In this document: positions 1 to 64,000 of the stretch, one piece after another
Position numbering within the stretch: position 1 is the first letter of the stretch
How the letters are laid out: each line of letters begins with the position of its first letter
From: a virus
Direction: 5' to 3' (one strand)
Virus record (IMG/VR): IMGVR_UViG_3300035698_031678
Coordinates: 32,001 to 96,000 of that record
Length of the DNA stretch: 64,000 nucleotides
Notes under the pieces: model-generated
The model's database searches: none
Seen by the model: the letters and a program-made list of their open reading frames with translations, nothing else
What the model was told of the DNA's origin: nothing
Translations under genes and position numbers: made by a program

Positions 1-32
1 ACACCAGAGAAGAGGTAATTAGTATTTTTGAT

Positions 33-596
33 ATGAATGAAATAGTTTCGATATTTGATTCGGAAACTTTAAAAGATAATAGCGTTCACCTGAACGTTAT
101 AGAAGAAAACACAAAAACATATGCAGAAAAACAAGAATTTGACCTTGTTAAAAGCTTTATACTGAAAACCTGTAATGGTTGCCCAGCTTTCATTCATTAC
201 TATAACATGTTGGGTAGTAACATTTATTACGTTAACAGAAAAGTGATGTATCAAGAGAAAAGATATAATGTTATTTGTTCTAACGGAAAGACTTTATACT
301 TGACAGATAACAGTTGTATAAAAATAGTTTCTACTGATGAAGTTAAGGTTGTTATAGAAGATCTGAATTTTAAAGAAACTTATGAATTTGTTGTCTTGGT
401 TTATCAACAGATGTTAGAGTTTAAACCTATTTCTCTAGTTAAGTTTGTCGCTATATTTGTAGACATATACGACCTCAATTACAAAAAACTAATTAGTTCC
501 TTAAACCCAGAGATGAAAGACACACTGATGAAAGAAATAAAGAGTTTTACTACTAAAAATAATTTGGGTTACGACTTCGGTAGAGCAAAAATATGA
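33..596 (+). CDS. hypothetical protein
   Basis: 187-aa ORF with phage-like composition; no motif recognised. Confidence 0.6.
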   Translation: MNEIVSIFDSETLKDNSVHLNVIEENTKTYAEKQEFDLVKSFILKTCNGCPAFIHYYNMLGSNIYYVNRKVMYQEKRYNVICSNGKTLYLTDNSCIKIVSTDEVKVVIEDLNFKETYEFVVLVYQQMLEFKPISLVKFVAIFVDIYDLNYKKLISSLNPEMKDTLMKEIKSFTTKNNLGYDFGRAKI

Positions 597-625
597 AACC
601 AATTGATATCACATTCGTTAATTTA
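594..625 (+). promoter_or_regulatory. putative ECF-like phage promoter TGAAAC-N17-GTTAATTTA upstream of HU
   Basis: Same boxes and spacing recur upstream of the SSB gene (22332-22363, minus). Confidence 0.6.
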
Positions 626-658
626 ATTCAAAATATTGTCTAACTAAAAAATAAAACA

Positions 659-973
659 ATGACTTACGAGGATTTAATTAGTAAAGTAGCAAAAACTACA
701 GGAGGAACAAAGAAATCAACAAAAGAAACTATTGGTGTTTTTGTTCAATCATTAAATGATACGGTTACTACTGGTGACCAAATCTTGATTCCTAATTTTG
801 GAAGAATTTCTGCAAAGAGACGTGCTGCACGTACTGGTAGTAACCCTTCTACTGGAGATCCAGTTGAGATTCCAGCAAAGTTTGTACCTCACATGAGTTT
901 TGTGAGTAAGCTAAAAATGGCTGTAGCAACTATTCCTGTAACGGAAGATGAAGCTGTTGCTGAAGAAGCTTAA
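659..973 (+). CDS. hup: HU/IHF-family histone-like DNA-binding protein
   Basis: GDQILIPNFGRISAKRRAARTGSNPSTGDPVEIPAK matches the HU arm motif. Confidence 0.93.
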   Translation: MTYEDLISKVAKTTGGTKKSTKETIGVFVQSLNDTVTTGDQILIPNFGRISAKRRAARTGSNPSTGDPVEIPAKFVPHMSFVSKLKMAVATIPVTEDEAVAEEA

Positions 974-1001
974 TTTGTATAAGTAAAATTTACAATAAAA
1001 C

Positions 1002-1033
1002 AAAAACCCCTGATTTAAGTTAGGGGTTTTTTT
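1002..1033. terminator. bidirectional intrinsic terminator
   Basis: AAAAACCCCT...AGGGGTTTTT(TT) hairpin between convergent genes. Confidence 0.85.
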
Positions 1034-1427
1034 ATGCTTGGTTTTCTAGGTTTTTTATTCTAGTGTATTCTTGTTTCAATGTAGCCATTGCAGCTTCATC
1101 TTCTGTTGTAGCAAAACCCATGCTTTCGTCAAAATTTATCTTTCTTTGAACGTTATCAATTTTTTTAAATATATTGATAGAAGTCTCTACAAAAACTGGA
1201 TTAATCCTAATCAATTCACTGTCGTACAAAGTGTTGTCCGTTATAGATTTAGAATCCATTCCTATATGGGTGTAAGCTTTTTCAACAGTCATACTACCTA
1301 TAGAAACAATTTTCCTTCCTGAACCTTTAGGATAGTTTGGTGTAAAATTTATTACTCCTACTATAATACCATTTTCTATTTCAAAATTCATAATTTTATT
1401 TTTTCCAGATTCCAATATAGTTAACAA
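1032..1427 (-). CDS. hypothetical protein, possible fibre assembly chaperone (true start probably MNFEIE)
   Basis: ORF directly downstream of a fibre-like gene. Confidence 0.55.
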   Translation of the reverse strand: MLTILESGKNKIMNFEIENGIIVGVINFTPNYPKGSGRKIVSIGSMTVEKAYTHIGMDSKSITDNTLYDSELIRINPVFVETSINIFKKIDNVQRKINFDESMGFATTEDEAAMATLKQEYTRIKNLENQA

Positions 1428-3051
1428 AAGAAGGTATAGTTATATTACTTTCTGAATTAGCCATGTTTATTATAACTCTACCAATAGTATTATCAATTTG
1501 GTAACCACACCATAATAGATCAAATTCGTCTACGTTGCCTGCAAACCTGATCTTAGATATTGTGGGTAAAAACCCGATCAGGTGAGCTATTGTAAATCCT
1601 GTTGGTGGATAAGCGTAGTTGTAATTCTCTGTAAAGTTATCATCTTCTCTGTAATTTACCCCAGATGATCTGTTTGCCATTGCTACTCTACCAGTAGTGA
1701 CAGCTATTTCATCTAAAGTTATTCCAGGAAAGTTTACAGCTGATCCGTTAGGATGAACGCCTCTAGGTACAACTGAAGTGCCACTTCTGTATATACCTTC
1801 TATGAGAATTGGTTTGTTAAGTATGGCATTGTCTTCTGATTCAGCAGAACTGTAATCAGGCTTTAATTCTAATCTTGTTAATAAATCATCAGTAAGGTTG
1901 TTATCAGTTCTTACATAGTCTGGATCTTGAACAAAATCTAGATCTATTAGGTCTTGTTCCATCTCGTCTGCTAAAAAACCAGAATTTACAACACCATCTT
2001 GAATTATATAGTCTCCATTGGTATTAGCTAAGTTATCGCTAAAAATATTTCCATTGACTTGTAAATTTAAATTTACTACAAGACTTTGAGCGGTTGGATT
2101 TGACCCACTTTCAACGTAAAAATCTGTGTCGTCAGAATAAATTCTTAAAGCAGTTGAAAATAAAGATACTTGCTCTGCATTACTAACTAAAGTACTTCCA
2201 CTTCTTGTGTCAGAAAACACATGTCTAGCATAGTCCTTAGCAGTATTAAGGGTTAAACTATTTTCTCCATTTTGTATTTGAAAGAAACCATTATTGCTAT
2301 CCTGGTAGTACCTGAAATAGGTAGCACCATTAAGACTTTCTGCATCATGGCTGTCTCTATACTTGAATGTTAATTGAGAAAAATCTCTTGAGGTAGAACT
2401 TACAGCGCTCGTGCTAAGGTTACCACTATTATTGTTTTCAGTTTCTATTAAATTGGTTATGGTTAAAGTACCGTTTACAGGATCATTTTTCTTATGATCT
2501 CCTATGAATACTCTGTAATGGCTAACTATTCCATTTTCTTCTTCAAAAAAACCTAAGTTACCTTTGTCTTCGTTAGGACTATCATCCCATTCTTTTAAAG
2601 AACTGCTGGTGATACTATTGCTTACAACACTCTCTTGTTTTAGGTAAGTAGTCGCAGTAATGTTGTCAACTAAACTATATTGTAAAGAATATCTTAACAC
2701 ACTAGAAACTTCAATTATTTCATATACGTTACCATTTCTATCAATAACAAGGTCTGACTCTAGGTGTGAGGTATTTGTAACTATTTGGTTGTTAGCTAAG
2801 GAGTTGGTTGATGAAAATATGTTGTTACCTCTTTCTCCTCTATCACCAACTATACTAAGCCCAGGTAAGGCTTCTGGAAAAACGTAACCTGATAAAGATA
2901 TTTCGAATTTTTCAGCAAAGTGATTATATAATTGGTCAACGTTGTAGTTAAAACTTTCTACAATCGTATCAAAATTATACCCTTCGTTTATTTTCTTTAG
3001 AGTAAAACTTGGTAGGCTGGACAATTCCAGTGAGTTTAGACCATCATTCAT
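1396..3051 (-). CDS. tail fibre/baseplate-attached structural protein
   Basis: N-terminal ESFNYNVDQL attachment-like motif; S/N/T-rich; C-terminal YPPTGF...FLPTISKIRFAG...NYIGIW resembles a phage fibre tip domain. Confidence 0.65.
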   Translation of the reverse strand: MNDGLNSLELSSLPSFTLKKINEGYNFDTIVESFNYNVDQLYNHFAEKFEISLSGYVFPEALPGLSIVGDRGERGNNIFSSTNSLANNQIVTNTSHLESDLVIDRNGNVYEIIEVSSVLRYSLQYSLVDNITATTYLKQESVVSNSITSSSLKEWDDSPNEDKGNLGFFEEENGIVSHYRVFIGDHKKNDPVNGTLTITNLIETENNNSGNLSTSAVSSTSRDFSQLTFKYRDSHDAESLNGATYFRYYQDSNNGFFQIQNGENSLTLNTAKDYARHVFSDTRSGSTLVSNAEQVSLFSTALRIYSDDTDFYVESGSNPTAQSLVVNLNLQVNGNIFSDNLANTNGDYIIQDGVVNSGFLADEMEQDLIDLDFVQDPDYVRTDNNLTDDLLTRLELKPDYSSAESEDNAILNKPILIEGIYRSGTSVVPRGVHPNGSAVNFPGITLDEIAVTTGRVAMANRSSGVNYREDDNFTENYNYAYPPTGFTIAHLIGFLPTISKIRFAGNVDEFDLLWCGYQIDNTIGRVIINMANSESNITIPSFVNYIGIWKK

Positions 3052-6007
3052 CGTTAATATTGTTTGCTGTTTCTAAATTATGTATTTCTTCCAGCTCTGT
3101 CCAGTTTGCATTATATTGATCCCATTTTTTATCAAATAAAGACCAATAACTTTCTAATTTGTTACCAGAAAAACTCTTTAAATTTATTGTTTTTAGGGTG
3201 TATCTTCCAGAGAATTTTTTACCATCATTACTGATAGTCATTTTTTCTTGAGAACCATCTTGAACTAGTCCACCTAAAATAGTTTCGTAAATTACGTTTT
3301 CTTTATTTAAGTTAACAGATTCTTTAAAGAAAGAGTAGTTCATCATTTTTCTTAAATTACTTAGATAATTAAACCCACCTTCTATTTGATACCATGTCAA
3401 TGAAGACCATTGTACCAATTGAGATATTTGACCAAATGTTCTTTCCGCTAGTATTGGTATTCCACCTATCGCAGTTACGAAAATCTTACCATCTTCAGTA
3501 CCAATGGTGTTTTTACCTAGAACAATTTTTTTGTTTTTTCCTTGGTATCCAAAGTAGCCTTTCGTAGAAACGTATGTCTTGTTAACCACATCTATGCCTA
3601 TTATGTTTACATTACCAGAAACGTTAGGTGTTATAAATCTTGCAAGACTGTTGGTTATGCTAGTAACAATATTGTTTTCTTTTATCCTTAGACTTTTGAA
3701 TGGCATTAATATTCCTCTAAACAGAACTTGATCAGAAGTAATATTATTTGGATAAGAGTAATCATATTCTTCACCAAATATACTAGAAGTTGGTTCTGAT
3801 ATCTCACTACTAGAAATGTACATTAGAAGCTTATTAACTTTTTCTCTGTTCCACCTATAGTCTTTTGTAACGATATTCATTATTATCTTTACATTTTTTT
3901 CACTTTCATCAAATCTTATTTTGTATGGTATACCTTTATAATTTTCATCAGTGTTATCAGTGTTAGGTAATATATCTGTTGTTATCTCTAGGGTATAACC
4001 CACATACTTATTTGACAGCCTAAATTCTATGCCATTTAATACACACTTAGCTATGCCAAACCACCCTGTGAAAGTAGAGATTCCTGAATTAAACCATTCA
4101 TTTGTATTTGCAGAAATGTTTGGTAAGTCGTTTTTACCAATCTCTTTTTGGCTATACATTGGCAGAACATTTCCATCAACACCTGTGTTACCATAGCTGG
4201 CAAATTGTATTTCTTTGTTTTCTACTTTAGTGTTATATACTAATTCTTTAGAATAATTTTCTAGTGTCACATCTCCTATAAAATCCTGGTCTATAATAAT
4301 CCCTTTCCCTTTGAGAACTTTAAAAGATGTTGAGGTAGATTCAAATGTGTCTCCTGTGAAGTAAACAGCACCATTATTATCTATCTTACTATCTTGAGAA
4401 ATTAACTTATAAGTCCTTCCTACCACTAGTTCTATGGGGTATATCTCTTCAATGTCTTCGCTATCATAAACTACACCACCAATTTCTTCCACTTTACTGA
4501 TACTTTTGTAATCAAATATGTCGTGTACGTAGTAATTTATAGATTTTTTTTCTATGGTTGTTGTAAACTTACCAGAAAAATTATTTTTTTCTGTCATTAC
4601 GTAATCAAATTTACTAATGTTTTCGAAATCAATAACTCCATTAAAGTTATTTAGTTTTTCCAAATTACTAAAAACCTGTAATACCTTATATTGGTCTTCT
4701 AGAAGTAGGTCTTCCCCTTTTGATACAGTCCCCTTGGCAACGTTGAAAAAAGATTTGCCTTCAAAACTTTCTTCGTTCCTTTCTGTGGATTCTAATTTAT
4801 CACTAACAACTGTGATGACACCTTTAGCTCTACTACCACCTAAAAACAGTAGTCTGCCGTTATAATTTATAGCTTGTACGTTAGTCCTAACAAAAAATCT
4901 TTCATTCCAAGAACCACAAACAGAGTTTATTTGGTCGTTTAATGATCCTGTAGGATTTACTATTTTATCAAAATGATCTCCTTCATTGTAAACGTTACCA
5001 TTAGCAATATAATTGGGTAAGCTGTCAAAAATAAGTTCTTCTCTTACTGTTTCATATACTATAGTAATGCTATCGTTCTGTTGGAATTTTTCTTTTATAT
5101 TTAGTAGGTTTCTAACTTTTATGTTATTTACAGGCTTTATATTAAAAGATCTTCCAAGGTTATAGGTTATGTTAAGCTTATCTACGTTTGATTTATTTTC
5201 GTAAGAAATATTAGAAAAACTATCTTTGCCTTCCAGATGGGATAAGGGATGCTTGTTACTAATACCAAATTTTCCTGATATGTTATCACTGATTAATTGT
5301 AGTCTGTCACCTGGTATTTCTTCTGTTAGATTTAGTTTTCTAGTCCTTAACATTTGCTGAGGACTAAGAAAGCTTGAGAACAATATTTTATTAGTGAAAA
5401 ATATTTCCTCACCTTCTTCTAGTGAGTATGGTAATTCTATTGATATACAGTTAGTTAGTATCAAGTTCTTTCTGTACATCCTTTGAACAACATAATTATC
5501 TAAATCCTCTTCAGATCTTATATTAGAAGTACTTTTAATTATAGAACCTTTAAAAGTGTCAAAACAATCTATTTCTATTTGACCGTTTTCTTTATTTACC
5601 GTTATTGGGTTTGACACTGTTTTTTCAGCAGTCCTTTTAAGGTAAGCTCCAACATTTGTTGATTCAGAATAATCATAGATATTTTTAATAATGTATTTAC
5701 CTTCAATTTTCTTAGCGATTACTATTGTGTCAAATATTTTACCCTCTAACCAGAAGTTATATAAATTTTTATCTTCTGATCTTTTTTTAGTTACAATACC
5801 TTTACCACCCATAGTTTTTAAGTACTGTGAAAGGTCATTAAAGTAATTTGAAGAAGAAGTAATAGACATCTTAGCGTTCAAAGCGTTTATAGAAGATTTT
5901 TCTACAAATATTGGTTGTATAGTTGCTTCATTGTTGTTCTTAATAACAATTTTGACATTACCACTTAATTCTGATAGATGTTCCTTTAGTCTGTAGCTAT
6001 TGTTCAT
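3044..6007 (-). CDS. large putative virion (baseplate) protein
   Basis: 987-aa ORF coupled by short overlaps within a structural operon. Confidence 0.55.
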   Translation of the reverse strand: MNNSYRLKEHLSELSGNVKIVIKNNNEATIQPIFVEKSSINALNAKMSITSSSNYFNDLSQYLKTMGGKGIVTKKRSEDKNLYNFWLEGKIFDTIVIAKKIEGKYIIKNIYDYSESTNVGAYLKRTAEKTVSNPITVNKENGQIEIDCFDTFKGSIIKSTSNIRSEEDLDNYVVQRMYRKNLILTNCISIELPYSLEEGEEIFFTNKILFSSFLSPQQMLRTRKLNLTEEIPGDRLQLISDNISGKFGISNKHPLSHLEGKDSFSNISYENKSNVDKLNITYNLGRSFNIKPVNNIKVRNLLNIKEKFQQNDSITIVYETVREELIFDSLPNYIANGNVYNEGDHFDKIVNPTGSLNDQINSVCGSWNERFFVRTNVQAINYNGRLLFLGGSRAKGVITVVSDKLESTERNEESFEGKSFFNVAKGTVSKGEDLLLEDQYKVLQVFSNLEKLNNFNGVIDFENISKFDYVMTEKNNFSGKFTTTIEKKSINYYVHDIFDYKSISKVEEIGGVVYDSEDIEEIYPIELVVGRTYKLISQDSKIDNNGAVYFTGDTFESTSTSFKVLKGKGIIIDQDFIGDVTLENYSKELVYNTKVENKEIQFASYGNTGVDGNVLPMYSQKEIGKNDLPNISANTNEWFNSGISTFTGWFGIAKCVLNGIEFRLSNKYVGYTLEITTDILPNTDNTDENYKGIPYKIRFDESEKNVKIIMNIVTKDYRWNREKVNKLLMYISSSEISEPTSSIFGEEYDYSYPNNITSDQVLFRGILMPFKSLRIKENNIVTSITNSLARFITPNVSGNVNIIGIDVVNKTYVSTKGYFGYQGKNKKIVLGKNTIGTEDGKIFVTAIGGIPILAERTFGQISQLVQWSSLTWYQIEGGFNYLSNLRKMMNYSFFKESVNLNKENVIYETILGGLVQDGSQEKMTISNDGKKFSGRYTLKTINLKSFSGNKLESYWSLFDKKWDQYNANWTELEEIHNLETANNINDE

Positions 6008-7959
6008 ACTATGAATTCTAATTCATTATCATTAATGCAAGTTAGTTCTATAGATGTGTTTTCTTGTAGAAGAAATCCTTTAACAAGGAATCCGTAAACA
6101 TCATCTTGAAACCTGGAATTTTTGTCTGTATAAATCTCTACATTAACGTTTTTGTCGAAATCTGGGTCTGCCTTGATTATTACGCTTTGACCTAACTCCC
6201 AATTAGCAGTATCGTCTAATAGTATCCTAACGGTGTTTGTAGAACCATCAGTTTTTCTTAATAACAGCATTTTCTTGCCAGTACCAATACTCGTTGTAAA
6301 GCTGCTCTCATTATCAGAATCAAGGGTAATTCTTTCTACTTGAGAATAATTGGTCTTTTTGTCAATCAACCTTAATATACCATTTTCATATTTTAAACCA
6401 GCGTTTGCGCCATTTCTTACTTGAAAATTGTTTTCTACTCTAATGGTAGTGTTTCCTGTAAGAATTTCTTGTAATCTAGAATATATGTCTTGGTACAGAT
6501 TAGAATTAACTCCATTACCATTGTCTGCTATAGCTTTAGCTAAATCCTCTACTTCTGATGTTAGTTTATTAACTTTCTCTTCTAATAATAACTCTTCATA
6601 GTTACTTTTTAACCCTAAAGAATTCTTTTCGAATATTCCTAACAATTCTCTTTGCTTAGAATACACTTCTGAAAATAAACCCATAGCAAAATGAGTTTCT
6701 GGATTAACTTCTGTTTCTATGGTAGTGTCTGAAGCGCCTTGTCTAGCACCTATCTTAAAGTTAAACTTGTAAGATTTTGAGTTTCCTTGTATGCTTAAAA
6801 ATCCATCGTTTTTGATTTTTCTGGTTCTATCTACGTAAGATATACCGCTAGTTGTTGACTCTACGTTTCCTAAGAAAGCTACTCCATAAAGGTTTGTTCT
6901 TTCTTCTAAAGTGGTAGTATCCTTTACTGTGTAATAGAGTAAACATACGTTGTATTGAAAAGATTTAGCTTCTATTGTTTTATTGTAATCTTCAAAGCTA
7001 TTAACTCTACCACTAAAATCTTCATAGTTTTCAAAGTCAAGGTCTAATCTAACCCCATCTAGTTTACTTCTGTAGATTTCTTTTTCACTGCTATCTTCAT
7101 TAACTCTAACGATATCTTCGTTAGTAACATCGTTAAATAATTCGTCTGTTATATAAACGTTTTCAGCAGCAATATTAGTCAACCAATTATCTATAGCGTT
7201 TCCATCAGAGTCTTCCGAATTATAATCTATCCCAGTGACATCTTTATCGTAGTGAGCCTGTATGCCAATACCTGTTTCTAGCTCGTCACCTTCTGTTTGA
7301 CCTAAAATATACTCTTTGTTGTCTCTTCTAGAAACTAACATGTTAGGCAAGTAGTTTTCAGTTTGTATAGATTTGAACTGAACCTTTGGTGTACTACCAC
7401 TTTCTGTTGGTACTAGTATGTATACCTCTTTGAAAGAATTTCTGTTTGTTATAGATGTGTTTTCTATTCCTATTGCACCAACATATTGCACCACTTTCTT
7501 GTATAGTGGTAATGAGTCTGATTCGTTTTTGTTTTCTTCTAATACTTTACCTCTACTATCTTTTCTATATCTTATACCGCCTACCTCTTTAAGCCATTTC
7601 CAGAATATGCTCTCTGTTGGTGTATGTAATTTGTCTTTAACGTAATCATCAGAATCTACTAATAAACTTTCAAAGTTCATCATATAGTTCTGTAAACTTT
7701 CGCTTAGGTCTTTCTTATCTTTAACAGCCCCGACACCGCTATTTTGGTTAGCAATTGACTTACCTTCGATCCTATCAAAGTCTACACTATTAGATTTATC
7801 GACTGAAACTCTAATGTCAGGTAAATTTAAAAGGGCAAAGTGAGAAAAGTTTACCTCTTTAGTTCCATCATTCTGGGCTAAAAAATCAAAATCTTCCAAA
7901 GAACTTTTAAAAGTTATTAATGATGTTCTGTCTACTAATTTTATAATTGGTGTACTCAT
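6004..7959 (-). CDS. putative baseplate structural protein
   Basis: 651 aa, central coiled coil, divergent from wedge gene, late-type ATAAATA motif upstream. Confidence 0.55.
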   Translation of the reverse strand: MSTPIIKLVDRTSLITFKSSLEDFDFLAQNDGTKEVNFSHFALLNLPDIRVSVDKSNSVDFDRIEGKSIANQNSGVGAVKDKKDLSESLQNYMMNFESLLVDSDDYVKDKLHTPTESIFWKWLKEVGGIRYRKDSRGKVLEENKNESDSLPLYKKVVQYVGAIGIENTSITNRNSFKEVYILVPTESGSTPKVQFKSIQTENYLPNMLVSRRDNKEYILGQTEGDELETGIGIQAHYDKDVTGIDYNSEDSDGNAIDNWLTNIAAENVYITDELFNDVTNEDIVRVNEDSSEKEIYRSKLDGVRLDLDFENYEDFSGRVNSFEDYNKTIEAKSFQYNVCLLYYTVKDTTTLEERTNLYGVAFLGNVESTTSGISYVDRTRKIKNDGFLSIQGNSKSYKFNFKIGARQGASDTTIETEVNPETHFAMGLFSEVYSKQRELLGIFEKNSLGLKSNYEELLLEEKVNKLTSEVEDLAKAIADNGNGVNSNLYQDIYSRLQEILTGNTTIRVENNFQVRNGANAGLKYENGILRLIDKKTNYSQVERITLDSDNESSFTTSIGTGKKMLLLRKTDGSTNTVRILLDDTANWELGQSVIIKADPDFDKNVNVEIYTDKNSRFQDDVYGFLVKGFLLQENTSIELTCINDNELEFIV

Positions 7960-7970
7960 CTGTTGTTATA

Positions 7971-7994
7971 ATAAATATAAGGAATCCTATTTAT
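7971..7994. promoter_or_regulatory. face-to-face pair of late-type ATAAATA promoters
   Basis: ATAAATA at 7971-7977 (+) and TATTTAT at 7988-7994 between divergent structural genes; cf. T4 late promoter TATAAATA. Confidence 0.55.
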
Positions 7995-8007
7995 TTTTTC
8001 TAAGATT

Positions 8008-9567
8008 ATGACATATTTAAAAGCATTTGACATCAAACTAAACGGACTGTTTGATTCCACAAGAGATTATCTAAAAAAGAATTTTGGCAATAATTCTTTA
8101 AAGTTGGATTACTCTAGACCTGAAGGTCAAATACTTTTGGTAATAATGAATATAACTAAAATAGTTAAATTCTACCTTAAAGACGTATCTAAACAAACAA
8201 ACATTCTTACTGCAGACAGAGATCACACCGTTATGGGTCTAGCTGCATTAGTGGGTCATAATGCCTATAGAGGAGAAGGTAGTAAAGGTATAGTAAAATT
8301 TGTAAAGAAACAAGACGTAACGTCAGCTGGAACACCGCAAGAGGTTATTATAATACCAAATAATTTTAGATTGGTTTGCATGAATAACAATCTAGAATAT
8401 TACGTTAGTATAAATGGTGAATTTATTAAAACAAACCTAAACAATCAAACAAAATTTAGCATTATACAAGGTAAGAGAAACGTAAAAACCTTCCAGTCTA
8501 ATGGTGGTAATTTACAAACTTATAGTGTTCCTATTGCTGCTAACGATAACATAGATAACGAGCAAATCCAAGTGTATGTAAATGGCGTTAAATTTTCTAA
8601 GAACACCACTTTATACGACAACATGCTAAAAGAAAAAACAGTATTGGTTAAGACTGGAATATCTGGTGGTGTTGATGTAACATTTGGAAATGAGAGAAGT
8701 CATACTATACCAGGTTTGGGCAGCAAAATAGAAATAATATACTTTACTCACGAAGGCATACTAGGTAATGAAGCAGAACCATTATTTAGGTTCAAAGACT
8801 CTGCTTATGGGCTAGATGGTAGTATAGTAGACCTAAATTCTTTATTTTACGTACAGTATTTAGAAGGAGGTTTATTATTTGGTAGTAATCCTGAAGGTAT
8901 AGAACTTACTAGAATGTTAGCTCCAATCAATAATTCGCATTCTATAATTCATGACAAAAAGAGTCTTACATATGAACTTACAAAGATGAATATGTTTGGT
9001 GCTGTTATGGTAGAAGTAGAAGAAGAATTTCTAGTAGCTACTTTATTTCCAAGAATTTCAGAAATAATTTCTAATGACGAAGACTACTTTAACTTTGATA
9101 TCAATAAATTGCTAATAAATCCTCAAACAATAAGTAGGCTAAAAGACAAAATAGAGATAAAGCAAAGCAATTCAGTTGAGGTAGAGCTTATAAACCCTAA
9201 AATAGTCAAGTATGGAATAAATCTTGTTATAGAACTAAGAGAAAATCCCATTTTTGACAGCATTTCCTTTCTAAAAGATGTTAGAAAAGTAATATCCGAA
9301 TACAATTTATCGCTAACCAGAACTAATAAAGCCCACATTAGCGATATAATTAGAATTATTGATTCTATGGAAGAAGTTGATAGTTTAACTGGAGAATTTA
9401 TCGTAGGCGATGATTCCCACCTGGACAATCTAAAAAACATTAAATTGTTTAACAACCAACTAGCAGTAATGAGAGGTGGATTTGTTAATAGCTTAGGTCA
9501 AAACGTTTCTGACGAATTTAATGGTCAAACTCTTTCTTCTGTCAATATAGAATTGGTTATTCCTTAA
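8008..9567 (+). CDS. baseplate wedge subunit (T4 gp6/baseplate J-like)
   Basis: LTADRDHTVMGLAALVGHNAYRG and VTFGN...IP..G..I.I.Y motifs typical of gp6-like wedges. Confidence 0.75.
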   Translation: MTYLKAFDIKLNGLFDSTRDYLKKNFGNNSLKLDYSRPEGQILLVIMNITKIVKFYLKDVSKQTNILTADRDHTVMGLAALVGHNAYRGEGSKGIVKFVKKQDVTSAGTPQEVIIIPNNFRLVCMNNNLEYYVSINGEFIKTNLNNQTKFSIIQGKRNVKTFQSNGGNLQTYSVPIAANDNIDNEQIQVYVNGVKFSKNTTLYDNMLKEKTVLVKTGISGGVDVTFGNERSHTIPGLGSKIEIIYFTHEGILGNEAEPLFRFKDSAYGLDGSIVDLNSLFYVQYLEGGLLFGSNPEGIELTRMLAPINNSHSIIHDKKSLTYELTKMNMFGAVMVEVEEEFLVATLFPRISEIISNDEDYFNFDINKLLINPQTISRLKDKIEIKQSNSVEVELINPKIVKYGINLVIELRENPIFDSISFLKDVRKVISEYNLSLTRTNKAHISDIIRIIDSMEEVDSLTGEFIVGDDSHLDNLKNIKLFNNQLAVMRGGFVNSLGQNVSDEFNGQTLSSVNIELVIP

Positions 9568-10009
9568 TCTGATTGATAAATTGTTCTATAAGTTTGAACG
9601 CTTTACTGATGCTACCATCTAGTAATCTAGACCAAAATTTAAAGCTGCCTTTTCTAACGAGGATTGCATAAGCTTCTTTTAACAAGTCCCAAGAATCTTC
9701 TTTTTTTAAAGGCTCAAAAAGATTAATTTTTTTATCCTTTACTTGGTTTGTTCGAATTTGGTCTTCAACACCTTCTAGTCTTAACCAAGATCCACCAGAA
9801 ACTTCTGTTATGGTTCTGCTAAAATTTTGATAAAATACCTTGTCACCTTGTAAGTGTGGCACTTTAACTCTTTCGAATCTACCAAGGAGTTCACCATCTT
9901 TAGTGTCCATTGATTTCAGTACCCCATCTTTGGTAATGTCGTAATTGCTTCCTTCGAATACAACCGTTTTGTGACTACCAGCCTTCTTTTTAACTTTTAC
10001 TATGCTCAT
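9557..10009 (-). CDS. hypothetical protein
   Basis: 150-aa ORF in operon with the deaminase. Confidence 0.6.
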   Translation of the reverse strand: MSIVKVKKKAGSHKTVVFEGSNYDITKDGVLKSMDTKDGELLGRFERVKVPHLQGDKVFYQNFSRTITEVSGGSWLRLEGVEDQIRTNQVKDKKINLFEPLKKEDSWDLLKEAYAILVRKGSFKFWSRLLDGSISKAFKLIEQFINQIKE

Positions 10010-10012
10010 AAC

Positions 10013-10969
10013 TTAAAATTTAATGAATGAATAATTTAACGAATTAGATAATATTTCAGTTTTTTTGTTTATTAATATTTCAGACTTGTCTAGATAAGAA
10101 TATTCATTTTTTAAACTAGTTCCAAGAAATAATTTTCCATCTGTATTAAGTGTTATATTCACACCGTTAACCACCAGATTTTCCATAGCATTTATCATGC
10201 CTGATTCATCAAATATTTTGGTAGTTATATTAGAGTTTGGACACATTTCCAAACATACGTCATTATGACTTAATAATTCCATAGTCTGCATGTTTTTATA
10301 GGCTTGCACGCCATGACCTATTCTTTTTACCCTTAACTCATTAACTGCATATTCTATTTCTGAATTACCATCCAAAGGTAATTCTCCAGCATGTACCGTA
10401 AGACCAACTTTGTCAGAGTTGTGAAATATGAACATATATGCTTTCCTTAATTTTTCCATATCAGAAAGTCCGCAAGTAGCACCACTAGCATCAAAGCCTA
10501 CAATACCAAAATTTTCATACTTTACCGCTTTCCTGGCTAATATCAAAGATTCTTCCTCTGTAAAAGATTTGTCGGTTGAAATAATGATTCCAGCATGAAC
10601 ATTAAAGGCATCTTTTGCTCTGTTCAAACCTATACAAGCCTCTAGAATTATAGTATCTAAATCGTACAAGGCGTCATTATTTCTAAACATTGGGTTGAAC
10701 CTAATTTCTATGCCATCTATACCATCATCGTAAGCACTTTTAACTGCAGCATATATGCTCTCTCTTACACCCATTGGAGTACTTTGAATCATGTGAGTCA
10801 ATTTGTACTTATTGAGATACTCATTGTGATTTTTAACGCTAGTAGCAGAGAATACATTACGAAAATCACTGTAGTTTTTGAAACCTGTGTTTATTCCTTG
10901 TAACTTTGCTATTCTCCAAAGTTCTTCTGGGCTTACCATAGAACCTAAGTGAGCATGTAAATCAATCAT
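10013..10969 (-). CDS. add: adenosine/AMP deaminase family protein
   Basis: DLHAHL, HAGE, RIGHG, LEMCPNSN and NTD metal-binding/catalytic motifs. Confidence 0.92.
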   Translation of the reverse strand: MIDLHAHLGSMVSPEELWRIAKLQGINTGFKNYSDFRNVFSATSVKNHNEYLNKYKLTHMIQSTPMGVRESIYAAVKSAYDDGIDGIEIRFNPMFRNNDALYDLDTIILEACIGLNRAKDAFNVHAGIIISTDKSFTEEESLILARKAVKYENFGIVGFDASGATCGLSDMEKLRKAYMFIFHNSDKVGLTVHAGELPLDGNSEIEYAVNELRVKRIGHGVQAYKNMQTMELLSHNDVCLEMCPNSNITTKIFDESGMINAMENLVVNGVNITLNTDGKLFLGTSLKNEYSYLDKSEILINKKTEILSNSLNYSFIKF

Positions 10970-10982
10970 AGTTTTTTGTTTT

Positions 10983-11282
10983 TTAATTAAGTTCGAGAAC
11001 TTCGCTTTCCACTTCTTCTTTTAATTTAGATCTTTCACCTTTTCTAAACCTATGAGAAACAAAAGCTGGCTCTAGGGTCTTGTTTACCACACTCATGTAT
11101 CTTGGTTCGTTAGTAACGCCTTCTAATAAGATGCCCACTACAAATCCATGATTTATAATAGCTCTAACTATATACTTCTTGCCTTTCTCTATCCACTGTT
11201 GAAAGTCTCTAGTTATTTCATCTGCTTTATCAGCATCTATAGTAGCATCTATGCAAATTACTAAATCTCCTACTGCAAACAT
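10983..11282 (-). CDS. hypothetical protein
   Basis: 99-aa ORF; FAVGDLVICID start suggests an SH3-like barrel. Confidence 0.6.
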   Translation of the reverse strand: MFAVGDLVICIDATIDADKADEITRDFQQWIEKGKKYIVRAIINHGFVVGILLEGVTNEPRYMSVVNKTLEPAFVSHRFRKGERSKLKEEVESEVLELN

Positions 11283-11284
11283 AA

Positions 11285-11647
11285 TTATAAATTTTTTACT
11301 AACATTGAATATAAATCGATAAGAGCGGTTGTTTTAGCTCTATTCTTTAAGTTCTCTGGAGTGTTAAAAGACCCTTTGGTAATCTCTGAAATTCTCATAT
11401 CTCTAATTTCCCCAAGCATTGTTATAACTTTCCCTTGATATTCCAATAAGCTGAAATGAAGCTTGTCTTTGTTTTCTCTAGAAAAAATTGATTTCAAGGT
11501 AGAAATTACGTCTATTTCTGAATTTTTTAAAACTTCGTTGTAAGCTTCTTGGAAATTTAATTCATTGAGATTACTACCTGGTGATAGCCTTATAAGCATT
11601 TCGGAAATTTCTTTCTTTATAATTTCTAATTTATTATTATTGTCCAT
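11285..11647 (-). CDS. hypothetical protein
   Basis: 120-aa ORF, first gene of a minus-strand operon. Confidence 0.6.
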   Translation of the reverse strand: MDNNNKLEIIKKEISEMLIRLSPGSNLNELNFQEAYNEVLKNSEIDVISTLKSIFSRENKDKLHFSLLEYQGKVITMLGEIRDMRISEITKGSFNTPENLKNRAKTTALIDLYSMLVKNL

Positions 11648-11696
11648 GGGATAATTTTTGTAATATGATAAATAAAAGAAATAAACATCAGTTTCA

Positions 11697-14285
11697 ATGT
11701 CTATAGTAACTGCAGAAGAATATTACAGAGATAGCATAGGTTTTCTAGAAGAGATTAGAGACATGCAAAAACAAGTTTTTGAAGAACTTGGTGGTGACTT
11801 GATGGATGGTATCGAAAGAATAGTAAATTCTCTAGATAAAATAAATGGTACTGGTGGTAAAGAAAAACAAGGTTCTTCTGGTTTTATGGATGGCATAGGA
11901 TCATCAGAAGAGATAGAATCAAGTGTTAAGGCTATAAACGCCTTAGATGTAGAAAAAGCGGAAACATTAATTAGAACTACAGAAAGCTTAAGCGGTTTTA
12001 AAGCTCCTTCAGCATCCTCTATAAAAAATGTAGGAGATTTTGCTGGTGGTATAGGTGATTTTCTTGAGACCTTAGAAAATATAAAAGTTGGTGAAGATGT
12101 TTTAGAACAATTTAGAATAATAACAGAAATAACATCTGGACTTAATTCTTTATCTAGGTCATTGGCGCTAAACGCTCCTTTTTTACTTATTGCCATGCCT
12201 ATCTCTAAACTATTACCTTTCTTGTTAGGAAGCATTTCAGATGCAATAGTAAGAGTAGATTCCAGGGTTGAGACAATGGACAGGTTTCCAACAACCATGA
12301 TGAAATTAGGCTTGGGTCTTACAATCTTTTCGGCTGGTTTAGCAGCTAGTGCATTGATAATAGGATTTACTGCTCTAAAAAGTCCTGAATCATTACTAAT
12401 GCTTGGAATTGTTATGGGCGCTACAGCATTAGCAGCATATGCTATAGGACTAAAAAGTACCGAAATTAATAAAGGTTCATTAACCATTGGTCTTATGGCA
12501 CTGGCACTACCAGTATTCGCTTTAGGAATGGTTACAGCAACTAACATGGTTCAAGAAGTTGGTTTTGAAAATGTGGCAGTTTTAGGTGGACTAATAGCCA
12601 TAACCGCACTAACATTTGGTGTTATTGGAAACTTTCTTCCTGTAATAGCTAAGGGTGCTTTGGCAGTTGGGATTATGGGATTAGGCTTATGGGCTTTTAC
12701 TTCTGGGCTTGATGGGATAGGAGAAATAGTTGAAGATTTAAACGTACTGTGGGCTTTGCCAACATTGATAGTTGGTTTAGGTGTCGTTTTTGCTGCTGCT
12801 GGAGCTGCATTACTTTTTATATTGCCAGGTGCAATTGCTATTGGTGCAATGGGTCTAGCTCTGATACCATTAGGACTAGGTCTAGAAGCGGTAATGAACA
12901 TACCAGATTTTGGTAAAGACAAAGCTGATAATTTTGCTAGAACACTAAAGTCAGTGGTTCAAGGCGTGTCAGAGTTGTCCTTAACAGATTTATTGACTTT
13001 ACCTCTTAAACTGCCAGTAATAGCTGGTATGGGTTTAGCTCTGATACCGTTTGCTAATGGAATCAATGCATTCCAGAAAAATGCTTCAGATTTCAGTCAA
13101 GCTGATGCAGACAATATGGAGTACGTTATTAGGAAAACTAGTCAAGCATTTGCGACAGCTGGTAGTACTGATGGTATGACTAAATTGTTTGGTTTTAACG
13201 TTGGTCAAAATGATGTAGAAAGAGGTATAGAGTCATCCATGATGATTGGTAAAAATCTTAATACTCTAGCAAAAGGTATATCAGCCTGGAGAGATGGTAA
13301 TTTCACAGAAGGAGACATAGAGAAAGTTGGTTCTAACATTACCAACGTTATGAACACTATACCAGCAGTGTTTGCAGCCATAGGATTGAGAGAGCGTGGT
13401 AGCGGTAATCAAATAAAAATTGGTGGTTTTAGTTTTGGCATGCCTTTTACCAAGACAGATACCGAATTGGGTATATCTTCTACAATGGAAATGGGTGAAA
13501 ACCTGGCTATGTTGCATAAAGGCATAATGGCTTGGAGGACTGGTGGTGATAATGATATAACGCCACACTTAGATCAAATAGTAGCAAACATTACCAACGT
13601 TCTTACTGCAATACCTCAAGCATTTGTAGCTGTTGGTAAGATGGAAAGTGAGAACGAACGATTTTTTGGTCTTATTGATGGTGATCTAGAAGAAGGTGTA
13701 GAATTGGTGTCTAGAATGACTAGACCATTAGAGCATTTAGCCACAATATTAACATCTTTTAATGCTCAAACGGATGCAAAGGTTATAGCAAATCATTTCA
13801 CAATACTAATGAAAGGTATTGTTACTAGTATTGACATGTTTACTGATAAAAGAACAGACAGGTTAGAAGACTTAATAGATCTTATGGAAGATCTTAATGA
13901 GGTTATAGAAGATCATTTTGAGGCTTTGAAAGATTTACCCCAAGACAGTATGGAGAAATTTGGTATGTATGCCGAATCTCTAAGAACATTGGGTGAGGTA
14001 GACATTAACAATGCTATTAAGGTTATGGATCTGCAAAATCAAAATGTAGAAAGAACAAAAACCATAAATGTTACCGAACTAAAAAGGGAAACAAGAGAGG
14101 TGGAAAGAGTTGTCAATGATGATGACATTAAAAAAGAGAATAACGAGATAAAAATTGAACTTAGAGAATTAAAAATGTTAATGCGTCAGGTGTTGTCAGC
14201 AATTTCTGGAAATAATTCTGGAGAAGACATATTGGATTACTTAAAATCTGGTACAATTAAAACTGAAGACGATCAAACTTTCTAG
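11697..14285 (+). CDS. tape measure-like protein
   Basis: 862 aa, Ala/Gly-rich helical with a long hydrophobic block and internal repeats (DVERGIESSM/DTELGISSTM/DLEEGVELVS); GATAAATA at 11667-11674. Confidence 0.7.
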   Translation: MSIVTAEEYYRDSIGFLEEIRDMQKQVFEELGGDLMDGIERIVNSLDKINGTGGKEKQGSSGFMDGIGSSEEIESSVKAINALDVEKAETLIRTTESLSGFKAPSASSIKNVGDFAGGIGDFLETLENIKVGEDVLEQFRIITEITSGLNSLSRSLALNAPFLLIAMPISKLLPFLLGSISDAIVRVDSRVETMDRFPTTMMKLGLGLTIFSAGLAASALIIGFTALKSPESLLMLGIVMGATALAAYAIGLKSTEINKGSLTIGLMALALPVFALGMVTATNMVQEVGFENVAVLGGLIAITALTFGVIGNFLPVIAKGALAVGIMGLGLWAFTSGLDGIGEIVEDLNVLWALPTLIVGLGVVFAAAGAALLFILPGAIAIGAMGLALIPLGLGLEAVMNIPDFGKDKADNFARTLKSVVQGVSELSLTDLLTLPLKLPVIAGMGLALIPFANGINAFQKNASDFSQADADNMEYVIRKTSQAFATAGSTDGMTKLFGFNVGQNDVERGIESSMMIGKNLNTLAKGISAWRDGNFTEGDIEKVGSNITNVMNTIPAVFAAIGLRERGSGNQIKIGGFSFGMPFTKTDTELGISSTMEMGENLAMLHKGIMAWRTGGDNDITPHLDQIVANITNVLTAIPQAFVAVGKMESENERFFGLIDGDLEEGVELVSRMTRPLEHLATILTSFNAQTDAKVIANHFTILMKGIVTSIDMFTDKRTDRLEDLIDLMEDLNEVIEDHFEALKDLPQDSMEKFGMYAESLRTLGEVDINNAIKVMDLQNQNVERTKTINVTELKRETREVERVVNDDDIKKENNEIKIELRELKMLMRQVLSAISGNNSGEDILDYLKSGTIKTEDDQTF

Positions 14286-14286
14286 A

Positions 14287-14766
14287 ATGAGTATAAAACA
14301 AAATAAACCTAGTAAAAGTAGTAGATACAAACAAGGCTATTATAGAGTTAAAAATTTAGAGAAATACATTGGTAATCCACAGCAAGTAATATTCAGAAGT
14401 GGTTATGAACTTAAATTTTTTGGTCTTTTGGATTCTTCTTACGATGTCCTAAAGTGGGATGCTGAACCAGAAGAAATGAAAATAAAGTATTGGAATCCTA
14501 TAAAAAATAGGTATGCTCACTACTATCCAGACGTTTACTGTGAGAAATTGATAGATGGTAAACTAAAAAAGTTGCTGATCGAGATTAAACCCATGTCAAA
14601 AACTACCAAGCCTAGAAATAACAAAGGTACTACTGATAGAGCTTACCAAAGAAGGCTAGCTGAGTATTTGATAATTCAAAACAAAGCCATAGCTGCTGGA
14701 AAGTACGCTGCCATGAAAGGCATGGAATATATTTTCATAACAGAAATTACTATAGGGAAACTATAG
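14287..14766 (+). CDS. head completion nuclease (T4 gp4/TnsA-like)
   Basis: YKQGYY..KN..KYIG...FRSGYE, YYPD and IEIKP PD-(D/E)xK motifs. Confidence 0.88.
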   Translation: MSIKQNKPSKSSRYKQGYYRVKNLEKYIGNPQQVIFRSGYELKFFGLLDSSYDVLKWDAEPEEMKIKYWNPIKNRYAHYYPDVYCEKLIDGKLKKLLIEIKPMSKTTKPRNNKGTTDRAYQRRLAEYLIIQNKAIAAGKYAAMKGMEYIFITEITIGKL

Positions 14767-14837
14767 GGTAATCTAAGACATTTATATGGCAAACATGGTT
14801 AAGTTAAATCTAAGTGTGACCATTTAAAAAATTATAA

Positions 14838-15815
14838 ATGTCAATAAAAAGTAAATTATTCGAAAATCTGTTCAATCCAGAAACCACTAAGGGCTTTGTG
14901 TTACCAGATAGGATTAGAAGTGAATTCCCAGATGATAGAATAGAAGGTAACTATCTATTTCATGGTACTCCAGGTTCTGGAAAATCCGCTCTAGCCATAT
15001 CCCTAGGTAAGAATTATGACACATATTACTTTAGAGCTTCTATAGAAGGGACAATAGATGCCCTAAGAAAAGGTAGCGATCTATACGACTTTTGTTCTAC
15101 AACCTCTTTAATATCTGGTGGTAAAAGAAAAGTAGTAATTTTAGACGAACTTAATGGAGTTAGTAGACAATTCTTTGAAGCCTTAAAGGGGTTTATAGAC
15201 AAATTCAAAGAAATAGGAGTGGTTTTTATAGGTACTACTAACTACATTGAGGACGTTGAAACAGCTATTATTTCAAGAATGAAACTGTTGGATTTCAACT
15301 TGATGCCAAATGAAGAAGAACCTTACAGATTTGCTTTTGAAACAAGGATTAAAGCAATACTATCTAAAATAGATGTTAGCTATGATCAAGATGGTTTAGA
15401 CGCTTTGATCAACAGAAGCTATCCAGACTGGAGAGGTGTTTTACAAGATCTTCAATATCTACACAGAAGTGGTATTAAGAAGATAGACCCAGAGGTTATT
15501 AAAAAAGATGTTTATCAGTACAATGCGCTGTTTGATCTTATAGCAAAAGGTAACTTTAGAGACCCACAAAAATGGTTACCAGTAATAAGAGAATACCAAA
15601 ATCCATTAGCTGTTATACAAGGAATAGAGAGAGAATTGTTTGATTACCTTAACAACAACCATCCTTCCCTATCACCGAACTATGCGGACTACATAATAAT
15701 CATAGCAAAGTATGTAGATATGGTTAACAGGAGAGTTGAGCCTACAATTTGCCTTAGAGCATTGATGGCTGAACTAATGAAGAGAACTTTTATACTATCT
15801 AATAAACCGACTTAA
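14838..15815 (+). CDS. clamp loader AAA+ subunit (T4 gp44/RFC-like)
   Basis: Walker A GTPGSGKS, Walker B VILDE, SRC-like SRM, YPDWR. Confidence 0.9.
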   Translation: MSIKSKLFENLFNPETTKGFVLPDRIRSEFPDDRIEGNYLFHGTPGSGKSALAISLGKNYDTYYFRASIEGTIDALRKGSDLYDFCSTTSLISGGKRKVVILDELNGVSRQFFEALKGFIDKFKEIGVVFIGTTNYIEDVETAIISRMKLLDFNLMPNEEEPYRFAFETRIKAILSKIDVSYDQDGLDALINRSYPDWRGVLQDLQYLHRSGIKKIDPEVIKKDVYQYNALFDLIAKGNFRDPQKWLPVIREYQNPLAVIQGIERELFDYLNNNHPSLSPNYADYIIIIAKYVDMVNRRVEPTICLRALMAELMKRTFILSNKPT

Positions 15816-15849
15816 ATACATAGTTTATAGACTGTTTAACATATGATAG

Positions 15850-15917
15850 AGAGATTTGGGGAAATCTCTTAATCCATTATTTTTAGGGGTAATCTTTCAA
15901 AAGGTTTCCCCTTAAAA
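15850..15917. terminator. two hairpins between convergent genes
   Basis: AGAGATTT-GGGG-AAATCTCT and AGGGG...CCCCT stems. Confidence 0.55.
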
Positions 15918-16625
15918 CTCAAGTAAGAAATCTGCTTCACTTTTCTGCTCATCCCATTTTTTCTCAGCTTTCTCAACAAACTTTTCACCTTTCTTTAAGT
16001 AGCCAGAAAGGTTTACCTTATAACCACCAATCAATTTTGCTTCTGTTAAGGTTAGTAATGTATGATTTTCTTCTATAAGTTTTCCAAAGAAATAATTTCT
16101 AAAATCCTTCATCTGGTACATAGCTTCGGGTTCCAGGGTAGAGGCTACTTCTAGTACCATTCCAGCAATTGGTTTTTTACCCTTAAGCACAAAAACATTG
16201 TTGTATTCACTATAGTCAAAAGATACAGTTTCTAATCTCATCTGACCAACAAAATGGTTTATACTAGCTGCTGCAACCGCTTGAACCATCATTGTTTGAC
16301 CACCATAGAAGTCGTGCATCATGTTGTTCATCTTTCTAAAATCAGGGTCTACTCCAGTACCTATACCATGAACGAATTGACCTTCCATTCTTATTGCACT
16401 CATTACTGCTTTAACGCACTTAGGCAATGTAATTCTGTTGTTAACAAAAGCACTAGTGTCTGCGACCATATAATGACTTAGTGTAGCTCTATCATCATTT
16501 TCGTAAAATTCTTCTAAACATTCTTCTAAAATAGTTAAAACTCTATCAGATTCTATGGGCATAGGTAATTTACCACCTAAACTGACCTCACTTTTCGCTT
16601 TGCTGATTATCATATTAACTTTCAT
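15912..16625 (-). CDS. neck/head-tail adaptor protein (T4 gp13-like)
   Basis: ECLEEFYE, ITLPKCVKAV and LIGGYKVN...G pattern of gp13-like neck proteins. Confidence 0.6.
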   Translation of the reverse strand: MKVNMIISKAKSEVSLGGKLPMPIESDRVLTILEECLEEFYENDDRATLSHYMVADTSAFVNNRITLPKCVKAVMSAIRMEGQFVHGIGTGVDPDFRKMNNMMHDFYGGQTMMVQAVAAASINHFVGQMRLETVSFDYSEYNNVFVLKGKKPIAGMVLEVASTLEPEAMYQMKDFRNYFFGKLIEENHTLLTLTEAKLIGGYKVNLSGYLKKGEKFVEKAEKKWDEQKSEADFLLEF

Positions 16626-16640
16626 GTCCTAAAATATTTT

Positions 16641-16650
16641 AATATATATC
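16641..16650. promoter_or_regulatory. overlapping bidirectional late-type element AATATATATC
   Basis: Reads AATATATA on + and GATATATA on -, between divergent structural genes. Confidence 0.45.
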
Positions 16651-16662
16651 ATATAGAACGAC

Positions 16663-19173
16663 ATGAATAATTACTTAGTTTTTAATAGTTTAGGGTTACC
16701 TTTATCTAAAGATATTGAAGGGATGCATGATTTTATCCTAAATATGCCTAGAAATTCTGTTGGAATACCAAATATAGAAAGACTGTACGTTTTTGAAGTG
16801 GTAGATGGAGAAATTGAAAAACCAGAGTTGAATTCCGAAAACACTATTAAAGTTACAGGAGAAGGTTATAACTTGGTTTCTATAGACAACGTTAATGAGT
16901 TGGTTAAATCAAAATCTCTAACTTTCCAAAGACTAAGAGAGTTTAGTGCAGATGCTCCAATAAGTGTAGACATACTTTCTAGTCACAGTAGTAGTGGTGT
17001 TAAAGAAGGTGTCTTAACCATGTTCGGAATAAGCCTGAAGGTTTACACAGAAATAGAAGAAGAAGAAAAAAGGTTTTCAGACCTACTAAATTTACAAGGT
17101 TTTAATCTAAGCTCTAAGGAAGAACTAATATTTAAGTCTTCTGATATAAATGAACCTCTTAACAATGCTCGAAGACTAAACGAAAAAAGAAAAGAGTTAC
17201 TAACTGAACTTAGAGAGATAAAGAAGTACTTACCAACCACTGTTGGTATAGAAAGACTAGTGAAGTTCTTCGAATATGAAGGAATAGTTGAGGTTAAAGA
17301 ATTTTGGTTAAATAAAACTAGCGGTCTTTTGGAGATAATGTCTTTAAGAGATAACCCTAGTAGGAATTTAAAGAAAACAAACAAATTTTCCATATTTTAC
17401 AAGGAAGATTATCCTAGTAAAGAGAACAATGAAGATGGTTTGCCAATAGTGGTAGACAATTTTTTAATTTCTGATGAAGAGGTACTTATTAAATTACTAT
17501 CTCTAAGAGATTACCTCAATTATAATGAAGTTGGTGGTATATCAAACATAATAGACGTAATTGGAGAATATCATAGGTATTACGCTTATGAGATAAAACA
17601 CTGGAAAGGTGAAAATGAATTAACTACCAGAGATCTGGATCTTTTTGTAGAGTTGGATATTTCTACTGACAATTACGTAAAAAAATTGAGACCTAATAGC
17701 GTATTTACGTTTCAGCCTAATATAACCAATAGTGAAATAGCTAGTAAAACAATTTTTGACCTAAAAGACCATTTAATATCTTGGTTTGAACCTAAGTTTA
17801 CTACTACTATAGAGATGTTAGATCAACCAGATTTGTTGGTGGGTTCTACTGTTTCTATTAGAGATAAGACATTTGATATAGCCTTTAGTGCTTTTACTGG
17901 TTCTTGGGATAGTAATGAAATAAACTATACTTGGGGTAATGTTAGTTCTCCTTACCACTACAAAACAATAGTAGTGATTACTAAAAACGTAGAGATAGAT
18001 GGTAGAGATTTTAAACTAACGCTTGAAGGTTTACCAGAAGATTTTAAAAATTTTGACGTAATTTTACCTTTTGATGGAGTTTATTCCATAGAACTTGTAC
18101 ACTTAGGTTATGATGGAGAAAATCTTTCTATTAAAATCAATAATGCAATTGTAGTACAAAAATATACTACGGAAATAGTAATGTTCTACAAGTCGTACAA
18201 CCCAGAAATACAATACTGGAAGGGTAACTATGAAAGCTGGGATAAACTTGGAGAGAGTTGGTCGGAAACAATAACTTCTAACAGCGGAAAGATATCTGAT
18301 TCTATACTTCCAATAGACAATCTTAATTACAACGATATTCTTAGAAGTGGTAAAGAAATTGTTAATGTTAAATGGGAAGATGACATAACAACCTGGGATC
18401 AGAGAAAAAACTTTAGGTGGAAAGATTTTGAAATGAATCTAGAAACAATACCTAATGTTAAATTATCTTTTTTTTCTCATGGTGGAGAAATATGGCTTAA
18501 CAATTTTAGAATGGTTATACCAGAGCAAATTCAAGAAAGCAATTTTGGTGGTTTTACAATTTGGTTCAATGATAATTGTCCAGAAGGCTACAAAGCGTAT
18601 CATAGAAAAACAAATTTCAAAAATTGGATAGAACTATACAACCATAATGAAACTTACAAAAAAGATATAATCTCTATTAATTCTAAGAACGAAATACTGG
18701 ATATGGGTAACAAATCTGGGATAAGGACAGAGGTGGTTAAAGTTATAAGCGCTGTTCCAAGTAGAAGCTCGGCATTATTTGTTGGTTCTTTAATCGCAGA
18801 CCCATTTACTGCATTACAACAAACAAACCTAGTTTTAGAAACAAATACACTCACCAAAAGGCTATTGCAAAATTACTCTTGGTCTAAAGAGGAAGCTTAT
18901 TTTGGTTGGGATAATATAATATACTCTAAAAATGGTGTAGAAGTTCCTTCTGGAGTACCAATTTTTTTAACCGCTAATAACGCTATTGGTGGTAAAATGA
19001 ATGTTAAATGGTACTTTAAAGACAATTTTGGAAACGTACTATTTACTAAGTATGGAATAACTACAGGGTTTATAGCGCCAGAACCTGGTCTTTACACTTA
19101 CGAAGTAGAAATAGAAGACAATGAGTCAAATAAATACACAATAGAAAAGACAAACTCAATCAAAGTTTTATAA
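16663..19173 (+). CDS. baseplate wedge-like structural protein with C-terminal PKD/Ig-like domain
   Basis: TTVGIERLVKFFEY...VKEFW motif (gpI/gp7-like), Trp repeats, C-terminal PGLYTYEVEIED. Confidence 0.6.
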   Translation: MNNYLVFNSLGLPLSKDIEGMHDFILNMPRNSVGIPNIERLYVFEVVDGEIEKPELNSENTIKVTGEGYNLVSIDNVNELVKSKSLTFQRLREFSADAPISVDILSSHSSSGVKEGVLTMFGISLKVYTEIEEEEKRFSDLLNLQGFNLSSKEELIFKSSDINEPLNNARRLNEKRKELLTELREIKKYLPTTVGIERLVKFFEYEGIVEVKEFWLNKTSGLLEIMSLRDNPSRNLKKTNKFSIFYKEDYPSKENNEDGLPIVVDNFLISDEEVLIKLLSLRDYLNYNEVGGISNIIDVIGEYHRYYAYEIKHWKGENELTTRDLDLFVELDISTDNYVKKLRPNSVFTFQPNITNSEIASKTIFDLKDHLISWFEPKFTTTIEMLDQPDLLVGSTVSIRDKTFDIAFSAFTGSWDSNEINYTWGNVSSPYHYKTIVVITKNVEIDGRDFKLTLEGLPEDFKNFDVILPFDGVYSIELVHLGYDGENLSIKINNAIVVQKYTTEIVMFYKSYNPEIQYWKGNYESWDKLGESWSETITSNSGKISDSILPIDNLNYNDILRSGKEIVNVKWEDDITTWDQRKNFRWKDFEMNLETIPNVKLSFFSHGGEIWLNNFRMVIPEQIQESNFGGFTIWFNDNCPEGYKAYHRKTNFKNWIELYNHNETYKKDIISINSKNEILDMGNKSGIRTEVVKVISAVPSRSSALFVGSLIADPFTALQQTNLVLETNTLTKRLLQNYSWSKEEAYFGWDNIIYSKNGVEVPSGVPIFLTANNAIGGKMNVKWYFKDNFGNVLFTKYGITTGFIAPEPGLYTYEVEIEDNESNKYTIEKTNSIKVL

Positions 19174-19556
19174 TGAGTAAAAAAACGCAAATAAAAAACG
19201 CCAGCGCTTCTTCTAGTAACGAGACAGTAAGACAGATATTTAACGATAATTTTAATATTATCAGAGACTATTTCAGTACTGAAAAAGTTTCTAACAATTC
19301 TGTAATAAAAACCAATAAAGCTGTTTCTTTCCAATTTCCCGAAGGAGAGCTAGTTGAAGGTAGATATCAACTTGACTACAAAAATGGAGTATTTTCCGTA
19401 ACAAGATACAAAGGAACACAAAAGGTGTATAACGTTGGTGACAATGCTATCATAGGTTCCAAACATCAACTAATACTATCAGGTGAAATAGAAAATAACG
19501 GTGGTAGTGTTGAAATAGAGTCTGGTGGAGAATTAATAATAATAGAAGATAACTAA
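19173..19556 (+). CDS. small virion protein with fibre-attachment-like N-terminus
   Basis: RQIFNDNFNII motif. Confidence 0.55.
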   Translation: MSKKTQIKNASASSSNETVRQIFNDNFNIIRDYFSTEKVSNNSVIKTNKAVSFQFPEGELVEGRYQLDYKNGVFSVTRYKGTQKVYNVGDNAIIGSKHQLILSGEIENNGGSVEIESGGELIIIEDN

Positions 19557-19558
19557 AA

Positions 19559-19918
19559 ATGATAGTATTTAAAGATAATATACTCGTAGAACCTGTTTTA
19601 AACAAAAGCATGGGTGATATTACTCTTAATGATAGAGTACTAGAGAAAAATGTAGAACAAAGAAAAAATCTTGGTGTAGTAATTGCAATATCTGATGGTA
19701 GCAACAAGGTCAAAATAGGAGACTATGTGGGTTATGCTAGTAGTGATGGAGTTAACGTAAAAAACGGTTTAAAAAAATACGTATTGCTTAGCAAAAGAGA
19801 AACTTTGTTTCAAACAGATGAATTAGAAGGGCTGGCAGTACACGATCACGAAAGGTATGAAGGAATAGATAGATTAGTTTCTAAGCATTACCACAAAAGA
19901 GAAGGTGTAAAATTATAA
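19559..19918 (+). CDS. groES: GroES-like co-chaperonin
   Basis: DNILVEP...GVVIAISDG...VKIGDYV Cpn10 pattern. Confidence 0.8.
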   Translation: MIVFKDNILVEPVLNKSMGDITLNDRVLEKNVEQRKNLGVVIAISDGSNKVKIGDYVGYASSDGVNVKNGLKKYVLLSKRETLFQTDELEGLAVHDHERYEGIDRLVSKHYHKREGVKL

Positions 19919-21037
19919 CCAATTTTTATCAAAAACACTGCTACCTAAATAATCATAAAAAGAATTTTTCTTTCTTACCATTTTAGGAAAGTTTTTAAAT
20001 ATATCGTTAAAATCTTTACAATTTTCAGTAAATGGGTAGTCCTTCTTAAACTTTCTCCACAAGAAAACTTCGCTACCACTATTAAGCCTTTTTATTGCAG
20101 CAGCCCTACCAGCAATATCATCATCAAAGAAATATGCTGCATTTGGAAAAGAGATAATATTGTTTGATCCCCACAATGCCATACTATTATTGAAATATTT
20201 TGAATCTAGTGCGGATTCAAAAATACTAACCTTTTTGCTAAAGTCTACATTCAATAAGTTATACATTAGGCTTATCCTATCAACCTCTTTAGCGAATTCT
20301 TCATCAAAATCTTCAGTTTTAAGAATCTTTTTGTATATGTCAGAAAAGGAATAAGATATAAATCTAGAACCATTGTCTAAAGGCTTTGACAGCCTTAGTT
20401 GCACCCCTATTACTTTACCGTTAAAAGTGTTAAAAGTATAAAGGTTTTTGAAAGAACTGTTCCAATACATGTCTTCTCTTTTAACAGTATCATAAGCATT
20501 TCTGCCAGTTAAATAATGATAAGCATCTACAGAAAGATCTACTTGAACAAGCCCATGAGCTTTGGCTATGGCTTTAGGGCAATGCATAAACTTCTCATCA
20601 TAAAACTCTGCTAAGGATTTCTTGTTAGAATTATTGTTTACAATGTGATCTACTGAAAGACTTTGTAATTGAGATATGGATAGTTCACCATCAGAAAATT
20701 GTTCTAAAAAAACATGTAAAGGTCTGTAAGTAAAACAACCTCCATTCCAACACTTAAAAGAACTAGTGTCTAAGTAGATTTTACCTCTTTTCTTAGCAGC
20801 ATCTTTATTACTATCTCCACAATAAGGGCAAGCTATTGAATAACCTTTAGCAGTAGGTTGAATGGTAGTTTTTTGAGGTTCTGTTGGAAATCTTTTTTGA
20901 AGAAGTTTATGAAGCACTTTAAGTATATCTTTTGCTCCAACAGCTTTCTCTTTAGATTTTATGGATTTATCTTCTCCACCAAACAAACCAAATTCTATTT
21001 TTTCTTCATCTATCATGATAAAATAATTATTAGCCAT
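19913..21037 (-). CDS. DNA primase (T4 gp61-like)
   Basis: Zn ribbon CPYCGDS...CWNGGC; TOPRIM FESALD, FDDD, KDFND. Confidence 0.9.
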   Translation of the reverse strand: MANNYFIMIDEEKIEFGLFGGEDKSIKSKEKAVGAKDILKVLHKLLQKRFPTEPQKTTIQPTAKGYSIACPYCGDSNKDAAKKRGKIYLDTSSFKCWNGGCFTYRPLHVFLEQFSDGELSISQLQSLSVDHIVNNNSNKKSLAEFYDEKFMHCPKAIAKAHGLVQVDLSVDAYHYLTGRNAYDTVKREDMYWNSSFKNLYTFNTFNGKVIGVQLRLSKPLDNGSRFISYSFSDIYKKILKTEDFDEEFAKEVDRISLMYNLLNVDFSKKVSIFESALDSKYFNNSMALWGSNNIISFPNAAYFFDDDIAGRAAAIKRLNSGSEVFLWRKFKKDYPFTENCKDFNDIFKNFPKMVRKKNSFYDYLGSSVFDKNWL

Positions 21038-21065
21038 AACAGGATTTTCTCTGTTATGGCTAATA
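21028..21065 (-). promoter_or_regulatory. 15-bp hairpin sequestering the primase start codon
   Basis: TATTAGCCATAACAG-N8-CTGTTATGGCTAATA perfect inverted repeat. Confidence 0.7.
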
Positions 21066-21086
21066 TAAAATTAGTAAGCTATTCTA

Positions 21087-22280
21087 TTAGTCTAGACTTA
21101 CCGCACTGATATCTTCATAGTCAACGTCTTGAATTGCACCTTTCTTAGCATTATCAGTCTTAGCAGTCTTAAGTTCGGCAACATCCTCCTCTGCATCTGG
21201 AATAGCATCAGCATCTGGCATAGCAGCCGATTCACCTTTATTGTTATTTGCAGAAAAGTAACTTTTACCATAAGCAGAAAAGTAAATCTTGTCAAATAAT
21301 GCTGGATTACCAATGGTCTTCTTGATAGATTCAATGATATCATTTTCAGTATCAGTATCCCATTTTTTAGGCATGTAATCCTCTAAAACTGGGGTTTCAG
21401 CATTAAGGTAATTAAACATTCCTCTCATACCATCTTTGTCTTTCCACCACTCTCCTTCAACTTCATCAAAAGTTAATGGTGTAGCAGCATCAGCAAACAT
21501 ACTCTTATCGTAGTTCGTAATGGTCATTTTGTCGTCACTACCTTTTCTGTCCACTTGTTTCTGATTTATCTTTAGAATAAATCTGTGACCTTTGATTGGG
21601 TCAGAATACAGTTTAGAGCTAATTCCGTTTTCAGGATCACTCTTTAGTGCGCCATCAATCAATTCATCAACTTGCTTAGCAAATCTGAAAATCTTAATTT
21701 TGCCATTTAATTCTGGTTCTTGAGCATCCTTGATGATCTGGTAAGGGGCAAAATGGTAAAGTTTTCTGCTAAACAAACTTGCCATGTTTTGGAAAGCTAG
21801 TGAATCATGACCTCTGAGAGCAAAAAATGCTTTAGTAAGGATGTTATTTCTATCACCCCAAGCTCCAGCATCATCTACCATGATTCTACTGTCTAAATTG
21901 TTTGGGTTAGGTATCCAACTAACATACTTACTAACGATATTTGTTAGACTGTTGTTTTTGTTGGCTCTAGGGTTTTTTAAAAACCTACCAGTAGCATTGT
22001 ACTCCTTGTTCACAGCCTTTTCGTGATCTACACTTGGGGCATATAAATTAAGGTCTCCTTGATACTCCTGTACTATGTCTTCGCTCTTTAAATCTTCAGC
22101 GTCACTTTCGAAAAAATCTGAAAAATCTTCTTCCATGTCTACATCTTCAACTTTACCAGATGTTTGAGGATTCTCGTCATGTTTTTCTAGGGCTTCATCA
22201 GTTTTTCCTGGGATTGGTGCGCCAGTGTTCATTGATTCTGGAACTAATTCTTCTTTCACTTTTTTTGCTTGTTCACTCAT
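21087..22280 (-). CDS. single-stranded DNA-binding protein (T4 gp32-like)
   Basis: IIKDAQEPELNGKIKIFRF, GHRFILKI, NYDKSMF and an acidic C-terminal tail. Confidence 0.85.
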   Translation of the reverse strand: MSEQAKKVKEELVPESMNTGAPIPGKTDEALEKHDENPQTSGKVEDVDMEEDFSDFFESDAEDLKSEDIVQEYQGDLNLYAPSVDHEKAVNKEYNATGRFLKNPRANKNNSLTNIVSKYVSWIPNPNNLDSRIMVDDAGAWGDRNNILTKAFFALRGHDSLAFQNMASLFSRKLYHFAPYQIIKDAQEPELNGKIKIFRFAKQVDELIDGALKSDPENGISSKLYSDPIKGHRFILKINQKQVDRKGSDDKMTITNYDKSMFADAATPLTFDEVEGEWWKDKDGMRGMFNYLNAETPVLEDYMPKKWDTDTENDIIESIKKTIGNPALFDKIYFSAYGKSYFSANNNKGESAAMPDADAIPDAEEDVAELKTAKTDNAKKGAIQDVDYEDISAVSLD

Positions 22281-22331
22281 GTTTTCTAAATATTAGATTT
22301 GTTAACGTCGTTATATGGTAACGACAACCAG

Positions 22332-22363
22332 TAAATTAACTATTATATACTTAAGGTGTTTCA
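22332..22363 (-). promoter_or_regulatory. putative ECF-like phage promoter TGAAAC-N17-GTTAATTTA upstream of SSB
   Basis: Same boxes and spacing as the HU promoter. Confidence 0.6.
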
Positions 22364-23140
22364 AAATATATTATTGTTACTAAAAAATCTTTCTCCATCA
22401 GAATAAGTTATACCAACTATGTACTTATTACCAGTTCCTTTGTGTAAAATAGTTCTATCCATGTGGTAAGATTCCGTAAAAAGGCTTATAGTGTTGTAGG
22501 TAATGCTGTCAAACAAAGGTTCTGGTATTACCCTTATGTTTTGTATAAGGTCTGGCGAATTAATTTTAGACTTCATTTCTTTGATAGCTTTACAACAATC
22601 CAAAAAAGAAGATCTGTTAAAAAAATGTTCTCTACCATCTATAGCGTTCAAAACATGTATAGTAGTAAGCTTACCGAATAACTCAAATGCTAGTCCCATG
22701 TCTAAATTAAAATGCTCTTTAAGTTTGTCTTCTACGTAGTAATCTACATGACCTTGAACTAACTTTTCTTGGTGTGGTAGTAGACATCTTATTAAATGAG
22801 TGCCTTTATCGGAATGAGAGTAAATGTCTGTAACTTTAGCTATGTAAGACAAGTAAGTTTCTTGTAACTTAGTAAAACCAAATACTGTGGTCTCTTTTGT
22901 TATTAACTTGTTGTAAATTATTTTTTCCGTAAAGATATTGTTACCATTAATAACGAAAGACAATTCATCTAGTATGTAGTTTAAGTAGTTAGAATCTATG
23001 TCTTTTACAACTCTGCCTTCCGAAGTTTCTGTTTCAAAAAGAGTATTGATATATGGAAAGTTTTTGTAAAAATCATTAATTCTTGGATTCTTGCTGTTTT
23101 TGTCTATTAAAATCATTCTTACCTTTTTTAAATACACCAT
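22361..23140 (-). CDS. hypothetical protein (start probably MILIDK)
   Basis: 259-aa ORF. Confidence 0.6.
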   Translation of the reverse strand: MVYLKKVRMILIDKNSKNPRINDFYKNFPYINTLFETETSEGRVVKDIDSNYLNYILDELSFVINGNNIFTEKIIYNKLITKETTVFGFTKLQETYLSYIAKVTDIYSHSDKGTHLIRCLLPHQEKLVQGHVDYYVEDKLKEHFNLDMGLAFELFGKLTTIHVLNAIDGREHFFNRSSFLDCCKAIKEMKSKINSPDLIQNIRVIPEPLFDSITYNTISLFTESYHMDRTILHKGTGNKYIVGITYSDGERFFSNNNIF

Positions 23141-23648
23141 TACTATCTAAAGGATTAGCGTAGAGTTCTTTGGATAAAAAATTAATGTAGTCATAATTGG
23201 GTTTCCCAGAATCTATCATGGGTTGTATTATTCCTCCAATAAGTTGAACCTCTATATTTAAAGATATCATGTCAGAATAAGAATAACTTAACTCATACAA
23301 TTCTTTTTGAAGTTCTTGATAAAATTTTAATATCTCATTAATGTCTCTTCCACTTAAAATGTGAATCATATAATTCAAGTCAAAACAATTCCTTATGTTG
23401 GCTATTATAATCATCATTTCCAACATTCTAACATCTGTTTCAGAACTGTTAAATTCAGACATTTTGTATTTAGGTAAGATGTAATAAGACAAAGGGTAAT
23501 CATCAAAAAGGAAACCTTCGTCAAAGCTATCCTTGCTTACAGGCTTGCCATTTATACTTATTACACCAATGAAAGGAATATCATTGGTGCTAATTGGAAA
23601 ACCATCGTAAGTAGTGTTAGGTGTTATGTCACAATATAAAACATCCAA
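23076..23648 (-). CDS. hypothetical protein (TTG start)
   Basis: 190-aa ORF. Confidence 0.55.
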   Translation of the reverse strand: MDVLYCDITPNTTYDGFPISTNDIPFIGVISINGKPVSKDSFDEGFLFDDYPLSYYILPKYKMSEFNSSETDVRMLEMMIIIANIRNCFDLNYMIHILSGRDINEILKFYQELQKELYELSYSYSDMISLNIEVQLIGGIIQPMIDSGKPNYDYINFLSKELYANPLDSNGVFKKGKNDFNRQKQQESKN

Positions 23649-23687
23649 GTTTTTATAATTTTAAGAGTTATATAAAATAGAAAGTAC

Positions 23688-23719
23688 TTTAACCTTTTAA
23701 CCTTTTAACCTCTTAACCT
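23688..23719. repeat. 8-bp tandem repeat (TTTAACCT)x4
   Basis: TTTAACCT TTTAACCT TTTAACCT CTTAACCT read directly. Confidence 0.85.
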
Positions 23720-24031
23720 TTTTAATTTTCTTATTTTGTTTCTCCTGGACAAGGCGTTCATTGTAAAACTTTCAAATAAATCTACAGTAGTGTCGGACTT
23801 ACCTAACATCACCAACAGATCCATGAAATCATCTATAACATCTGTGTCTTCCATATCGACATCTTCACCCATTGGGTTAAAGTCAGGGTTTTTGGAATTG
23901 ATTTTTCCCCAACCTTTGTTAAAATCCTCAAGAATTTTATCTTTAATATCTTCTTCTTTGATTACTCTACCAGTAACGTTATTAATGGTGAATATTTCTG
24001 CAAGTTCTTTTTTAGAGTATTTTGACTTCAT
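23705..24031 (-). CDS. hypothetical acidic protein, possible internal head protein
   Basis: 108 aa with LFES motif, in the polyprotein operon. Confidence 0.55.
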   Translation of the reverse strand: MKSKYSKKELAEIFTINNVTGRVIKEEDIKDKILEDFNKGWGKINSKNPDFNPMGEDVDMEDTDVIDDFMDLLVMLGKSDTTVDLFESFTMNALSRRNKIRKLKRLRG

Positions 24032-24037
24032 TTTATT

Positions 24038-24310
24038 TTACTTTAAATAATCTGTAATGGTATCTACATCCCAACCTTCATCATTATCAGGTTTGCTTTC
24101 GACAACTTTTATTATCTGTGGTAAAGTCCAACCATCTTTAATAAGAAATTCTTTAACTTCTAGAACGTTTTCCATTTCGCTGGAACTATATTCTTCCATT
24201 ATGTTCGACAATTCCAATATAATATCGGATTTAGACCATTTGTTGCCTTCAAATTCTTCGTTTAATAATTTAACGTCTTTAGACTCAAGTAATTTTATTA
24301 ACACACTCAT
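24038..24310 (-). CDS. small acidic protein with N-terminal LLES/LLNE motifs, possible internal head protein
   Basis: MSVLIKLLESKDVKLLNEE N-terminus. Confidence 0.6.
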   Translation of the reverse strand: MSVLIKLLESKDVKLLNEEFEGNKWSKSDIILELSNIMEEYSSSEMENVLEVKEFLIKDGWTLPQIIKVVESKPDNDEGWDVDTITDYLK

Positions 24311-24315
24311 AGTTT

Positions 24316-27300
24316 TTATTTTAAAAAATCATCTATAGCTGAAGTAGCATCATCTGCAGCCTTGTTTAAATTTTTGGAAATATCTTCCTCAAAACCTTTT
24401 ATCTTTTCTTTATGGGCTTTGATTTGGTTTTCTAACTTTAACTTAACATCAACGTCTTCAGTTCTAGAAATTTCTTCCTCTTTTTCTGCAATTCTATTTC
24501 TCTGCTCTTTTATTTTAGATAAGATATTTGCTTCTGATTCTTTAGACTTTTGATCTTGTAGTGATTCAAGTTCAGAATCTATTTTGTCTAGTTCAGACTG
24601 CTTAGTGTCTTTGTCCAAGTTCTGATCTCCTGAAACGGTCTTTTTGTTATCTTTTAAAGACTTTATTTTTTCATCTAGAGCGGATTCGTTCATTGCATCA
24701 GAAACATTGTGCTTAACATTCATGGTTTCTAAGACTTCTTTGATTTTATCCATATCAGAATCAGAAACATTTTTGAAGACTAATTTTTTTCTATCTCCTT
24801 CTGACTTTTCAACTTCAGTACTTAAAATACCAGTCTCTATTATGTCTCCCATAAAATTATCTGCATCAGAAGCAGAATTAAAAGTTACGGTTCTATCGCT
24901 AGAATTTGACTCATCTAAACTTTTCACCAAGTTGTATCCATTGGTTTTAATGTCTAAATCCATTTCTTCCTTAGAATCAAATCTTTCAAGATGTAAGCCA
25001 TCGTTATCAAAAAGAAAATAATCTTCACCTTCTTTTTTCATGGTAACTCTGTTATCTTCATATAGCTCTTCAGAAATTTCATGACCAAAATTAGCATTCA
25101 ACATGTCTTTGTCTTCTTCTATAACAACGTCTGTACAATTTGACTCAAACAGAACTGTTTTTATTAGTGCTATTTCTCTATCGAAGAAACTTTCGTAGAG
25201 GTTGGTAAATTGATATGAATTCTTTGACTTTCTTGTTAATTTAATGTTACTACCATTAGGGTTTCTTTTGGCAATAGCTTCATTAAGGTGTGATACCAAA
25301 GAATCATCAGAATCATATTTAAAGGCTTCTAGCTTTTCACACTCAACTAAGATACCATAGAATCTTTCAATGTTATCATAGATAAGAGGATAATTAGCAA
25401 GCTCTTCTTTGTCTATCCAAGCGTGATCTTGAACTTCATCATCAGTATATTCTGTTTCTTGAGTAGTAATTTCACCCATAAAGTAGTTAGATATACTACC
25501 TTCATCATTAGCGTATTCTCCAACTCTTACTGGATTTATAATGTCTAATCCTACTTCCTCTTTACATTCTCTAATGCAACCTTCTATAGATGTTTCGCCA
25601 GTCATTACTTTACCACCTGGAAAACCCCATTTACTAGGTTCAAAGTCAGATTCTGAAGATCTTTGCATTAACAAATATTTTCCTTGTTGATCTCTGACAA
25701 TCATATCAGCGTAAATTTGCATTGGAGAATCTATACCCATTTCTAATGCTGCTTCACTAAGGTCTTTAGCGTGTTTTTTAGCATAGTTTAGCCCTTCTTT
25801 TATACCAACATTTTCTTTTATAACCTGACCTATTTTACCACCTTCATAAGGGTGTAAGTCAAATTTACTAGAAGACTGGCTTCTGATTTTAAAGTAGAAC
25901 TCTCTACCAGATTCGTCTTTGATAGTTACATCTTTACCTGAATCACCTTGGGTATTAGATGTTTGGGTAAACTTAGATTCGTTTAAGTTACCTTTTACTA
26001 TTTTGCTAAGCTCCTCTTCATCTAACCAAATGTTTATTGGTCTACCTTCATTCATTTTAAAAACACAACTTACGTCTCCGATTTTACCGACTCTAACTAC
26101 TTCGTTATTACCGATTTTTTGTGGTGGAGTTTTGAAACTTGTTATGTTGAAGTTGAAGTGTTTGTTTATTTCTTCTACAGTTTCTAACTTGGATTCAGAA
26201 TCGTCTAAGGCAAAAATGCAAATAGGGTCTACTATCTCAAGTGTATTAATAACAAAGTCTATAAATTCTTCTTGATTTTCTTTAATCAGAGCATACTCTT
26301 CTAAAGTGTGATAAGAAACTATTGTGCCATTGTATATCTTAGTGAAGCTTTCATCAATGTCAGAAAGGTCACTTTTAACCTTAAATAAGTAGTCAGTCAT
26401 ATAAACACTACCACTTTTAGTAGTTACAAGGTTTTCATCAACAGATTTAACTGTAAACAATGTATTTGGATGATCTGAATGACCGACCAGGTCACCAGCT
26501 CTTATTTTGCTTTTAGTACCAACCATTTTTGAATTGACATCAAGATTTAAAGGTGGATTTACTGGGTCAATATTCCATTCTTTAAAGCTTTTTGATTCTG
26601 ACATGTTCAATGTGTTAGCCAGAGTTAGGTCAAATTTCAGAACGCCATCTTTTAAAGAAAAAACGTAATATCCCTTAACTAACAGGTTTAATTTTTTAGC
26701 CCAGACTTTAATTTCATTCTTTATCTCCTTACCCAATTTAGTAGAAAAGAATCTTTCACCATAGGGAGTGTTGTAATTTTCAGATTTTTTAATATCAATA
26801 TCAAAACGATATACTAAATTAACCTTAGAACTATCGTTAACAAGTTCGCCATTTACATTACCAGTCTCTGAGGTGTTACCAATTTTATCTTTTAAACCAT
26901 TAATATTTGATTTAACCAAGTCTTGAGCCTTAGTAAGGTTTTTAGAAATTATTTTTTCAACATCTTTAATTTGATCTTCTATTACTTTTTTAAAAGAGTT
27001 TTTATGTCCATCAAATCCAACAGATTTCTTACCATACCAATCATCCATACTTTCAGGCAAGTTTTTCTGGTAATTTAAAAAAGGGACTCTGAAAGTTTCT
27101 AGAATTTCATTAATCCCTAAACCATTTGATAAATGTTCAACATACAAAGATTTTAAAGTAGATTTTGAGTTAAGAGTAGAATTTGAAAACACACTACTAA
27201 AGAATTCTTCATGGTTATTTTTAGAATTTCTAGATTCTAGTAACTCACCATATCCAACTGCATTACCTCTGTTTGCCATAGCTCCAGCAGCTGCTCCATC

Positions 27301-28389
27301 AGTTTCGTCTAAACGATCATATTCATCATTGAAGTTTAAGCCATACTTTTTGTAAAATAGATCGTATGACTCTTCATTTCTTTCTTCCTGACCATCAAAT
27401 TCATCAGGATCTACCCCATCTAATAAAGGTAAGTATGCATCTTCTAGGTCTGAAATACTGTTAAAAGTCTTTTTAGACTCGAAAAGGTTGGTAATTCTGT
27501 TTTCTTTTAGCTCACCAAGTATAAGAACGGTTTTTTTAGAAGATCTTGATTCTGATAACCTTTGAGCAGCGAAAACGTTTCTGTTTATTAGTTTATTTTT
27601 TAAAATTTTAACAGCAGATTCATTTAAATTAAGAAGATTGTCTTCATATTTGTCTAGTATGGCAGCTTTGATTTCTTCTTCTGAACCTGAATCGTCAAGA
27701 CCCATTTCAGCAGCCATAACTTCAATTTCAAACAGGTTTAAAGACTCTAAGTGTCTTTTAAGGCTATCAGGATCTTTGAACTTTGATTCATTTAAACCTA
27801 GAAATTCTTTTCCTTTTTTAGATATGGCATATTGCTCTATACCCATCACTGTATTGTTCATGATAAAGTCTTTACTTTGGGCTTTGTCAATCAGTTCTTT
27901 TGGAAATTCTCTATTAATTTTAGACTGGAATATTCTATCATCAACATTATCTGGTGTGATTGCGTGGAGAAGTTTAATAAGGTCTTTGTCCGAATCAGCA
28001 GATTCATTTAAGTCCATAAATTCTTTCCCCATCATGGATATAGCATATTGTTCTATGCCCATCACTTTATTGTTCATGATAAAGTCTCTACTTTGGGCTT
28101 TATCTATAAGTTCTTTTGGAAATTCTATGTCAATTTTAGATTTAAATATTCTATCATCAACATCATTTGGAGTAATTGCGTGAAGAAGTTTGATCATGTT
28201 TTTGTCTGAATCATTCGATTCGTTTAAACCGCCTACGCCTTTTATACCTTTTTCTTTTAAAAAGAATTTAATCTCTTCTTCAGCATCTTCTTTAGACATT
28301 ATAGAAATTTCATCTTGTATCAACATCCATTCATCAAATAATCGAGGATAATTGTTAGCTATGTCTAAGTTTATGAGTTCTATATTCAT
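24316..28389 (-). CDS. multidomain putative internal head polyprotein with Nudix hydrolase domain
   Basis: Nudix box GGKVMTGETSIEGCIRECKEEVGL; two wHTH-like repeats; SAP/HeH-like and SH3-like modules; repeated LNES-type motifs. Confidence 0.8.
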   Translation of the reverse strand: MNIELINLDIANNYPRLFDEWMLIQDEISIMSKEDAEEEIKFFLKEKGIKGVGGLNESNDSDKNMIKLLHAITPNDVDDRIFKSKIDIEFPKELIDKAQSRDFIMNNKVMGIEQYAISMMGKEFMDLNESADSDKDLIKLLHAITPDNVDDRIFQSKINREFPKELIDKAQSKDFIMNNTVMGIEQYAISKKGKEFLGLNESKFKDPDSLKRHLESLNLFEIEVMAAEMGLDDSGSEEEIKAAILDKYEDNLLNLNESAVKILKNKLINRNVFAAQRLSESRSSKKTVLILGELKENRITNLFESKKTFNSISDLEDAYLPLLDGVDPDEFDGQEERNEESYDLFYKKYGLNFNDEYDRLDETDGAAAGAMANRGNAVGYGELLESRNSKNNHEEFFSSVFSNSTLNSKSTLKSLYVEHLSNGLGINEILETFRVPFLNYQKNLPESMDDWYGKKSVGFDGHKNSFKKVIEDQIKDVEKIISKNLTKAQDLVKSNINGLKDKIGNTSETGNVNGELVNDSSKVNLVYRFDIDIKKSENYNTPYGERFFSTKLGKEIKNEIKVWAKKLNLLVKGYYVFSLKDGVLKFDLTLANTLNMSESKSFKEWNIDPVNPPLNLDVNSKMVGTKSKIRAGDLVGHSDHPNTLFTVKSVDENLVTTKSGSVYMTDYLFKVKSDLSDIDESFTKIYNGTIVSYHTLEEYALIKENQEEFIDFVINTLEIVDPICIFALDDSESKLETVEEINKHFNFNITSFKTPPQKIGNNEVVRVGKIGDVSCVFKMNEGRPINIWLDEEELSKIVKGNLNESKFTQTSNTQGDSGKDVTIKDESGREFYFKIRSQSSSKFDLHPYEGGKIGQVIKENVGIKEGLNYAKKHAKDLSEAALEMGIDSPMQIYADMIVRDQQGKYLLMQRSSESDFEPSKWGFPGGKVMTGETSIEGCIRECKEEVGLDIINPVRVGEYANDEGSISNYFMGEITTQETEYTDDEVQDHAWIDKEELANYPLIYDNIERFYGILVECEKLEAFKYDSDDSLVSHLNEAIAKRNPNGSNIKLTRKSKNSYQFTNLYESFFDREIALIKTVLFESNCTDVVIEEDKDMLNANFGHEISEELYEDNRVTMKKEGEDYFLFDNDGLHLERFDSKEEMDLDIKTNGYNLVKSLDESNSSDRTVTFNSASDADNFMGDIIETGILSTEVEKSEGDRKKLVFKNVSDSDMDKIKEVLETMNVKHNVSDAMNESALDEKIKSLKDNKKTVSGDQNLDKDTKQSELDKIDSELESLQDQKSKESEANILSKIKEQRNRIAEKEEEISRTEDVDVKLKLENQIKAHKEKIKGFEEDISKNLNKAADDATSAIDDFLK
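27785..28228 (-). repeat. 216-bp (72-aa) tandem duplication inside the polyprotein
   Basis: GATTC of the LNES codons recurs at 27785, 28001 and 28217; near-identical translated units. Confidence 0.9.
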
Positions 28390-28390
28390 C

Positions 28391-29137
28391 TTAAAGGTTA
28401 ATTTTTGTAAATTTGTTATTACCAGATCTAAAGATAAGTGTTTTACCTTCGTTTACTTTAATGGATTGTTTAGATTGCAAAACTTTCATTTTAGCAACGC
28501 TAATGCTTTCTAATAATGCTGACATGTTAACTGGGTCTCTCCTTATACTGCTCATTAGAACTCTACCCATCATACTCTTCTCTCCATTTTTAACAGCATC
28601 CTGGTAAATGGTTTCTCTCATAGTGTAATCGTAAGAGCTTGGATAATGTCCAGTAGATAAACCGTATAGTGCTAGTATACTATTCTCATCCATCTGATTA
28701 AAAACAGCATCTTTTATTTCTGAATTCTCTACTATGCCTTCGTTTAGTTGCATTTGAACCTCTCTCTGGTAAACAGGATAGTGCATCAAGCATTGAGTTG
28801 CTCTAGTTGTTACAACCAAATTCCAGGTTTCGCAATTTTCTGGGTCGAAGTTTGGACAAAGCATGTCCACAGAGTTGTGGAAATGAACTAGTGTGTCGTT
28901 TATTGCCCCTAATAATTTGTCTGACATAAGATCTATCTCAAAACTAGCGTAGTTGGATATAAACTTTAATACAGAATCTACACTTGCAAATTTAGAATTT
29001 ATCAAGTGTCCTAAATTAGCATAACATTCTTCTGTTATCTTATCAGTTTTTTCGTAAACTCTTAAGGATTTAGGATCAAGATTTAATAAAAATATTTCCT
29101 CACCAAAAGAATTAATAATAGAGGTAACATCTACCAT
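28391..29137 (-). CDS. hypothetical late protein
   Basis: 248 aa; AATAAATA at 29154-29161 (minus); LNEG/LLES/VNEG motifs. Confidence 0.6.
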   Translation of the reverse strand: MVDVTSIINSFGEEIFLLNLDPKSLRVYEKTDKITEECYANLGHLINSKFASVDSVLKFISNYASFEIDLMSDKLLGAINDTLVHFHNSVDMLCPNFDPENCETWNLVVTTRATQCLMHYPVYQREVQMQLNEGIVENSEIKDAVFNQMDENSILALYGLSTGHYPSSYDYTMRETIYQDAVKNGEKSMMGRVLMSSIRRDPVNMSALLESISVAKMKVLQSKQSIKVNEGKTLIFRSGNNKFTKINL

Positions 29138-29171
29138 TGCGTTTTAATTTGGTTATTTATTTAACAAAAAT

Positions 29172-30173
29172 TTATGACCTAGCATCTTTTTCCATTTCCA
29201 CCCTTCGTTCTTCTATATCCTCTCTAGTTAAGTCCTGGTTATCTTCTTTGTCCGAAGTGATGTTCTTAAGGTCGTTAAGTAGGGCAGTTCTATCTCTAGT
29301 CTTAAAAGTTTCTCCAACCATTTCATAATCAGCATTTTCTGGAAGTTCTTCTGATTTTTTAAGCATGATATTTATTTCATGTTGGTCTTTCACTTTGCTT
29401 AGGTCTTCTATAACATCTTTTAAGGTAGTAGAAATAAAGCTGTTTATTTCTAAAACTAATTTTTGTTGCTGAGTAAAGCTTTCGTAAGTAGTTTTAGTAC
29501 CTATTCCACTCATTATTTCGGTAAAATATTTCATTATAACTTGCTTGGTAAGGTTTAACTGAACAAACATTAATGATAAAGACTCTGCAGATATTTGTAT
29601 TCTTTGTTTTACGTAAGAATTTTCTGCTATTATTTCTTTAGTTAGGTAGTGGTCAGAAACAGAAACTAATAACATCCTAGCTTTAATGGTAGCTGTTTCA
29701 TACCTGTCAGAAAAGTAATCTTCCCAAGTTTCTAGTAACTCATCTATATCTGTTTCAGGCATATCGTCATCCCCATTGCCATCAAAGCCAGAACTTTTAG
29801 AAGAACCCAGACTAGCAAATGCTTCAGTCTCGGTTAGTTTCTTCTTAAGTTTTTTATTAGTTACTTCTCCACTATTGTGAGAACTTATAATGTCGTCTAT
29901 GTCTGAATTAGTACCATAGTACTTAGGAACAAGATCGTTTTTGTCTACTATCATAACTTTATAGAACTTTATTCTATTAACGTTTTGTTTCTTAAATTTC
30001 TTTGCAGACTCTATGCTAGGAAACTCTAAGACATACTTCATCATAGTACCGTTCTTAGGCTTCATACTTATTTTGTGGTATTCACTCTTAGGTAGTTTGT
30101 ATGGGTCAGATACGTTATAGTCTTCACCACTAATTACCAATTCTTCTCTATCACCTTCTATTTTTAAGTTCAT
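29172..30173 (-). CDS. putative terminase small subunit-like protein
   Basis: Helical core ...TKTTYESFTQQQK... and C-terminal FKTRDRTALLNDL resemble the T4 gp16 layout; weak. Confidence 0.4.
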   Translation of the reverse strand: MNLKIEGDREELVISGEDYNVSDPYKLPKSEYHKISMKPKNGTMMKYVLEFPSIESAKKFKKQNVNRIKFYKVMIVDKNDLVPKYYGTNSDIDDIISSHNSGEVTNKKLKKKLTETEAFASLGSSKSSGFDGNGDDDMPETDIDELLETWEDYFSDRYETATIKARMLLVSVSDHYLTKEIIAENSYVKQRIQISAESLSLMFVQLNLTKQVIMKYFTEIMSGIGTKTTYESFTQQQKLVLEINSFISTTLKDVIEDLSKVKDQHEINIMLKKSEELPENADYEMVGETFKTRDRTALLNDLKNITSDKEDNQDLTREDIEERRVEMEKDARS

Positions 30174-30174
30174 T

Positions 30175-30843
30175 TTAGTTGGGGTTTTGTTTTATAAAAG
30201 CGCTGTGGGGTATATATTCCAAGATTCTTCTTATGTTTTTATCACTACCACCTGTATATCCTTCTCTCCAGTAGCTAATTTTTCTGTTTATCGTGGTAAG
30301 ATTAAGAATTCTATCAACTCTCATCATTCTCCAATAAGGCAAGTTTTCTGATTCTGATTCCGAATTAGCTCTTTTAAATCTAACACTCTTGTCTTTAACA
30401 GAATCTCTTATTACAAAACACCTTAGGTAAACATCTGATGAATGTTCTTTAGAAACAACACCATCAACCATATATCCTTTGCCCACCACATAAGGTTCTA
30501 CTAATCTAAATCCTTCAAATCCATCTTCATTTTGATAATACAAGCCTAAGTAAAATCTCTTCTTTATAGCAATCTTAATCTTTCTAAGGTGTAAATCTTC
30601 ACGTTCTGGTTTGTTTTTCACATACATAATACTTCTAGCAGACTCGCTTAAAGAAGTTATCTTTTTAAACTCGTTATCAAAGTGTATCTCTCTGAAATTA
30701 GTTTTTACTTGTTCGAATTCTCTTTTAGATATCTTATACCCGATTATTTTTTCTAGTTCAACCCAGGTTAACTTATCAAAGTCATCAAGTTGTTCTAAAA
30801 ATTTTTCAGGAATAGACTCTATAATCTTATTTGCATTGTTCAT
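30175..30843 (-). CDS. stand-alone WYL domain protein
   Basis: AIKKR..L.LYY...G.RLVEPY..G...VYLRCF...WRMMRVDRI WYL pattern. Confidence 0.8.
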   Translation of the reverse strand: MNNANKIIESIPEKFLEQLDDFDKLTWVELEKIIGYKISKREFEQVKTNFREIHFDNEFKKITSLSESARSIMYVKNKPEREDLHLRKIKIAIKKRFYLGLYYQNEDGFEGFRLVEPYVVGKGYMVDGVVSKEHSSDVYLRCFVIRDSVKDKSVRFKRANSESESENLPYWRMMRVDRILNLTTINRKISYWREGYTGGSDKNIRRILEYIPHSAFIKQNPN

Positions 30844-30879
30844 CTTTCTATTTATCTTTTTGGTTGTAAAACATTTAAT

Positions 30880-30975
30880 CTAAAGAAAAAATTCTGTAAA
30901 AATGTTGAGTTAAAAAATTTTGAAAAAAATAATGAAAAAAATATGGGTAAAAAATAAAAATGTTCTAAAAAAATT
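30880..30975. other. phased A-tract, AT-rich non-coding element (predicted bent DNA)
   Basis: Eight A5-A7 tracts mostly 11-14 bp apart. Confidence 0.5.
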
Positions 30976-31112
30976 CTTCATTGTATCTATAAAATTTTGT
31001 TAATATAAACTGTAATCTAAAAACTCTCTCCATTGGTAGTCTGGTGGGGTTATGTTGCTATTATCTTTCCTTAATAGGGGTTTGTTCTTCGTCAGAAAGC
31101 CAGTTTGGGAAT

Positions 31113-31149
31113 AAAAAAAAGGCTGATAGAATTTTACACTATCAGCCTT
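31113..31149 (-). terminator. intrinsic terminator downstream of guanylate kinase
   Basis: AAGGCTGATAG-N9-CTATCAGCCTT stem with A8 run (U-tail on minus strand). Confidence 0.85.
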
Positions 31150-31206
31150 CCAAAAAACAACCTTATTATTTTGTTACGTAAACTTAATTTCCTTGATATA
31201 AGGATT

Positions 31207-31758
31207 TTAAGTATCTAGCCAAATTTTTTCTGATAAACTCTTTAAGTTGAATTTAGGGTCAGTTATTTCAACATCAAAATCCTTGAAATCCTTGAATTGC
31301 TCCCAATCTGTAGTCATTCTTTTCTCAACATTGTCAGCGTTTTCCCTTTGCGATAATCTTTCTTCTCTTACATTGTCGCTTATGTTAATATAGACAACTA
31401 TCAATTTACTATTCCTTAAATGCATTGGTAACCTGTTAACGCCAGCTGGAGTCATTATGAAAAGGTTAGATTTATTAAACTCTTCTTTAGTCGTTCCATA
31501 AACAAAACCGTTAGGAAAGTACTTGAATTGCATGAATTTATCTTCACTTATCATTTTTAACATCATGTTTTCTGTAACAAAATGATAGGTTTTTCCTCCT
31601 ACTTCACCAGTTCTTGGTGGTCTAGTAGTATAGCTTATTTCAGTAGTAATATCGTTCAGTTGACTTAGCAAGTTCTTAGCGTAATCTTTACCACTTCCAC
31701 CTTGCCCTACTAAGATTATCTTTTTGTCTCTTAGCCTATTATCTTGTTCCTTATTCAT
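31207..31758 (-). CDS. gmk: guanylate kinase
   Basis: P-loop GQGGSGKD, SYTTRPPRTGEVGGKTYHFV, YGT. Confidence 0.92.
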   Translation of the reverse strand: MNKEQDNRLRDKKIILVGQGGSGKDYAKNLLSQLNDITTEISYTTRPPRTGEVGGKTYHFVTENMMLKMISEDKFMQFKYFPNGFVYGTTKEEFNKSNLFIMTPAGVNRLPMHLRNSKLIVVYINISDNVREERLSQRENADNVEKRMTTDWEQFKDFKDFDVEITDPKFNLKSLSEKIWLDT

Positions 31759-32069
31759 TATGTTAATTTTAAATGCTTTATACTTAACAAATAAGCAAAT
31801 TTCAGCACTCCAGTTCCTTCTAACTCAATGTAGGTTACAAAATCATTTTCAGAAACCAATATCTTAGGTTCATCCATCATATCTTCTGAAGCCATTACAC
31901 ATATTATTCTATATCCGTTTTTGACCAACATGATAATTTCTTCGTTTTCGTCTATCCTTATATGGTCATTATATTCTTGAGTGTATAACCAAGCGTCATC
32001 TACATAGATTTTAGTACTGCCATCAATACTAAGCTCTCGTTTCAGATTTCTTTTTTTACTAATTTTCAT
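31758..32069 (-). CDS. hypothetical protein
   Basis: 103-aa coupled ORF. Confidence 0.55.
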   Translation of the reverse strand: MKISKKRNLKRELSIDGSTKIYVDDAWLYTQEYNDHIRIDENEEIIMLVKNGYRIICVMASEDMMDEPKILVSENDFVTYIELEGTGVLKFAYLLSIKHLKLT

Positions 32070-33399
32070 ATAGGTCTATTTTTTTAAACTCTCTCTTTTT
32101 TGCCAGAAATTCTTGATATATCTTTAAACCTCTGTTACCGTATCTATATTTAAGCCCAGTAACCACGTACATTCCAGAAAGACTTTGATTCACACCTTTT
32201 TCGTCTGTATCATAATCCATATCGTGGTAATTTTGATCTTGTGTCATTATTTCCACTGGTATTTTCTTAAAATTGGTCAAAGAAAAATCAGTACCTAAAT
32301 ATGTTATTGCTAGGTTAAGCTTAGATATCTCTTCCTTATTTATGCTGTTGCCTATTTTCGCCTCATAATAATTGTCGTGAACGTTGTCAGGAAAGTAAGT
32401 GCCAACTCTATTCACTCTTATGTTTGTTGTGTGATCTTCTAATTCTTCTCCTTTGAGAACTTTCATTTCAGCCCCAATGTTTTTTGTAATAGTACTTTCT
32501 ACAAACACCTCTTCGTAATCTTGTATGGATTTGTTGTACCTATTTATGACTTGCCTATAACCTGACCGATTTCTGCTTTTTCCAGCGTTGTTTATTATTT
32601 TATAGTCAAAGATGTAATTAGCGTTTGCAGCCCTGGCTTGATGGTTACTAGCATAATTTTCTTCTGCATACTTCTCATTGGCAAAAGTGATCTCATAATT
32701 CGAATCTACTGTGCTTTCTAGTTCAGCTTCTATCTCTGTTTGAAACAATGAATTAATTTCAACCAAGTTCAGGTAGTAGTGTTCGTCTACGTATATGTGA
32801 TAAAATGAGTCGAAGTCGCTGTAAACAGAGTTCATGAGTTCATTCATTATAAGTTCTTTGTAGCTGACATTAGGGCAAATATGATACATTGCATCGTTTG
32901 TGTTATCTACGTTACTTGCAAATCCAAGATTCATGTTTTTAGCTATTTGCTGTAAGTAAGAATGTATACTACCATCAAATCCTTCTATCCTGTCTACCCA
33001 AAACTCTGGTAATTCCAGCGTTGCTTCTAGGAAAAACTTGCTGCCAGTTGAAACTAGAGATGTTATCCTATAGTCTTGCCTAACTCCTTTAAAGTCGTCA
33101 TTATCACTCTTAAGAAATAGGCTTAATATGTCATCCAAAGGCAAGAATTCATTTTTCATTCCATCACTAATATCATTTAGTGTTACTTTAATTGTAGGTA
33201 AAAGTTTCTCTGTAGATAAGGTAAAGTCTGTAATGTTAGAGTCAAAAAAGGCTAAGTCATTTATGACAATGTAGGGTGAACTACTTCCAGCTTTATCTTC
33301 TCCAACGTCTGTAGCTCTACCATCAGATTCTTCCCTGTTTAGTATTTCTATTTTTTTAACTTCTATTGTTGGTTCGAAAAATTTTCTTATTATGCTCAT
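32059..33399 (-). CDS. baseplate hub-like protein (gp27/VgrG-N-like)
   Basis: LPTIKVTLND N-terminus and LSGMYVVTGLKYRY C-terminus typical of hub proteins; AATAAATA just upstream. Confidence 0.55.
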   Translation of the reverse strand: MSIIRKFFEPTIEVKKIEILNREESDGRATDVGEDKAGSSSPYIVINDLAFFDSNITDFTLSTEKLLPTIKVTLNDISDGMKNEFLPLDDILSLFLKSDNDDFKGVRQDYRITSLVSTGSKFFLEATLELPEFWVDRIEGFDGSIHSYLQQIAKNMNLGFASNVDNTNDAMYHICPNVSYKELIMNELMNSVYSDFDSFYHIYVDEHYYLNLVEINSLFQTEIEAELESTVDSNYEITFANEKYAEENYASNHQARAANANYIFDYKIINNAGKSRNRSGYRQVINRYNKSIQDYEEVFVESTITKNIGAEMKVLKGEELEDHTTNIRVNRVGTYFPDNVHDNYYEAKIGNSINKEEISKLNLAITYLGTDFSLTNFKKIPVEIMTQDQNYHDMDYDTDEKGVNQSLSGMYVVTGLKYRYGNRGLKIYQEFLAKKREFKKIDLYEN

Positions 33400-33466
33400 A
33401 CCTATTTATTCTGGTAGAAACCGCTTGTTAAAACAATGATTATTTAGTCAACAAAATTCACAGACA

Positions 33467-34216
33467 ATGTACATAAACGAAAACATAAAATGGCAAGGCA
33501 CAACTTACAAAATAGTTATAAAAACCAACAGTGTAGACACTTTGGATCTTGATATAATCTTGAATAACGTCCTTCAAGAAAAGCATCATGACATCAACAT
33601 GGTTCAGGTCTTAACAATACTTTCTTTTATTGGTTATATTCCAGATTCAATGGTAAAACATTTTGGTTCTAAAATCAAACCATTCGTTCAATTAGTATCA
33701 GACGAGAATGTTATTGAGACACATTATAAAATCATTCCTAAGGTTTTATCAAAAAATTACGCTTTTTTAAACAGTGTATACTGCCCTACAACAGACAAAC
33801 ATAGATCTGCCCCAGATCTACCAGAAGATTTACTGAAAAAGTTGTTACCATCAATATCTTTTAAAGATTGGTACTACCTTTCTAATAATGAAAAAAGATT
33901 GTTCTTGTTATTTGATGGTGAACCAAAAAGCGATATTGTAAACCCAGTAAAAGTAAAGAAAGATAGTACCATAGACTACTTTAAAATACCATTGCTATAC
34001 CAGTGGATAACAATATCAACTAGAAAACTTAAACCGAAAGATTTAGTAGTCAGAGTTGAAGACATGTACTTTACGGTTGTAGCCTATGCTGATGCTAGCC
34101 ATTTTATTGACAATTCTGATAAGCGTTTTATCAATTATGGTAAAACAAACCCTATTTTTTATAAGGTAGAAGCTATAAGTGATGTAGAACCAGAACTCAA
34201 TTGCTTTCCGAACTAA
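33467..34216 (+). CDS. hypothetical protein
   Basis: 249 aa; preceded by GAAAC-N16-GATTATTTA (33417-33446). Confidence 0.6.
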   Translation: MYINENIKWQGTTYKIVIKTNSVDTLDLDIILNNVLQEKHHDINMVQVLTILSFIGYIPDSMVKHFGSKIKPFVQLVSDENVIETHYKIIPKVLSKNYAFLNSVYCPTTDKHRSAPDLPEDLLKKLLPSISFKDWYYLSNNEKRLFLLFDGEPKSDIVNPVKVKKDSTIDYFKIPLLYQWITISTRKLKPKDLVVRVEDMYFTVVAYADASHFIDNSDKRFINYGKTNPIFYKVEAISDVEPELNCFPN

Positions 34217-34253
34217 AACAGTTAAAAACCATTTTAAAAATAAAACTATAAAA

Positions 34254-34598
34254 ATGAATGAAATCAACGAAATAAAGCTAGACGTCACACAAGATTTAAT
34301 ATCTTTTAGAATCCACTTTGGCTTATCAGAATGTCGTAATCTACTTAACCTACACCTTTACCAAAATAGTGAGATAGATTCAGAACCTAGAAAACTAATT
34401 TTTTCTACTAATAATCAAAAACCAGCTGTAGCTCTTGTTGAATTGCTCAACTTTATAAGAATACCTTTACAAATGGTGGTAGTGTTGACAAATATGAACT
34501 TTTTCAAGAAATATGATTTCGTTCTAAGTGCATCTGGAGGTTACTATCTTACCCAACAGTTTTATGACTTACATGGTAAAGACATTTTGAAAAACTAA
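34254..34598 (+). CDS. hypothetical protein
   Basis: 114-aa ORF. Confidence 0.55.
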   Translation: MNEINEIKLDVTQDLISFRIHFGLSECRNLLNLHLYQNSEIDSEPRKLIFSTNNQKPAVALVELLNFIRIPLQMVVVLTNMNFFKKYDFVLSASGGYYLTQQFYDLHGKDILKN

Positions 34599-34615
34599 AA
34601 ATTAAATTAACCATT

Positions 34616-35197
34616 ATGAACAATTTATATAATTTCGACAAAGAAACTCTAGAGTTTAAAAAAAGAGGCTTTTGGCAATTCGACTACAAGATGTTGTTTT
34701 TAATCACTGTCTTAATAGCCAGCAATATTCATTTTTTGTTAAGATACTATAGTCAAGTTAACCTCAACAAGACTAACCTGGTAGTTATGGCAGATCAGAA
34801 ATTTGTTATAGATGATCAGTGTGAAGATTTTACAGAATTAAAATTGTTTGATTTTTTAGCACAATTAAGGATAGACCATCAAAACATTGTTTTTTCTCAA
34901 GCTTATCTAGAAACAGGTGGTTTCACTAGTGACATCTTTATAGAAAACAATAATCTATTTGGTATGAAAAGGGCTAGAGTAAGGAGTACCTTGTGCATAG
35001 GGGAAAACAGAGGTCATGCAGTCTATAATACCTGGAAAGAATCTGTTATTGATTACCTTATGTGGCAGAACGAATACGGAAAAGACAGAAACCCAGTTGA
35101 ATATTACGCATTACTCTCAAGAGTTTATGCTGAAGACAAAAACTACGTTCTAAGGCTTAAAGAAATTGATAAAAATTTAATACACCATGACAATTAA
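34616..35197 (+). CDS. membrane-anchored glucosaminidase (GH73/FlgJ-like) peptidoglycan hydrolase
   Basis: N-terminal TM; QAYLETG, NNLFGMK, Y.TWKESV.DY, YAED..Y. Confidence 0.85.
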   Translation: MNNLYNFDKETLEFKKRGFWQFDYKMLFLITVLIASNIHFLLRYYSQVNLNKTNLVVMADQKFVIDDQCEDFTELKLFDFLAQLRIDHQNIVFSQAYLETGGFTSDIFIENNNLFGMKRARVRSTLCIGENRGHAVYNTWKESVIDYLMWQNEYGKDRNPVEYYALLSRVYAEDKNYVLRLKEIDKNLIHHDN

Positions 35198-35810
35198 CCA
35201 AAGGCTATTACCACCAATCTGGAAAGGAAAAATAAAAACAATAGAAGAATACTTTGAAATACAGGGTGTTGAAAAATACACGATAAAAAACGATGTTGTA
35301 ACAATAGACCAGGATGCTAAATTGAAGGGTATTTACCTTAAGCTACCATTCAAGATCGACTTAGTAAAAGGCAACCTAGATGTTTCTTTTAACAGAATAG
35401 CTACACTAGAAGACTTTCCTCAAGTTTTTGGAGACTTAGACATTTCAGGCAACGTACTAGATACCATAGACTTTCCTCTAAAGGTCTCTGGGTCTATAAA
35501 CCTAAGTAACAACAAAAGACTTACATCACTAGAAGGTATTCCCGAAGAGATTAAAGGTAATCTAAATGCCTCCTTTTGTAACATAAACAGCCTGGTAATG
35601 ACCAAAGATGTTAGTATAACTGGAGACGTTTCCCTAGCTAGCAATGGGATATCTTCTTTAAATCTACCAAACAAACTAATAGTTGGTGGAACTCTTAACG
35701 TATTTGATAACCAGATAAGAGACCACAAAACAAACGTAAAAGCCGAATTCATTGAGCTTTCTGGAAACCCTTGCAACAGTGCAGAGTGGGAAAGCGATTG
35801 TATGTGGTAA
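35187..35810 (+). CDS. leucine-rich repeat protein
   Basis: Repeats GNLDVSFNRIATLE / GSINLSNNKRLTSLEG / GDVSLASNGISSL. Confidence 0.8.
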   Translation: MTINQRLLPPIWKGKIKTIEEYFEIQGVEKYTIKNDVVTIDQDAKLKGIYLKLPFKIDLVKGNLDVSFNRIATLEDFPQVFGDLDISGNVLDTIDFPLKVSGSINLSNNKRLTSLEGIPEEIKGNLNASFCNINSLVMTKDVSITGDVSLASNGISSLNLPNKLIVGGTLNVFDNQIRDHKTNVKAEFIELSGNPCNSAEWESDCMW

Positions 35811-35841
35811 TCATTAAATAACTATTAAAATAACAAACGAT

Positions 35842-36099
35842 ATGGCTCAAGAGGTTAAAAATTACGTATTATTAGATAAAAACCAGATTTTGGTTCCAAT
35901 GTATCATGATAAAGATGATGTAGAAGTTGGTAAAACGGTATATCTACAAGTCTCCACTTCTATAATGAAAGGTAAGGTAAAGAAGAGACTAAACAAAAGC
36001 GACCATTACGAAGTTACCACAATGTTTAATGGTAAAGAGAAACCTTTTTTCAAAAGAAAATCGGAAATTATGGCTATAGGACTAAAAACGTACGTTTAA
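35842..36099 (+). CDS. hypothetical protein
   Basis: 85-aa ORF. Confidence 0.55.
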   Translation: MAQEVKNYVLLDKNQILVPMYHDKDDVEVGKTVYLQVSTSIMKGKVKKRLNKSDHYEVTTMFNGKEKPFFKRKSEIMAIGLKTYV

Positions 36100-36140
36100 T
36101 AGCATTCAAACAAATTTTTTAAGATTATAATTAAGCACTC

Positions 36141-36383
36141 ATGACTGAAACCGAATTTTTACAATTGTTACATTCTGTAGCTAAAGATAGAGACATAGAA
36201 TTTGCAATAGAAGAAATAACAATGGAATCTAATTTTAAAACAGAACTCCACCTAGATAGTTTAGATCAGTTAGATCTTGTCATGGGTATGGAAAAACACT
36301 TTAACATTATGTTAGATTATGATGGTACTAATGCAATGGAAACTGTTGTAGAACTTTACGAATTAACAAAATCAAAAATATAA
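36141..36383 (+). CDS. acpP: acyl carrier protein
   Basis: 80 aa, acidic; LHLDSLDQLDLVMGMEKHFNI with the DSL phosphopantetheine site. Confidence 0.9.
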   Translation: MTETEFLQLLHSVAKDRDIEFAIEEITMESNFKTELHLDSLDQLDLVMGMEKHFNIMLDYDGTNAMETVVELYELTKSKI

Positions 36384-36387
36384 AGCC

Positions 36388-36798
36388 ATGTCTAAGAAAT
36401 TTAAGATTAGTAAAAACAAACTGTTTTTTAAAAATAAAAACGGTTCTTTAATGAGATTAGACAAGTATTCCCTGGACTTATACTACTTTGTCATATCTAG
36501 AATGACTACCGAAGAATTTGTTAAAAAACATAAAGCCCTAAATGATGGGGTAAAGTATGCTATGAACGTTTCGCCAGTTCTTTTACACGTTCCAGATCCT
36601 TTATCAGGCTACGTTGAAAATTCTCCAACGCAAAATCGTGTGCATGATAAAGGTAAAGTTCACCACACCATGACTATATTTACGCAAATCGATAGAGTTG
36701 CTGTTGTAAAGCTTACTACAGAAAAAAACATTCTAGAATTATCAAATGACGAAAAGATCATAAATTCTGTAGTAGAAACTGATAAAGAAAATTCTTAA
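36388..36798 (+). CDS. hypothetical protein
   Basis: 136-aa ORF. Confidence 0.55.
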   Translation: MSKKFKISKNKLFFKNKNGSLMRLDKYSLDLYYFVISRMTTEEFVKKHKALNDGVKYAMNVSPVLLHVPDPLSGYVENSPTQNRVHDKGKVHHTMTIFTQIDRVAVVKLTTEKNILELSNDEKIINSVVETDKENS

Positions 36799-36826
36799 TT
36801 CTTCTATAGAAATCAAATAAATCACT

Positions 36827-37570
36827 ATGGAGACTGACAATAAAAAGTTTATATTAACAGAAAAAGAATTAAGAGTTGGGGCTGTTAGCTTGCACAGACA
36901 TATGTTGACTGAATCAGAGCAATTTTGCTCTTTAAAGGTTTTAGGTGGAGGTTGGTTTAGTGCAGATAATGTAAACAAAATTTTATACTTTTTTGGTACT
37001 TCTCACGAATTTGGTCAATGTTCTATAGAGCAACTTAAAGAATACAGAGCAAAAAATGAACATATTTTTGGAAAAAAAGGTAAAGATTTTAGATGGATCT
37101 TTTCAAATGAAAATTCTTTAGAAGAAGCTATCTCTGATTATCTAAATTGTAAACACCTAACTAATATGGGTTTAGGCAGCTTTACTAAAAATTTCATAGA
37201 CCCAATTGATAAGCCTTACATCTATAGTAAGCCTTATGGCACGACCTTTGAAATTTCTTTAGTAAACAATTACGAAGACGTTCCTGAAAAATACTTAGAT
37301 TTTTTGGTAGATGATATTACTGATGATGAAAGAATCTTGAAAAAGATAAGTTCTGTGATTATAATTGGCGCATTTGACCCTAAAGACATGGAACTTGAAG
37401 CGTTCAAGGTGCTACTAAGTTTAAAAGAACATTCTTTACCTTTAGATTATTTTAATGGTTCTCCTTACTTAATATTTTTGAAGAAAGCTAAGCTTGTAAA
37501 AGGTTCTAAAAGATTAAGTATTACTGAACTCGGTAAGGTGTACGTAGAAACGGTTTTACTATGCAACTAA
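36827..37570 (+). CDS. protein with Janus/Ocnus (PHPT1)-like N-terminal domain and wHTH-like C-terminus
   Basis: SLH...VLGGGWF...KILYFFGTSHEFG; C-terminal LSITELGKVYV. Confidence 0.5.
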   Translation: METDNKKFILTEKELRVGAVSLHRHMLTESEQFCSLKVLGGGWFSADNVNKILYFFGTSHEFGQCSIEQLKEYRAKNEHIFGKKGKDFRWIFSNENSLEEAISDYLNCKHLTNMGLGSFTKNFIDPIDKPYIYSKPYGTTFEISLVNNYEDVPEKYLDFLVDDITDDERILKKISSVIIIGAFDPKDMELEAFKVLLSLKEHSLPLDYFNGSPYLIFLKKAKLVKGSKRLSITELGKVYVETVLLCN

Positions 37571-37731
37571 AGCTACCTTGTTGGATAGTGGGTCACAAAT
37601 CACCAAATTGGTTAGTAATAAGGAAAAGAATATTTAAAAATAATGGACAAGTAAAATACATTAGTTCTAGATATTGTACCAGATGCGAGGAGATAGTGAA
37701 AGATCGAAATTATAAAAAATCTACATTATGA
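37561..37731 (+). CDS. small Zn-binding protein (C-x3-GH...C-x-RC, DUF1660-like), missing from ORF track
   Basis: MQLKLPCWIVGHK...YCTRCEE, 56 aa, overlaps both neighbours. Confidence 0.7.
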   Translation: MQLKLPCWIVGHKSPNWLVIRKRIFKNNGQVKYISSRYCTRCEEIVKDRNYKKSTL

Positions 37732-38054
37732 GTGGTAAAGTGGTAAAATTGAAAGAAATTGTTGAAAAAGAACAAATAGAAAATAAGTGCATACTGTCTG
37801 AAGACGCTTTAATTCTTATTTTTTGTTCATTCTCTAAAAGTACTAAGCTACAGATTGACATGTTTGAATTATACTTTGATTTATTAGAAATCTTAGAATT
37901 TTATAGGGAAAAAGAACATAGTAGTTTATTGTTTGAAAAATCTAAGGCTATATTCTTAAAGTATGATCAAATAGCGGTTCAGGAATTCGAGTTACTGACT
38001 AAGCACTACCATGAAAGTTACTTAGAAGTAATGGAAAAAATCAAAAATTTATAG
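37728..38054 (+). CDS. hypothetical protein
   Basis: 108-aa ORF. Confidence 0.55.
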   Translation: MSGKVVKLKEIVEKEQIENKCILSEDALILIFCSFSKSTKLQIDMFELYFDLLEILEFYREKEHSSLLFEKSKAIFLKYDQIAVQEFELLTKHYHESYLEVMEKIKNL

Positions 38055-38056
38055 TT

Positions 38057-38329
38057 ATGGGGGAAATGTCCGAATATTACAGAAATCCAAAAGATGGTAT
38101 AGAAGAATGGAGCAACGAATTAGAAAAACTAGAGAAAGATAGAACCAGAGATACTTATTGGGTTACTAAATCTGGAAAGAAATCTAAAATAAAGGATTTG
38201 TCAGATTTGCACCTTAGAAACATAGTAAACCACACCATAAATTCTAAAAAACTAAATAAAGAAAGTAAGTTGTCTTTGCTTAGAACAATTGATTTAGAAA
38301 TGAAATTTAGAGAAGATAATGAAAAGTGA
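38057..38329 (+). CDS. hypothetical protein (paralog of 38554-38841)
   Basis: YWVTKSG...IKDLSDLHLRNI...LEMKFR. Confidence 0.6.
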   Translation: MGEMSEYYRNPKDGIEEWSNELEKLEKDRTRDTYWVTKSGKKSKIKDLSDLHLRNIVNHTINSKKLNKESKLSLLRTIDLEMKFREDNEK

Positions 38330-38564
38330 TAGGTTAGATTGGAAAAGAGATTTTTTCACAATAGTAAAAAGAAATGATTACTACTATGTAATAAATATGT
38401 TTGGTATAAAGATTAAACTTTCAGATACCTTTGGTACAGTTTGCCACCCTTTAGCCCTTTGCAGTATAGCAGATGCAGAATCACTCATTAAAGTTTTGGG
38501 TATTTTTAGAAGCAGAATAAGTTATAAAAAGCTAAAAAACATAAATTACCGTTATGAATATTGA
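38319..38564 (+). CDS. hypothetical protein
   Basis: 81-aa coupled ORF. Confidence 0.5.
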   Translation: MKSDRLDWKRDFFTIVKRNDYYYVINMFGIKIKLSDTFGTVCHPLALCSIADAESLIKVLGIFRSRISYKKLKNINYRYEY

Positions 38565-38841
38565 CAACTATATTAAGAAAAATAATTTAGAAATTATAAA
38601 GTGGGCTGATGGAATCTTAAGTGATTACAGAGACTACAGTAAAGAAAGAGATAATATTTCTTGGATGGTTGGCGATAAAAGAATATACATGGTAAATTTA
38701 AGTACAGATGAATTGTTTTCTGTATTATATGAATCAAGCATTTTCCAAGGTTTTTTATTGTCTGACAAACTAGAATTAGTAAAGATATTTACTCTAGAGA
38801 TCAATATGAGAACCAGGTTTGGTTTAATTGGTAAACCTTAA
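38554..38841 (+). CDS. hypothetical protein (paralog of 38057-38329)
   Basis: SWMVGD...MVNLSTDELFSV...LEINMR. Confidence 0.55.
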   Translation: MNIDNYIKKNNLEIIKWADGILSDYRDYSKERDNISWMVGDKRIYMVNLSTDELFSVLYESSIFQGFLLSDKLELVKIFTLEINMRTRFGLIGKP

Positions 38842-40484
38842 AAGGTACTTCCGAATAGTTTACTAGCATCTAGAGCAGTCATTGGATGACCACTAGTCTT
38901 TAGCATTTCTTGCAAATCTTCTGATTCAAGATACATTTCACCATTACCATTGTTAAATATACTTTCCACACCACTCTTTGGTCTAGGCATTGCGTCTTTA
39001 AGATTTAATGTAAAACTTATTCCTGTAGGAAAGTCGTCTGCACCTAGCTCTTCTGAAAGCCTAAATTCCCAACTTGTTGCTATGAGGTTTCCAATCATTG
39101 CTATTGGGTTATAAGGATTACCTACTGTCATGTGATATTCTCCAACGTGTTCTCCAGACAATAAAGCTTTAAAACCCATTACTTGTCGTCTGTTTCTACC
39201 TGACAATAGTTCCATACCAGCACCACCTAGTTTTTTAAAACCATCCGTTATGCTAGATAGGTTACCGCTCAATAGTCCACTTATAATGCCACCAAACATG
39301 TCTCCTATATTTCCTAAAGCTGACTTCATGTCACCCATTATACTGTCTGTATATTCAGCGCTTTTACCTTCATAAAATGCTTTTTGATCACCTAGAAAAG
39401 GATATCTAGGGCTATTAGGAAAGAATCTTATACTACCACCCCAAAAGTTACCATCTTGGTAAGCTAATGCTAAGAAGTTGCTTATTAAGTCTAACATAGC
39501 CATTTTAGGGTTTATTCCATCATAGCTTCTTAGTTGGTAGTCGAATGTAACAGAGTAATCTTTGACACCAGCCTCTATACCATTATCTCTTATGTGTGTT
39601 TTCTTTATTACGTTAACATCACCTCTAACACTGTTTTCCCAATTAAATTTCTTTGCAAATTCTATATTTCTAGCTTGCCTTTGTGAAGTGTCCCCTTTAC
39701 CAGTGAGAGCCGAAACTCCTTTAAGCAAAGTATTTGTTCTTCTACCACCCTTTAGAGGAGAATCATCAAAACCCTGGTTGTTTCCTTGTATGTCTTGAAA
39801 ATCTGCAGTTAGTTCTTTCCAAGCAACCTCACCTTTTACATTTAGTAATTTTTGTAAAGAATTTTCCGTTGGGCTTCCAAAGTAGGTAACTGCCTGGGCT
39901 AGTGGTCTAACTTTCTTTTCAGCATTGTCTAACCTAGGAAAACTTAGGTTATCATATGTTGGGTGTGGAAACCTTCTAACAGTTATTATTCTGTTTTCTG
40001 GCAACTTATTTAGGTGCTTTAGATATGCAAAATCGGAATAGTAATAAGGTTTACTTGGATAATCTGTATGGTTAAAATCTTTAACCAATTTCCCCACACT
40101 TATTTCTTCTCCATCACTAAATATTCCATTTTCTTGGTCGTAAAAATCTGTAATAACATTAGTCGGGTCTCCTTTATGGTAGCTAAATAAGGCATAAGGA
40201 TTAAATATAGATTTTACACCTGTTTTGTTAGCACCCTGACCAACATTTAAAGTACTAGTCTTTATTTCTTTATAATTTTGCGATAAGTTGTTATTGGTAA
40301 AGTTCTCAGAATTTTCGTCTCCAAATACTCTGTTGTCTATAGCTGGTGGTAAACCTACAGAAGCGGAAACATCCCTTTCTTTATTAACTACATCAATATC
40401 AGAGATAGTTGGACTCCTTTCAAAAACAGAATCAACCGCATCATTTATTTGCCCTATTATATTGTTACCTATACCGAAAGCCAT
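38838..40484 (-). CDS. putative baseplate/tail-tube initiator-like structural protein
   Basis: 548 aa; GATAAATA upstream (40497-40504); C-terminal GNPYNPIAMIGNLI...FPTGISFTLNL gp48/54-like pattern. Confidence 0.5.
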   Translation of the reverse strand: MAFGIGNNIIGQINDAVDSVFERSPTISDIDVVNKERDVSASVGLPPAIDNRVFGDENSENFTNNNLSQNYKEIKTSTLNVGQGANKTGVKSIFNPYALFSYHKGDPTNVITDFYDQENGIFSDGEEISVGKLVKDFNHTDYPSKPYYYSDFAYLKHLNKLPENRIITVRRFPHPTYDNLSFPRLDNAEKKVRPLAQAVTYFGSPTENSLQKLLNVKGEVAWKELTADFQDIQGNNQGFDDSPLKGGRRTNTLLKGVSALTGKGDTSQRQARNIEFAKKFNWENSVRGDVNVIKKTHIRDNGIEAGVKDYSVTFDYQLRSYDGINPKMAMLDLISNFLALAYQDGNFWGGSIRFFPNSPRYPFLGDQKAFYEGKSAEYTDSIMGDMKSALGNIGDMFGGIISGLLSGNLSSITDGFKKLGGAGMELLSGRNRRQVMGFKALLSGEHVGEYHMTVGNPYNPIAMIGNLIATSWEFRLSEELGADDFPTGISFTLNLKDAMPRPKSGVESIFNNGNGEMYLESEDLQEMLKTSGHPMTALDASKLFGSTF

Positions 40485-40549
40485 CTTTGATTTAGCTATT
40501 TATCTGATTTAGAGATAGTAAGAATTGTAATATATAACTAAACAGAGTA

Positions 40550-41107
40550 ATGAGTTCAATTAAGTTAGTTCCTTCTACACCCACCACTATATCTACACCT
40601 AGAGTGGGTCAGATGTCTCTGTTCATAGACTCTTCTAATAGCAATTCTCTTAGTTTGCTGGACTCTGATAGAGCTGTTTTGGTTATAGGTAGCGGTGGAG
40701 TTAGTAACGCTGTTTCTGACTACAAGATATTTGACAACATTGCTGCTAGGGATGATTTACCATCAGCGCAAAGAAAAGATGGAACACTAGTATACGTAAA
40801 AAATACTTCAGGAAGTTCTATAAATCCTAGCCCGAAATTTTATAATCTTAGAGGTGGTATAGAAAACACAAATTGGGTTGATTCTTTTGATATAAAACAA
40901 GCCACACTGACATACGGTAATGATGGTTATGCGGAATTACCTGTACCTCTAAATTTTAATAAAAGCATAGACGTTTACCACAGAGGTATTAGAGTTATTC
41001 TAGATTTACATTACAAGTTCGAAAGTAGTAGGAAACTTGTATGGCTAGATTACAATGGTGTTGCTATTGAACCAGGTGAAAATCTAATAATAAAATACTA
41101 CGAATAA
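40550..41107 (+). CDS. fibre/decoration protein
   Basis: DNIAARDDLPSAQRKDGTLVYV fibre knob motif; AATATATA at 40529-40536. Confidence 0.6.
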   Translation: MSSIKLVPSTPTTISTPRVGQMSLFIDSSNSNSLSLLDSDRAVLVIGSGGVSNAVSDYKIFDNIAARDDLPSAQRKDGTLVYVKNTSGSSINPSPKFYNLRGGIENTNWVDSFDIKQATLTYGNDGYAELPVPLNFNKSIDVYHRGIRVILDLHYKFESSRKLVWLDYNGVAIEPGENLIIKYYE

Positions 41108-41110
41108 AAG

Positions 41111-41941
41111 ATGGCTTACTTAGAAATCAAACATGTAATTGGTCTTATAGAAGCTCTAGAAATTAGAGCATTATCTGAAGACATAGTAAGGCAAGATTTA
41201 GAAGGTCTAAACGTAAGTGAATTTAGGCAAGGAATAGACGTATACAATAAGGAACAAGTTAATTCTTTAGTTGTTGGTTCTAATAAAGTCAGGAAATTTA
41301 AGACCTTTTCTATATTTGAAAACTCTAGTGGTTGGCAATCCTTAGATAAGGCTTTTGTATCAGATGATGGTGATGAAAAGTGGGCTGTATACATGGCTAC
41401 TAAGGACACTTCTGGTGTATCCGTTAGTTACGAATCTGCTGAATTTGTTAAAATCTCTGACGAAGATGCTATAGGTAATGCTCTATCTGCGACTACTGTA
41501 TTAGAAGCCTTAGAAAGAAATGGGGATGGTATCAACTCTATAGTGGGTATGAAACTAAGTGAGAGAAACAAATTAGCGTTTCTTAAAAACCTCACTTCTG
41601 ATGCAAATATGGGAAACATAGCGGTCAATACTAACGCTATTGTAACTTTAAATGAGACTTTAACAGGTATAGACGATATTTTTAACGCCATAAATGAAAC
41701 TGTAAATGGGTTTCAAAAAGTTGTAGACGATTTTGTTTCAGAACCTAATGAAAACACTACTAATATTGAATCTAATACAGGCAGAATCGAAAGCTTAGAA
41801 AGTGATTTTAGTGATATGCCATCAATCTCTTTAACATCTGATCTTGAAAATGATGGTGATGATGGTGAAAACCCTTTTATTAATAAAAATGATATAGATA
41901 TTGGTAATGCTGCTCTCGAATTTGAAAACGGTCTAGCCTAA
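41111..41941 (+). CDS. fibre protein
   Basis: AFVSDDGDEKWAVY, TSDLENDG repeat, C-terminal ALEFENGLA. Confidence 0.6.
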   Translation: MAYLEIKHVIGLIEALEIRALSEDIVRQDLEGLNVSEFRQGIDVYNKEQVNSLVVGSNKVRKFKTFSIFENSSGWQSLDKAFVSDDGDEKWAVYMATKDTSGVSVSYESAEFVKISDEDAIGNALSATTVLEALERNGDGINSIVGMKLSERNKLAFLKNLTSDANMGNIAVNTNAIVTLNETLTGIDDIFNAINETVNGFQKVVDDFVSEPNENTTNIESNTGRIESLESDFSDMPSISLTSDLENDGDDGENPFINKNDIDIGNAALEFENGLA

Positions 41942-41989
41942 TATCTCTAATAAATATACAGAACAAAAAAAAACTTAAAAAATTAAAAA

Positions 41990-42631
41990 ATGAGCTTACA
42001 AACTAAAGTTTCGGATTTAGTAACTAGAATTGCTACCGAATTTAAAACAGTGAAAACATTGATTTCTGGTAATAATTCAGGAACTTTGTCTTCTTTAACA
42101 ACAACAAACAAATCTAGTTTATTGGCAGCAGTAAACGAAATAGTCAGCGACCTTGGTGGGAAAGAGGATAATCTTGGGTTTACTCCTGAAAACAGCTCTA
42201 ATAAGGGTTCTGCAAACGGTTATGCTTCTCTAGATGGTGGAGGAAGAGTACCAGCAGCGCAATTACCTGGTTTTCTAGATGACGTACTAGATTTTGATGA
42301 TCTTGCTTCATTTCCTAGTGGTGGTGACAGTGGTGTTTTATACGTTGCTACAGATACAAACATAGTTTACAGGTGGACAGGTAGTGCTTATGTTGCTACA
42401 AATGGTGCATTAGCTTTAGGAGAAACTTCTTCAACAGCTTATAGAGGTGATAGAGGTAAAACTGCTTACGATCACTCCCAAGCTACTGGTAATCCACACT
42501 CTACTACTTATTCTCAATTAGGTAGTAAGCCTACTACTATTTCTGGTTTTAGCATTACTGATGCTTTTACTAAATCAGAAATTGGGGATGTTACTACTAA
42601 TTTTGTAACTGCATTCGAAGCAGCATTATAA
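41990..42631 (+). CDS. fibre protein
   Basis: LTTTNKSSLLAAVNE, NKGSANGYASLDGGGRVPAAQLP, LGETSSTAYRGDRGKTAYDHSQ, KPTTISGFSITDA. Confidence 0.8.
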   Translation: MSLQTKVSDLVTRIATEFKTVKTLISGNNSGTLSSLTTTNKSSLLAAVNEIVSDLGGKEDNLGFTPENSSNKGSANGYASLDGGGRVPAAQLPGFLDDVLDFDDLASFPSGGDSGVLYVATDTNIVYRWTGSAYVATNGALALGETSSTAYRGDRGKTAYDHSQATGNPHSTTYSQLGSKPTTISGFSITDAFTKSEIGDVTTNFVTAFEAAL

Positions 42632-42640
42632 TAGAACATT

Positions 42641-43246
42641 ATGAGTTTAATAAGCGGATTAGTTTCAGCAATACAAAGAATAGCTACCGAATTTGGTTCG
42701 GTAGCTAATCTTATAAACCAAAAAGTCGATAAGGTAAACAATAAAAGTTTGCTATTAAATTCTGAAATTACCAGATTAGATACTTTGGATATACCTTTTA
42801 AGGAGTATGCAAGCGAGTCCGCTATTTTTAACGATCAATCAAACCAAAAAGTAAGCCACAGCTGTTATAATAAAGATACCGAAAACCTTTACATTTATTT
42901 AGGCACTACAAATGGGGACGAAGATGACTACCATATAATCTATTCAGGTAGGTTAGTAAAAAGTATACCTGATTCAAGCTACACATTAGAAATAAAAGAT
43001 AAAAATCGTTATTTAGAGTTTTCTAACCAATGTGTAGTAACAGTCCCTTTGGGTCTTCCAGCTAATTTAGATTTTCAAGGAGAAGCCATATCAACTAAAC
43101 CAGTAACTTTTGTTGCTGCTCAAAATGGCACTTTAAATTATCCATCACAATGTGAAAATATGATAGGAGGTCAATATGGGACATTTGGAATTAGAACCAA
43201 AGAAGATAACGTGTCTACTTTATTAGGATTCTTAAAACTTAGTTAA
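42641..43246 (+). CDS. fibre/adaptor protein
   Basis: N-terminus paralogous to 41990 (RIATEF); KVDKV..KSL motif. Confidence 0.65.
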   Translation: MSLISGLVSAIQRIATEFGSVANLINQKVDKVNNKSLLLNSEITRLDTLDIPFKEYASESAIFNDQSNQKVSHSCYNKDTENLYIYLGTTNGDEDDYHIIYSGRLVKSIPDSSYTLEIKDKNRYLEFSNQCVVTVPLGLPANLDFQGEAISTKPVTFVAAQNGTLNYPSQCENMIGGQYGTFGIRTKEDNVSTLLGFLKLS

Positions 43247-43247
43247 T

Positions 43248-44651
43248 ATGGACATGCAAATAATAGCTTCTAGTAGGCTAAGAATATCTCCAGTATCTAA
43301 TTTTATCTTTAGGGTGCTTAGTAGTTCAAATAAAACCTACGAGATCCCTACAATACCAGGAGGAACATATAATTATGGAGTACTTACTTCGGATGGACAA
43401 TCATTTACTGGTCAAACGGGTAACCTTAATATAAATTTTGATGAACCAATTACAGAATACATTATTCAAATCACAGGGGTTTTCCCTAGCTTATATATAA
43501 ATAACTCAAGTACTCACAGAGATAAAATACTAGAAGTAATTACTTTTGGAATATATGGTTTAAACTCTACAACTCAAATTGGAGCATTTTTTGGGGCAAA
43601 CAACTTGATTATCACAGCTACTGATGGTAGCAATTTTGGCACAGTAAAAGACTTTAGCAGTACATGGTATAATTGTACTGGATTAACTTCTTTTCCTCTT
43701 ATAGATACTTCAGGTGGAAATAACTTTAGTAACACTTGGAGAGGTTGTCAAGCTTTAACTTCATTCCCAGCTTTAGACTTTACAGGAACACAGTCCCTAA
43801 GTCTTACTTGGGTTAACTGTACTGGACTAACTTCGTTTTCTCTTATAAGTACAGCAGGAGTGCAGAACTTTCAATACGCATGGTATAATTGCAATTCATT
43901 ACCATCATTCCCACTTATAGACATGAGTAGTGCTACTACCCTAACTTTAACATGGTATAATTGTACTGAATTAATGTCATTTCCACAAGTAGATTTATCT
44001 AACTGTGTATCACTTAGTAACACTTGGAGAAACTGTACGAGATTAACTTCATTCCCACTATTAGATACATCTAGTTGTTCTTCGTTTAGCCTTACTTGGA
44101 GCAATTGTAATAGCCTACCTTCATTTCCTCTTATAGATATTAGTAGTTGTATTAGTATGAATAGTACTTGGCAAGATTGCTCTGGACTAAAATCTTTCCC
44201 ATTAATAGATTTTAAGAACGTTACTACTCTTAATAACACTTGGAGAGGGTGTTCTGAATTAAATACATTCCCACTTATAAATACTGCTAAAGTAAGAAAT
44301 TTTCTCCATACTTGGAGAGGGTGTTCTAAATTAACTTCATTCCCTTCAATATCCTTAGCAGAAGCCACTGGCACTGGGCTTTCTGATACTTGGAGAGATT
44401 GTACATCTTTAAGTGATTTCCCTTCAGAGATTTTCGAAGGAATAGGTGTGAACAGATTTGATAGAACTTTTATGAATACTGATTTGAGCAAGAGTTCAAT
44501 AGATAAGATATTATTAGCTATTGACTCTAACGAAAATAGTAATGGCATTTTCTTTCAAAGTGGAGGTTCTGCTCCTTCAATAACAGGAACAAAAGCTATA
44601 GATAGGCTAAGGGGTAGAGATTGGGATATAACAGTAACAGGAGGTTATTAA
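43248..44651 (+). CDS. BspA/DUF285-like repeat protein, probable receptor-binding protein
   Basis: Eleven ~24-aa TW.NC..L.SFPLID repeats at the end of the fibre cluster. Confidence 0.75.
   Translation: MDMQIIASSRLRISPVSNFIFRVLSSSNKTYEIPTIPGGTYNYGVLTSDGQSFTGQTGNLNINFDEPITEYIIQITGVFPSLYINNSSTHRDKILEVITFGIYGLNSTTQIGAFFGANNLIITATDGSNFGTVKDFSSTWYNCTGLTSFPLIDTSGGNNFSNTWRGCQALTSFPALDFTGTQSLSLTWVNCTGLTSFSLISTAGVQNFQYAWYNCNSLPSFPLIDMSSATTLTLTWYNCTELMSFPQVDLSNCVSLSNTWRNCTRLTSFPLLDTSSCSSFSLTWSNCNSLPSFPLIDISSCISMNSTWQDCSGLKSFPLIDFKNVTTLNNTWRGCSELNTFPLINTAKVRNFLHTWRGCSKLTSFPSISLAEATGTGLSDTWRDCTSLSDFPSEIFEGIGVNRFDRTFMNTDLSKSSIDKILLAIDSNENSNGIFFQSGGSAPSITGTKAIDRLRGRDWDITVTGGY
43650..44425 (+). repeat. 72-bp coding tandem repeat, 11 units
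   Basis: Trp TGG codons at 43665, 43737 ... 44313 (period 72), then 44391. Confidence 0.85.
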
Positions 44652-44668
44652 TTAATAAAAAACGAGAC

Positions 44669-45298
44669 ATGAAAATAAGACATGAAGGAACAGATAAAGT
44701 AACTTACACTCAATGGGGTGAAAGACTAGCAGGCTTTATGAATAACCCAAACAGGATTACAAGTAATAACCAACCAGAAAATAAAGATAGCTACCCTAGA
44801 ATTGATATTGATATATTCAGTGTAATAGATGGTTTTGAAGCAAAAGTAAGATACTATCAAACCTTCAATCCTAATGAAGAACTTACAAAAGTTCAAAGAG
44901 ATCAACAACTTGAAATAATTTTAATAAAAGCAAACCATGAGAACGTTCTTATTAATTCTGGCATAGAGCTTACAAATGAAGCCAACCATCAAATAAATCA
45001 AGATAATCCAGGCGAAGATTCCATAGTTCCTATTAATCTTGTTGAACTGCTAACTATTGATCAAGTATCATTACCTATAGTGCCGTTTAAAACTAGATTA
45101 ATATTTAGTTATCCTTATAAATCGAATTTAGAAAAAACCCACGCAATGTTAACAGCAGAAGGGGACAACCCAGAATTAAAAGACCTTAAAGGTCTAGAAC
45201 TAGTAAGAGGTCTATTAAAAATAATGGTAATGGCAGATATATTGGAAAACAATGTATTTGGGCTAACTAAAGAAAAATGGGTTCAATCATTAATATAA
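44669..45298 (+). CDS. hypothetical protein
   Basis: ATG (MKIRHEG) downstream of the track's TTG start avoids overlap. Confidence 0.55.
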   Translation: MKIRHEGTDKVTYTQWGERLAGFMNNPNRITSNNQPENKDSYPRIDIDIFSVIDGFEAKVRYYQTFNPNEELTKVQRDQQLEIILIKANHENVLINSGIELTNEANHQINQDNPGEDSIVPINLVELLTIDQVSLPIVPFKTRLIFSYPYKSNLEKTHAMLTAEGDNPELKDLKGLELVRGLLKIMVMADILENNVFGLTKEKWVQSLI

Positions 45299-45302
45299 AG
45301 TT

Positions 45303-45797
45303 ATGAAATTAAAATCTACATCAAACTATTTTAAGCAATCTAAGGCTAACCTTTTGTTGTGCTATAAAGACATGTTATGGATCCTGGAAAACAGAGGATT
45401 TTCAGAGAAAGAAATTGGCTATTTTGAATCATCTTACAATTATTTTTGTCTATTTCCAGATGAATATGATGGTGCTACAGCTACTCAAGATCTTGTAGAC
45501 GTTCCAGCTAAAGAATTAGGCTATGATGGTCTAGAATTTTCTTCTATGGTTCATGACTGGATATATGTTTCCCTAAGGGCTAGATACTCTGTAATTCAAA
45601 TGAGAGCTGCTGATGAAATAATGGAAATTATTATGAAAAAAATGAATAAGAGCAAATTTGAAATAACATGGAGATTATTTAGATTAGCCATCATTAGAAG
45701 ACCATTTGCTATATGGAATACTTTAAAAACTTGGTTTAAAATTAAACCCCTAGCAGATTTGATTAATGAGATGTATATAATTTTTGTTAAAATTTAG
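45303..45797 (+). CDS. DUF1353-like protein
   Basis: YDGAT...SMVHDWIY...AADEIM motif. Confidence 0.6.
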   Translation: MKLKSTSNYFKQSKANLLLCYKDMLWILENRGFSEKEIGYFESSYNYFCLFPDEYDGATATQDLVDVPAKELGYDGLEFSSMVHDWIYVSLRARYSVIQMRAADEIMEIIMKKMNKSKFEITWRLFRLAIIRRPFAIWNTLKTWFKIKPLADLINEMYIIFVKI

Positions 45798-45799
45798 AT

Positions 45800-46327
45800 A
45801 TGAAAACAATAAAAACAGTACTAGAAAATTTTTCAACAATAAGACCTTTTGTTGTGTTTTTGTTGTGTTTATTAGTAACAATAATATCTATAAGAAACTC
45901 TAATGACGAAACTGCAAAAACAACTAGGTCTGTAGTTTTTTGGCGTTTGATGCCTACTTCTATATTATTGTTAGGTTTTAATCAGCTCTCAAATCTTTTT
46001 CTAGAGATACCAATAATAAGCGTTTTAAGTTCAATATCTTTAACTTTGCTGATTCCAATATTATCTTATTTTATATACTCTATACAGAAAAATAGGAAAC
46101 ATTGGAACGAACTTAAAACTAGTTCGGAAGTTAGCAAAATAATTAATGACAACAATATAAAGCTTTCCGACTTTGTTTTTGAAGTTTTAAATTCAAAAAT
46201 TAGTAAAGCTGAAATTATAATTGAAATGGAACTGTTAAAAAGAAAATGTATTGAGGCTAACATAGAAGAACAAAGTTGCGATATAGCTGAGCTTATGATA
46301 AATATGCTAAATAAGAAAAATGCTTAA
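45800..46327 (+). CDS. membrane protein (about 3 TM), lysis cassette
   Basis: Three hydrophobic stretches in the N-terminal half. Confidence 0.6.
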   Translation: MKTIKTVLENFSTIRPFVVFLLCLLVTIISIRNSNDETAKTTRSVVFWRLMPTSILLLGFNQLSNLFLEIPIISVLSSISLTLLIPILSYFIYSIQKNRKHWNELKTSSEVSKIINDNNIKLSDFVFEVLNSKISKAEIIIEMELLKRKCIEANIEEQSCDIAELMINMLNKKNA

Positions 46328-46628
46328 TTTCTTACTGTCTTTTAATCAAGTTCCAATCGATACAGAAGGTTTTAAAGGACTGTTAACCTTAGAAGGAATA
46401 ACCGCTGCTGGTTTATTAGTTTGTGTCTGTGTTTACATGGGCTGGCAATTGAGGATTGAAAGAAAAGAGAAAAAAATTGTAGAGTTAGCTAGACAAAAAT
46501 CTGAAGAAGATAGGATTCAAGACATGAAAGATTATAACTTGAAATTTGAAGCAGTTGCTAAAGAACAGTTTAACTTTCTTAGCCAAATGAAAGAACTTTT
46601 CTTAAATGTTAATAATACAATTAAATAA
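46320..46628 (+). CDS. putative holin
   Basis: Single TM (ITAAGLLVCVCVYMGW) plus charged coiled coil, upstream of amidase. Confidence 0.5.
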   Translation: MLNFLLSFNQVPIDTEGFKGLLTLEGITAAGLLVCVCVYMGWQLRIERKEKKIVELARQKSEEDRIQDMKDYNLKFEAVAKEQFNFLSQMKELFLNVNNTIK

Positions 46629-47116
46629 TGGAAATTTTAGAGATCAGTAAGTTAGAACAACACAAAGCTAACATAGATGAAACCATGAAAAGTACATCAA
46701 TGGCTATTAACGAAGTTTTTAGTGATATGTTTTATGAGAGGTTTATAACAGGTCAAGATGTTAATTTTGACCTTCTACAATCTGTACTGTTTGACAAGGT
46801 GGTTTCTATACCAGAAGTAAAAGGTGGGTATATTTACACAAAAAGAGTTGTTGTTAAAAATCCTAATAATAACATAAGGTATTACACTGATTGGAGTCCA
46901 GGAGCAACTGCTGTTAGACACTGCCATAGTGATGCTAATGAAAAAATAACATCAATAAACGGTAGGTATAAGTGGTTTATATTGTTAGAAAACGGTACTA
47001 CTGATACAGGTTTTCTAAATCCTGGAGAGTTTTTAGAAATAAGTGCTGGAGTTTGGCATCAGATTACTGCAATTACAGGAGGAAACCTTCAAGCAGATTT
47101 CACTAAAGTAAGTTAG
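46628..47116 (+). CDS. cupin-domain protein
   Basis: PGATAVRHCHSDANE...LNPGEFLEISAGVWHQI cupin motifs. Confidence 0.75.
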   Translation: MEILEISKLEQHKANIDETMKSTSMAINEVFSDMFYERFITGQDVNFDLLQSVLFDKVVSIPEVKGGYIYTKRVVVKNPNNNIRYYTDWSPGATAVRHCHSDANEKITSINGRYKWFILLENGTTDTGFLNPGEFLEISAGVWHQITAITGGNLQADFTKVS

Positions 47117-47159
47117 TAACTGAAACTAACTTTTGATATTCTTAAGGTAAATAGAAACA

Positions 47160-47513
47160 ATGAAAACAAAACTATTAAAAGTTTACGATGAAATTGCTGG
47201 AAGAATCTCTACTAAGAACTTAGAAGTTGATGAAATATTTGCAATTATAAAATTTCAGAAGGCTATAAAAGAAAAGATAGATGGTTCTAGAGAAGTTCAG
47301 ATCTCACTTTTTAAACATTATGAGGTAAACCGAGACGAAGCTGGAAATCACGATTGGGCTGACCACGCTGACAAAGAAGAGATTACCAGTAAATTAAAAG
47401 ACATAATGGAAATGGATCACGAGGTGTTTCTTGAAGGTGTTTCCAAAGAAAAACTAGTAGAGGCAAGCATAGGTATGAGTATAGCCCAAATAACTCTTTT
47501 GCTAGAAATTTAA
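47160..47513 (+). CDS. hypothetical protein (DUF1617-like helical)
   Basis: 117-aa ORF. Confidence 0.5.
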   Translation: MKTKLLKVYDEIAGRISTKNLEVDEIFAIIKFQKAIKEKIDGSREVQISLFKHYEVNRDEAGNHDWADHADKEEITSKLKDIMEMDHEVFLEGVSKEKLVEASIGMSIAQITLLLEI

Positions 47514-47524
47514 AATTTAATATC

Positions 47525-48154
47525 ATGAAAATAAAAGAAACTTATTTAGCTAGTGGTGGTTTTATGCCAATGTTAGATGCTGGTCATGCTGGCATGTCAA
47601 TGGGAAGTTATGGAACACCTGGTAAACGTTCACCAGACTGGGATAAAGGTGTTTATTATGAAGGGATGGGTAACCGTTGGTTTGTCAATGACATAATCAA
47701 AGAACTAGACCTTAGGAAAATACCTTATGCAACTGTTCATGATATTTATGATGATACTTCTCTTAGTAACAGAGTTAAAAATGCAAATGGCATCTTCAAG
47801 AAAAATCCTAAGGCTTATTTACTTAGCATCCACAGTAATGCTGGTGGTGGTACAGGATTCGAAGGATTTACCAGCGTTAATGAGACAATGAGTGATGTTA
47901 TTATTGAAAAATTCTTGCAAGCGCTCAAAGACGATTTTCCTGAAATGAAGCTGAGAAGTGACACAGTTGATGGAGACCTGGATAAAGAGGCTCAATTTAC
48001 AGTACTAACCGACACTCACTGTCCAGCAATGCTTTTAGAGTTTCTTTTTATGGACAACAAGAAAGACTACGATCTTCTATGGGATATGTCTTTTAGAAAG
48101 AGAATAGTTGATAGTACAGTTTGTGTTATAGAGAAGCTGTACAGAGGTAATTAG
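47525..48154 (+). CDS. N-acetylmuramoyl-L-alanine amidase (Amidase_3) endolysin
   Basis: LDAGHAG, YE, SLSNRV..AN, LSIHSNA, PAMLLE. Confidence 0.93.
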   Translation: MKIKETYLASGGFMPMLDAGHAGMSMGSYGTPGKRSPDWDKGVYYEGMGNRWFVNDIIKELDLRKIPYATVHDIYDDTSLSNRVKNANGIFKKNPKAYLLSIHSNAGGGTGFEGFTSVNETMSDVIIEKFLQALKDDFPEMKLRSDTVDGDLDKEAQFTVLTDTHCPAMLLEFLFMDNKKDYDLLWDMSFRKRIVDSTVCVIEKLYRGN

Positions 48155-48183
48155 AAAAAAAAAAAAAAAAGAAAAATTTACTA

Positions 48184-48223
48184 TTAAGTGCCATTATTGA
48201 AAAAATTCGATAATGGCACTTAA
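48184..48223. promoter_or_regulatory. 18-bp hairpin containing ATG 48213, preceded by A16
   Basis: TTAAGTGCCATTATTGAA-AAAA-TTCGATAATGGCACTTAA; A run at 48155-48170. Confidence 0.65.
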
Positions 48224-48515
48224 AATGGAAGAACAAACAAAAATGAAGAGACTTAAAGATTTTAAAGATCTTTTCAAATTCTGGGGTAATTTTTCTAATA
48301 AAACCAACAATAATAGAGTTACGGTGTACCTGGTTAGTGGATTAACTATGGGTTCAATTTCTACCGTAATAAGTAGAAAAATTAGATTACTCTTAGAAGA
48401 GCTTTCCGAAACAATTATCTTACATGATAAGGTTTGCTATACGGTAAGAGAACTTTACATTAAAGAAAATAGAACAATTATAATAACTAAAAGTAAAATT
48501 AACAAAATAAAATAA
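48213..48515 (+). CDS. hypothetical protein
   Basis: 100-aa ORF, start uncertain. Confidence 0.45.
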   Translation: MALKMEEQTKMKRLKDFKDLFKFWGNFSNKTNNNRVTVYLVSGLTMGSISTVISRKIRLLLEELSETIILHDKVCYTVRELYIKENRTIIITKSKINKIK

Positions 48516-48808
48516 TGGCAAATCTATCAAAACAAAAAGACCTATCTAAATCAGAATTAGGAGAGGTTCTAGACAATTACAGCACATTAATTAAATTGCA
48601 AAACAACGAAGAAAACTACCTAGATGTATCTTTGAATAAATCATGTGTAGCTGGGAAAGTAAAACTTAGCAAAGTAACTACAAATGAAATGAGGTTTTAC
48701 GATGGCAAAACTGTAAGTAGAAAAGGCGTGTTTTATGAATTTAAGATGGGTCGTTTTGGAATAATGGAATGGGTTATTATCAGAAAAATAGAAATAATAA
48801 ACCTATAA
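48515..48808 (+). CDS. hypothetical protein
   Basis: 97-aa coupled ORF. Confidence 0.55.
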   Translation: MANLSKQKDLSKSELGEVLDNYSTLIKLQNNEENYLDVSLNKSCVAGKVKLSKVTTNEMRFYDGKTVSRKGVFYEFKMGRFGIMEWVIIRKIEIINL

Positions 48809-48810
48809 TT

Positions 48811-49317
48811 ATGGTGCTTAAAGAAATTGAAGAATTAGCAGATTTTTTTGACCATTTTGATGATGAAACTAAAAGGGCTAGAGATAATAAGGTAACCATC
48901 TTAGAATCTGAAATTAGCAAAGTTTTATTAGAAAAAATACACCAGGTGATACTAGATGAATTCAGTATCGTCTTTTTCAAAAACAGGATTAGAATGCTAT
49001 TTCTGACAGGTACTGGGGCTTTTCACGAGAAGAGATTAGGGTACATAATGTTAAAACATAAACATGTTGGCACTAATGAAAGCGCTGAAGACAAACTTAT
49101 AAGGTTAGGCAAGAATAAACCTTATGAGAATTCCATGTACGCCATATCATTGAAATTCTTAGATACTAAGATTAAAAGACTAGAAAAAGTATTATCTCTT
49201 ACTAATTATGGGAAACAGACCGTTAGTACTGGAATTATTGAAGAGAATAAAAATCTTAAGACTAAACTGAAAGAATACAAATACAGATTAGGACTTAAAG
49301 AGCAAAAATCAAAATAA
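48811..49317 (+). CDS. hypothetical protein
   Basis: Likely start MVLKEIE, non-overlapping. Confidence 0.55.
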   Translation: MVLKEIEELADFFDHFDDETKRARDNKVTILESEISKVLLEKIHQVILDEFSIVFFKNRIRMLFLTGTGAFHEKRLGYIMLKHKHVGTNESAEDKLIRLGKNKPYENSMYAISLKFLDTKIKRLEKVLSLTNYGKQTVSTGIIEENKNLKTKLKEYKYRLGLKEQKSK

Positions 49318-49318
49318 C

Positions 49319-49858
49319 ATGGTAACTAACTTAGAAGAGCTAAAACGATTTTTAGAAGGAAAGGGAATAAAACTTAAAGTACTTAGGACTGATGAATTTC
49401 TTTCTATAGACGAAATAACATTCAAGTACTTTGATGGAAACAGATTTCTATCGATAAGAGGAATGGGATCTAACAAGCTGCAAGTTTTAAAAAAAGAAAG
49501 TACTGCTATAAACAAGGAAGAAGCTGAGACTAATAAAGAAAAAAAGATATTGCTGAAAGTAAAGTCTTTGTTAGAATCTGAAGTTCAAGATGGAGAACCA
49601 ACTCTAAGACATTACAACGAACTTGTGGAATCAAGAAAATTAATGTCAAATCTGGTAGAAAAATGTGAATCAATAAGAGAGCTTTATCACCAAAATTGCG
49701 TTACAGCAGTACCAGGTAGAGTTAGAATAGAGTATTTAGGTGTTTACATTTCAGTAGACACTGAAAGAAGAATATTCATAAAAAGTGATGGAAACATTAA
49801 TCTTTCAGAAAGCCTAGAAGACATAACAACAATGGTAGAAAACATAAAAAATGCTTAG
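49319..49858 (+). CDS. hypothetical protein
   Basis: 179-aa ORF. Confidence 0.55.
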   Translation: MVTNLEELKRFLEGKGIKLKVLRTDEFLSIDEITFKYFDGNRFLSIRGMGSNKLQVLKKESTAINKEEAETNKEKKILLKVKSLLESEVQDGEPTLRHYNELVESRKLMSNLVEKCESIRELYHQNCVTAVPGRVRIEYLGVYISVDTERRIFIKSDGNINLSESLEDITTMVENIKNA

Positions 49859-50210
49859 TGTAAAACAAGGTCAGGGGATATACCTTGGGTTTTTTAGCAA
49901 AGATTGTCATTCATTTTCTATTAAAAAAAGTTATCTTAATTACTACTTTGGTAAAGAAGAGAATGAATTGGATCTTAGCATTTACTGTTCGTGTTTACTT
50001 TCTTATGAAGGCAGTTTAATGAAAGCCTTACTAAATGCGGAAAGATGGCTATCGTATAGTGATGGATTATTTTGGGATTATGAAGAAGAAAATTATTCTT
50101 TGGAAGACCCTATAGATTCATTTAAGTCTTTAGCGTTTGCTAATGACATAAACATTGATGGAATTGACGAAGATTCTGTAGCACACATAGTGTTAATAAA
50201 AACTAATTGA
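49851..50210 (+). CDS. hypothetical protein
   Basis: 119-aa ORF. Confidence 0.55.
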   Translation: MLSVKQGQGIYLGFFSKDCHSFSIKKSYLNYYFGKEENELDLSIYCSCLLSYEGSLMKALLNAERWLSYSDGLFWDYEEENYSLEDPIDSFKSLAFANDINIDGIDEDSVAHIVLIKTN

Positions 50211-50214
50211 AATT

Positions 50215-50562
50215 GTGACAGAATTTAGCATAAAAAGATCTTTAAAAGATCACTATTTATTTGAATATCCAATAAAACAATTGATAGAAACCTTTGTACT
50301 TTTATTCAAACAAGAAAAGCAAGAACTTGTAAGACAATTTGAAAACAGATTAGAACCTATTTATGGTGAACAAAATTTTAGTAGTACTGTCTTTAATATA
50401 AGCGATATAATTGTTTTTAAATATTTCAATGATAGATTAACCTTTGCTGATAAAGCCTTTATCAGATGTGAAAAATTCAAAGAATATCCATTTTCAAATA
50501 AAATTAATGATTTAGAAGAGGGTCAACATCATGATAGAAGAAAACGTAATAAAGGGGTATAG
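50215..50562 (+). CDS. hypothetical protein (GTG start)
   Basis: 115-aa ORF. Confidence 0.5.
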   Translation: MTEFSIKRSLKDHYLFEYPIKQLIETFVLLFKQEKQELVRQFENRLEPIYGEQNFSSTVFNISDIIVFKYFNDRLTFADKAFIRCEKFKEYPFSNKINDLEEGQHHDRRKRNKGV

Positions 50563-50743
50563 ATATTTGGTGCAACTAAGTATAAAACAAGACCATTTTA
50601 TGTTAAATATGTGGGATTACATAGAAAGTATAAAAACATTAGAAGAAGCGAATTCATTATGTGATGGACTGTTTGACAAAACGGTGCATAAATTACAATT
50701 AGTTGACTTGGAGAAAGATGAAATTATTAAAACCTGGACTTAG
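50531..50743 (+). CDS. hypothetical protein
   Basis: 70-aa ORF. Confidence 0.5.
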   Translation: MIEENVIKGYRYLVQLSIKQDHFMLNMWDYIESIKTLEEANSLCDGLFDKTVHKLQLVDLEKDEIIKTWT

Positions 50744-50785
50744 CGCCTTAATTATTTATAAAATCACGAATTAAAACCAATCAGA

Positions 50786-51331
50786 ATGAGTAAAAAAGCG
50801 GTTATATTAAAAGGACATATATGGACTGTAACTAAGCTAAAGTATCTCATAAAAAATGATGAGAGAGTATTAGAAAGGGCTATGATAAAAATAGAATCTA
50901 GGCAAACAGATAGAGAATCTAAATACCATAGCACAAGTAACGCTAATGGAGTTGGTTTTTCAAAATTTGATGCAAAACCCATGGGTGACATTGTTAAAGC
51001 CATGAAAGAGGGTAGAACTAGTATGCCAGAGCAGTGGAATCATGCTAAGAACACAATGCCAAAATATGCTAGTCAGCTTTTTAAAATGATGATAGAGGAT
51101 AACAACCTGACACAATTTCCTTTACCCATAGAGGACAACATAGTAAAGTCCTTAGATTATTGTTCTGCTTTATATGATTTAGTAGAACTCTATGGTGAAG
51201 GCATAGAATTTGCGTCATTGTTAAAACAGACTTCAGCAACTAAAAGAAATTTAGACAAAGCTGTAAACTTGCTAACATTACAAGGTAAGGTGTCAAGGAT
51301 AGGCACAAAAATAGTAGCAACAACTAAGTAA
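50786..51331 (+). CDS. conserved phage protein with C-terminal wHTH-like domain
   Basis: RQT..E....T...NGVGFSKFDA...KYASQL motif seen in many phages. Confidence 0.6.
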   Translation: MSKKAVILKGHIWTVTKLKYLIKNDERVLERAMIKIESRQTDRESKYHSTSNANGVGFSKFDAKPMGDIVKAMKEGRTSMPEQWNHAKNTMPKYASQLFKMMIEDNNLTQFPLPIEDNIVKSLDYCSALYDLVELYGEGIEFASLLKQTSATKRNLDKAVNLLTLQGKVSRIGTKIVATTK

Positions 51332-51333
51332 TG

Positions 51334-51446
51334 TGACATTCAGTCATAAGAAGTCATAAAATTAATAGTGACGTCATATTCTTTTGACAAAAAGTCATAA
51401 GTAATTGTATTTATGTTCTTCTTAAAAATTTCAATTTCAATATGAC
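51334..51446. promoter_or_regulatory. array of GTCATA/TGAC boxes (operator- or iteron-like)
   Basis: GTCATA at 51343, 51353, 51373 and 51394, inverted TATGAC at 51441. Confidence 0.55.
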
Positions 51447-51517
51447 GTAAATACAAAACGGAACGATTTTTGAAAAGAAAATTTTGGAGATAATTCCGAA
51501 AATTTAAACAAACAATT

Positions 51518-51823
51518 ATGGCAACTAGAGAAATCACAAAAGTAACACTACAAAACTCGATAGGAGAAAGAGGAGTTACAATCTTTAATCAGTACAACAA
51601 TGACTCAAGTGACAACAGTTCAAAATTCTACAGAGATCCAGAAGAGGCTCTTTCTGCAGTAAGCAAAACACTAGAAGGTAGCATTTACTTTCCTTGTAAT
51701 TGCAAAGGATATAACATTATAAGTTTTTTAGAAGATGGAGAAAAATTAGAAACTTTCATGGAAAAAGATAAACTAAAAGAATTCGTTGCCATTTTCCAGA
51801 AAAATAGTAAAGATATTCTATAA
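51518..51823 (+). CDS. hypothetical protein
   Basis: 101-aa ORF with A-rich leader. Confidence 0.6.
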   Translation: MATREITKVTLQNSIGERGVTIFNQYNNDSSDNSSKFYRDPEEALSAVSKTLEGSIYFPCNCKGYNIISFLEDGEKLETFMEKDKLKEFVAIFQKNSKDIL

Positions 51824-51878
51824 ACTTCCTACTAATAGTAGATTTCCAAGAAACAACAAAAACATTAAAACGAACGCA

Positions 51879-52049
51879 ATGAAAACATTTGAACTTACAA
51901 TATTTAAAGGAAACGAAAGAAAACAAACAAAGACAGTTAAAGTAAGTAGTCAAGAGGATTTAAAAGCTCAAAAAAATGGGTTTTGGTTGGAGTCACCTTA
52001 TAATAAAGCGAATCCAAAAAACTGGATGGGAACAAAAAGAATAAGATAA
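51879..52049 (+). CDS. small basic hypothetical protein
   Basis: MKTFELTIFKG..., 56 aa, ATG with A-rich leader. Confidence 0.55.
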   Translation: MKTFELTIFKGNERKQTKTVKVSSQEDLKAQKNGFWLESPYNKANPKNWMGTKRIR

Positions 52050-52081
52050 AAAGATTTTAACAACCCCTTTAAAACTAAAAT

Positions 52082-54118
52082 ATGGAAATAGTAAAAACTA
52101 AAAGTTCTCTCAAGTCAAAGAAAGAAGGTTTGAGAGATTACCAAGTCGAAGATAAAAAAAGCATATTAGAAGCGTTAAAAGCGCACCAATCAATAATTTA
52201 TTCTCTGCCTACTGGTGGTGGTAAAAGCGTTGTAGCTGCTGATCTGATAGATGATTACGTAAAAGAGGGTAAAAGAATATTCTTCACAGTACACAGAAGA
52301 AAGCTTCTTAAGCAAATGCAGTCTCATTTAGACAGTAAGAACATTGAGTCTGGTTTCTTATACGGTAAAGACACAAGTGTGTTAGACAAGCAAGTTGCTA
52401 TGGGTTCTATAAACACTGCACAAAGATCTGACAGATTGTTTCTTATAGCTGACCAAAAATATGACGTACTTTTCATAGACGAAGCCCACAGAGCGATTTC
52501 TACTGGTTATAACAAACTGATAGAAGAAATGGTACTAGCAAACCCTGAAATAAAAATAATAGGTCTTACTGCTACACCATACAGACTAGATAAAAAAGAC
52601 CTTTCTAAAAACTTCCAACTGATAGTAGAGTCACAGGAAACAACAGAAACTCTTATACAGAAAGGTTACTTAGCAAACTATAGAATTTATTCAACACCTA
52701 CCCACTTATTCAATAACGAAGTAGAGACTAATTCTAATGGAGATTTTAGAATGAGTCAGATGTCTCAATACATGAGAAAGAAAGAACTCATGGATTACGC
52801 AATAGAGAGCTATAAAAGGTATGCTGACAATAAGCAAATGTTGGTGTACTGTGTTGATGTTGACCATGCTAGAGCAACTGTTAATTCTTACGTAGAAGCT
52901 GGGTATACTAGTATTGATATTATTACTGGTAAAACACCAGAAGGGAAAAGAAACCAACTATATGACAACTTTGAGTCAGGTGATCTAAGAATACTAGTTT
53001 CAGTAGAGACTATGACAGAAGGTGTAGACTTACCAATGTGTAGTGTAATTCAGTCTCTAAGACCTACCAAATCTCTTACACTTTACTTACAGATGATTGG
53101 TAGAGGAATGAGACCTTACGGTGATGAAGAGCTAATAATACTAGACAATTCCATGAACTATTCTAGGTTAGGTACACCTATTACTAAGAGAGAATGGAGT
53201 CTAAGCTCTGAAAAATCAGGTAAAACTGTTAAAGACAAGTCAAAAGTGCTGGTTAAAATAGGTGATGATGGGAAATATCACATAGCAGATGAAGCTGAAG
53301 ATGTTGATTTTGGTCAAATAATAGAAATGGATTTTGGAGCGTTATCAGAGCAAAGCAGTGCAATGATAGAATTAGCCGAAAAGAGTAACAAAAACGTAAT
53401 TAGTAAGCACCAAGGAGAAATCGCAGACTTGGTTATTTGGATTATGAAAGGTTCTGACCAATACGAAAATTGGAAAATAGATAAGGAGTACCTTAAGCAA
53501 CACCTAACATATTCTAGTGGTTACCATCTTAACAAAATAAAGTTTATTAGAGCTGACAAGAACAGTCAAAACTTGAGTAGCGCTGCATTATATTTTAATT
53601 TTAATGAGGGCTTAGCTAGGTTGGAAATAAACCTACAACAGCAATACCATCCAGAATATTCTGAAGAACTAAGAGTTACAGCAGATTATGGAAAAATTGC
53701 AGGCTTCATCTACAAAGAAAGAAAGCATATTTCCAAAAAAGTAATAAGAATAGCAGAAAAGAAAACAGAAGTTACAGACTTACAAGCTATGAAGCAAAAG
53801 ATGAGGGAAAATAAGGAAGCTATGAATGAGAAGAAAATTGCTGACGCCATAGAACAAGGCAAAAGCATAAAGCTAATGGAAAAATTCAATCCATCCTTTT
53901 ATAACTCTGCTAAGTACAACTCTAATTGGTTTACAGAGGTTATTATAAGGTTCAACAACCAATCTACCTTACTAGTGAAAAACAGGGTTTCTATATTCGG
54001 AATAGACACATCTTGGTACAATAGAGAAAGTGAAGAACAAAAGTTAATAATAGAGACTAACTACATGCCAAAAGAAAGATTAATGGAAATCATAAAATCA
54101 GGATATGAAATTATTTAG
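52082..54118 (+). CDS. superfamily 2 DNA helicase (RadD/UvsW-like)
   Basis: LRDYQ, PTGGGKS, DEAH, TATP, TEGVDLP, QMIGRGMR. Confidence 0.92.
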   Translation: MEIVKTKSSLKSKKEGLRDYQVEDKKSILEALKAHQSIIYSLPTGGGKSVVAADLIDDYVKEGKRIFFTVHRRKLLKQMQSHLDSKNIESGFLYGKDTSVLDKQVAMGSINTAQRSDRLFLIADQKYDVLFIDEAHRAISTGYNKLIEEMVLANPEIKIIGLTATPYRLDKKDLSKNFQLIVESQETTETLIQKGYLANYRIYSTPTHLFNNEVETNSNGDFRMSQMSQYMRKKELMDYAIESYKRYADNKQMLVYCVDVDHARATVNSYVEAGYTSIDIITGKTPEGKRNQLYDNFESGDLRILVSVETMTEGVDLPMCSVIQSLRPTKSLTLYLQMIGRGMRPYGDEELIILDNSMNYSRLGTPITKREWSLSSEKSGKTVKDKSKVLVKIGDDGKYHIADEAEDVDFGQIIEMDFGALSEQSSAMIELAEKSNKNVISKHQGEIADLVIWIMKGSDQYENWKIDKEYLKQHLTYSSGYHLNKIKFIRADKNSQNLSSAALYFNFNEGLARLEINLQQQYHPEYSEELRVTADYGKIAGFIYKERKHISKKVIRIAEKKTEVTDLQAMKQKMRENKEAMNEKKIADAIEQGKSIKLMEKFNPSFYNSAKYNSNWFTEVIIRFNNQSTLLVKNRVSIFGIDTSWYNRESEEQKLIIETNYMPKERLMEIIKSGYEII

Positions 54119-54347
54119 AATTTTTTTAAGAGATGGAACAACAAAACTTAAGAAGTTTTTAAACTCCACAGAACTAATGTTAGAATACAAAGGAGACATA
54201 AACTACGGTTGGTATCAAACAGAGATAACCTTTAGTAAGGCAGTAGAAAACATAAAAATAAATAGACCAAATACTATTAATTATGCCGAACAAGTCGTTA
54301 AAAATAATAGCATTCTTGAACTCAGAAGGAAAGGGATGTATCAGTAG
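54105..54347 (+). CDS. hypothetical protein
   Basis: 80-aa ORF. Confidence 0.5.
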   Translation: MKLFRIFLRDGTTKLKKFLNSTELMLEYKGDINYGWYQTEITFSKAVENIKINRPNTINYAEQVVKNNSILELRRKGMYQ

Positions 54348-54675
54348 CAAAAAATTCAGAAGTAGCGTTAATAATAGCCTTTACGTTTATGACAAACAAA
54401 AAGATCCTTTGTTGGTAAAAGAATACAGCGCTAGCGATAACCTTGGCATATCAACACCAGAAATACATGTTATGGATTCTGGTAGAGACGTATTTTCAAT
54501 GATTGGTAATGCTATCGACTTAACTTCACTAAATTCTTTTATAAGAAAAGATTCCGCTACTAAAAGACTGAAAGAAGTTTCCACTATAGCTGTAGAAGAA
54601 CCAAAAGAGGAGGTTGAAGAGAAAACCACTAAAAAGGCTTACTCTGGGAGACGAAAGAGGAGTAACAAAAAATAG
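54283..54675 (+). CDS. hypothetical protein (start uncertain)
   Basis: 130-aa ORF overlapping the previous ORF by 65 nt. Confidence 0.45.
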   Translation: MPNKSLKIIAFLNSEGKGCISSKKFRSSVNNSLYVYDKQKDPLLVKEYSASDNLGISTPEIHVMDSGRDVFSMIGNAIDLTSLNSFIRKDSATKRLKEVSTIAVEEPKEEVEEKTTKKAYSGRRKRSNKK

Positions 54676-54692
54676 AAACCAGAAACCATTCT

Positions 54693-54733
54693 TTTTTTAG
54701 CGCATTTTTTATTTGCAAAAATGCGCTAAAAAA
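54693..54733. promoter_or_regulatory. 17-bp perfect inverted repeat just upstream of the ligase start
   Basis: TTTTTTAGCGCATTTTT-TATTTGC-AAAAATGCGCTAAAAAA. Confidence 0.7.
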
Positions 54734-54740
54734 TATCACA

Positions 54741-56381
54741 ATGGGAGATAATAGGTACAGACTGATAAATGAATACGTTTCCACTATAAAAGATGCTGAA
54801 ATACAGTACAGATCTGGTACGCCAACTATAACCGACAAGAGTTTTGACGACCTGGTAGATAAACTAAGAGAGTTAGACCCTGGAAACCCAACCTTAGTAA
54901 AAATCATAGGAGAAGTTGTAAAAGGTAAAAAACATAAGTTATCAGTTAGAATGGGTAGCATGGACAAAATCAAGTCCTACGAATTCCTAGAAAAATGGAT
55001 AAAAACCAAAGACTTAGGAGAAACCGAAATGATAATAATGCCTAAGTTTGATGGTATTAGCGTTTTAGGTGATTGTGGGAAATTTTTTACTAGAGGTGAT
55101 GATGGTATAGAAGGGGTAGAAATAACCTCCAGGTACATGGCTACTAAAAACAATTATCAATTTCAACCAAATGATATTTTCAGAGGAGAACTGATAATAA
55201 AAAATTCTGAAACAAAAATTCTGAAAGAGTATGCCTCATTAAGATCAGCAGTAGTTGGTTTAATGAAAGGAGATAGTCCTATTCCAAGTTTGTTAAAATC
55301 TATAGAAATAGTTCCATTTGATCTATTTAGCAGTAACAACACCCTTAAGTCAGAAGACTTAGACTTTATGAAAAAATCTTCTACTAGCAATGTAATGGAG
55401 TATGAATTGCTTAAAGGGCGTAACATAAAATCAGACCATTTAGAAGAGCTTTTTAATAGATGGAATACGGTTTCACCAATAGATGGAATAATAATAGAGG
55501 TAAACAACAAGAAAACCAAAGAAGAATTAAGCTACAGAGAATCTAATGGTAACCCTTTAGGGGCGATAGCTTTTAAAAATGATTATGGTGAAAAGCAAAA
55601 TTCTGTAGTAACAGCTATAATAAGACAAGTTACTAAAAACGGTAGAATGATACCCATAGCTATAATTGATCCAGTAACTCTTCATGGTGACGTGGTTACT
55701 AGAGCCAACTTAGACAATGACAGATACGCTAAGAAAATAGGTATTGGTGTGGGTTCTAAGGTAGTTGTTAAGAAGAGTGGTAGTATAGTACCAAGGATAA
55801 GCCATATAGAAGGTGTTGATGTAGAAGATATAAAATCTGGCAAAGAAATTAATTCTTTTTGCAAATATGTAACTCCAGAACAGTTTAATAATGGTAGTTG
55901 GGTTTATGACAAAGAAAATATATTCTTTAATCAAAAGGTAGCTACAGAAGGTATGTTAAAAAAACAGCTACTACACTCTTTTAAGATTCTTAAGATAAAA
56001 CATATTGGGGATGCTAAAGTGGAGGAACTATTTAAAATAGGCATCAATAGCTTGGATAAAGTTTTAGAAGCTGACATTAATAAAATTAGAACTATTGATA
56101 GTTGGAAAAACAAAACCATAACCAGGTATTTTGATGAACTAGAAGAAAAATTATCAAAAGCTAATCTAGCTCAATTTATGCATTCTACTGGAATGTTCGA
56201 AGGTATAGGAGAACATGCATTGTCTAAGATAATTAACAAAAAGGTTGATGAGGAGATAATTGACGTGGTGGGGGTTGGTGAACATGCCAGCCAAATTTAT
56301 AAAGAAAACATTGGTAGGTTCAATGAAGTTTACCTTGAGCATATAGCAAGAATCAACAATTTTGTTAAAGGCGGTTCTTGA
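54741..56381 (+). CDS. ligA: NAD-dependent DNA ligase (adenylation, OB and HhH domains)
   Basis: Y..G.P.ITD..FD domain Ia, MGSMDK, PKFDG, TRGD, RGE, IDGIII, AFK, HhH GIGE. Confidence 0.93.
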   Translation: MGDNRYRLINEYVSTIKDAEIQYRSGTPTITDKSFDDLVDKLRELDPGNPTLVKIIGEVVKGKKHKLSVRMGSMDKIKSYEFLEKWIKTKDLGETEMIIMPKFDGISVLGDCGKFFTRGDDGIEGVEITSRYMATKNNYQFQPNDIFRGELIIKNSETKILKEYASLRSAVVGLMKGDSPIPSLLKSIEIVPFDLFSSNNTLKSEDLDFMKKSSTSNVMEYELLKGRNIKSDHLEELFNRWNTVSPIDGIIIEVNNKKTKEELSYRESNGNPLGAIAFKNDYGEKQNSVVTAIIRQVTKNGRMIPIAIIDPVTLHGDVVTRANLDNDRYAKKIGIGVGSKVVVKKSGSIVPRISHIEGVDVEDIKSGKEINSFCKYVTPEQFNNGSWVYDKENIFFNQKVATEGMLKKQLLHSFKILKIKHIGDAKVEELFKIGINSLDKVLEADINKIRTIDSWKNKTITRYFDELEEKLSKANLAQFMHSTGMFEGIGEHALSKIINKKVDEEIIDVVGVGEHASQIYKENIGRFNEVYLEHIARINNFVKGGS

Positions 56382-56645
56382 GAAGGCAAAGTTTACTGTT
56401 TTACTAATTTTAGAGACGAAAAAATAGTAGCCTGGATAGAGGAAAACGGTGGGGAATACAAAAGTTCTATGAGTTCTAAAGTAACCCATCTTGTAACACC
56501 AAATGATTCCATGAGTAAAAAAGTGGAATCAGCAAAAAACAAAGGTATAGAAATAGTAAATAGGTTTAGTCTAGAGTATTACAAAGATACAAAGATAGAG
56601 ACCAAAACGATTGATGTATCTAACAGCGCTAACATGTTATTTTAA
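56382..56645 (+). other. in-frame BRCT domain of the ligase beyond a TGA stop
   Basis: Reading past TGA 56379-56381 gives EGKVYCFTNFRDEKIVAWIEENGGEYKSSMSSKVTHLV...SKKVESAKNKGIEIV (87 aa). Confidence 0.85.
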
Positions 56646-56654
56646 AACAAAAAG

Positions 56655-57032
56655 ATGGTATCATTTAGAGAGTACTTAGAAAGTAAAGTAAGGGAATGCA
56701 ATTCTAATGTTGGACAGGAAAGAGAAAGCTGGCTTTACAAAGATGTATTGGAAAAATATAACAAGGAGTTTCTTGTTTTGAAAAATCCAGAAGAAGGTGT
56801 ATCTTTCTTAAGATCTGTATATGGAGTAGGAGACAAACTTATTTTAGATGGAATACACGAAGTAAACTTAGTTAGCCAAACTTCTGGTAGATTGTATTCA
56901 GAGGTTAGAGGTAAGAGTGATACAGTTTGGTCTGTAATGACAGTAAGGCTTAGACCAAAATTCCTCAAAAATTATAGTATAAAAGAAACTGAAAAAAGTT
57001 TAATAGATTATTATATTGTTAATAAAAACTAA
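56655..57032 (+). CDS. hypothetical protein
   Basis: 125-aa ORF. Confidence 0.55.
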   Translation: MVSFREYLESKVRECNSNVGQERESWLYKDVLEKYNKEFLVLKNPEEGVSFLRSVYGVGDKLILDGIHEVNLVSQTSGRLYSEVRGKSDTVWSVMTVRLRPKFLKNYSIKETEKSLIDYYIVNKN

Positions 57033-57035
57033 AAA

Positions 57036-57386
57036 ATGAAAACAGAAATTCAATTATCAGATGAAGACAAAACTTTACTACTTAATGTTAGGTGGGGCAA
57101 TAACATCTATATCAACAACAACATATCTTCTAAAGGGATAGCAGAACATGTAACCGTTGGAACTATAGCTAGAATAGAAGGCAGTATTAAGTTTGCACTC
57201 ACTCAATTTGGAGAATATATTTTTAGTCTATTGGTGCTAAAAATGTGTGAAGAGATAAGAAAAGAATCATACTGCAGTATGATGTCTGCTAATAGCATGT
57301 TGGTAAAATACAATTATCGTTACAATGCTGCTTTGAGAGGAGTACTTAAAAAAGAATACCTAAAAACAGGGTCACTTGCTAAGTAG
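57036..57386 (+). CDS. hypothetical protein
   Basis: 116-aa ORF. Confidence 0.55.
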   Translation: MKTEIQLSDEDKTLLLNVRWGNNIYINNNISSKGIAEHVTVGTIARIEGSIKFALTQFGEYIFSLLVLKMCEEIRKESYCSMMSANSMLVKYNYRYNAALRGVLKKEYLKTGSLAK

Positions 57387-57870
57387 TGTCAAAAAGAAAC
57401 ATCTAATGGTAATTACTAAAAAACAAGAAAACAAGATAATAGACGACATTTTAAATCTTATACTTATAGAATTCAAAGGTAGAACTGATAAAGGTGGAAC
57501 ACATTACCTGGTACACATTTTACACGTTGCCTCTAAAGTACACAGGTTTGGTTGGGAGTACTATGCAGCTGCATTACTGCACGATCTAATTGAAGATACT
57601 GATTGGACTATTAGCTTGTTAAGAAAAGAATACCCCAGAATACCTATTAGCATAATATCTGCAGTAGAACTTCTCACCAAATGTGATGGAGTTGATTACG
57701 AAGAATACATAGATTCTATAACTTACAACAGAATTGCTAGAAAAGTTAAAGAGGCAGATCTAACTCACAATATGAACGTAATGAGGTTAAAGCAACTAAA
57801 ACCGAAAGATATTGTAAACCTGGAAAAATATAGGGTGGCGCTAGACAGAATAATAAAATTTAACCCATGA
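57376..57870 (+). CDS. HD-domain (p)ppGpp hydrolase-like protein (small alarmone hydrolase/Mesh1 family)
   Basis: DKGG..Y..H...VA, AALLHDLIEDT, VELLT, VK.ADL.HN. Confidence 0.85.
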   Translation: MLSSVKKKHLMVITKKQENKIIDDILNLILIEFKGRTDKGGTHYLVHILHVASKVHRFGWEYYAAALLHDLIEDTDWTISLLRKEYPRIPISIISAVELLTKCDGVDYEEYIDSITYNRIARKVKEADLTHNMNVMRLKQLKPKDIVNLEKYRVALDRIIKFNP

Positions 57871-58046
57871 TTTTAGGAGATAACGTATACCACAGATTCA
57901 GAATTGATAATGACAATAAAGTTATGGCTGGCTACAGCGGTATTGTTAGAGTTATAGAAAGCGGTATAAACGGTAGAATTGGAGTAGAAATAAATGGAGA
58001 AATTAGATTCTTCAGCAAAATAGATCTAGCAATAAAAAATAAATAA
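57867..58046 (+). CDS. small SH3/KOW-like protein, missing from ORF track
   Basis: MILGDNVY...GYSGIVRVIE...IGVEINGEIRFF, 59 aa, ATGA overlap, fills the gap exactly. Confidence 0.65.
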   Translation: MILGDNVYHRFRIDNDNKVMAGYSGIVRVIESGINGRIGVEINGEIRFFSKIDLAIKNK

Positions 58047-58047
58047 T

Positions 58048-58392
58048 ATGAGCAACTTTCCAGAAAACCATAAAGAAACAATACTTTGTGCTGCAATATG
58101 GTATAAAGATTTAGTATTAGAAAGACCAGAAGTATTAGAACCCAAAAATTATAGACCAAACAATTGTGATAGAGGCATAGTTTTTTCTGGATGGAGACAT
58201 GCAAATTGTTTATACCAAATGGTAGCAATTAAAGGAATTAAGGACTTTGAAGCTGGGGAAAGTGTTCAAGGATTTTTGACCAATAAAAATAGATTTGTTG
58301 ATCGTAAAGAAGCTGCTAAAATAGCTATGGAACATGGGCAAATAACAAAACTTCACTATGGTAATAAGCTTTATAGCGAAGACCTTTACTAA
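58048..58392 (+). CDS. conserved phage hypothetical protein
   Basis: ILCAAI...GWRH..C...QGFLTNKNRFVDRKEA...LYSEDLY. Confidence 0.7.
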   Translation: MSNFPENHKETILCAAIWYKDLVLERPEVLEPKNYRPNNCDRGIVFSGWRHANCLYQMVAIKGIKDFEAGESVQGFLTNKNRFVDRKEAAKIAMEHGQITKLHYGNKLYSEDLY

Positions 58393-58403
58393 TAATTAAA
58401 ATT

Positions 58404-58682
58404 ATGGAAATTTTACAAGTAGCATTAGAAATACTAATAGAACTATTGTTAGTCTTAGTAATTCTAAGTTGTTTTTACGCTGTCATTATAGTAAGATTCA
58501 AAAAGAATGAATTAGATAAAGACATGTGGGATAGCAAAAGGGAAAAATTTTGTAGTATGAATCGACTTGAGTACGTAGAAGAAATAAACAAAATTGAAAA
58601 AAAGAAAAAGTTGGCTTTCAAAATAATAGATGCAACATTTTTTACTATAACAATATTAGCAATAATAAGATTATCCATATAA
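58404..58682 (+). CDS. two-TM membrane protein
   Basis: Hydrophobic N- and C-terminal helices. Confidence 0.55.
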   Translation: MEILQVALEILIELLLVLVILSCFYAVIIVRFKKNELDKDMWDSKREKFCSMNRLEYVEEINKIEKKKKLAFKIIDATFFTITILAIIRLSI

Positions 58683-58691
58683 CAGAAAGAA

Positions 58692-58982
58692 ATGGCAAGA
58701 CCAGTAGGTTACAAAGAAATGAAAAATTATGGTGGAATGCTCGACAAAGATAGCAACGTAGAACTTATCGTTAGGAACTTACCTTTAAGGTTGTTTTACT
58801 ACAACAATTACCTAAGAGAAACGTTAGAAATAGCATGTTCTTCGTACTTTACAACAATAGAAGGAACAGAACTCTACATTTACAGTGTTAACGAAAACGT
58901 TTACGGAACAAGTAATACTTTTTTGGATAAAAAAAGGTTAAAGCCCTTTGACCAGACTAAGTATGTTAGGATTAAGGATTAG
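58692..58982 (+). CDS. hypothetical protein
   Basis: 96-aa ORF. Confidence 0.55.
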   Translation: MARPVGYKEMKNYGGMLDKDSNVELIVRNLPLRLFYYNNYLRETLEIACSSYFTTIEGTELYIYSVNENVYGTSNTFLDKKRLKPFDQTKYVRIKD

Positions 58983-59658
58983 TCTTTACAAATTCGATCA
59001 AGGTTTTTAGTCCAAAATAAGAATCAACTATGTCTTCTACAGGATGATTTACATTTTTAGTACCACTCTTGTAGAATTCAGCGTTTTTCCCTATAACTTG
59101 AGCTAGTGGATATTTAGCATCTTTAATGTAAGCCTCTAACATTTGTTGTTTGTTCCAATTGCCGTTACCAGCCATTTTTTTGAGGTCTTGGGGTTGAAAC
59201 CAGTACATGTGTTCTAAAGGAAATTCTTGAACTAGTAAATTTTTTAAACTAGTAGCTGAAGAAACTAACTTTATAGTACTGTTACTTTTGACACTTACAG
59301 GAAAATCTTCCCAACCTAATAAGGTAGTGCTAAAGTCTAAGTCATCTAAAAAAGTAGTAATTGCTTGTATAAACACATCAGCTATTCTCAAATCAGAATC
59401 GGTTTCTATCCTATTGTATTCGCTAGGATTACCCTTTGGTCTAGAAATTGGGCTTCTTCTGAAAATGTTAACATCTATTAAGTCATATATGCCTTTGAAA
59501 CAATTGTGTTTAGAGACATCAAATTCTTCTAATTTAGAAATAGAGTAATGGTTAAGCAAAACCATGTGTTCTGTGCGCTTAGTGAGCACGTTGTATTTTG
59601 CTACTGAAATGCAAGTAGTGCTTGAATCTATAAATACGTAATCTTCTATACCTTTCAT
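58972..59658 (-). CDS. RuvC-like Holliday junction resolvase
   Basis: FIDSSTT, WED, PQDLKKMAGNGNWNKQQM, DIVDSY RNase H-fold motifs. Confidence 0.75.
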   Translation of the reverse strand: MKGIEDYVFIDSSTTCISVAKYNVLTKRTEHMVLLNHYSISKLEEFDVSKHNCFKGIYDLIDVNIFRRSPISRPKGNPSEYNRIETDSDLRIADVFIQAITTFLDDLDFSTTLLGWEDFPVSVKSNSTIKLVSSATSLKNLLVQEFPLEHMYWFQPQDLKKMAGNGNWNKQQMLEAYIKDAKYPLAQVIGKNAEFYKSGTKNVNHPVEDIVDSYFGLKTLIEFVKTNP

Positions 59659-59852
59659 TACCTTGATTTTGCCCTGTTTGATTCCATTTTACTTCTCATT
59701 CTATCATTTTCTTGCTTCTGTTCATCAGCATTCTTTTTCCTTTGCTTAAGTTCTTCAATATAGTCATTTAAATAAATGCAAAATTCATTGAAGGGTAAGG
59801 ACTCTATTACGGAAGGTGGAATGCTTTTGTCTAGTAAGAAGTTACTAGTCAT
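59658..59852 (-). CDS. small tail/hub chaperone-like ORF, probably a frameshift extension of 59845-60798
   Basis: IPPSVIESLPFNEFCIYL motif (gp51/gpT-like) followed by a charged helix. Confidence 0.6.
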   Translation of the reverse strand: MTSNFLLDKSIPPSVIESLPFNEFCIYLNDYIEELKQRKKNADEQKQENDRMRSKMESNRAKSR

Positions 59853-60798
59853 CTGAAAGTAACTCGACAGCTCTATTTGAAAAAGAGAAAATAGATTTGT
59901 AGTCTCGAAACCGAATAGGTACGGAAACCTCCTCGATTCCGAACTTTACCTTAATATTCGTTTTTATTCCTAAAGAGATACCATCTATAACTGCCACTAA
60001 TACTTCATGAGATTCTTGACCAAGGTTTCTATACCAGTCTAATTTCTCATCATAGTAATTTTCTGATTCTAACATTCTATAATCAGAAACAACGTATTGA
60101 AGTACTTTTAAAAAGTACTCATCATAAGTTCCATCTTCTCCTTGCTGAGATTGTACTGTTTTAGCGGATATAAAATCTTTTATCCATCTTATAGTACCAA
60201 CAGTAGGTATGTAGAACTTTAGATCTATTATTTCATCACTAGAATCGCTTTGGACATGGTAGCAAAGACCATCCTCTGAATAGTGCTTAGCTATACCTTT
60301 TCTGATTCTGTAGTAATCAAATATGGTGTGATTTATTTCAATTTCAACTTCTTTAGATGGGTCTTTAGGATTCTTTATTCTTTGAGTTAGTTTCCTTTTG
60401 GCATCATAATTAAGCATTGTTTTTTCTCTAAGTAAGAAAAGAAAGTGTAACTTATCGAAATTAGTAAGATGTTTACTATCTCTTTCTTCTTTACCAGCCC
60501 AGACTATTCTAATGTTTCTATACATTATTTCATCTATGTGTCTTTCTATACTTACATAAGATTTAACGTCCATAGTAGAATAGTGCTTTATTTCACTAGC
60601 CTTAGGAGATTTTATTTTTACGTAAGTATTTTTGGGGTAATATTTCCCTTCACTAGGGGCTTCAGAAACAGATAATTCAGTCCAACCTTCAGAAGATGCT
60701 GAATCTGGCAAGTGTGGTCTTTCTTGCTTTGGTTCTACAGTGGAAGCAACTTCTTGCTTGCTGAAGTTGTCTTTTAATTTGTCTTCGATATCACTCAT
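59845..60798 (-). CDS. baseplate hub/tail assembly chaperone (T4 gp26-like)
   Basis: PSEGKYYP...IK....EIK...L..FDK..FLFLLRE.T pattern. Confidence 0.65.
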   Translation of the reverse strand: MSDIEDKLKDNFSKQEVASTVEPKQERPHLPDSASSEGWTELSVSEAPSEGKYYPKNTYVKIKSPKASEIKHYSTMDVKSYVSIERHIDEIMYRNIRIVWAGKEERDSKHLTNFDKLHFLFLLREKTMLNYDAKRKLTQRIKNPKDPSKEVEIEINHTIFDYYRIRKGIAKHYSEDGLCYHVQSDSSDEIIDLKFYIPTVGTIRWIKDFISAKTVQSQQGEDGTYDEYFLKVLQYVVSDYRMLESENYYDEKLDWYRNLGQESHEVLVAVIDGISLGIKTNIKVKFGIEEVSVPIRFRDYKSIFSFSNRAVELLSDD

Positions 60799-60800
60799 AT

Positions 60801-61628
60801 TTAAAATCCTTTCTTATCTAAAATAAGTAATTTGAAATTGTTAGGTTCTATAGCCATGTACAATAGTTTCAAATATGCTCCAGCCGAATTATCATGGGTA
60901 GGTTCATCGTCATGTGGCACTACGGCAAATCCTTCGGTAGTCATTTTGGCAAAGTATTCGGCAGTATCCGTACCGTTATACATTTTCAATGTGTCTCCAG
61001 AATTCTTTTTAGCTATGTATATCTCTATTTCTTGACCTTCTATGAGGTTAGTATTGTTTATTTTCAGCAAGGCTTCACCACTTCCAGTCAAAGTTTGACC
61101 ATTGTTTGAAAGATCTAAAAATATTTTAGTACCAAGCAATTTTACGTTTAGTGGCGTAGATGCTGTAGCGCCAATATTGGTTTGGCTAATCGCTACGTTA
61201 CTGTGCTTATTGACAAGAACGTTATTGGCATGGTTGAGATTTATTACACCTTTAAAAGAAGCAAGTCCTGTAAAATCTGCTACTTCACTAATAGTCATTT
61301 TCTTGTAAGTAGAGGCATCATCACCGTTAACTATTATTTTGTTTGATATAATGTTACCAGCAGCATCAATAGACAATTTAGAAGATCCACCAGCTGGTCT
61401 AACGTCTAATATTTTCCCAGATGAAGCAACAGCTATAATAGCAGAACAAGCAATTTCACCATTACCTGGATCTATTACATCTACCAACTTTAACTTTCTG
61501 GTATCAGGATTCAAATTCTTCAATAAAGAATTAATAGCTTCCTGTATTATACCATAGTTTTCATTGAAAATTTCTGGGGCGTTTTGTATTGCATTGCTAG
61601 AGTCAATGCTTGTTAATGAAATTGCCAT
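60801..61628 (-). CDS. structural protein with fibre-attachment-like N-terminus
   Basis: PEIFNENYGII motif; GATAAATA at 61655-61662. Confidence 0.55.
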   Translation of the reverse strand: MAISLTSIDSSNAIQNAPEIFNENYGIIQEAINSLLKNLNPDTRKLKLVDVIDPGNGEIACSAIIAVASSGKILDVRPAGGSSKLSIDAAGNIISNKIIVNGDDASTYKKMTISEVADFTGLASFKGVINLNHANNVLVNKHSNVAISQTNIGATASTPLNVKLLGTKIFLDLSNNGQTLTGSGEALLKINNTNLIEGQEIEIYIAKKNSGDTLKMYNGTDTAEYFAKMTTEGFAVVPHDDEPTHDNSAGAYLKLLYMAIEPNNFKLLILDKKGF

Positions 61629-61654
61629 TTTACGATTTTTAAATGTGTTCTATA

Positions 61655-61674
61655 TATTTATCTGATAATAAATA
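61655..61674. promoter_or_regulatory. back-to-back late-type promoters
   Basis: TATTTATC (minus) at 61655-61662 and ATAAATA (+) at 61668-61674. Confidence 0.55.
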
Positions 61675-61700
61675 ACTAACAAACAAGAAATTTTTTTAAA

Positions 61701-64000
61701 TTGGATATCAAGAAAATACTTAAGGAGATAGGGAGAACAGACAGCAATGCTGTTTCACTAATTAACGCATTATTACAAATGCAAAGTACTAGTTCTAAAA
61801 GCGTTAGTATAAATTGGGAGTCTGTAGATGGTTCTTTAAGCACGATACAAATTCCTAGTATTACAAAATTATTAGGAGAAATATCCTTGTTGAAAGACAC
61901 CCTAAAAGAAATAACCAAGCCGAATCTTAAAAAGATAACCTTGGTAGGTAATGGTAACAATGTATCCACACTGATATTGCAAGAACCAATGCAAGAACCA
62001 GAATCATTTAGCTTTCCTAAAATCATAACAAAACATTCTTTAGAGCTTAACCTTGACAGTCAATTAAAGAATGAAGAACACTACGCTTTAGTAGAAAACG
62101 CTACTTTGTACAAAGGCTTTGAATTTAAGAAGTACATCATATCCAATTCAGACTACTTCAGAGAGAATTTATTACAAAAGAATTTTAGCGAATTAGAACT
62201 TTTAAGTCTGATACAGGATTCCAATTCTCCTTACACTGTAGAAAAAGGTAGAGTATTAACTGGTATTAGCGAATTTAAAGATAGTGGTAGTTTTATAGTT
62301 ACCTCAATTAGCGGTAGTAAAGTAAAACTAAGTACCACTTCTTACAGAAATTATGAAAATAGAGAACTGAACCTTCAAGAAGGTCAAAACCTAATTCTTA
62401 ATAGAGACACCTTATTCAAAATAGAAACTATAAACACCTTGGAAAATCAGGTGGTGTTGTCTAAAACTAGCGGTAATAGTATATTGACATCATCTTCTAA
62501 CCTTAAGTTGCAAGGAGAAGTTACTACACCAAACATAAAGATTCCAATTGGCAAAGAAAGTAATTTTTTTGTATTCCTTAGAGCTATAGACTTAGAAAAA
62601 AACGTTGTTAGCATAGATTGGGGTAAAGGTCAGGGTGTTATTCCATCTTTACTATTAGATAGTGCTAACGTTCCTTTAGACCAAACTACTATTGTAGATT
62701 ACATAAGCTCTATAAAAGCCATATCTGAAGACAGTATCTTGTCTAATGTAAACATAGAGATTCCTAACATACCAGTTATTTCTTTAGATAATTTTACTGT
62801 TTCTACATTAAATCTGCACAAGAAACAAGACTCTAGGATAGTAGAATTACAAAATCTAAAGAGTAAAAGAATAGAAATAACAGAGAAGGTAAACGCTAAT
62901 AACGAAAGTTTAGGTGAAATACAGTCTGAATTGTCTTTGTTAGATAGTTCCAAAGTAGAAGATCAAAAAGGTATAAACATACTAAAAGAAGAAGAACTTA
63001 AGTATGTAAGAGAAAATGAAAAACTAAATTCCCAAGTAACTAGCATAAGTAACCAATTGTTACAAAACTTCGAAGGTACGGAAGAATTTAAAGCTAAGTT
63101 TGGTATAGTAGGTGTTGTAGAATATCCGCAATCAAAAAATGGTCAGCTAATAAGAGGACTAGAATTAGAATACAGGTATTTAACGGTAGAAGGCTTAGCG
63201 GTAGAGCTTAACAGTAAAGAGGTTATAAAGTCAGGTAAGAAAGCAAGATTAGCCCCAAGTAAGTGGATAAAATATCCTAAGACTTTCAGAAAAAAGAACT
63301 TGTTAGGAAATTTTGATGAAGAAGATTTAGAAAACATTGACGTAAACACACCTAACCAATTTATAGTTCCAATAACAAGAAACGAAATTGTAGAAGTTAG
63401 AGTTAGAAGTATTAGTGATGCTGGTTATCCTTTAAAAGAAATATCTAGCGACTGGTCAGAAAGCGTTAAGTTTAATTTCCCAGAAAGCCTTATAGAAAAC
63501 AGTAATTCTATAGTTAAAGAGATAGAAAAAGAGAAAAACAATAAGGAATTTCAAGAAGAATTTGGTAGAAGGAAATTAAACGGTCACACTAATGACACAT
63601 TTAATGAGAAAGATAAAACCTTTGCACATAAACTTGAAAATTTAGCTACCACCTATAAAACGCCTGAAGAAGCCACACAAGATGCCCAAAGTGCTATGGA
63701 CGAGTTAAAACTCAGAATAAACACTTTAGAAAAAATGTTGAATTCTACTAAGGGTAAGATCTCAATGAGGATATTAGATTCTAACGATAGAGAAGTAGCC
63801 ATAGTTAAGAACAATGAAGTAGTTAAAATAGATGGTGGTCTTTATTCAGAACTTGTAAAGGATTTGGAAACGAAGAAAGGTGGTCTAATTAACCAAGATT
63901 ACAAGATAGAAATAACGAATACAGCTGATGGAGACATTGAAATACTAAGTTACGTACCTGGTAATAAGGAAAGTGGTCTTAGTGAGAATTACGATGGCTA
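61701..64000 (+). CDS. large structural (baseplate-like) protein, TTG start, truncated by window end; missing from ORF track
   Basis: Same frame reads open at the start, middle and end where translated: MDIKKILKEI..., coiled coil, Fn3-like VEVRVRSISDAGYP...SDWS. Confidence 0.7.
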   Translation, partial: MDIKKILKEIGRTDSNAVSLINALLQMQSTSSKSVSINWESVDGSLSTIQIPSITKLLGEISLLKDTLKEITKPNLKKITLVGNGNNVSTLILQEPMQEPESFSFPKIITKHSLELNLDSQLKNEEHYALVENATLYKGFEFKKYIISNSDYFRENLLQKNFSELELLSLIQDSNSPYTVEKGRVLTGISEFKDSGSFIVTSISGSKVKLSTTSYRNYENRELNLQEGQNLILNRDTLFKIETINTLENQVVLSKTSGNSILTSSSNLKLQGEVTTPNIKIPIGKESNFFVFLRAIDLEKNVVSIDWGKGQGVIPSLLLDSANVPLDQTTIVDYISSIKAISEDSILSNVNIEIPNIPVISLDNFTVSTLNLHKKQDSRIVELQNLKSKRIEITEKVNANNESLGEIQSELSLLDSSKVEDQKGINILKEEELKYVRENEKLNSQVTSISNQLLQNFEGTEEFKAKFGIVGVVEYPQSKNGQLIRGLELEYRYLTVEGLAVELNSKEVIKSGKKARLAPSKWIKYPKTFRKKNLLGNFDEEDLENIDVNTPNQFIVPITRNEIVEVRVRSISDAGYPLKEISSDWSESVKFNFPESLIENSNSIVKEIEKEKNNKEFQEEFGRRKLNGHTNDTFNEKDKTFAHKLENLATTYKTPEEATQDAQSAMDELKLRINTLEKMLNSTKGKISMRILDSNDREVAIVKNNEVVKIDGGLYSELVKDLETKKGGLINQDYKIEITNTADGDIEILSYVPGNKESGLSENYDG

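Follow-up and report, generated by a model that had tools for sequence, protein, structure and literature searches.

The open reading frame at 24316..28389 on the minus strand of the analysed window (64,000 nucleotides of phage DNA) probably encodes a polyprotein that is loaded into the prohead and cut by the head protease, as judged from its sequence. Loading and cutting are probable because the motif that punctuates this chain, L-N-E|S, is otherwise confined to the head-type proteins of the phage. The predicted product has 1357 amino acids (154.6 kDa, pI 4.77, ATG start, TAA stop). The window is part of the complete 129-kb genome of a distantly T4-like phage, and the host is probably a Flavobacterium-type bacterium. 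A polyprotein strategy had been proposed for this gene in the initial annotation. Computation finds the site code, the confinement of this code to head-type proteins, an S77 protease domain with the catalytic His and Ser in position and module borders that lie at sites, whereas the identities assigned to the other, supposedly DNA-binding or SH3-like, modules have no profile support.

The candidate polyprotein contains 20 [LIM]-x-E-[SAT] motifs, compared to a mean of 4.32 (sd 2.0) in 5000 composition-preserving shuffles of the same ORF. LNES occurs 5 times (shuffle mean 0.08) and L-x-E-S 12 times (1.01), and the observed counts of these three patterns are reached in 0 of the 5000 shuffles. The shorter pattern [LIM]-x-E is found 41 times, with a shuffle mean of 26.2. 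All 18 motifs listed in the initial annotation are present, and ILET at residue 429 and IIET at residue 1183 bring the number to 20, of which 6 are strict LNE[S/A] sites and 14 are looser. As had been proposed, the motif fits the L/I-x-E rule of T4 gp21, as far as this is set out in the part of PMC9026906 used here.

Across the 138 ORFs of the genome, LNE[S/A] occurs 26 times where 2.56 occurrences are expected, and all of them fall in five ORFs. These encode a giant protein of 1964 aa with 11 sites, the candidate polyprotein with 6, p685 (685 aa) with 6, the gp20-like portal protein (Portal_T4) with 2 and p312 (312 aa) with 1. The other 133 ORFs have none; they include sheath, baseplate and replication proteins as well as eight large proteins of 836-1036 aa. 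The 26 sites are written in 19 distinct 12-nt words, with each of the six Leu codons and each of the two Ser codon families in use. Because synonymous codons vary freely at the sites, selection acts at the protein level. The giant carries an N-terminal gp21-type (S77) protease domain (PF03420, 32.8 bits; phrog_207, head maturation protease, E 1.9e-25), and its site density is close to that of the candidate polyprotein (1.37 versus 1.47 per 100 aa). Its protease domain aligns with T4 gp21 (PDB 5jbl), placing His and Ser where the 5jbl chain has Ala; we take these to be the catalytic positions. The gp23-like capsid protein also has related sites, IFE|S (residue 12) and LCE|A (residue 40).

The pattern recurs in the cultured relative Flavobacterium phage MaF61, whose capsid protein is 53% identical and keeps both of these positions. 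In MaF61, 10 of 12 LNE[S/A/G] sites lie in the protease-giant ORF140, the syntenic Nudix protein ORF123 and the portal protein. ORF123, the orthologue of the candidate polyprotein, starts with a 10-residue leader ending LNE|S. Between p685 and its MaF61 counterpart ORF76, which share 33% identity, four consecutive sites keep P3, P1 and P1', and P2 varies. The comparison of homologous modules, which had been suggested as a check, shows that duplicated, shuffled or split modules start or end at sites. One module (38% identity over 118 aa) precedes the Nudix domain in MaF61 ORF123 but follows it in the Nudix protein P0003, and in both it starts just past a site. The separate small gene for p108, two genes downstream of the candidate (23705..24031, minus strand), encodes a homologue of an internal ORF123 module (34% identity, 89 aa, E 2e-9), and both end LFE|SF.

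All modules of the candidate polyprotein are encoded on the minus strand. The N-terminal module (residues 1-57; 28219..28389) ends with LNE|S and is predicted to form three helices with pLDDT 52-69, the best-predicted stretch of the N-terminal structure model. It aligns weakly with the N-termini of P0003 and MaF61 ORF123, and when a profile is made from these relatives alone, it hits residues 6-22 with a domain E of 0.0088 but a whole-sequence E of 0.34, so that the similarity is not significant. It is followed by two tandem 72-residue repeats (residues 58-129 and 130-201; 27787..28218) that each end with LNE|S. The repeats are 80.6% identical with 72/72 residues aligned, are in register with the sites and have no Pfam match; 18 of the 20 sites fall outside the position shared by this duplicated pair. 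The next module (residues 202-257; 27619..27786) has LNE|S at both borders. Residues 258-879 (25753..27618) comprise orphan modules with ten sites: LSES, LFES, LDET, LLES, ILET, LPES, MSES, IDES, LNES (802) and LSEA (877). Among 1.84 billion representative sequences, the relatives of residues 1-880 are only the protein itself and a 58-aa fragment. The Nudix module (residues 880-1037, 18.0 kDa; 25279..25752) lies between LSE|A and LNE|A. Further orphan modules at residues 1038-1235 (24685..25278), with the sites LYES, LFES, LDES, IIET and MNES, have no relatives among proteins of near or shorter lengths. The chain ends with a charged helical tail (residues 1236-1357; 24319..24684), for which AlphaFold2 predicts long helices with pLDDT 64-84. 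Helix formers make up 57-62% of these 122 residues and Pro plus Gly 0-2%, and similar tails are found in P0003 and MaF61 ORF123.

Nudix is the only recognisable domain; the 15 other modules have neither profile matches nor relatives. Because all of them are orphans, the non-Nudix modules may not be folded functional units. Profile searches with Pfam and NCBIfam, on the whole chain and on single modules, found no peptidase domain. The strings YAISKKGKEFL, LFEIEVMAAEMGLDD... and IRAGDLVGH...FTVKSVD, quoted in the initial annotation, are found in the translation. The fold labels attached to them are not borne out: when the 15 non-Nudix modules were scanned singly against Pfam with E up to 5, no match to wHTH, SAP/HeH (residues 202-257) or SH3 appeared at the labelled positions. 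Residues 1161-1235, which are not the module that had been called SH3-like, give the only hint of such a fold, an SH3DP match below threshold (E 0.0039, 17.2 bits versus a cut-off of 25). A C-terminal coiled coil had also been named, but the last 122 residues lack a 3.5-residue hydrophobic periodicity and resemble a charged helical tail.

Structure prediction had been suggested as a check on whether the motifs sit in linkers. In structure models with a mean pLDDT of 38.6 and 46.3, in which the chain is mostly helical at low confidence, predicted coil is touched by 14 of 19 scissile bonds (8.6 expected, P 0.013). At zero tolerance, however, 3 of the 6 strict sites lie in predicted helix in these low-confidence models, and flank hydrophobicity (0.297 versus 0.323, P 0.155) gives no sign that the sites lie in linkers. 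Because the models are poor and miss even the Nudix fold, the coil result carries little weight, and the quality of the models is too low for a judgement on the fold labels.

The Nudix box consensus with its catalytic Glu, G-x5-E-x7-R-E-U-x-E-E-x-G-U, is matched as a regular expression at residues 926-948 (25546-25614, minus strand), so that the intact box noted earlier is confirmed. Pfam PF00293 covers residues 893-999 (E 3.4e-16, 59.9 bits versus a cut-off of 21.1). The best NCBIfam matches (Nudix family hydrolase, MutT, NudG) reach 38-44 bits, all under their cut-offs of 98-245. In the PDB, 3grn and 2rrk match best, and chains of MTH1 align across module residues 13-155. By these similarities the module is classed as MutT/NudG-like, without an equivalog match for a substrate class. 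Residues 893-1002 are free of [LIM]xE[SAT], and the Nudix domain is thus uncut internally by predicted sites. Three proteins that otherwise cannot be aligned keep the intact box at 46-52% identity, which argues for selection on the enzyme. P0003 has the Nudix domain alone in common with the candidate (46% identity) and contains 8 LNES where 0.09 are expected. Two further proteins, L013 and L014, join a Nudix domain of this subfamily to a head protease of the XkdF type and a helical tail, and a portal gene adjoins; L-x-E|S punctuation is absent from these chains (0 observed versus 1.5-1.6 expected). In another protein, L015, the same subfamily heads a polyvalent-type protein of 1177 aa with a HEFAH zincin motif.

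In the mechanism that we propose, the precursor would enter the prohead, with its N-terminal module and its helical C-terminal tail as candidate targeting elements. The gp21-type (S77) protease would cut after Glu at L/I/M-x-E|S/A/T, with L-N-E|S preferred. Seven pieces would be expected if the six strict sites alone were cut, and 21 pieces, each 15-158 residues long, if all 20 were used. The 18-kDa MutT/NudG-like Nudix hydrolase would be excised almost at its domain borders. That some pieces, the Nudix enzyme foremost, are kept in the head and enter the cell together with the DNA is a real possibility, to which we assign slightly less than an even chance. A much wider reading is put forward tentatively, and we doubt that it holds in full. 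Here, L-N-E|S would be a general "cut here" code and any stretch between two sites would become a separate capsid cargo. From one gene, an exchangeable set of at least a dozen small proteins would reach the host together with the Nudix enzyme at DNA entry. This would resemble the polyprotein strategy of RNA viruses but be driven by the head-maturation protease, which would itself be part of another polyprotein, almost 2000 residues long. The injected Nudix enzyme would target nucleotides or nucleotide signals of the host ahead of all phage gene expression.

Retention in the head has to be weighed against the reading that the protein is a scaffold- or core-type filler, which is cut in the prohead core and whose fragments mostly exit before DNA packaging like those of T4 gp22, gp67 and gp68. 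The protein would then serve in assembly and its pieces would not reach the host, and the Nudix domain would be a passenger or act at the assembly stage. The candidate shares with these T4 proteins its many sites, its acidic pI and, in low-confidence models, its helical content; its site density is near that of the protease giant, its modules are orphan and fast-evolving, and its charged helical tail resembles scaffold tails. A Nudix domain is also tethered to a protease-scaffold in L013 and L014, and cleavage of the T4 core proteins yields numerous fragments that leave the head (PMC9026906, in the part used here). The same source lists IPI to IPIII and Alt as cut products that are retained in the head. 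With the Nudix box intact in proteins that otherwise do not align, the Nudix domain excised at its borders without an internal site, and the gene located about 53 kb from the head genes and outside the head module, we consider the filler reading unlikely.

A cytoplasmic multi-domain protein of replication or nucleotide metabolism that never enters the capsid, with L-N-E-S as a linker signature that is uncleaved or cleaved outside the head, is less probable still. Its neighbours are genes for guanylate kinase, SSB and primase, MutT/NudG-like Nudix enzymes are of the nucleotide-pool type, and the chain has no short targeting leader. However, LNE[S/A] is absent from the other 133 ORFs, including the eight large proteins, and is common only to the candidate, the protease polypeptide, the portal protein and two other proteins. 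The MaF61 trio of protease giant, Nudix protein and portal carries LNE[S/A/G] likewise, and sister Nudix domains are fused to head proteases. A location outside the head gene cluster is also that of the T4 internal-protein and alt genes. That the motif excess is a functionless by-product of composition or of recent internal duplication is highly improbable. It is true that L, N, E, S and K are abundant in this chain and that 2 of its 5 LNES lie inside the tandem repeat, but neither the shuffles nor the 18 sites away from the pair's shared position fit this explanation, and the motif recurs in unalignable relatives, with free variation of synonymous codons and with site positions kept in orthologues at 33% identity.

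The preferred reading, a prohead-loaded polyprotein, is closest to two published ideas, the T4 internal proteins and the polyvalent proteins. In T4, IPI, IPII, IPIII and Alt are loaded by a capsid-targeting sequence and trimmed by the prohead protease gp21, and, as proposed for the candidate, they are head-interior cargo whose genes lie away from the cluster of head genes. Each T4 cargo protein has a gene of its own and one N-terminal cut, with an additional C-terminal cut in Alt. In contrast, the candidate, known from sequence alone, is a single chain of 1357 aa with 6 strict and 14 looser predicted sites. It has no T4-type targeting leader of about 10-20 residues, its first site being at residue 57, and it differs in this from its MaF61 orthologue with the T4-like 10-residue leader. 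Genome-wide, N-terminal leaders that end at a site number 3 in 138 ORFs versus 2 in a control window, which is not significant. According to the parts of the sources used here, the S77 protease of T4 cleaves after Glu at L/I-x-E (PMC9026906; PMC7411985), and T4-type cargo differs greatly among relatives, in which only its signals for loading and cleavage are retained (PMC3012670).

The initial statement that nothing comparable had been described is too strong, given the published work on polyvalent proteins (PMC5512222) and on multi-site cleavage of head proteins in giant phages (PMC10052503), both drawn on here in part. Polyvalent proteins, which occur in phages and conjugative elements, are large chains of many unrelated domains for which packaging and delivery along with the DNA are predicted (Iyer et al. 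2017, PMC5512222). They are explicitly likened there to RNA-virus polyproteins, with domain release by embedded peptidases proposed and an MPTase in about 36% of them. Their own peptidase is mostly a zincin-like MPTase, or assemblin-like at the C-terminus, and LonC also occurs. The candidate has no peptidase, and its cleavage would occur in trans, at an explicit motif that recurs along the chain; in the part of PMC5512222 used here no cleavage motif is defined, "linker" has 0 occurrences and "cleavage site" appears solely in a reference title. L015 links the same Nudix subfamily with a zincin-type motif in a polyvalent-type protein. For the giant phages phiKZ, 201phi2-1 and SPN3US, the consulted part of PMC10052503 describes gp21-like proteases that cut head and ejection proteins after Glu at a three-residue motif with Ser preferred at P1', processing of the portal, and propeptides that can hold several motifs. 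Their motif is A-x-E or S/A/G-x-E compared to L-N-E|S here, most cuts strip an N-terminal propeptide from one mature protein without separating a chain of modules, and, unlike the protease domain of the 1964-aa giant, their proteases are not encoded in fusion with a scaffold-sized chain of nearly 2000 residues. The XkdF/S78_2 protease-scaffold fusions L013 and L014 combine head protease, cargo and helical tail on one chain and place a Nudix domain in a head-interior protein, but their protease family differs from S77 and their chains lack the punctuation.

If the sites are cut, the contents of the phage head could become readable from sequence: LNE|S carriers in this phage group would be predicted head-interior proteins, and the pieces between sites would list the proteins predicted to be delivered along with the DNA. 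Such pieces would likely include counter-defence factors, as they are the first phage proteins that the host meets. A tailed phage would then package many cargo proteins as one polyprotein that is cut in trans by the head protease, with relatives swapping modules at cut sites. A virion-delivered Nudix hydrolase, of which the part of the literature covered by our search gave no description, would add a new type to the early-acting enzymes of phages. In the literature searched, there was no virion proteomics of related phages, and the term "mass spectrometry" does not occur in the MaF61 paper. Because the pattern is present in MaF61, which is cultured and non-pathogenic, the idea is directly testable.

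The candidate gene lies between the guanylate kinase gene and the genes for a gp32-like SSB and primase, and the genes for the capsid protein and the protease are about 53 kb away. Directly downstream, p90 (24038..24310, minus strand) has a 9-residue leader ending LLE|S. The stop codon of the upstream gene for p248 (28391..29137, minus strand) is one base from the ATG of the candidate, and the two genes are therefore probably co-transcribed and translationally coupled. A late-promoter-like word, AAATAAATA (29154..29162, minus strand), is located 25 nt upstream of the p248 start codon. Words of this class are found in 12 of 138 upstream regions versus 3.12 +/- 1.69 in shuffles; in MaF61 the class is not repeated (2 of 182 upstream regions). 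Its position is suggestive of a promoter role, and the same word class also precedes the genes for the portal, the protease giant, the sheath, the baseplate wedge, p685 and p312.

The target, a 1357-aa ORF (P0001) on the minus strand of the window at 24316..28389, was recovered exactly where the initial annotation had placed a candidate polyprotein. All 18 protease-like motifs listed for it are present, and ILET and IIET bring the number to 20 [LIM]-x-E-[SAT] sites, each with a putative cut after the Glu at P1. The mean of 5000 composition-preserving shuffles is 4.32 (sd 2.0) for these sites, 1.01 for L-x-E-S, which occurs 12 times, and 0.08 for LNES, which occurs five times. With 1.47 motifs per 100 aa, the target ranks among the highest of the 76 window ORFs listed. 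A 179-aa ORF of unassigned function (window 49319-49858, plus strand) has a density of 1.68 per 100 aa, from only three motifs, all L-x-E-S (LLES, LVES and LSES).

The source record (C1), of which the window covers bases 32001-96000, is a complete virus genome of 129,295 bp with terminal repeats, and we regard the phage as a distantly T4-like myovirus. Profile scans identify a Portal_T4 portal, a Gp23 capsid protein and a Peptidase_S77 or 'head maturation protease' domain. PHROG and Pfam scans also find a baseplate wedge protein, a head-closure protein, a clamp loader, a gp32-like SSB, a primase and a helicase; a tRNA scan of the window found none. Among cultured phages, Flavobacterium phage MaF61 comes closest: its capsid protein is 52.8% and its protease domain 54% identical, and 69 of the 138 ORFs have counterparts there (E <= 1e-5). 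Close relatives of the capsid protein are absent from the viral contigs searched.

The strict form of the site, LNE[S/A], is observed 26 times genome-wide compared to 2.56 expected from composition. This census covers 138 ORFs that start with ATG and have 60 aa or more (40,439 aa in all). The 90-aa gene p90 is displaced there by an overlapping spurious ORF, which leaves the count unaffected because p90 has no LNE[S/A]. All 26 sites reside in five proteins: 11 in the giant, a 1964-aa protein with an N-terminal protease, six each in the target and the 685-aa protein p685, two in the portal and one in the 312-aa protein p312. No such site occurs in the other 133 ORFs, among them sheath, baseplate and replication proteins as long as 1036 aa. 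The logo of the 26 sites has Leu at P3, Asn at P2, Glu at P1 and Ser (22) or Ala (4) at P1', flanked by Asn at P4 in 10/26 and Lys at P2' in 11/26. The sites are encoded by 19 distinct 12-nt words, in which each of the six Leu codons and both families of Ser codons appear in genome-like proportions. Since synonymous codons vary at the 26 sites, the constraint acts on the protein and not on the DNA word.

Two LNE/S sites of the gp20-like portal (L003, C1:100854-102731, minus strand), at residues 187 and 265, enclose an acidic region. The one at residue 187 has a positional counterpart in the MaF61 portal. The portal may be processed, as reported for SPN3US. The capsid protein carries IFE/S at residue 12 and LCE/A at residue 40, both positionally conserved in MaF61. 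In MaF61 itself, LNE[S/A/G] is found 12 times against 3.5 expected (182 ORFs, 51,490 aa), and 10 of these 12 fall in ORF140 (4), the Nudix protein ORF123 (4) and the portal (2). The protein p685 (L002, C1:1035-3092) has no family match and contains 13 sites, six of them LNE[S/A]. In the alignment with its MaF61 orthologue ORF76 (33% identity), four consecutive sites share the same columns, with P3, P1 and P1' kept and changes at P2. This is the behaviour that would be expected under the published T4 gp21 cleavage rule L/I-x-E (PMC9026906), and it also fits the preference for Ser at P1' described for SPN3US gp245 (PMC10052503). A single LNE/S is present in p312 (L006, C1:128000-128938), again with no family match; p685 and p312 are further candidate head-interior proteins. 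A genome-wide census of short N-terminal leaders ending at a site was not significant.

The giant (L005, C1:114903-120797, minus strand) is encoded directly upstream of the capsid gene and holds its S77 protease in the N-terminal ~230 residues. This domain can be aligned to T4 gp21 (PDB 5jbl, E 0.0084), and two Ala positions of the crystallised chain are occupied here by His and Ser. We take these two positions to be the catalytic ones, and the protease is apparently competent. Beyond the protease domain there are 27 [LIM]xE[SAT] sites, 11 of them LNE[S/A]. Residues 1105-1172 recur at 96.7% identity in the initial 61 residues of the module from 1173, and both copies begin at P1'. MaF61 ORF140, a 1404-aa protein annotated 'putative prohead scaffold', shares this layout and can be aligned over the first 226 residues only. 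We conclude that the giant is a protease fused to a huge, fast-evolving, site-punctuated polypeptide. Target residues 130-201 match giant residues 230-372 weakly (E 2.9e-4 in a tiny database), and we place no weight on this match. An apparent likeness by eye of target residues 681-804 to giant residues 879-990 proved spurious (E 14).

Module change at site boundaries, which the initial annotation had proposed to look for among homologs, is borne out: modules have been copied, rearranged, joined and separated at sites. The target has one module in two copies, residues 58-129 and 130-201, with 80.6% identity over 72/72 residues and LNE/S at the end of each. Such internal repeats emerged from protein-level module comparisons and were missed by a whole-protein BLAST self-comparison. 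The syntenic orthologue in MaF61 is ORF123 (924 aa), whose neighbours ORF125 and ORF126 match the phage ORFs p333 and p222, with a primase downstream; ORF123 starts with a 10-residue leader ending LNE/S. Among ~5.8 billion proteins the sole real relative found is P0003 (1521 aa), with 46% identity in the Nudix domain only. It contains eight LNES compared to 0.09 expected and 19 looser sites compared to 4.6 expected. A 118-residue module lies N-terminal of the Nudix domain in ORF123 and C-terminal of it in P0003 (38% identity, E 7e-17), and in both proteins it begins directly past a site. Two genes downstream of the target, the 108-aa gene p108 (window 23705-24031, minus strand) matches an internal ORF123 module (E 2e-9). 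Both counterparts have LFE/SF at their end, followed by a basic tail in p108. The small gene p90 between target and p108 (p90 and p108 together occupy window 23705-24310, minus strand) has a 9-residue leader ending LLE/S. Apart from the target itself and a 58-aa fragment, a search of 1.84 billion representatives returned nothing related to residues 1-880. Residues 1010-1357 have no relative among proteins of near or shorter length. The viral contigs contain no relatives of P0001, deposited phages yield Nudix matches only, and the ESM Atlas gave no usable match. Outside the shared modules, the target is orphan sequence in these searches.

The predicted Nudix domain was confirmed at residues 893-999 (PF00293, E 3.4e-16), with an intact box at 926-948. 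The fold is bracketed by LSE/A, with a putative cut after 879, and LNE/A, after 1037, and lacks internal sites. In alignments with MTH1-type chains, residues 13-155 of the 158-residue module are covered. The enzyme is MutT/NudG-like, a predicted hydrolase whose substrate class the profile does not assign. PHROG 15528, annotated as portal protein, matches the Nudix segment as well. An alignment of three Nudix modules, used as query, retrieved three viral-contig loci. In two of them (L013:6896-8296 and L014:6896-8320), a sister Nudix domain (48% identity) is joined in a single chain to a Peptidase_S78_2 domain of XkdF type (E 5e-14 and 7e-15), after which comes a helical tail. L013 has a portal gene at 2.4 kb downstream. 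This chain joins an enzyme to a head-maturation protease-scaffold. The third locus encodes a 1177-aa protein (L015:6971-10501) of polyvalent-protein architecture: a Nudix domain from this subfamily at the N-terminus, a PHROG 22901 region, a HEFAH zincin-like motif with a weak metallopeptidase match and a helical tail. In a metagenome scan with the Nudix alignment, the Nudix ORF is stand-alone and <300 aa in 79 of the best 80 loci, and none of the 80 carries LNE[S/A]; these loci are useful only as contrast.

The further fold labels of the initial annotation (wHTH, SAP/HeH and SH3) found no support in Pfam scans of single modules. AlphaFold2 without alignment, run separately on residues 1-680 and 681-1357, gave mean pLDDT values of 38.6 and 46.3. 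These models miss the Nudix fold itself (pLDDT 24-41) and reach moderate confidence only in the N-terminal 50 residues (52-69) and in the long helices of the C-terminal tail (64-84). As to whether the motifs sit in linkers, these low-confidence models, if accepted as they stand, have 14/19 scissile bonds touching coil compared to 8.6 expected (P 0.013) and 16/19 within one residue of it compared to 10.8 expected (P 0.012). A test of flank hydrophobicity was not significant. The site at residue 680, at the border between the two runs, was excluded from the coil test.

The site code is restricted to head-type proteins, and module borders coincide with sites. We consider it probable that the target is built into the prohead and cut at its sites by the S77 protease; loading into the prohead and cutting would be the two steps of this route. 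The N-terminal similarity to relatives, where a targeting element might have shown, is not significant: a profile of the N-terminal module built from relatives only had no significant match in the target. Whether the pieces would then stay in the head and be ejected is more doubtful, and we hold this to be possible, at somewhat less than even odds. Pieces could instead be discarded, the target serving as scaffold-type filler, which we regard as unlikely. The target could also be a cytoplasmic protein that uses the motif as an uncleaved linker; given the restriction of the code to head-type proteins, we judge this improbable. None of the 5000 shuffles reached the observed motif counts, and a chance origin of the excess is hardly credible.

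Cutting of the target in the prohead would resemble several known systems. In T4, the internal proteins and Alt form a cargo that gp21 cuts and that is diverse between relatives (PMC3012670, PMC9026906); the target would be candidate cargo of a gp21-type protease. In contrast to them, the target is a single chain with many sites and without a short leader. Polyvalent proteins (PMC5512222) are similar in concept, but the target carries no peptidase within its chain; cutting would occur in trans, at an explicit motif. The multi-site processing described for SPN3US and phiKZ (PMC10052503, PMC7411985) is also comparable, although the motif differs and propeptides are removed there, whereas module separation is proposed for the target. 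In the literature searched, mostly outside subscription journals, we found neither a phage cargo polyprotein cut by a head protease nor a virion-delivered Nudix enzyme.

A single base separates the target ATG from the stop codon of the 248-aa ORF p248, whose own start is preceded at 25 nt by AAATAAATA (window 29154-29162, minus strand). Similar to the T4 late-promoter word, the word [AT]AATAAATA has 17 genomic occurrences. It is found within 60 nt upstream of 12/138 ORFs compared to 3.12 +/- 1.69 in 2000 shuffles (max 9), at 11-45 nt from these mostly virion genes, which include the portal, the giant, the sheath orthologue, p685, p312 and a baseplate wedge protein. Around the word, p685 and p248 have a longer identical upstream stretch in common. 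The T4 late-promoter word TATAAATA itself is not enriched, with nine occurrences in the genome and one upstream of an ORF. MaF61 does not share the word [AT]AATAAATA, which is upstream of only 2/182 ORFs there, and for this reason it is only a hint of late target expression.

The phage also encodes an orthologue of the MaF61 gene annotated 'adenylosuccinate synthetase' (C1:28229-29587), an adenylosuccinate lyase (Lyase_1 and ASL_C, C1:99412-100812) and a guanylate kinase (window 31207-31758). A GroES-like co-chaperonin (window 19559-19918) and a 543-aa orthologue of the MaF61 'putative chaperonin' gene (C1:12402-14033) are encoded as well.
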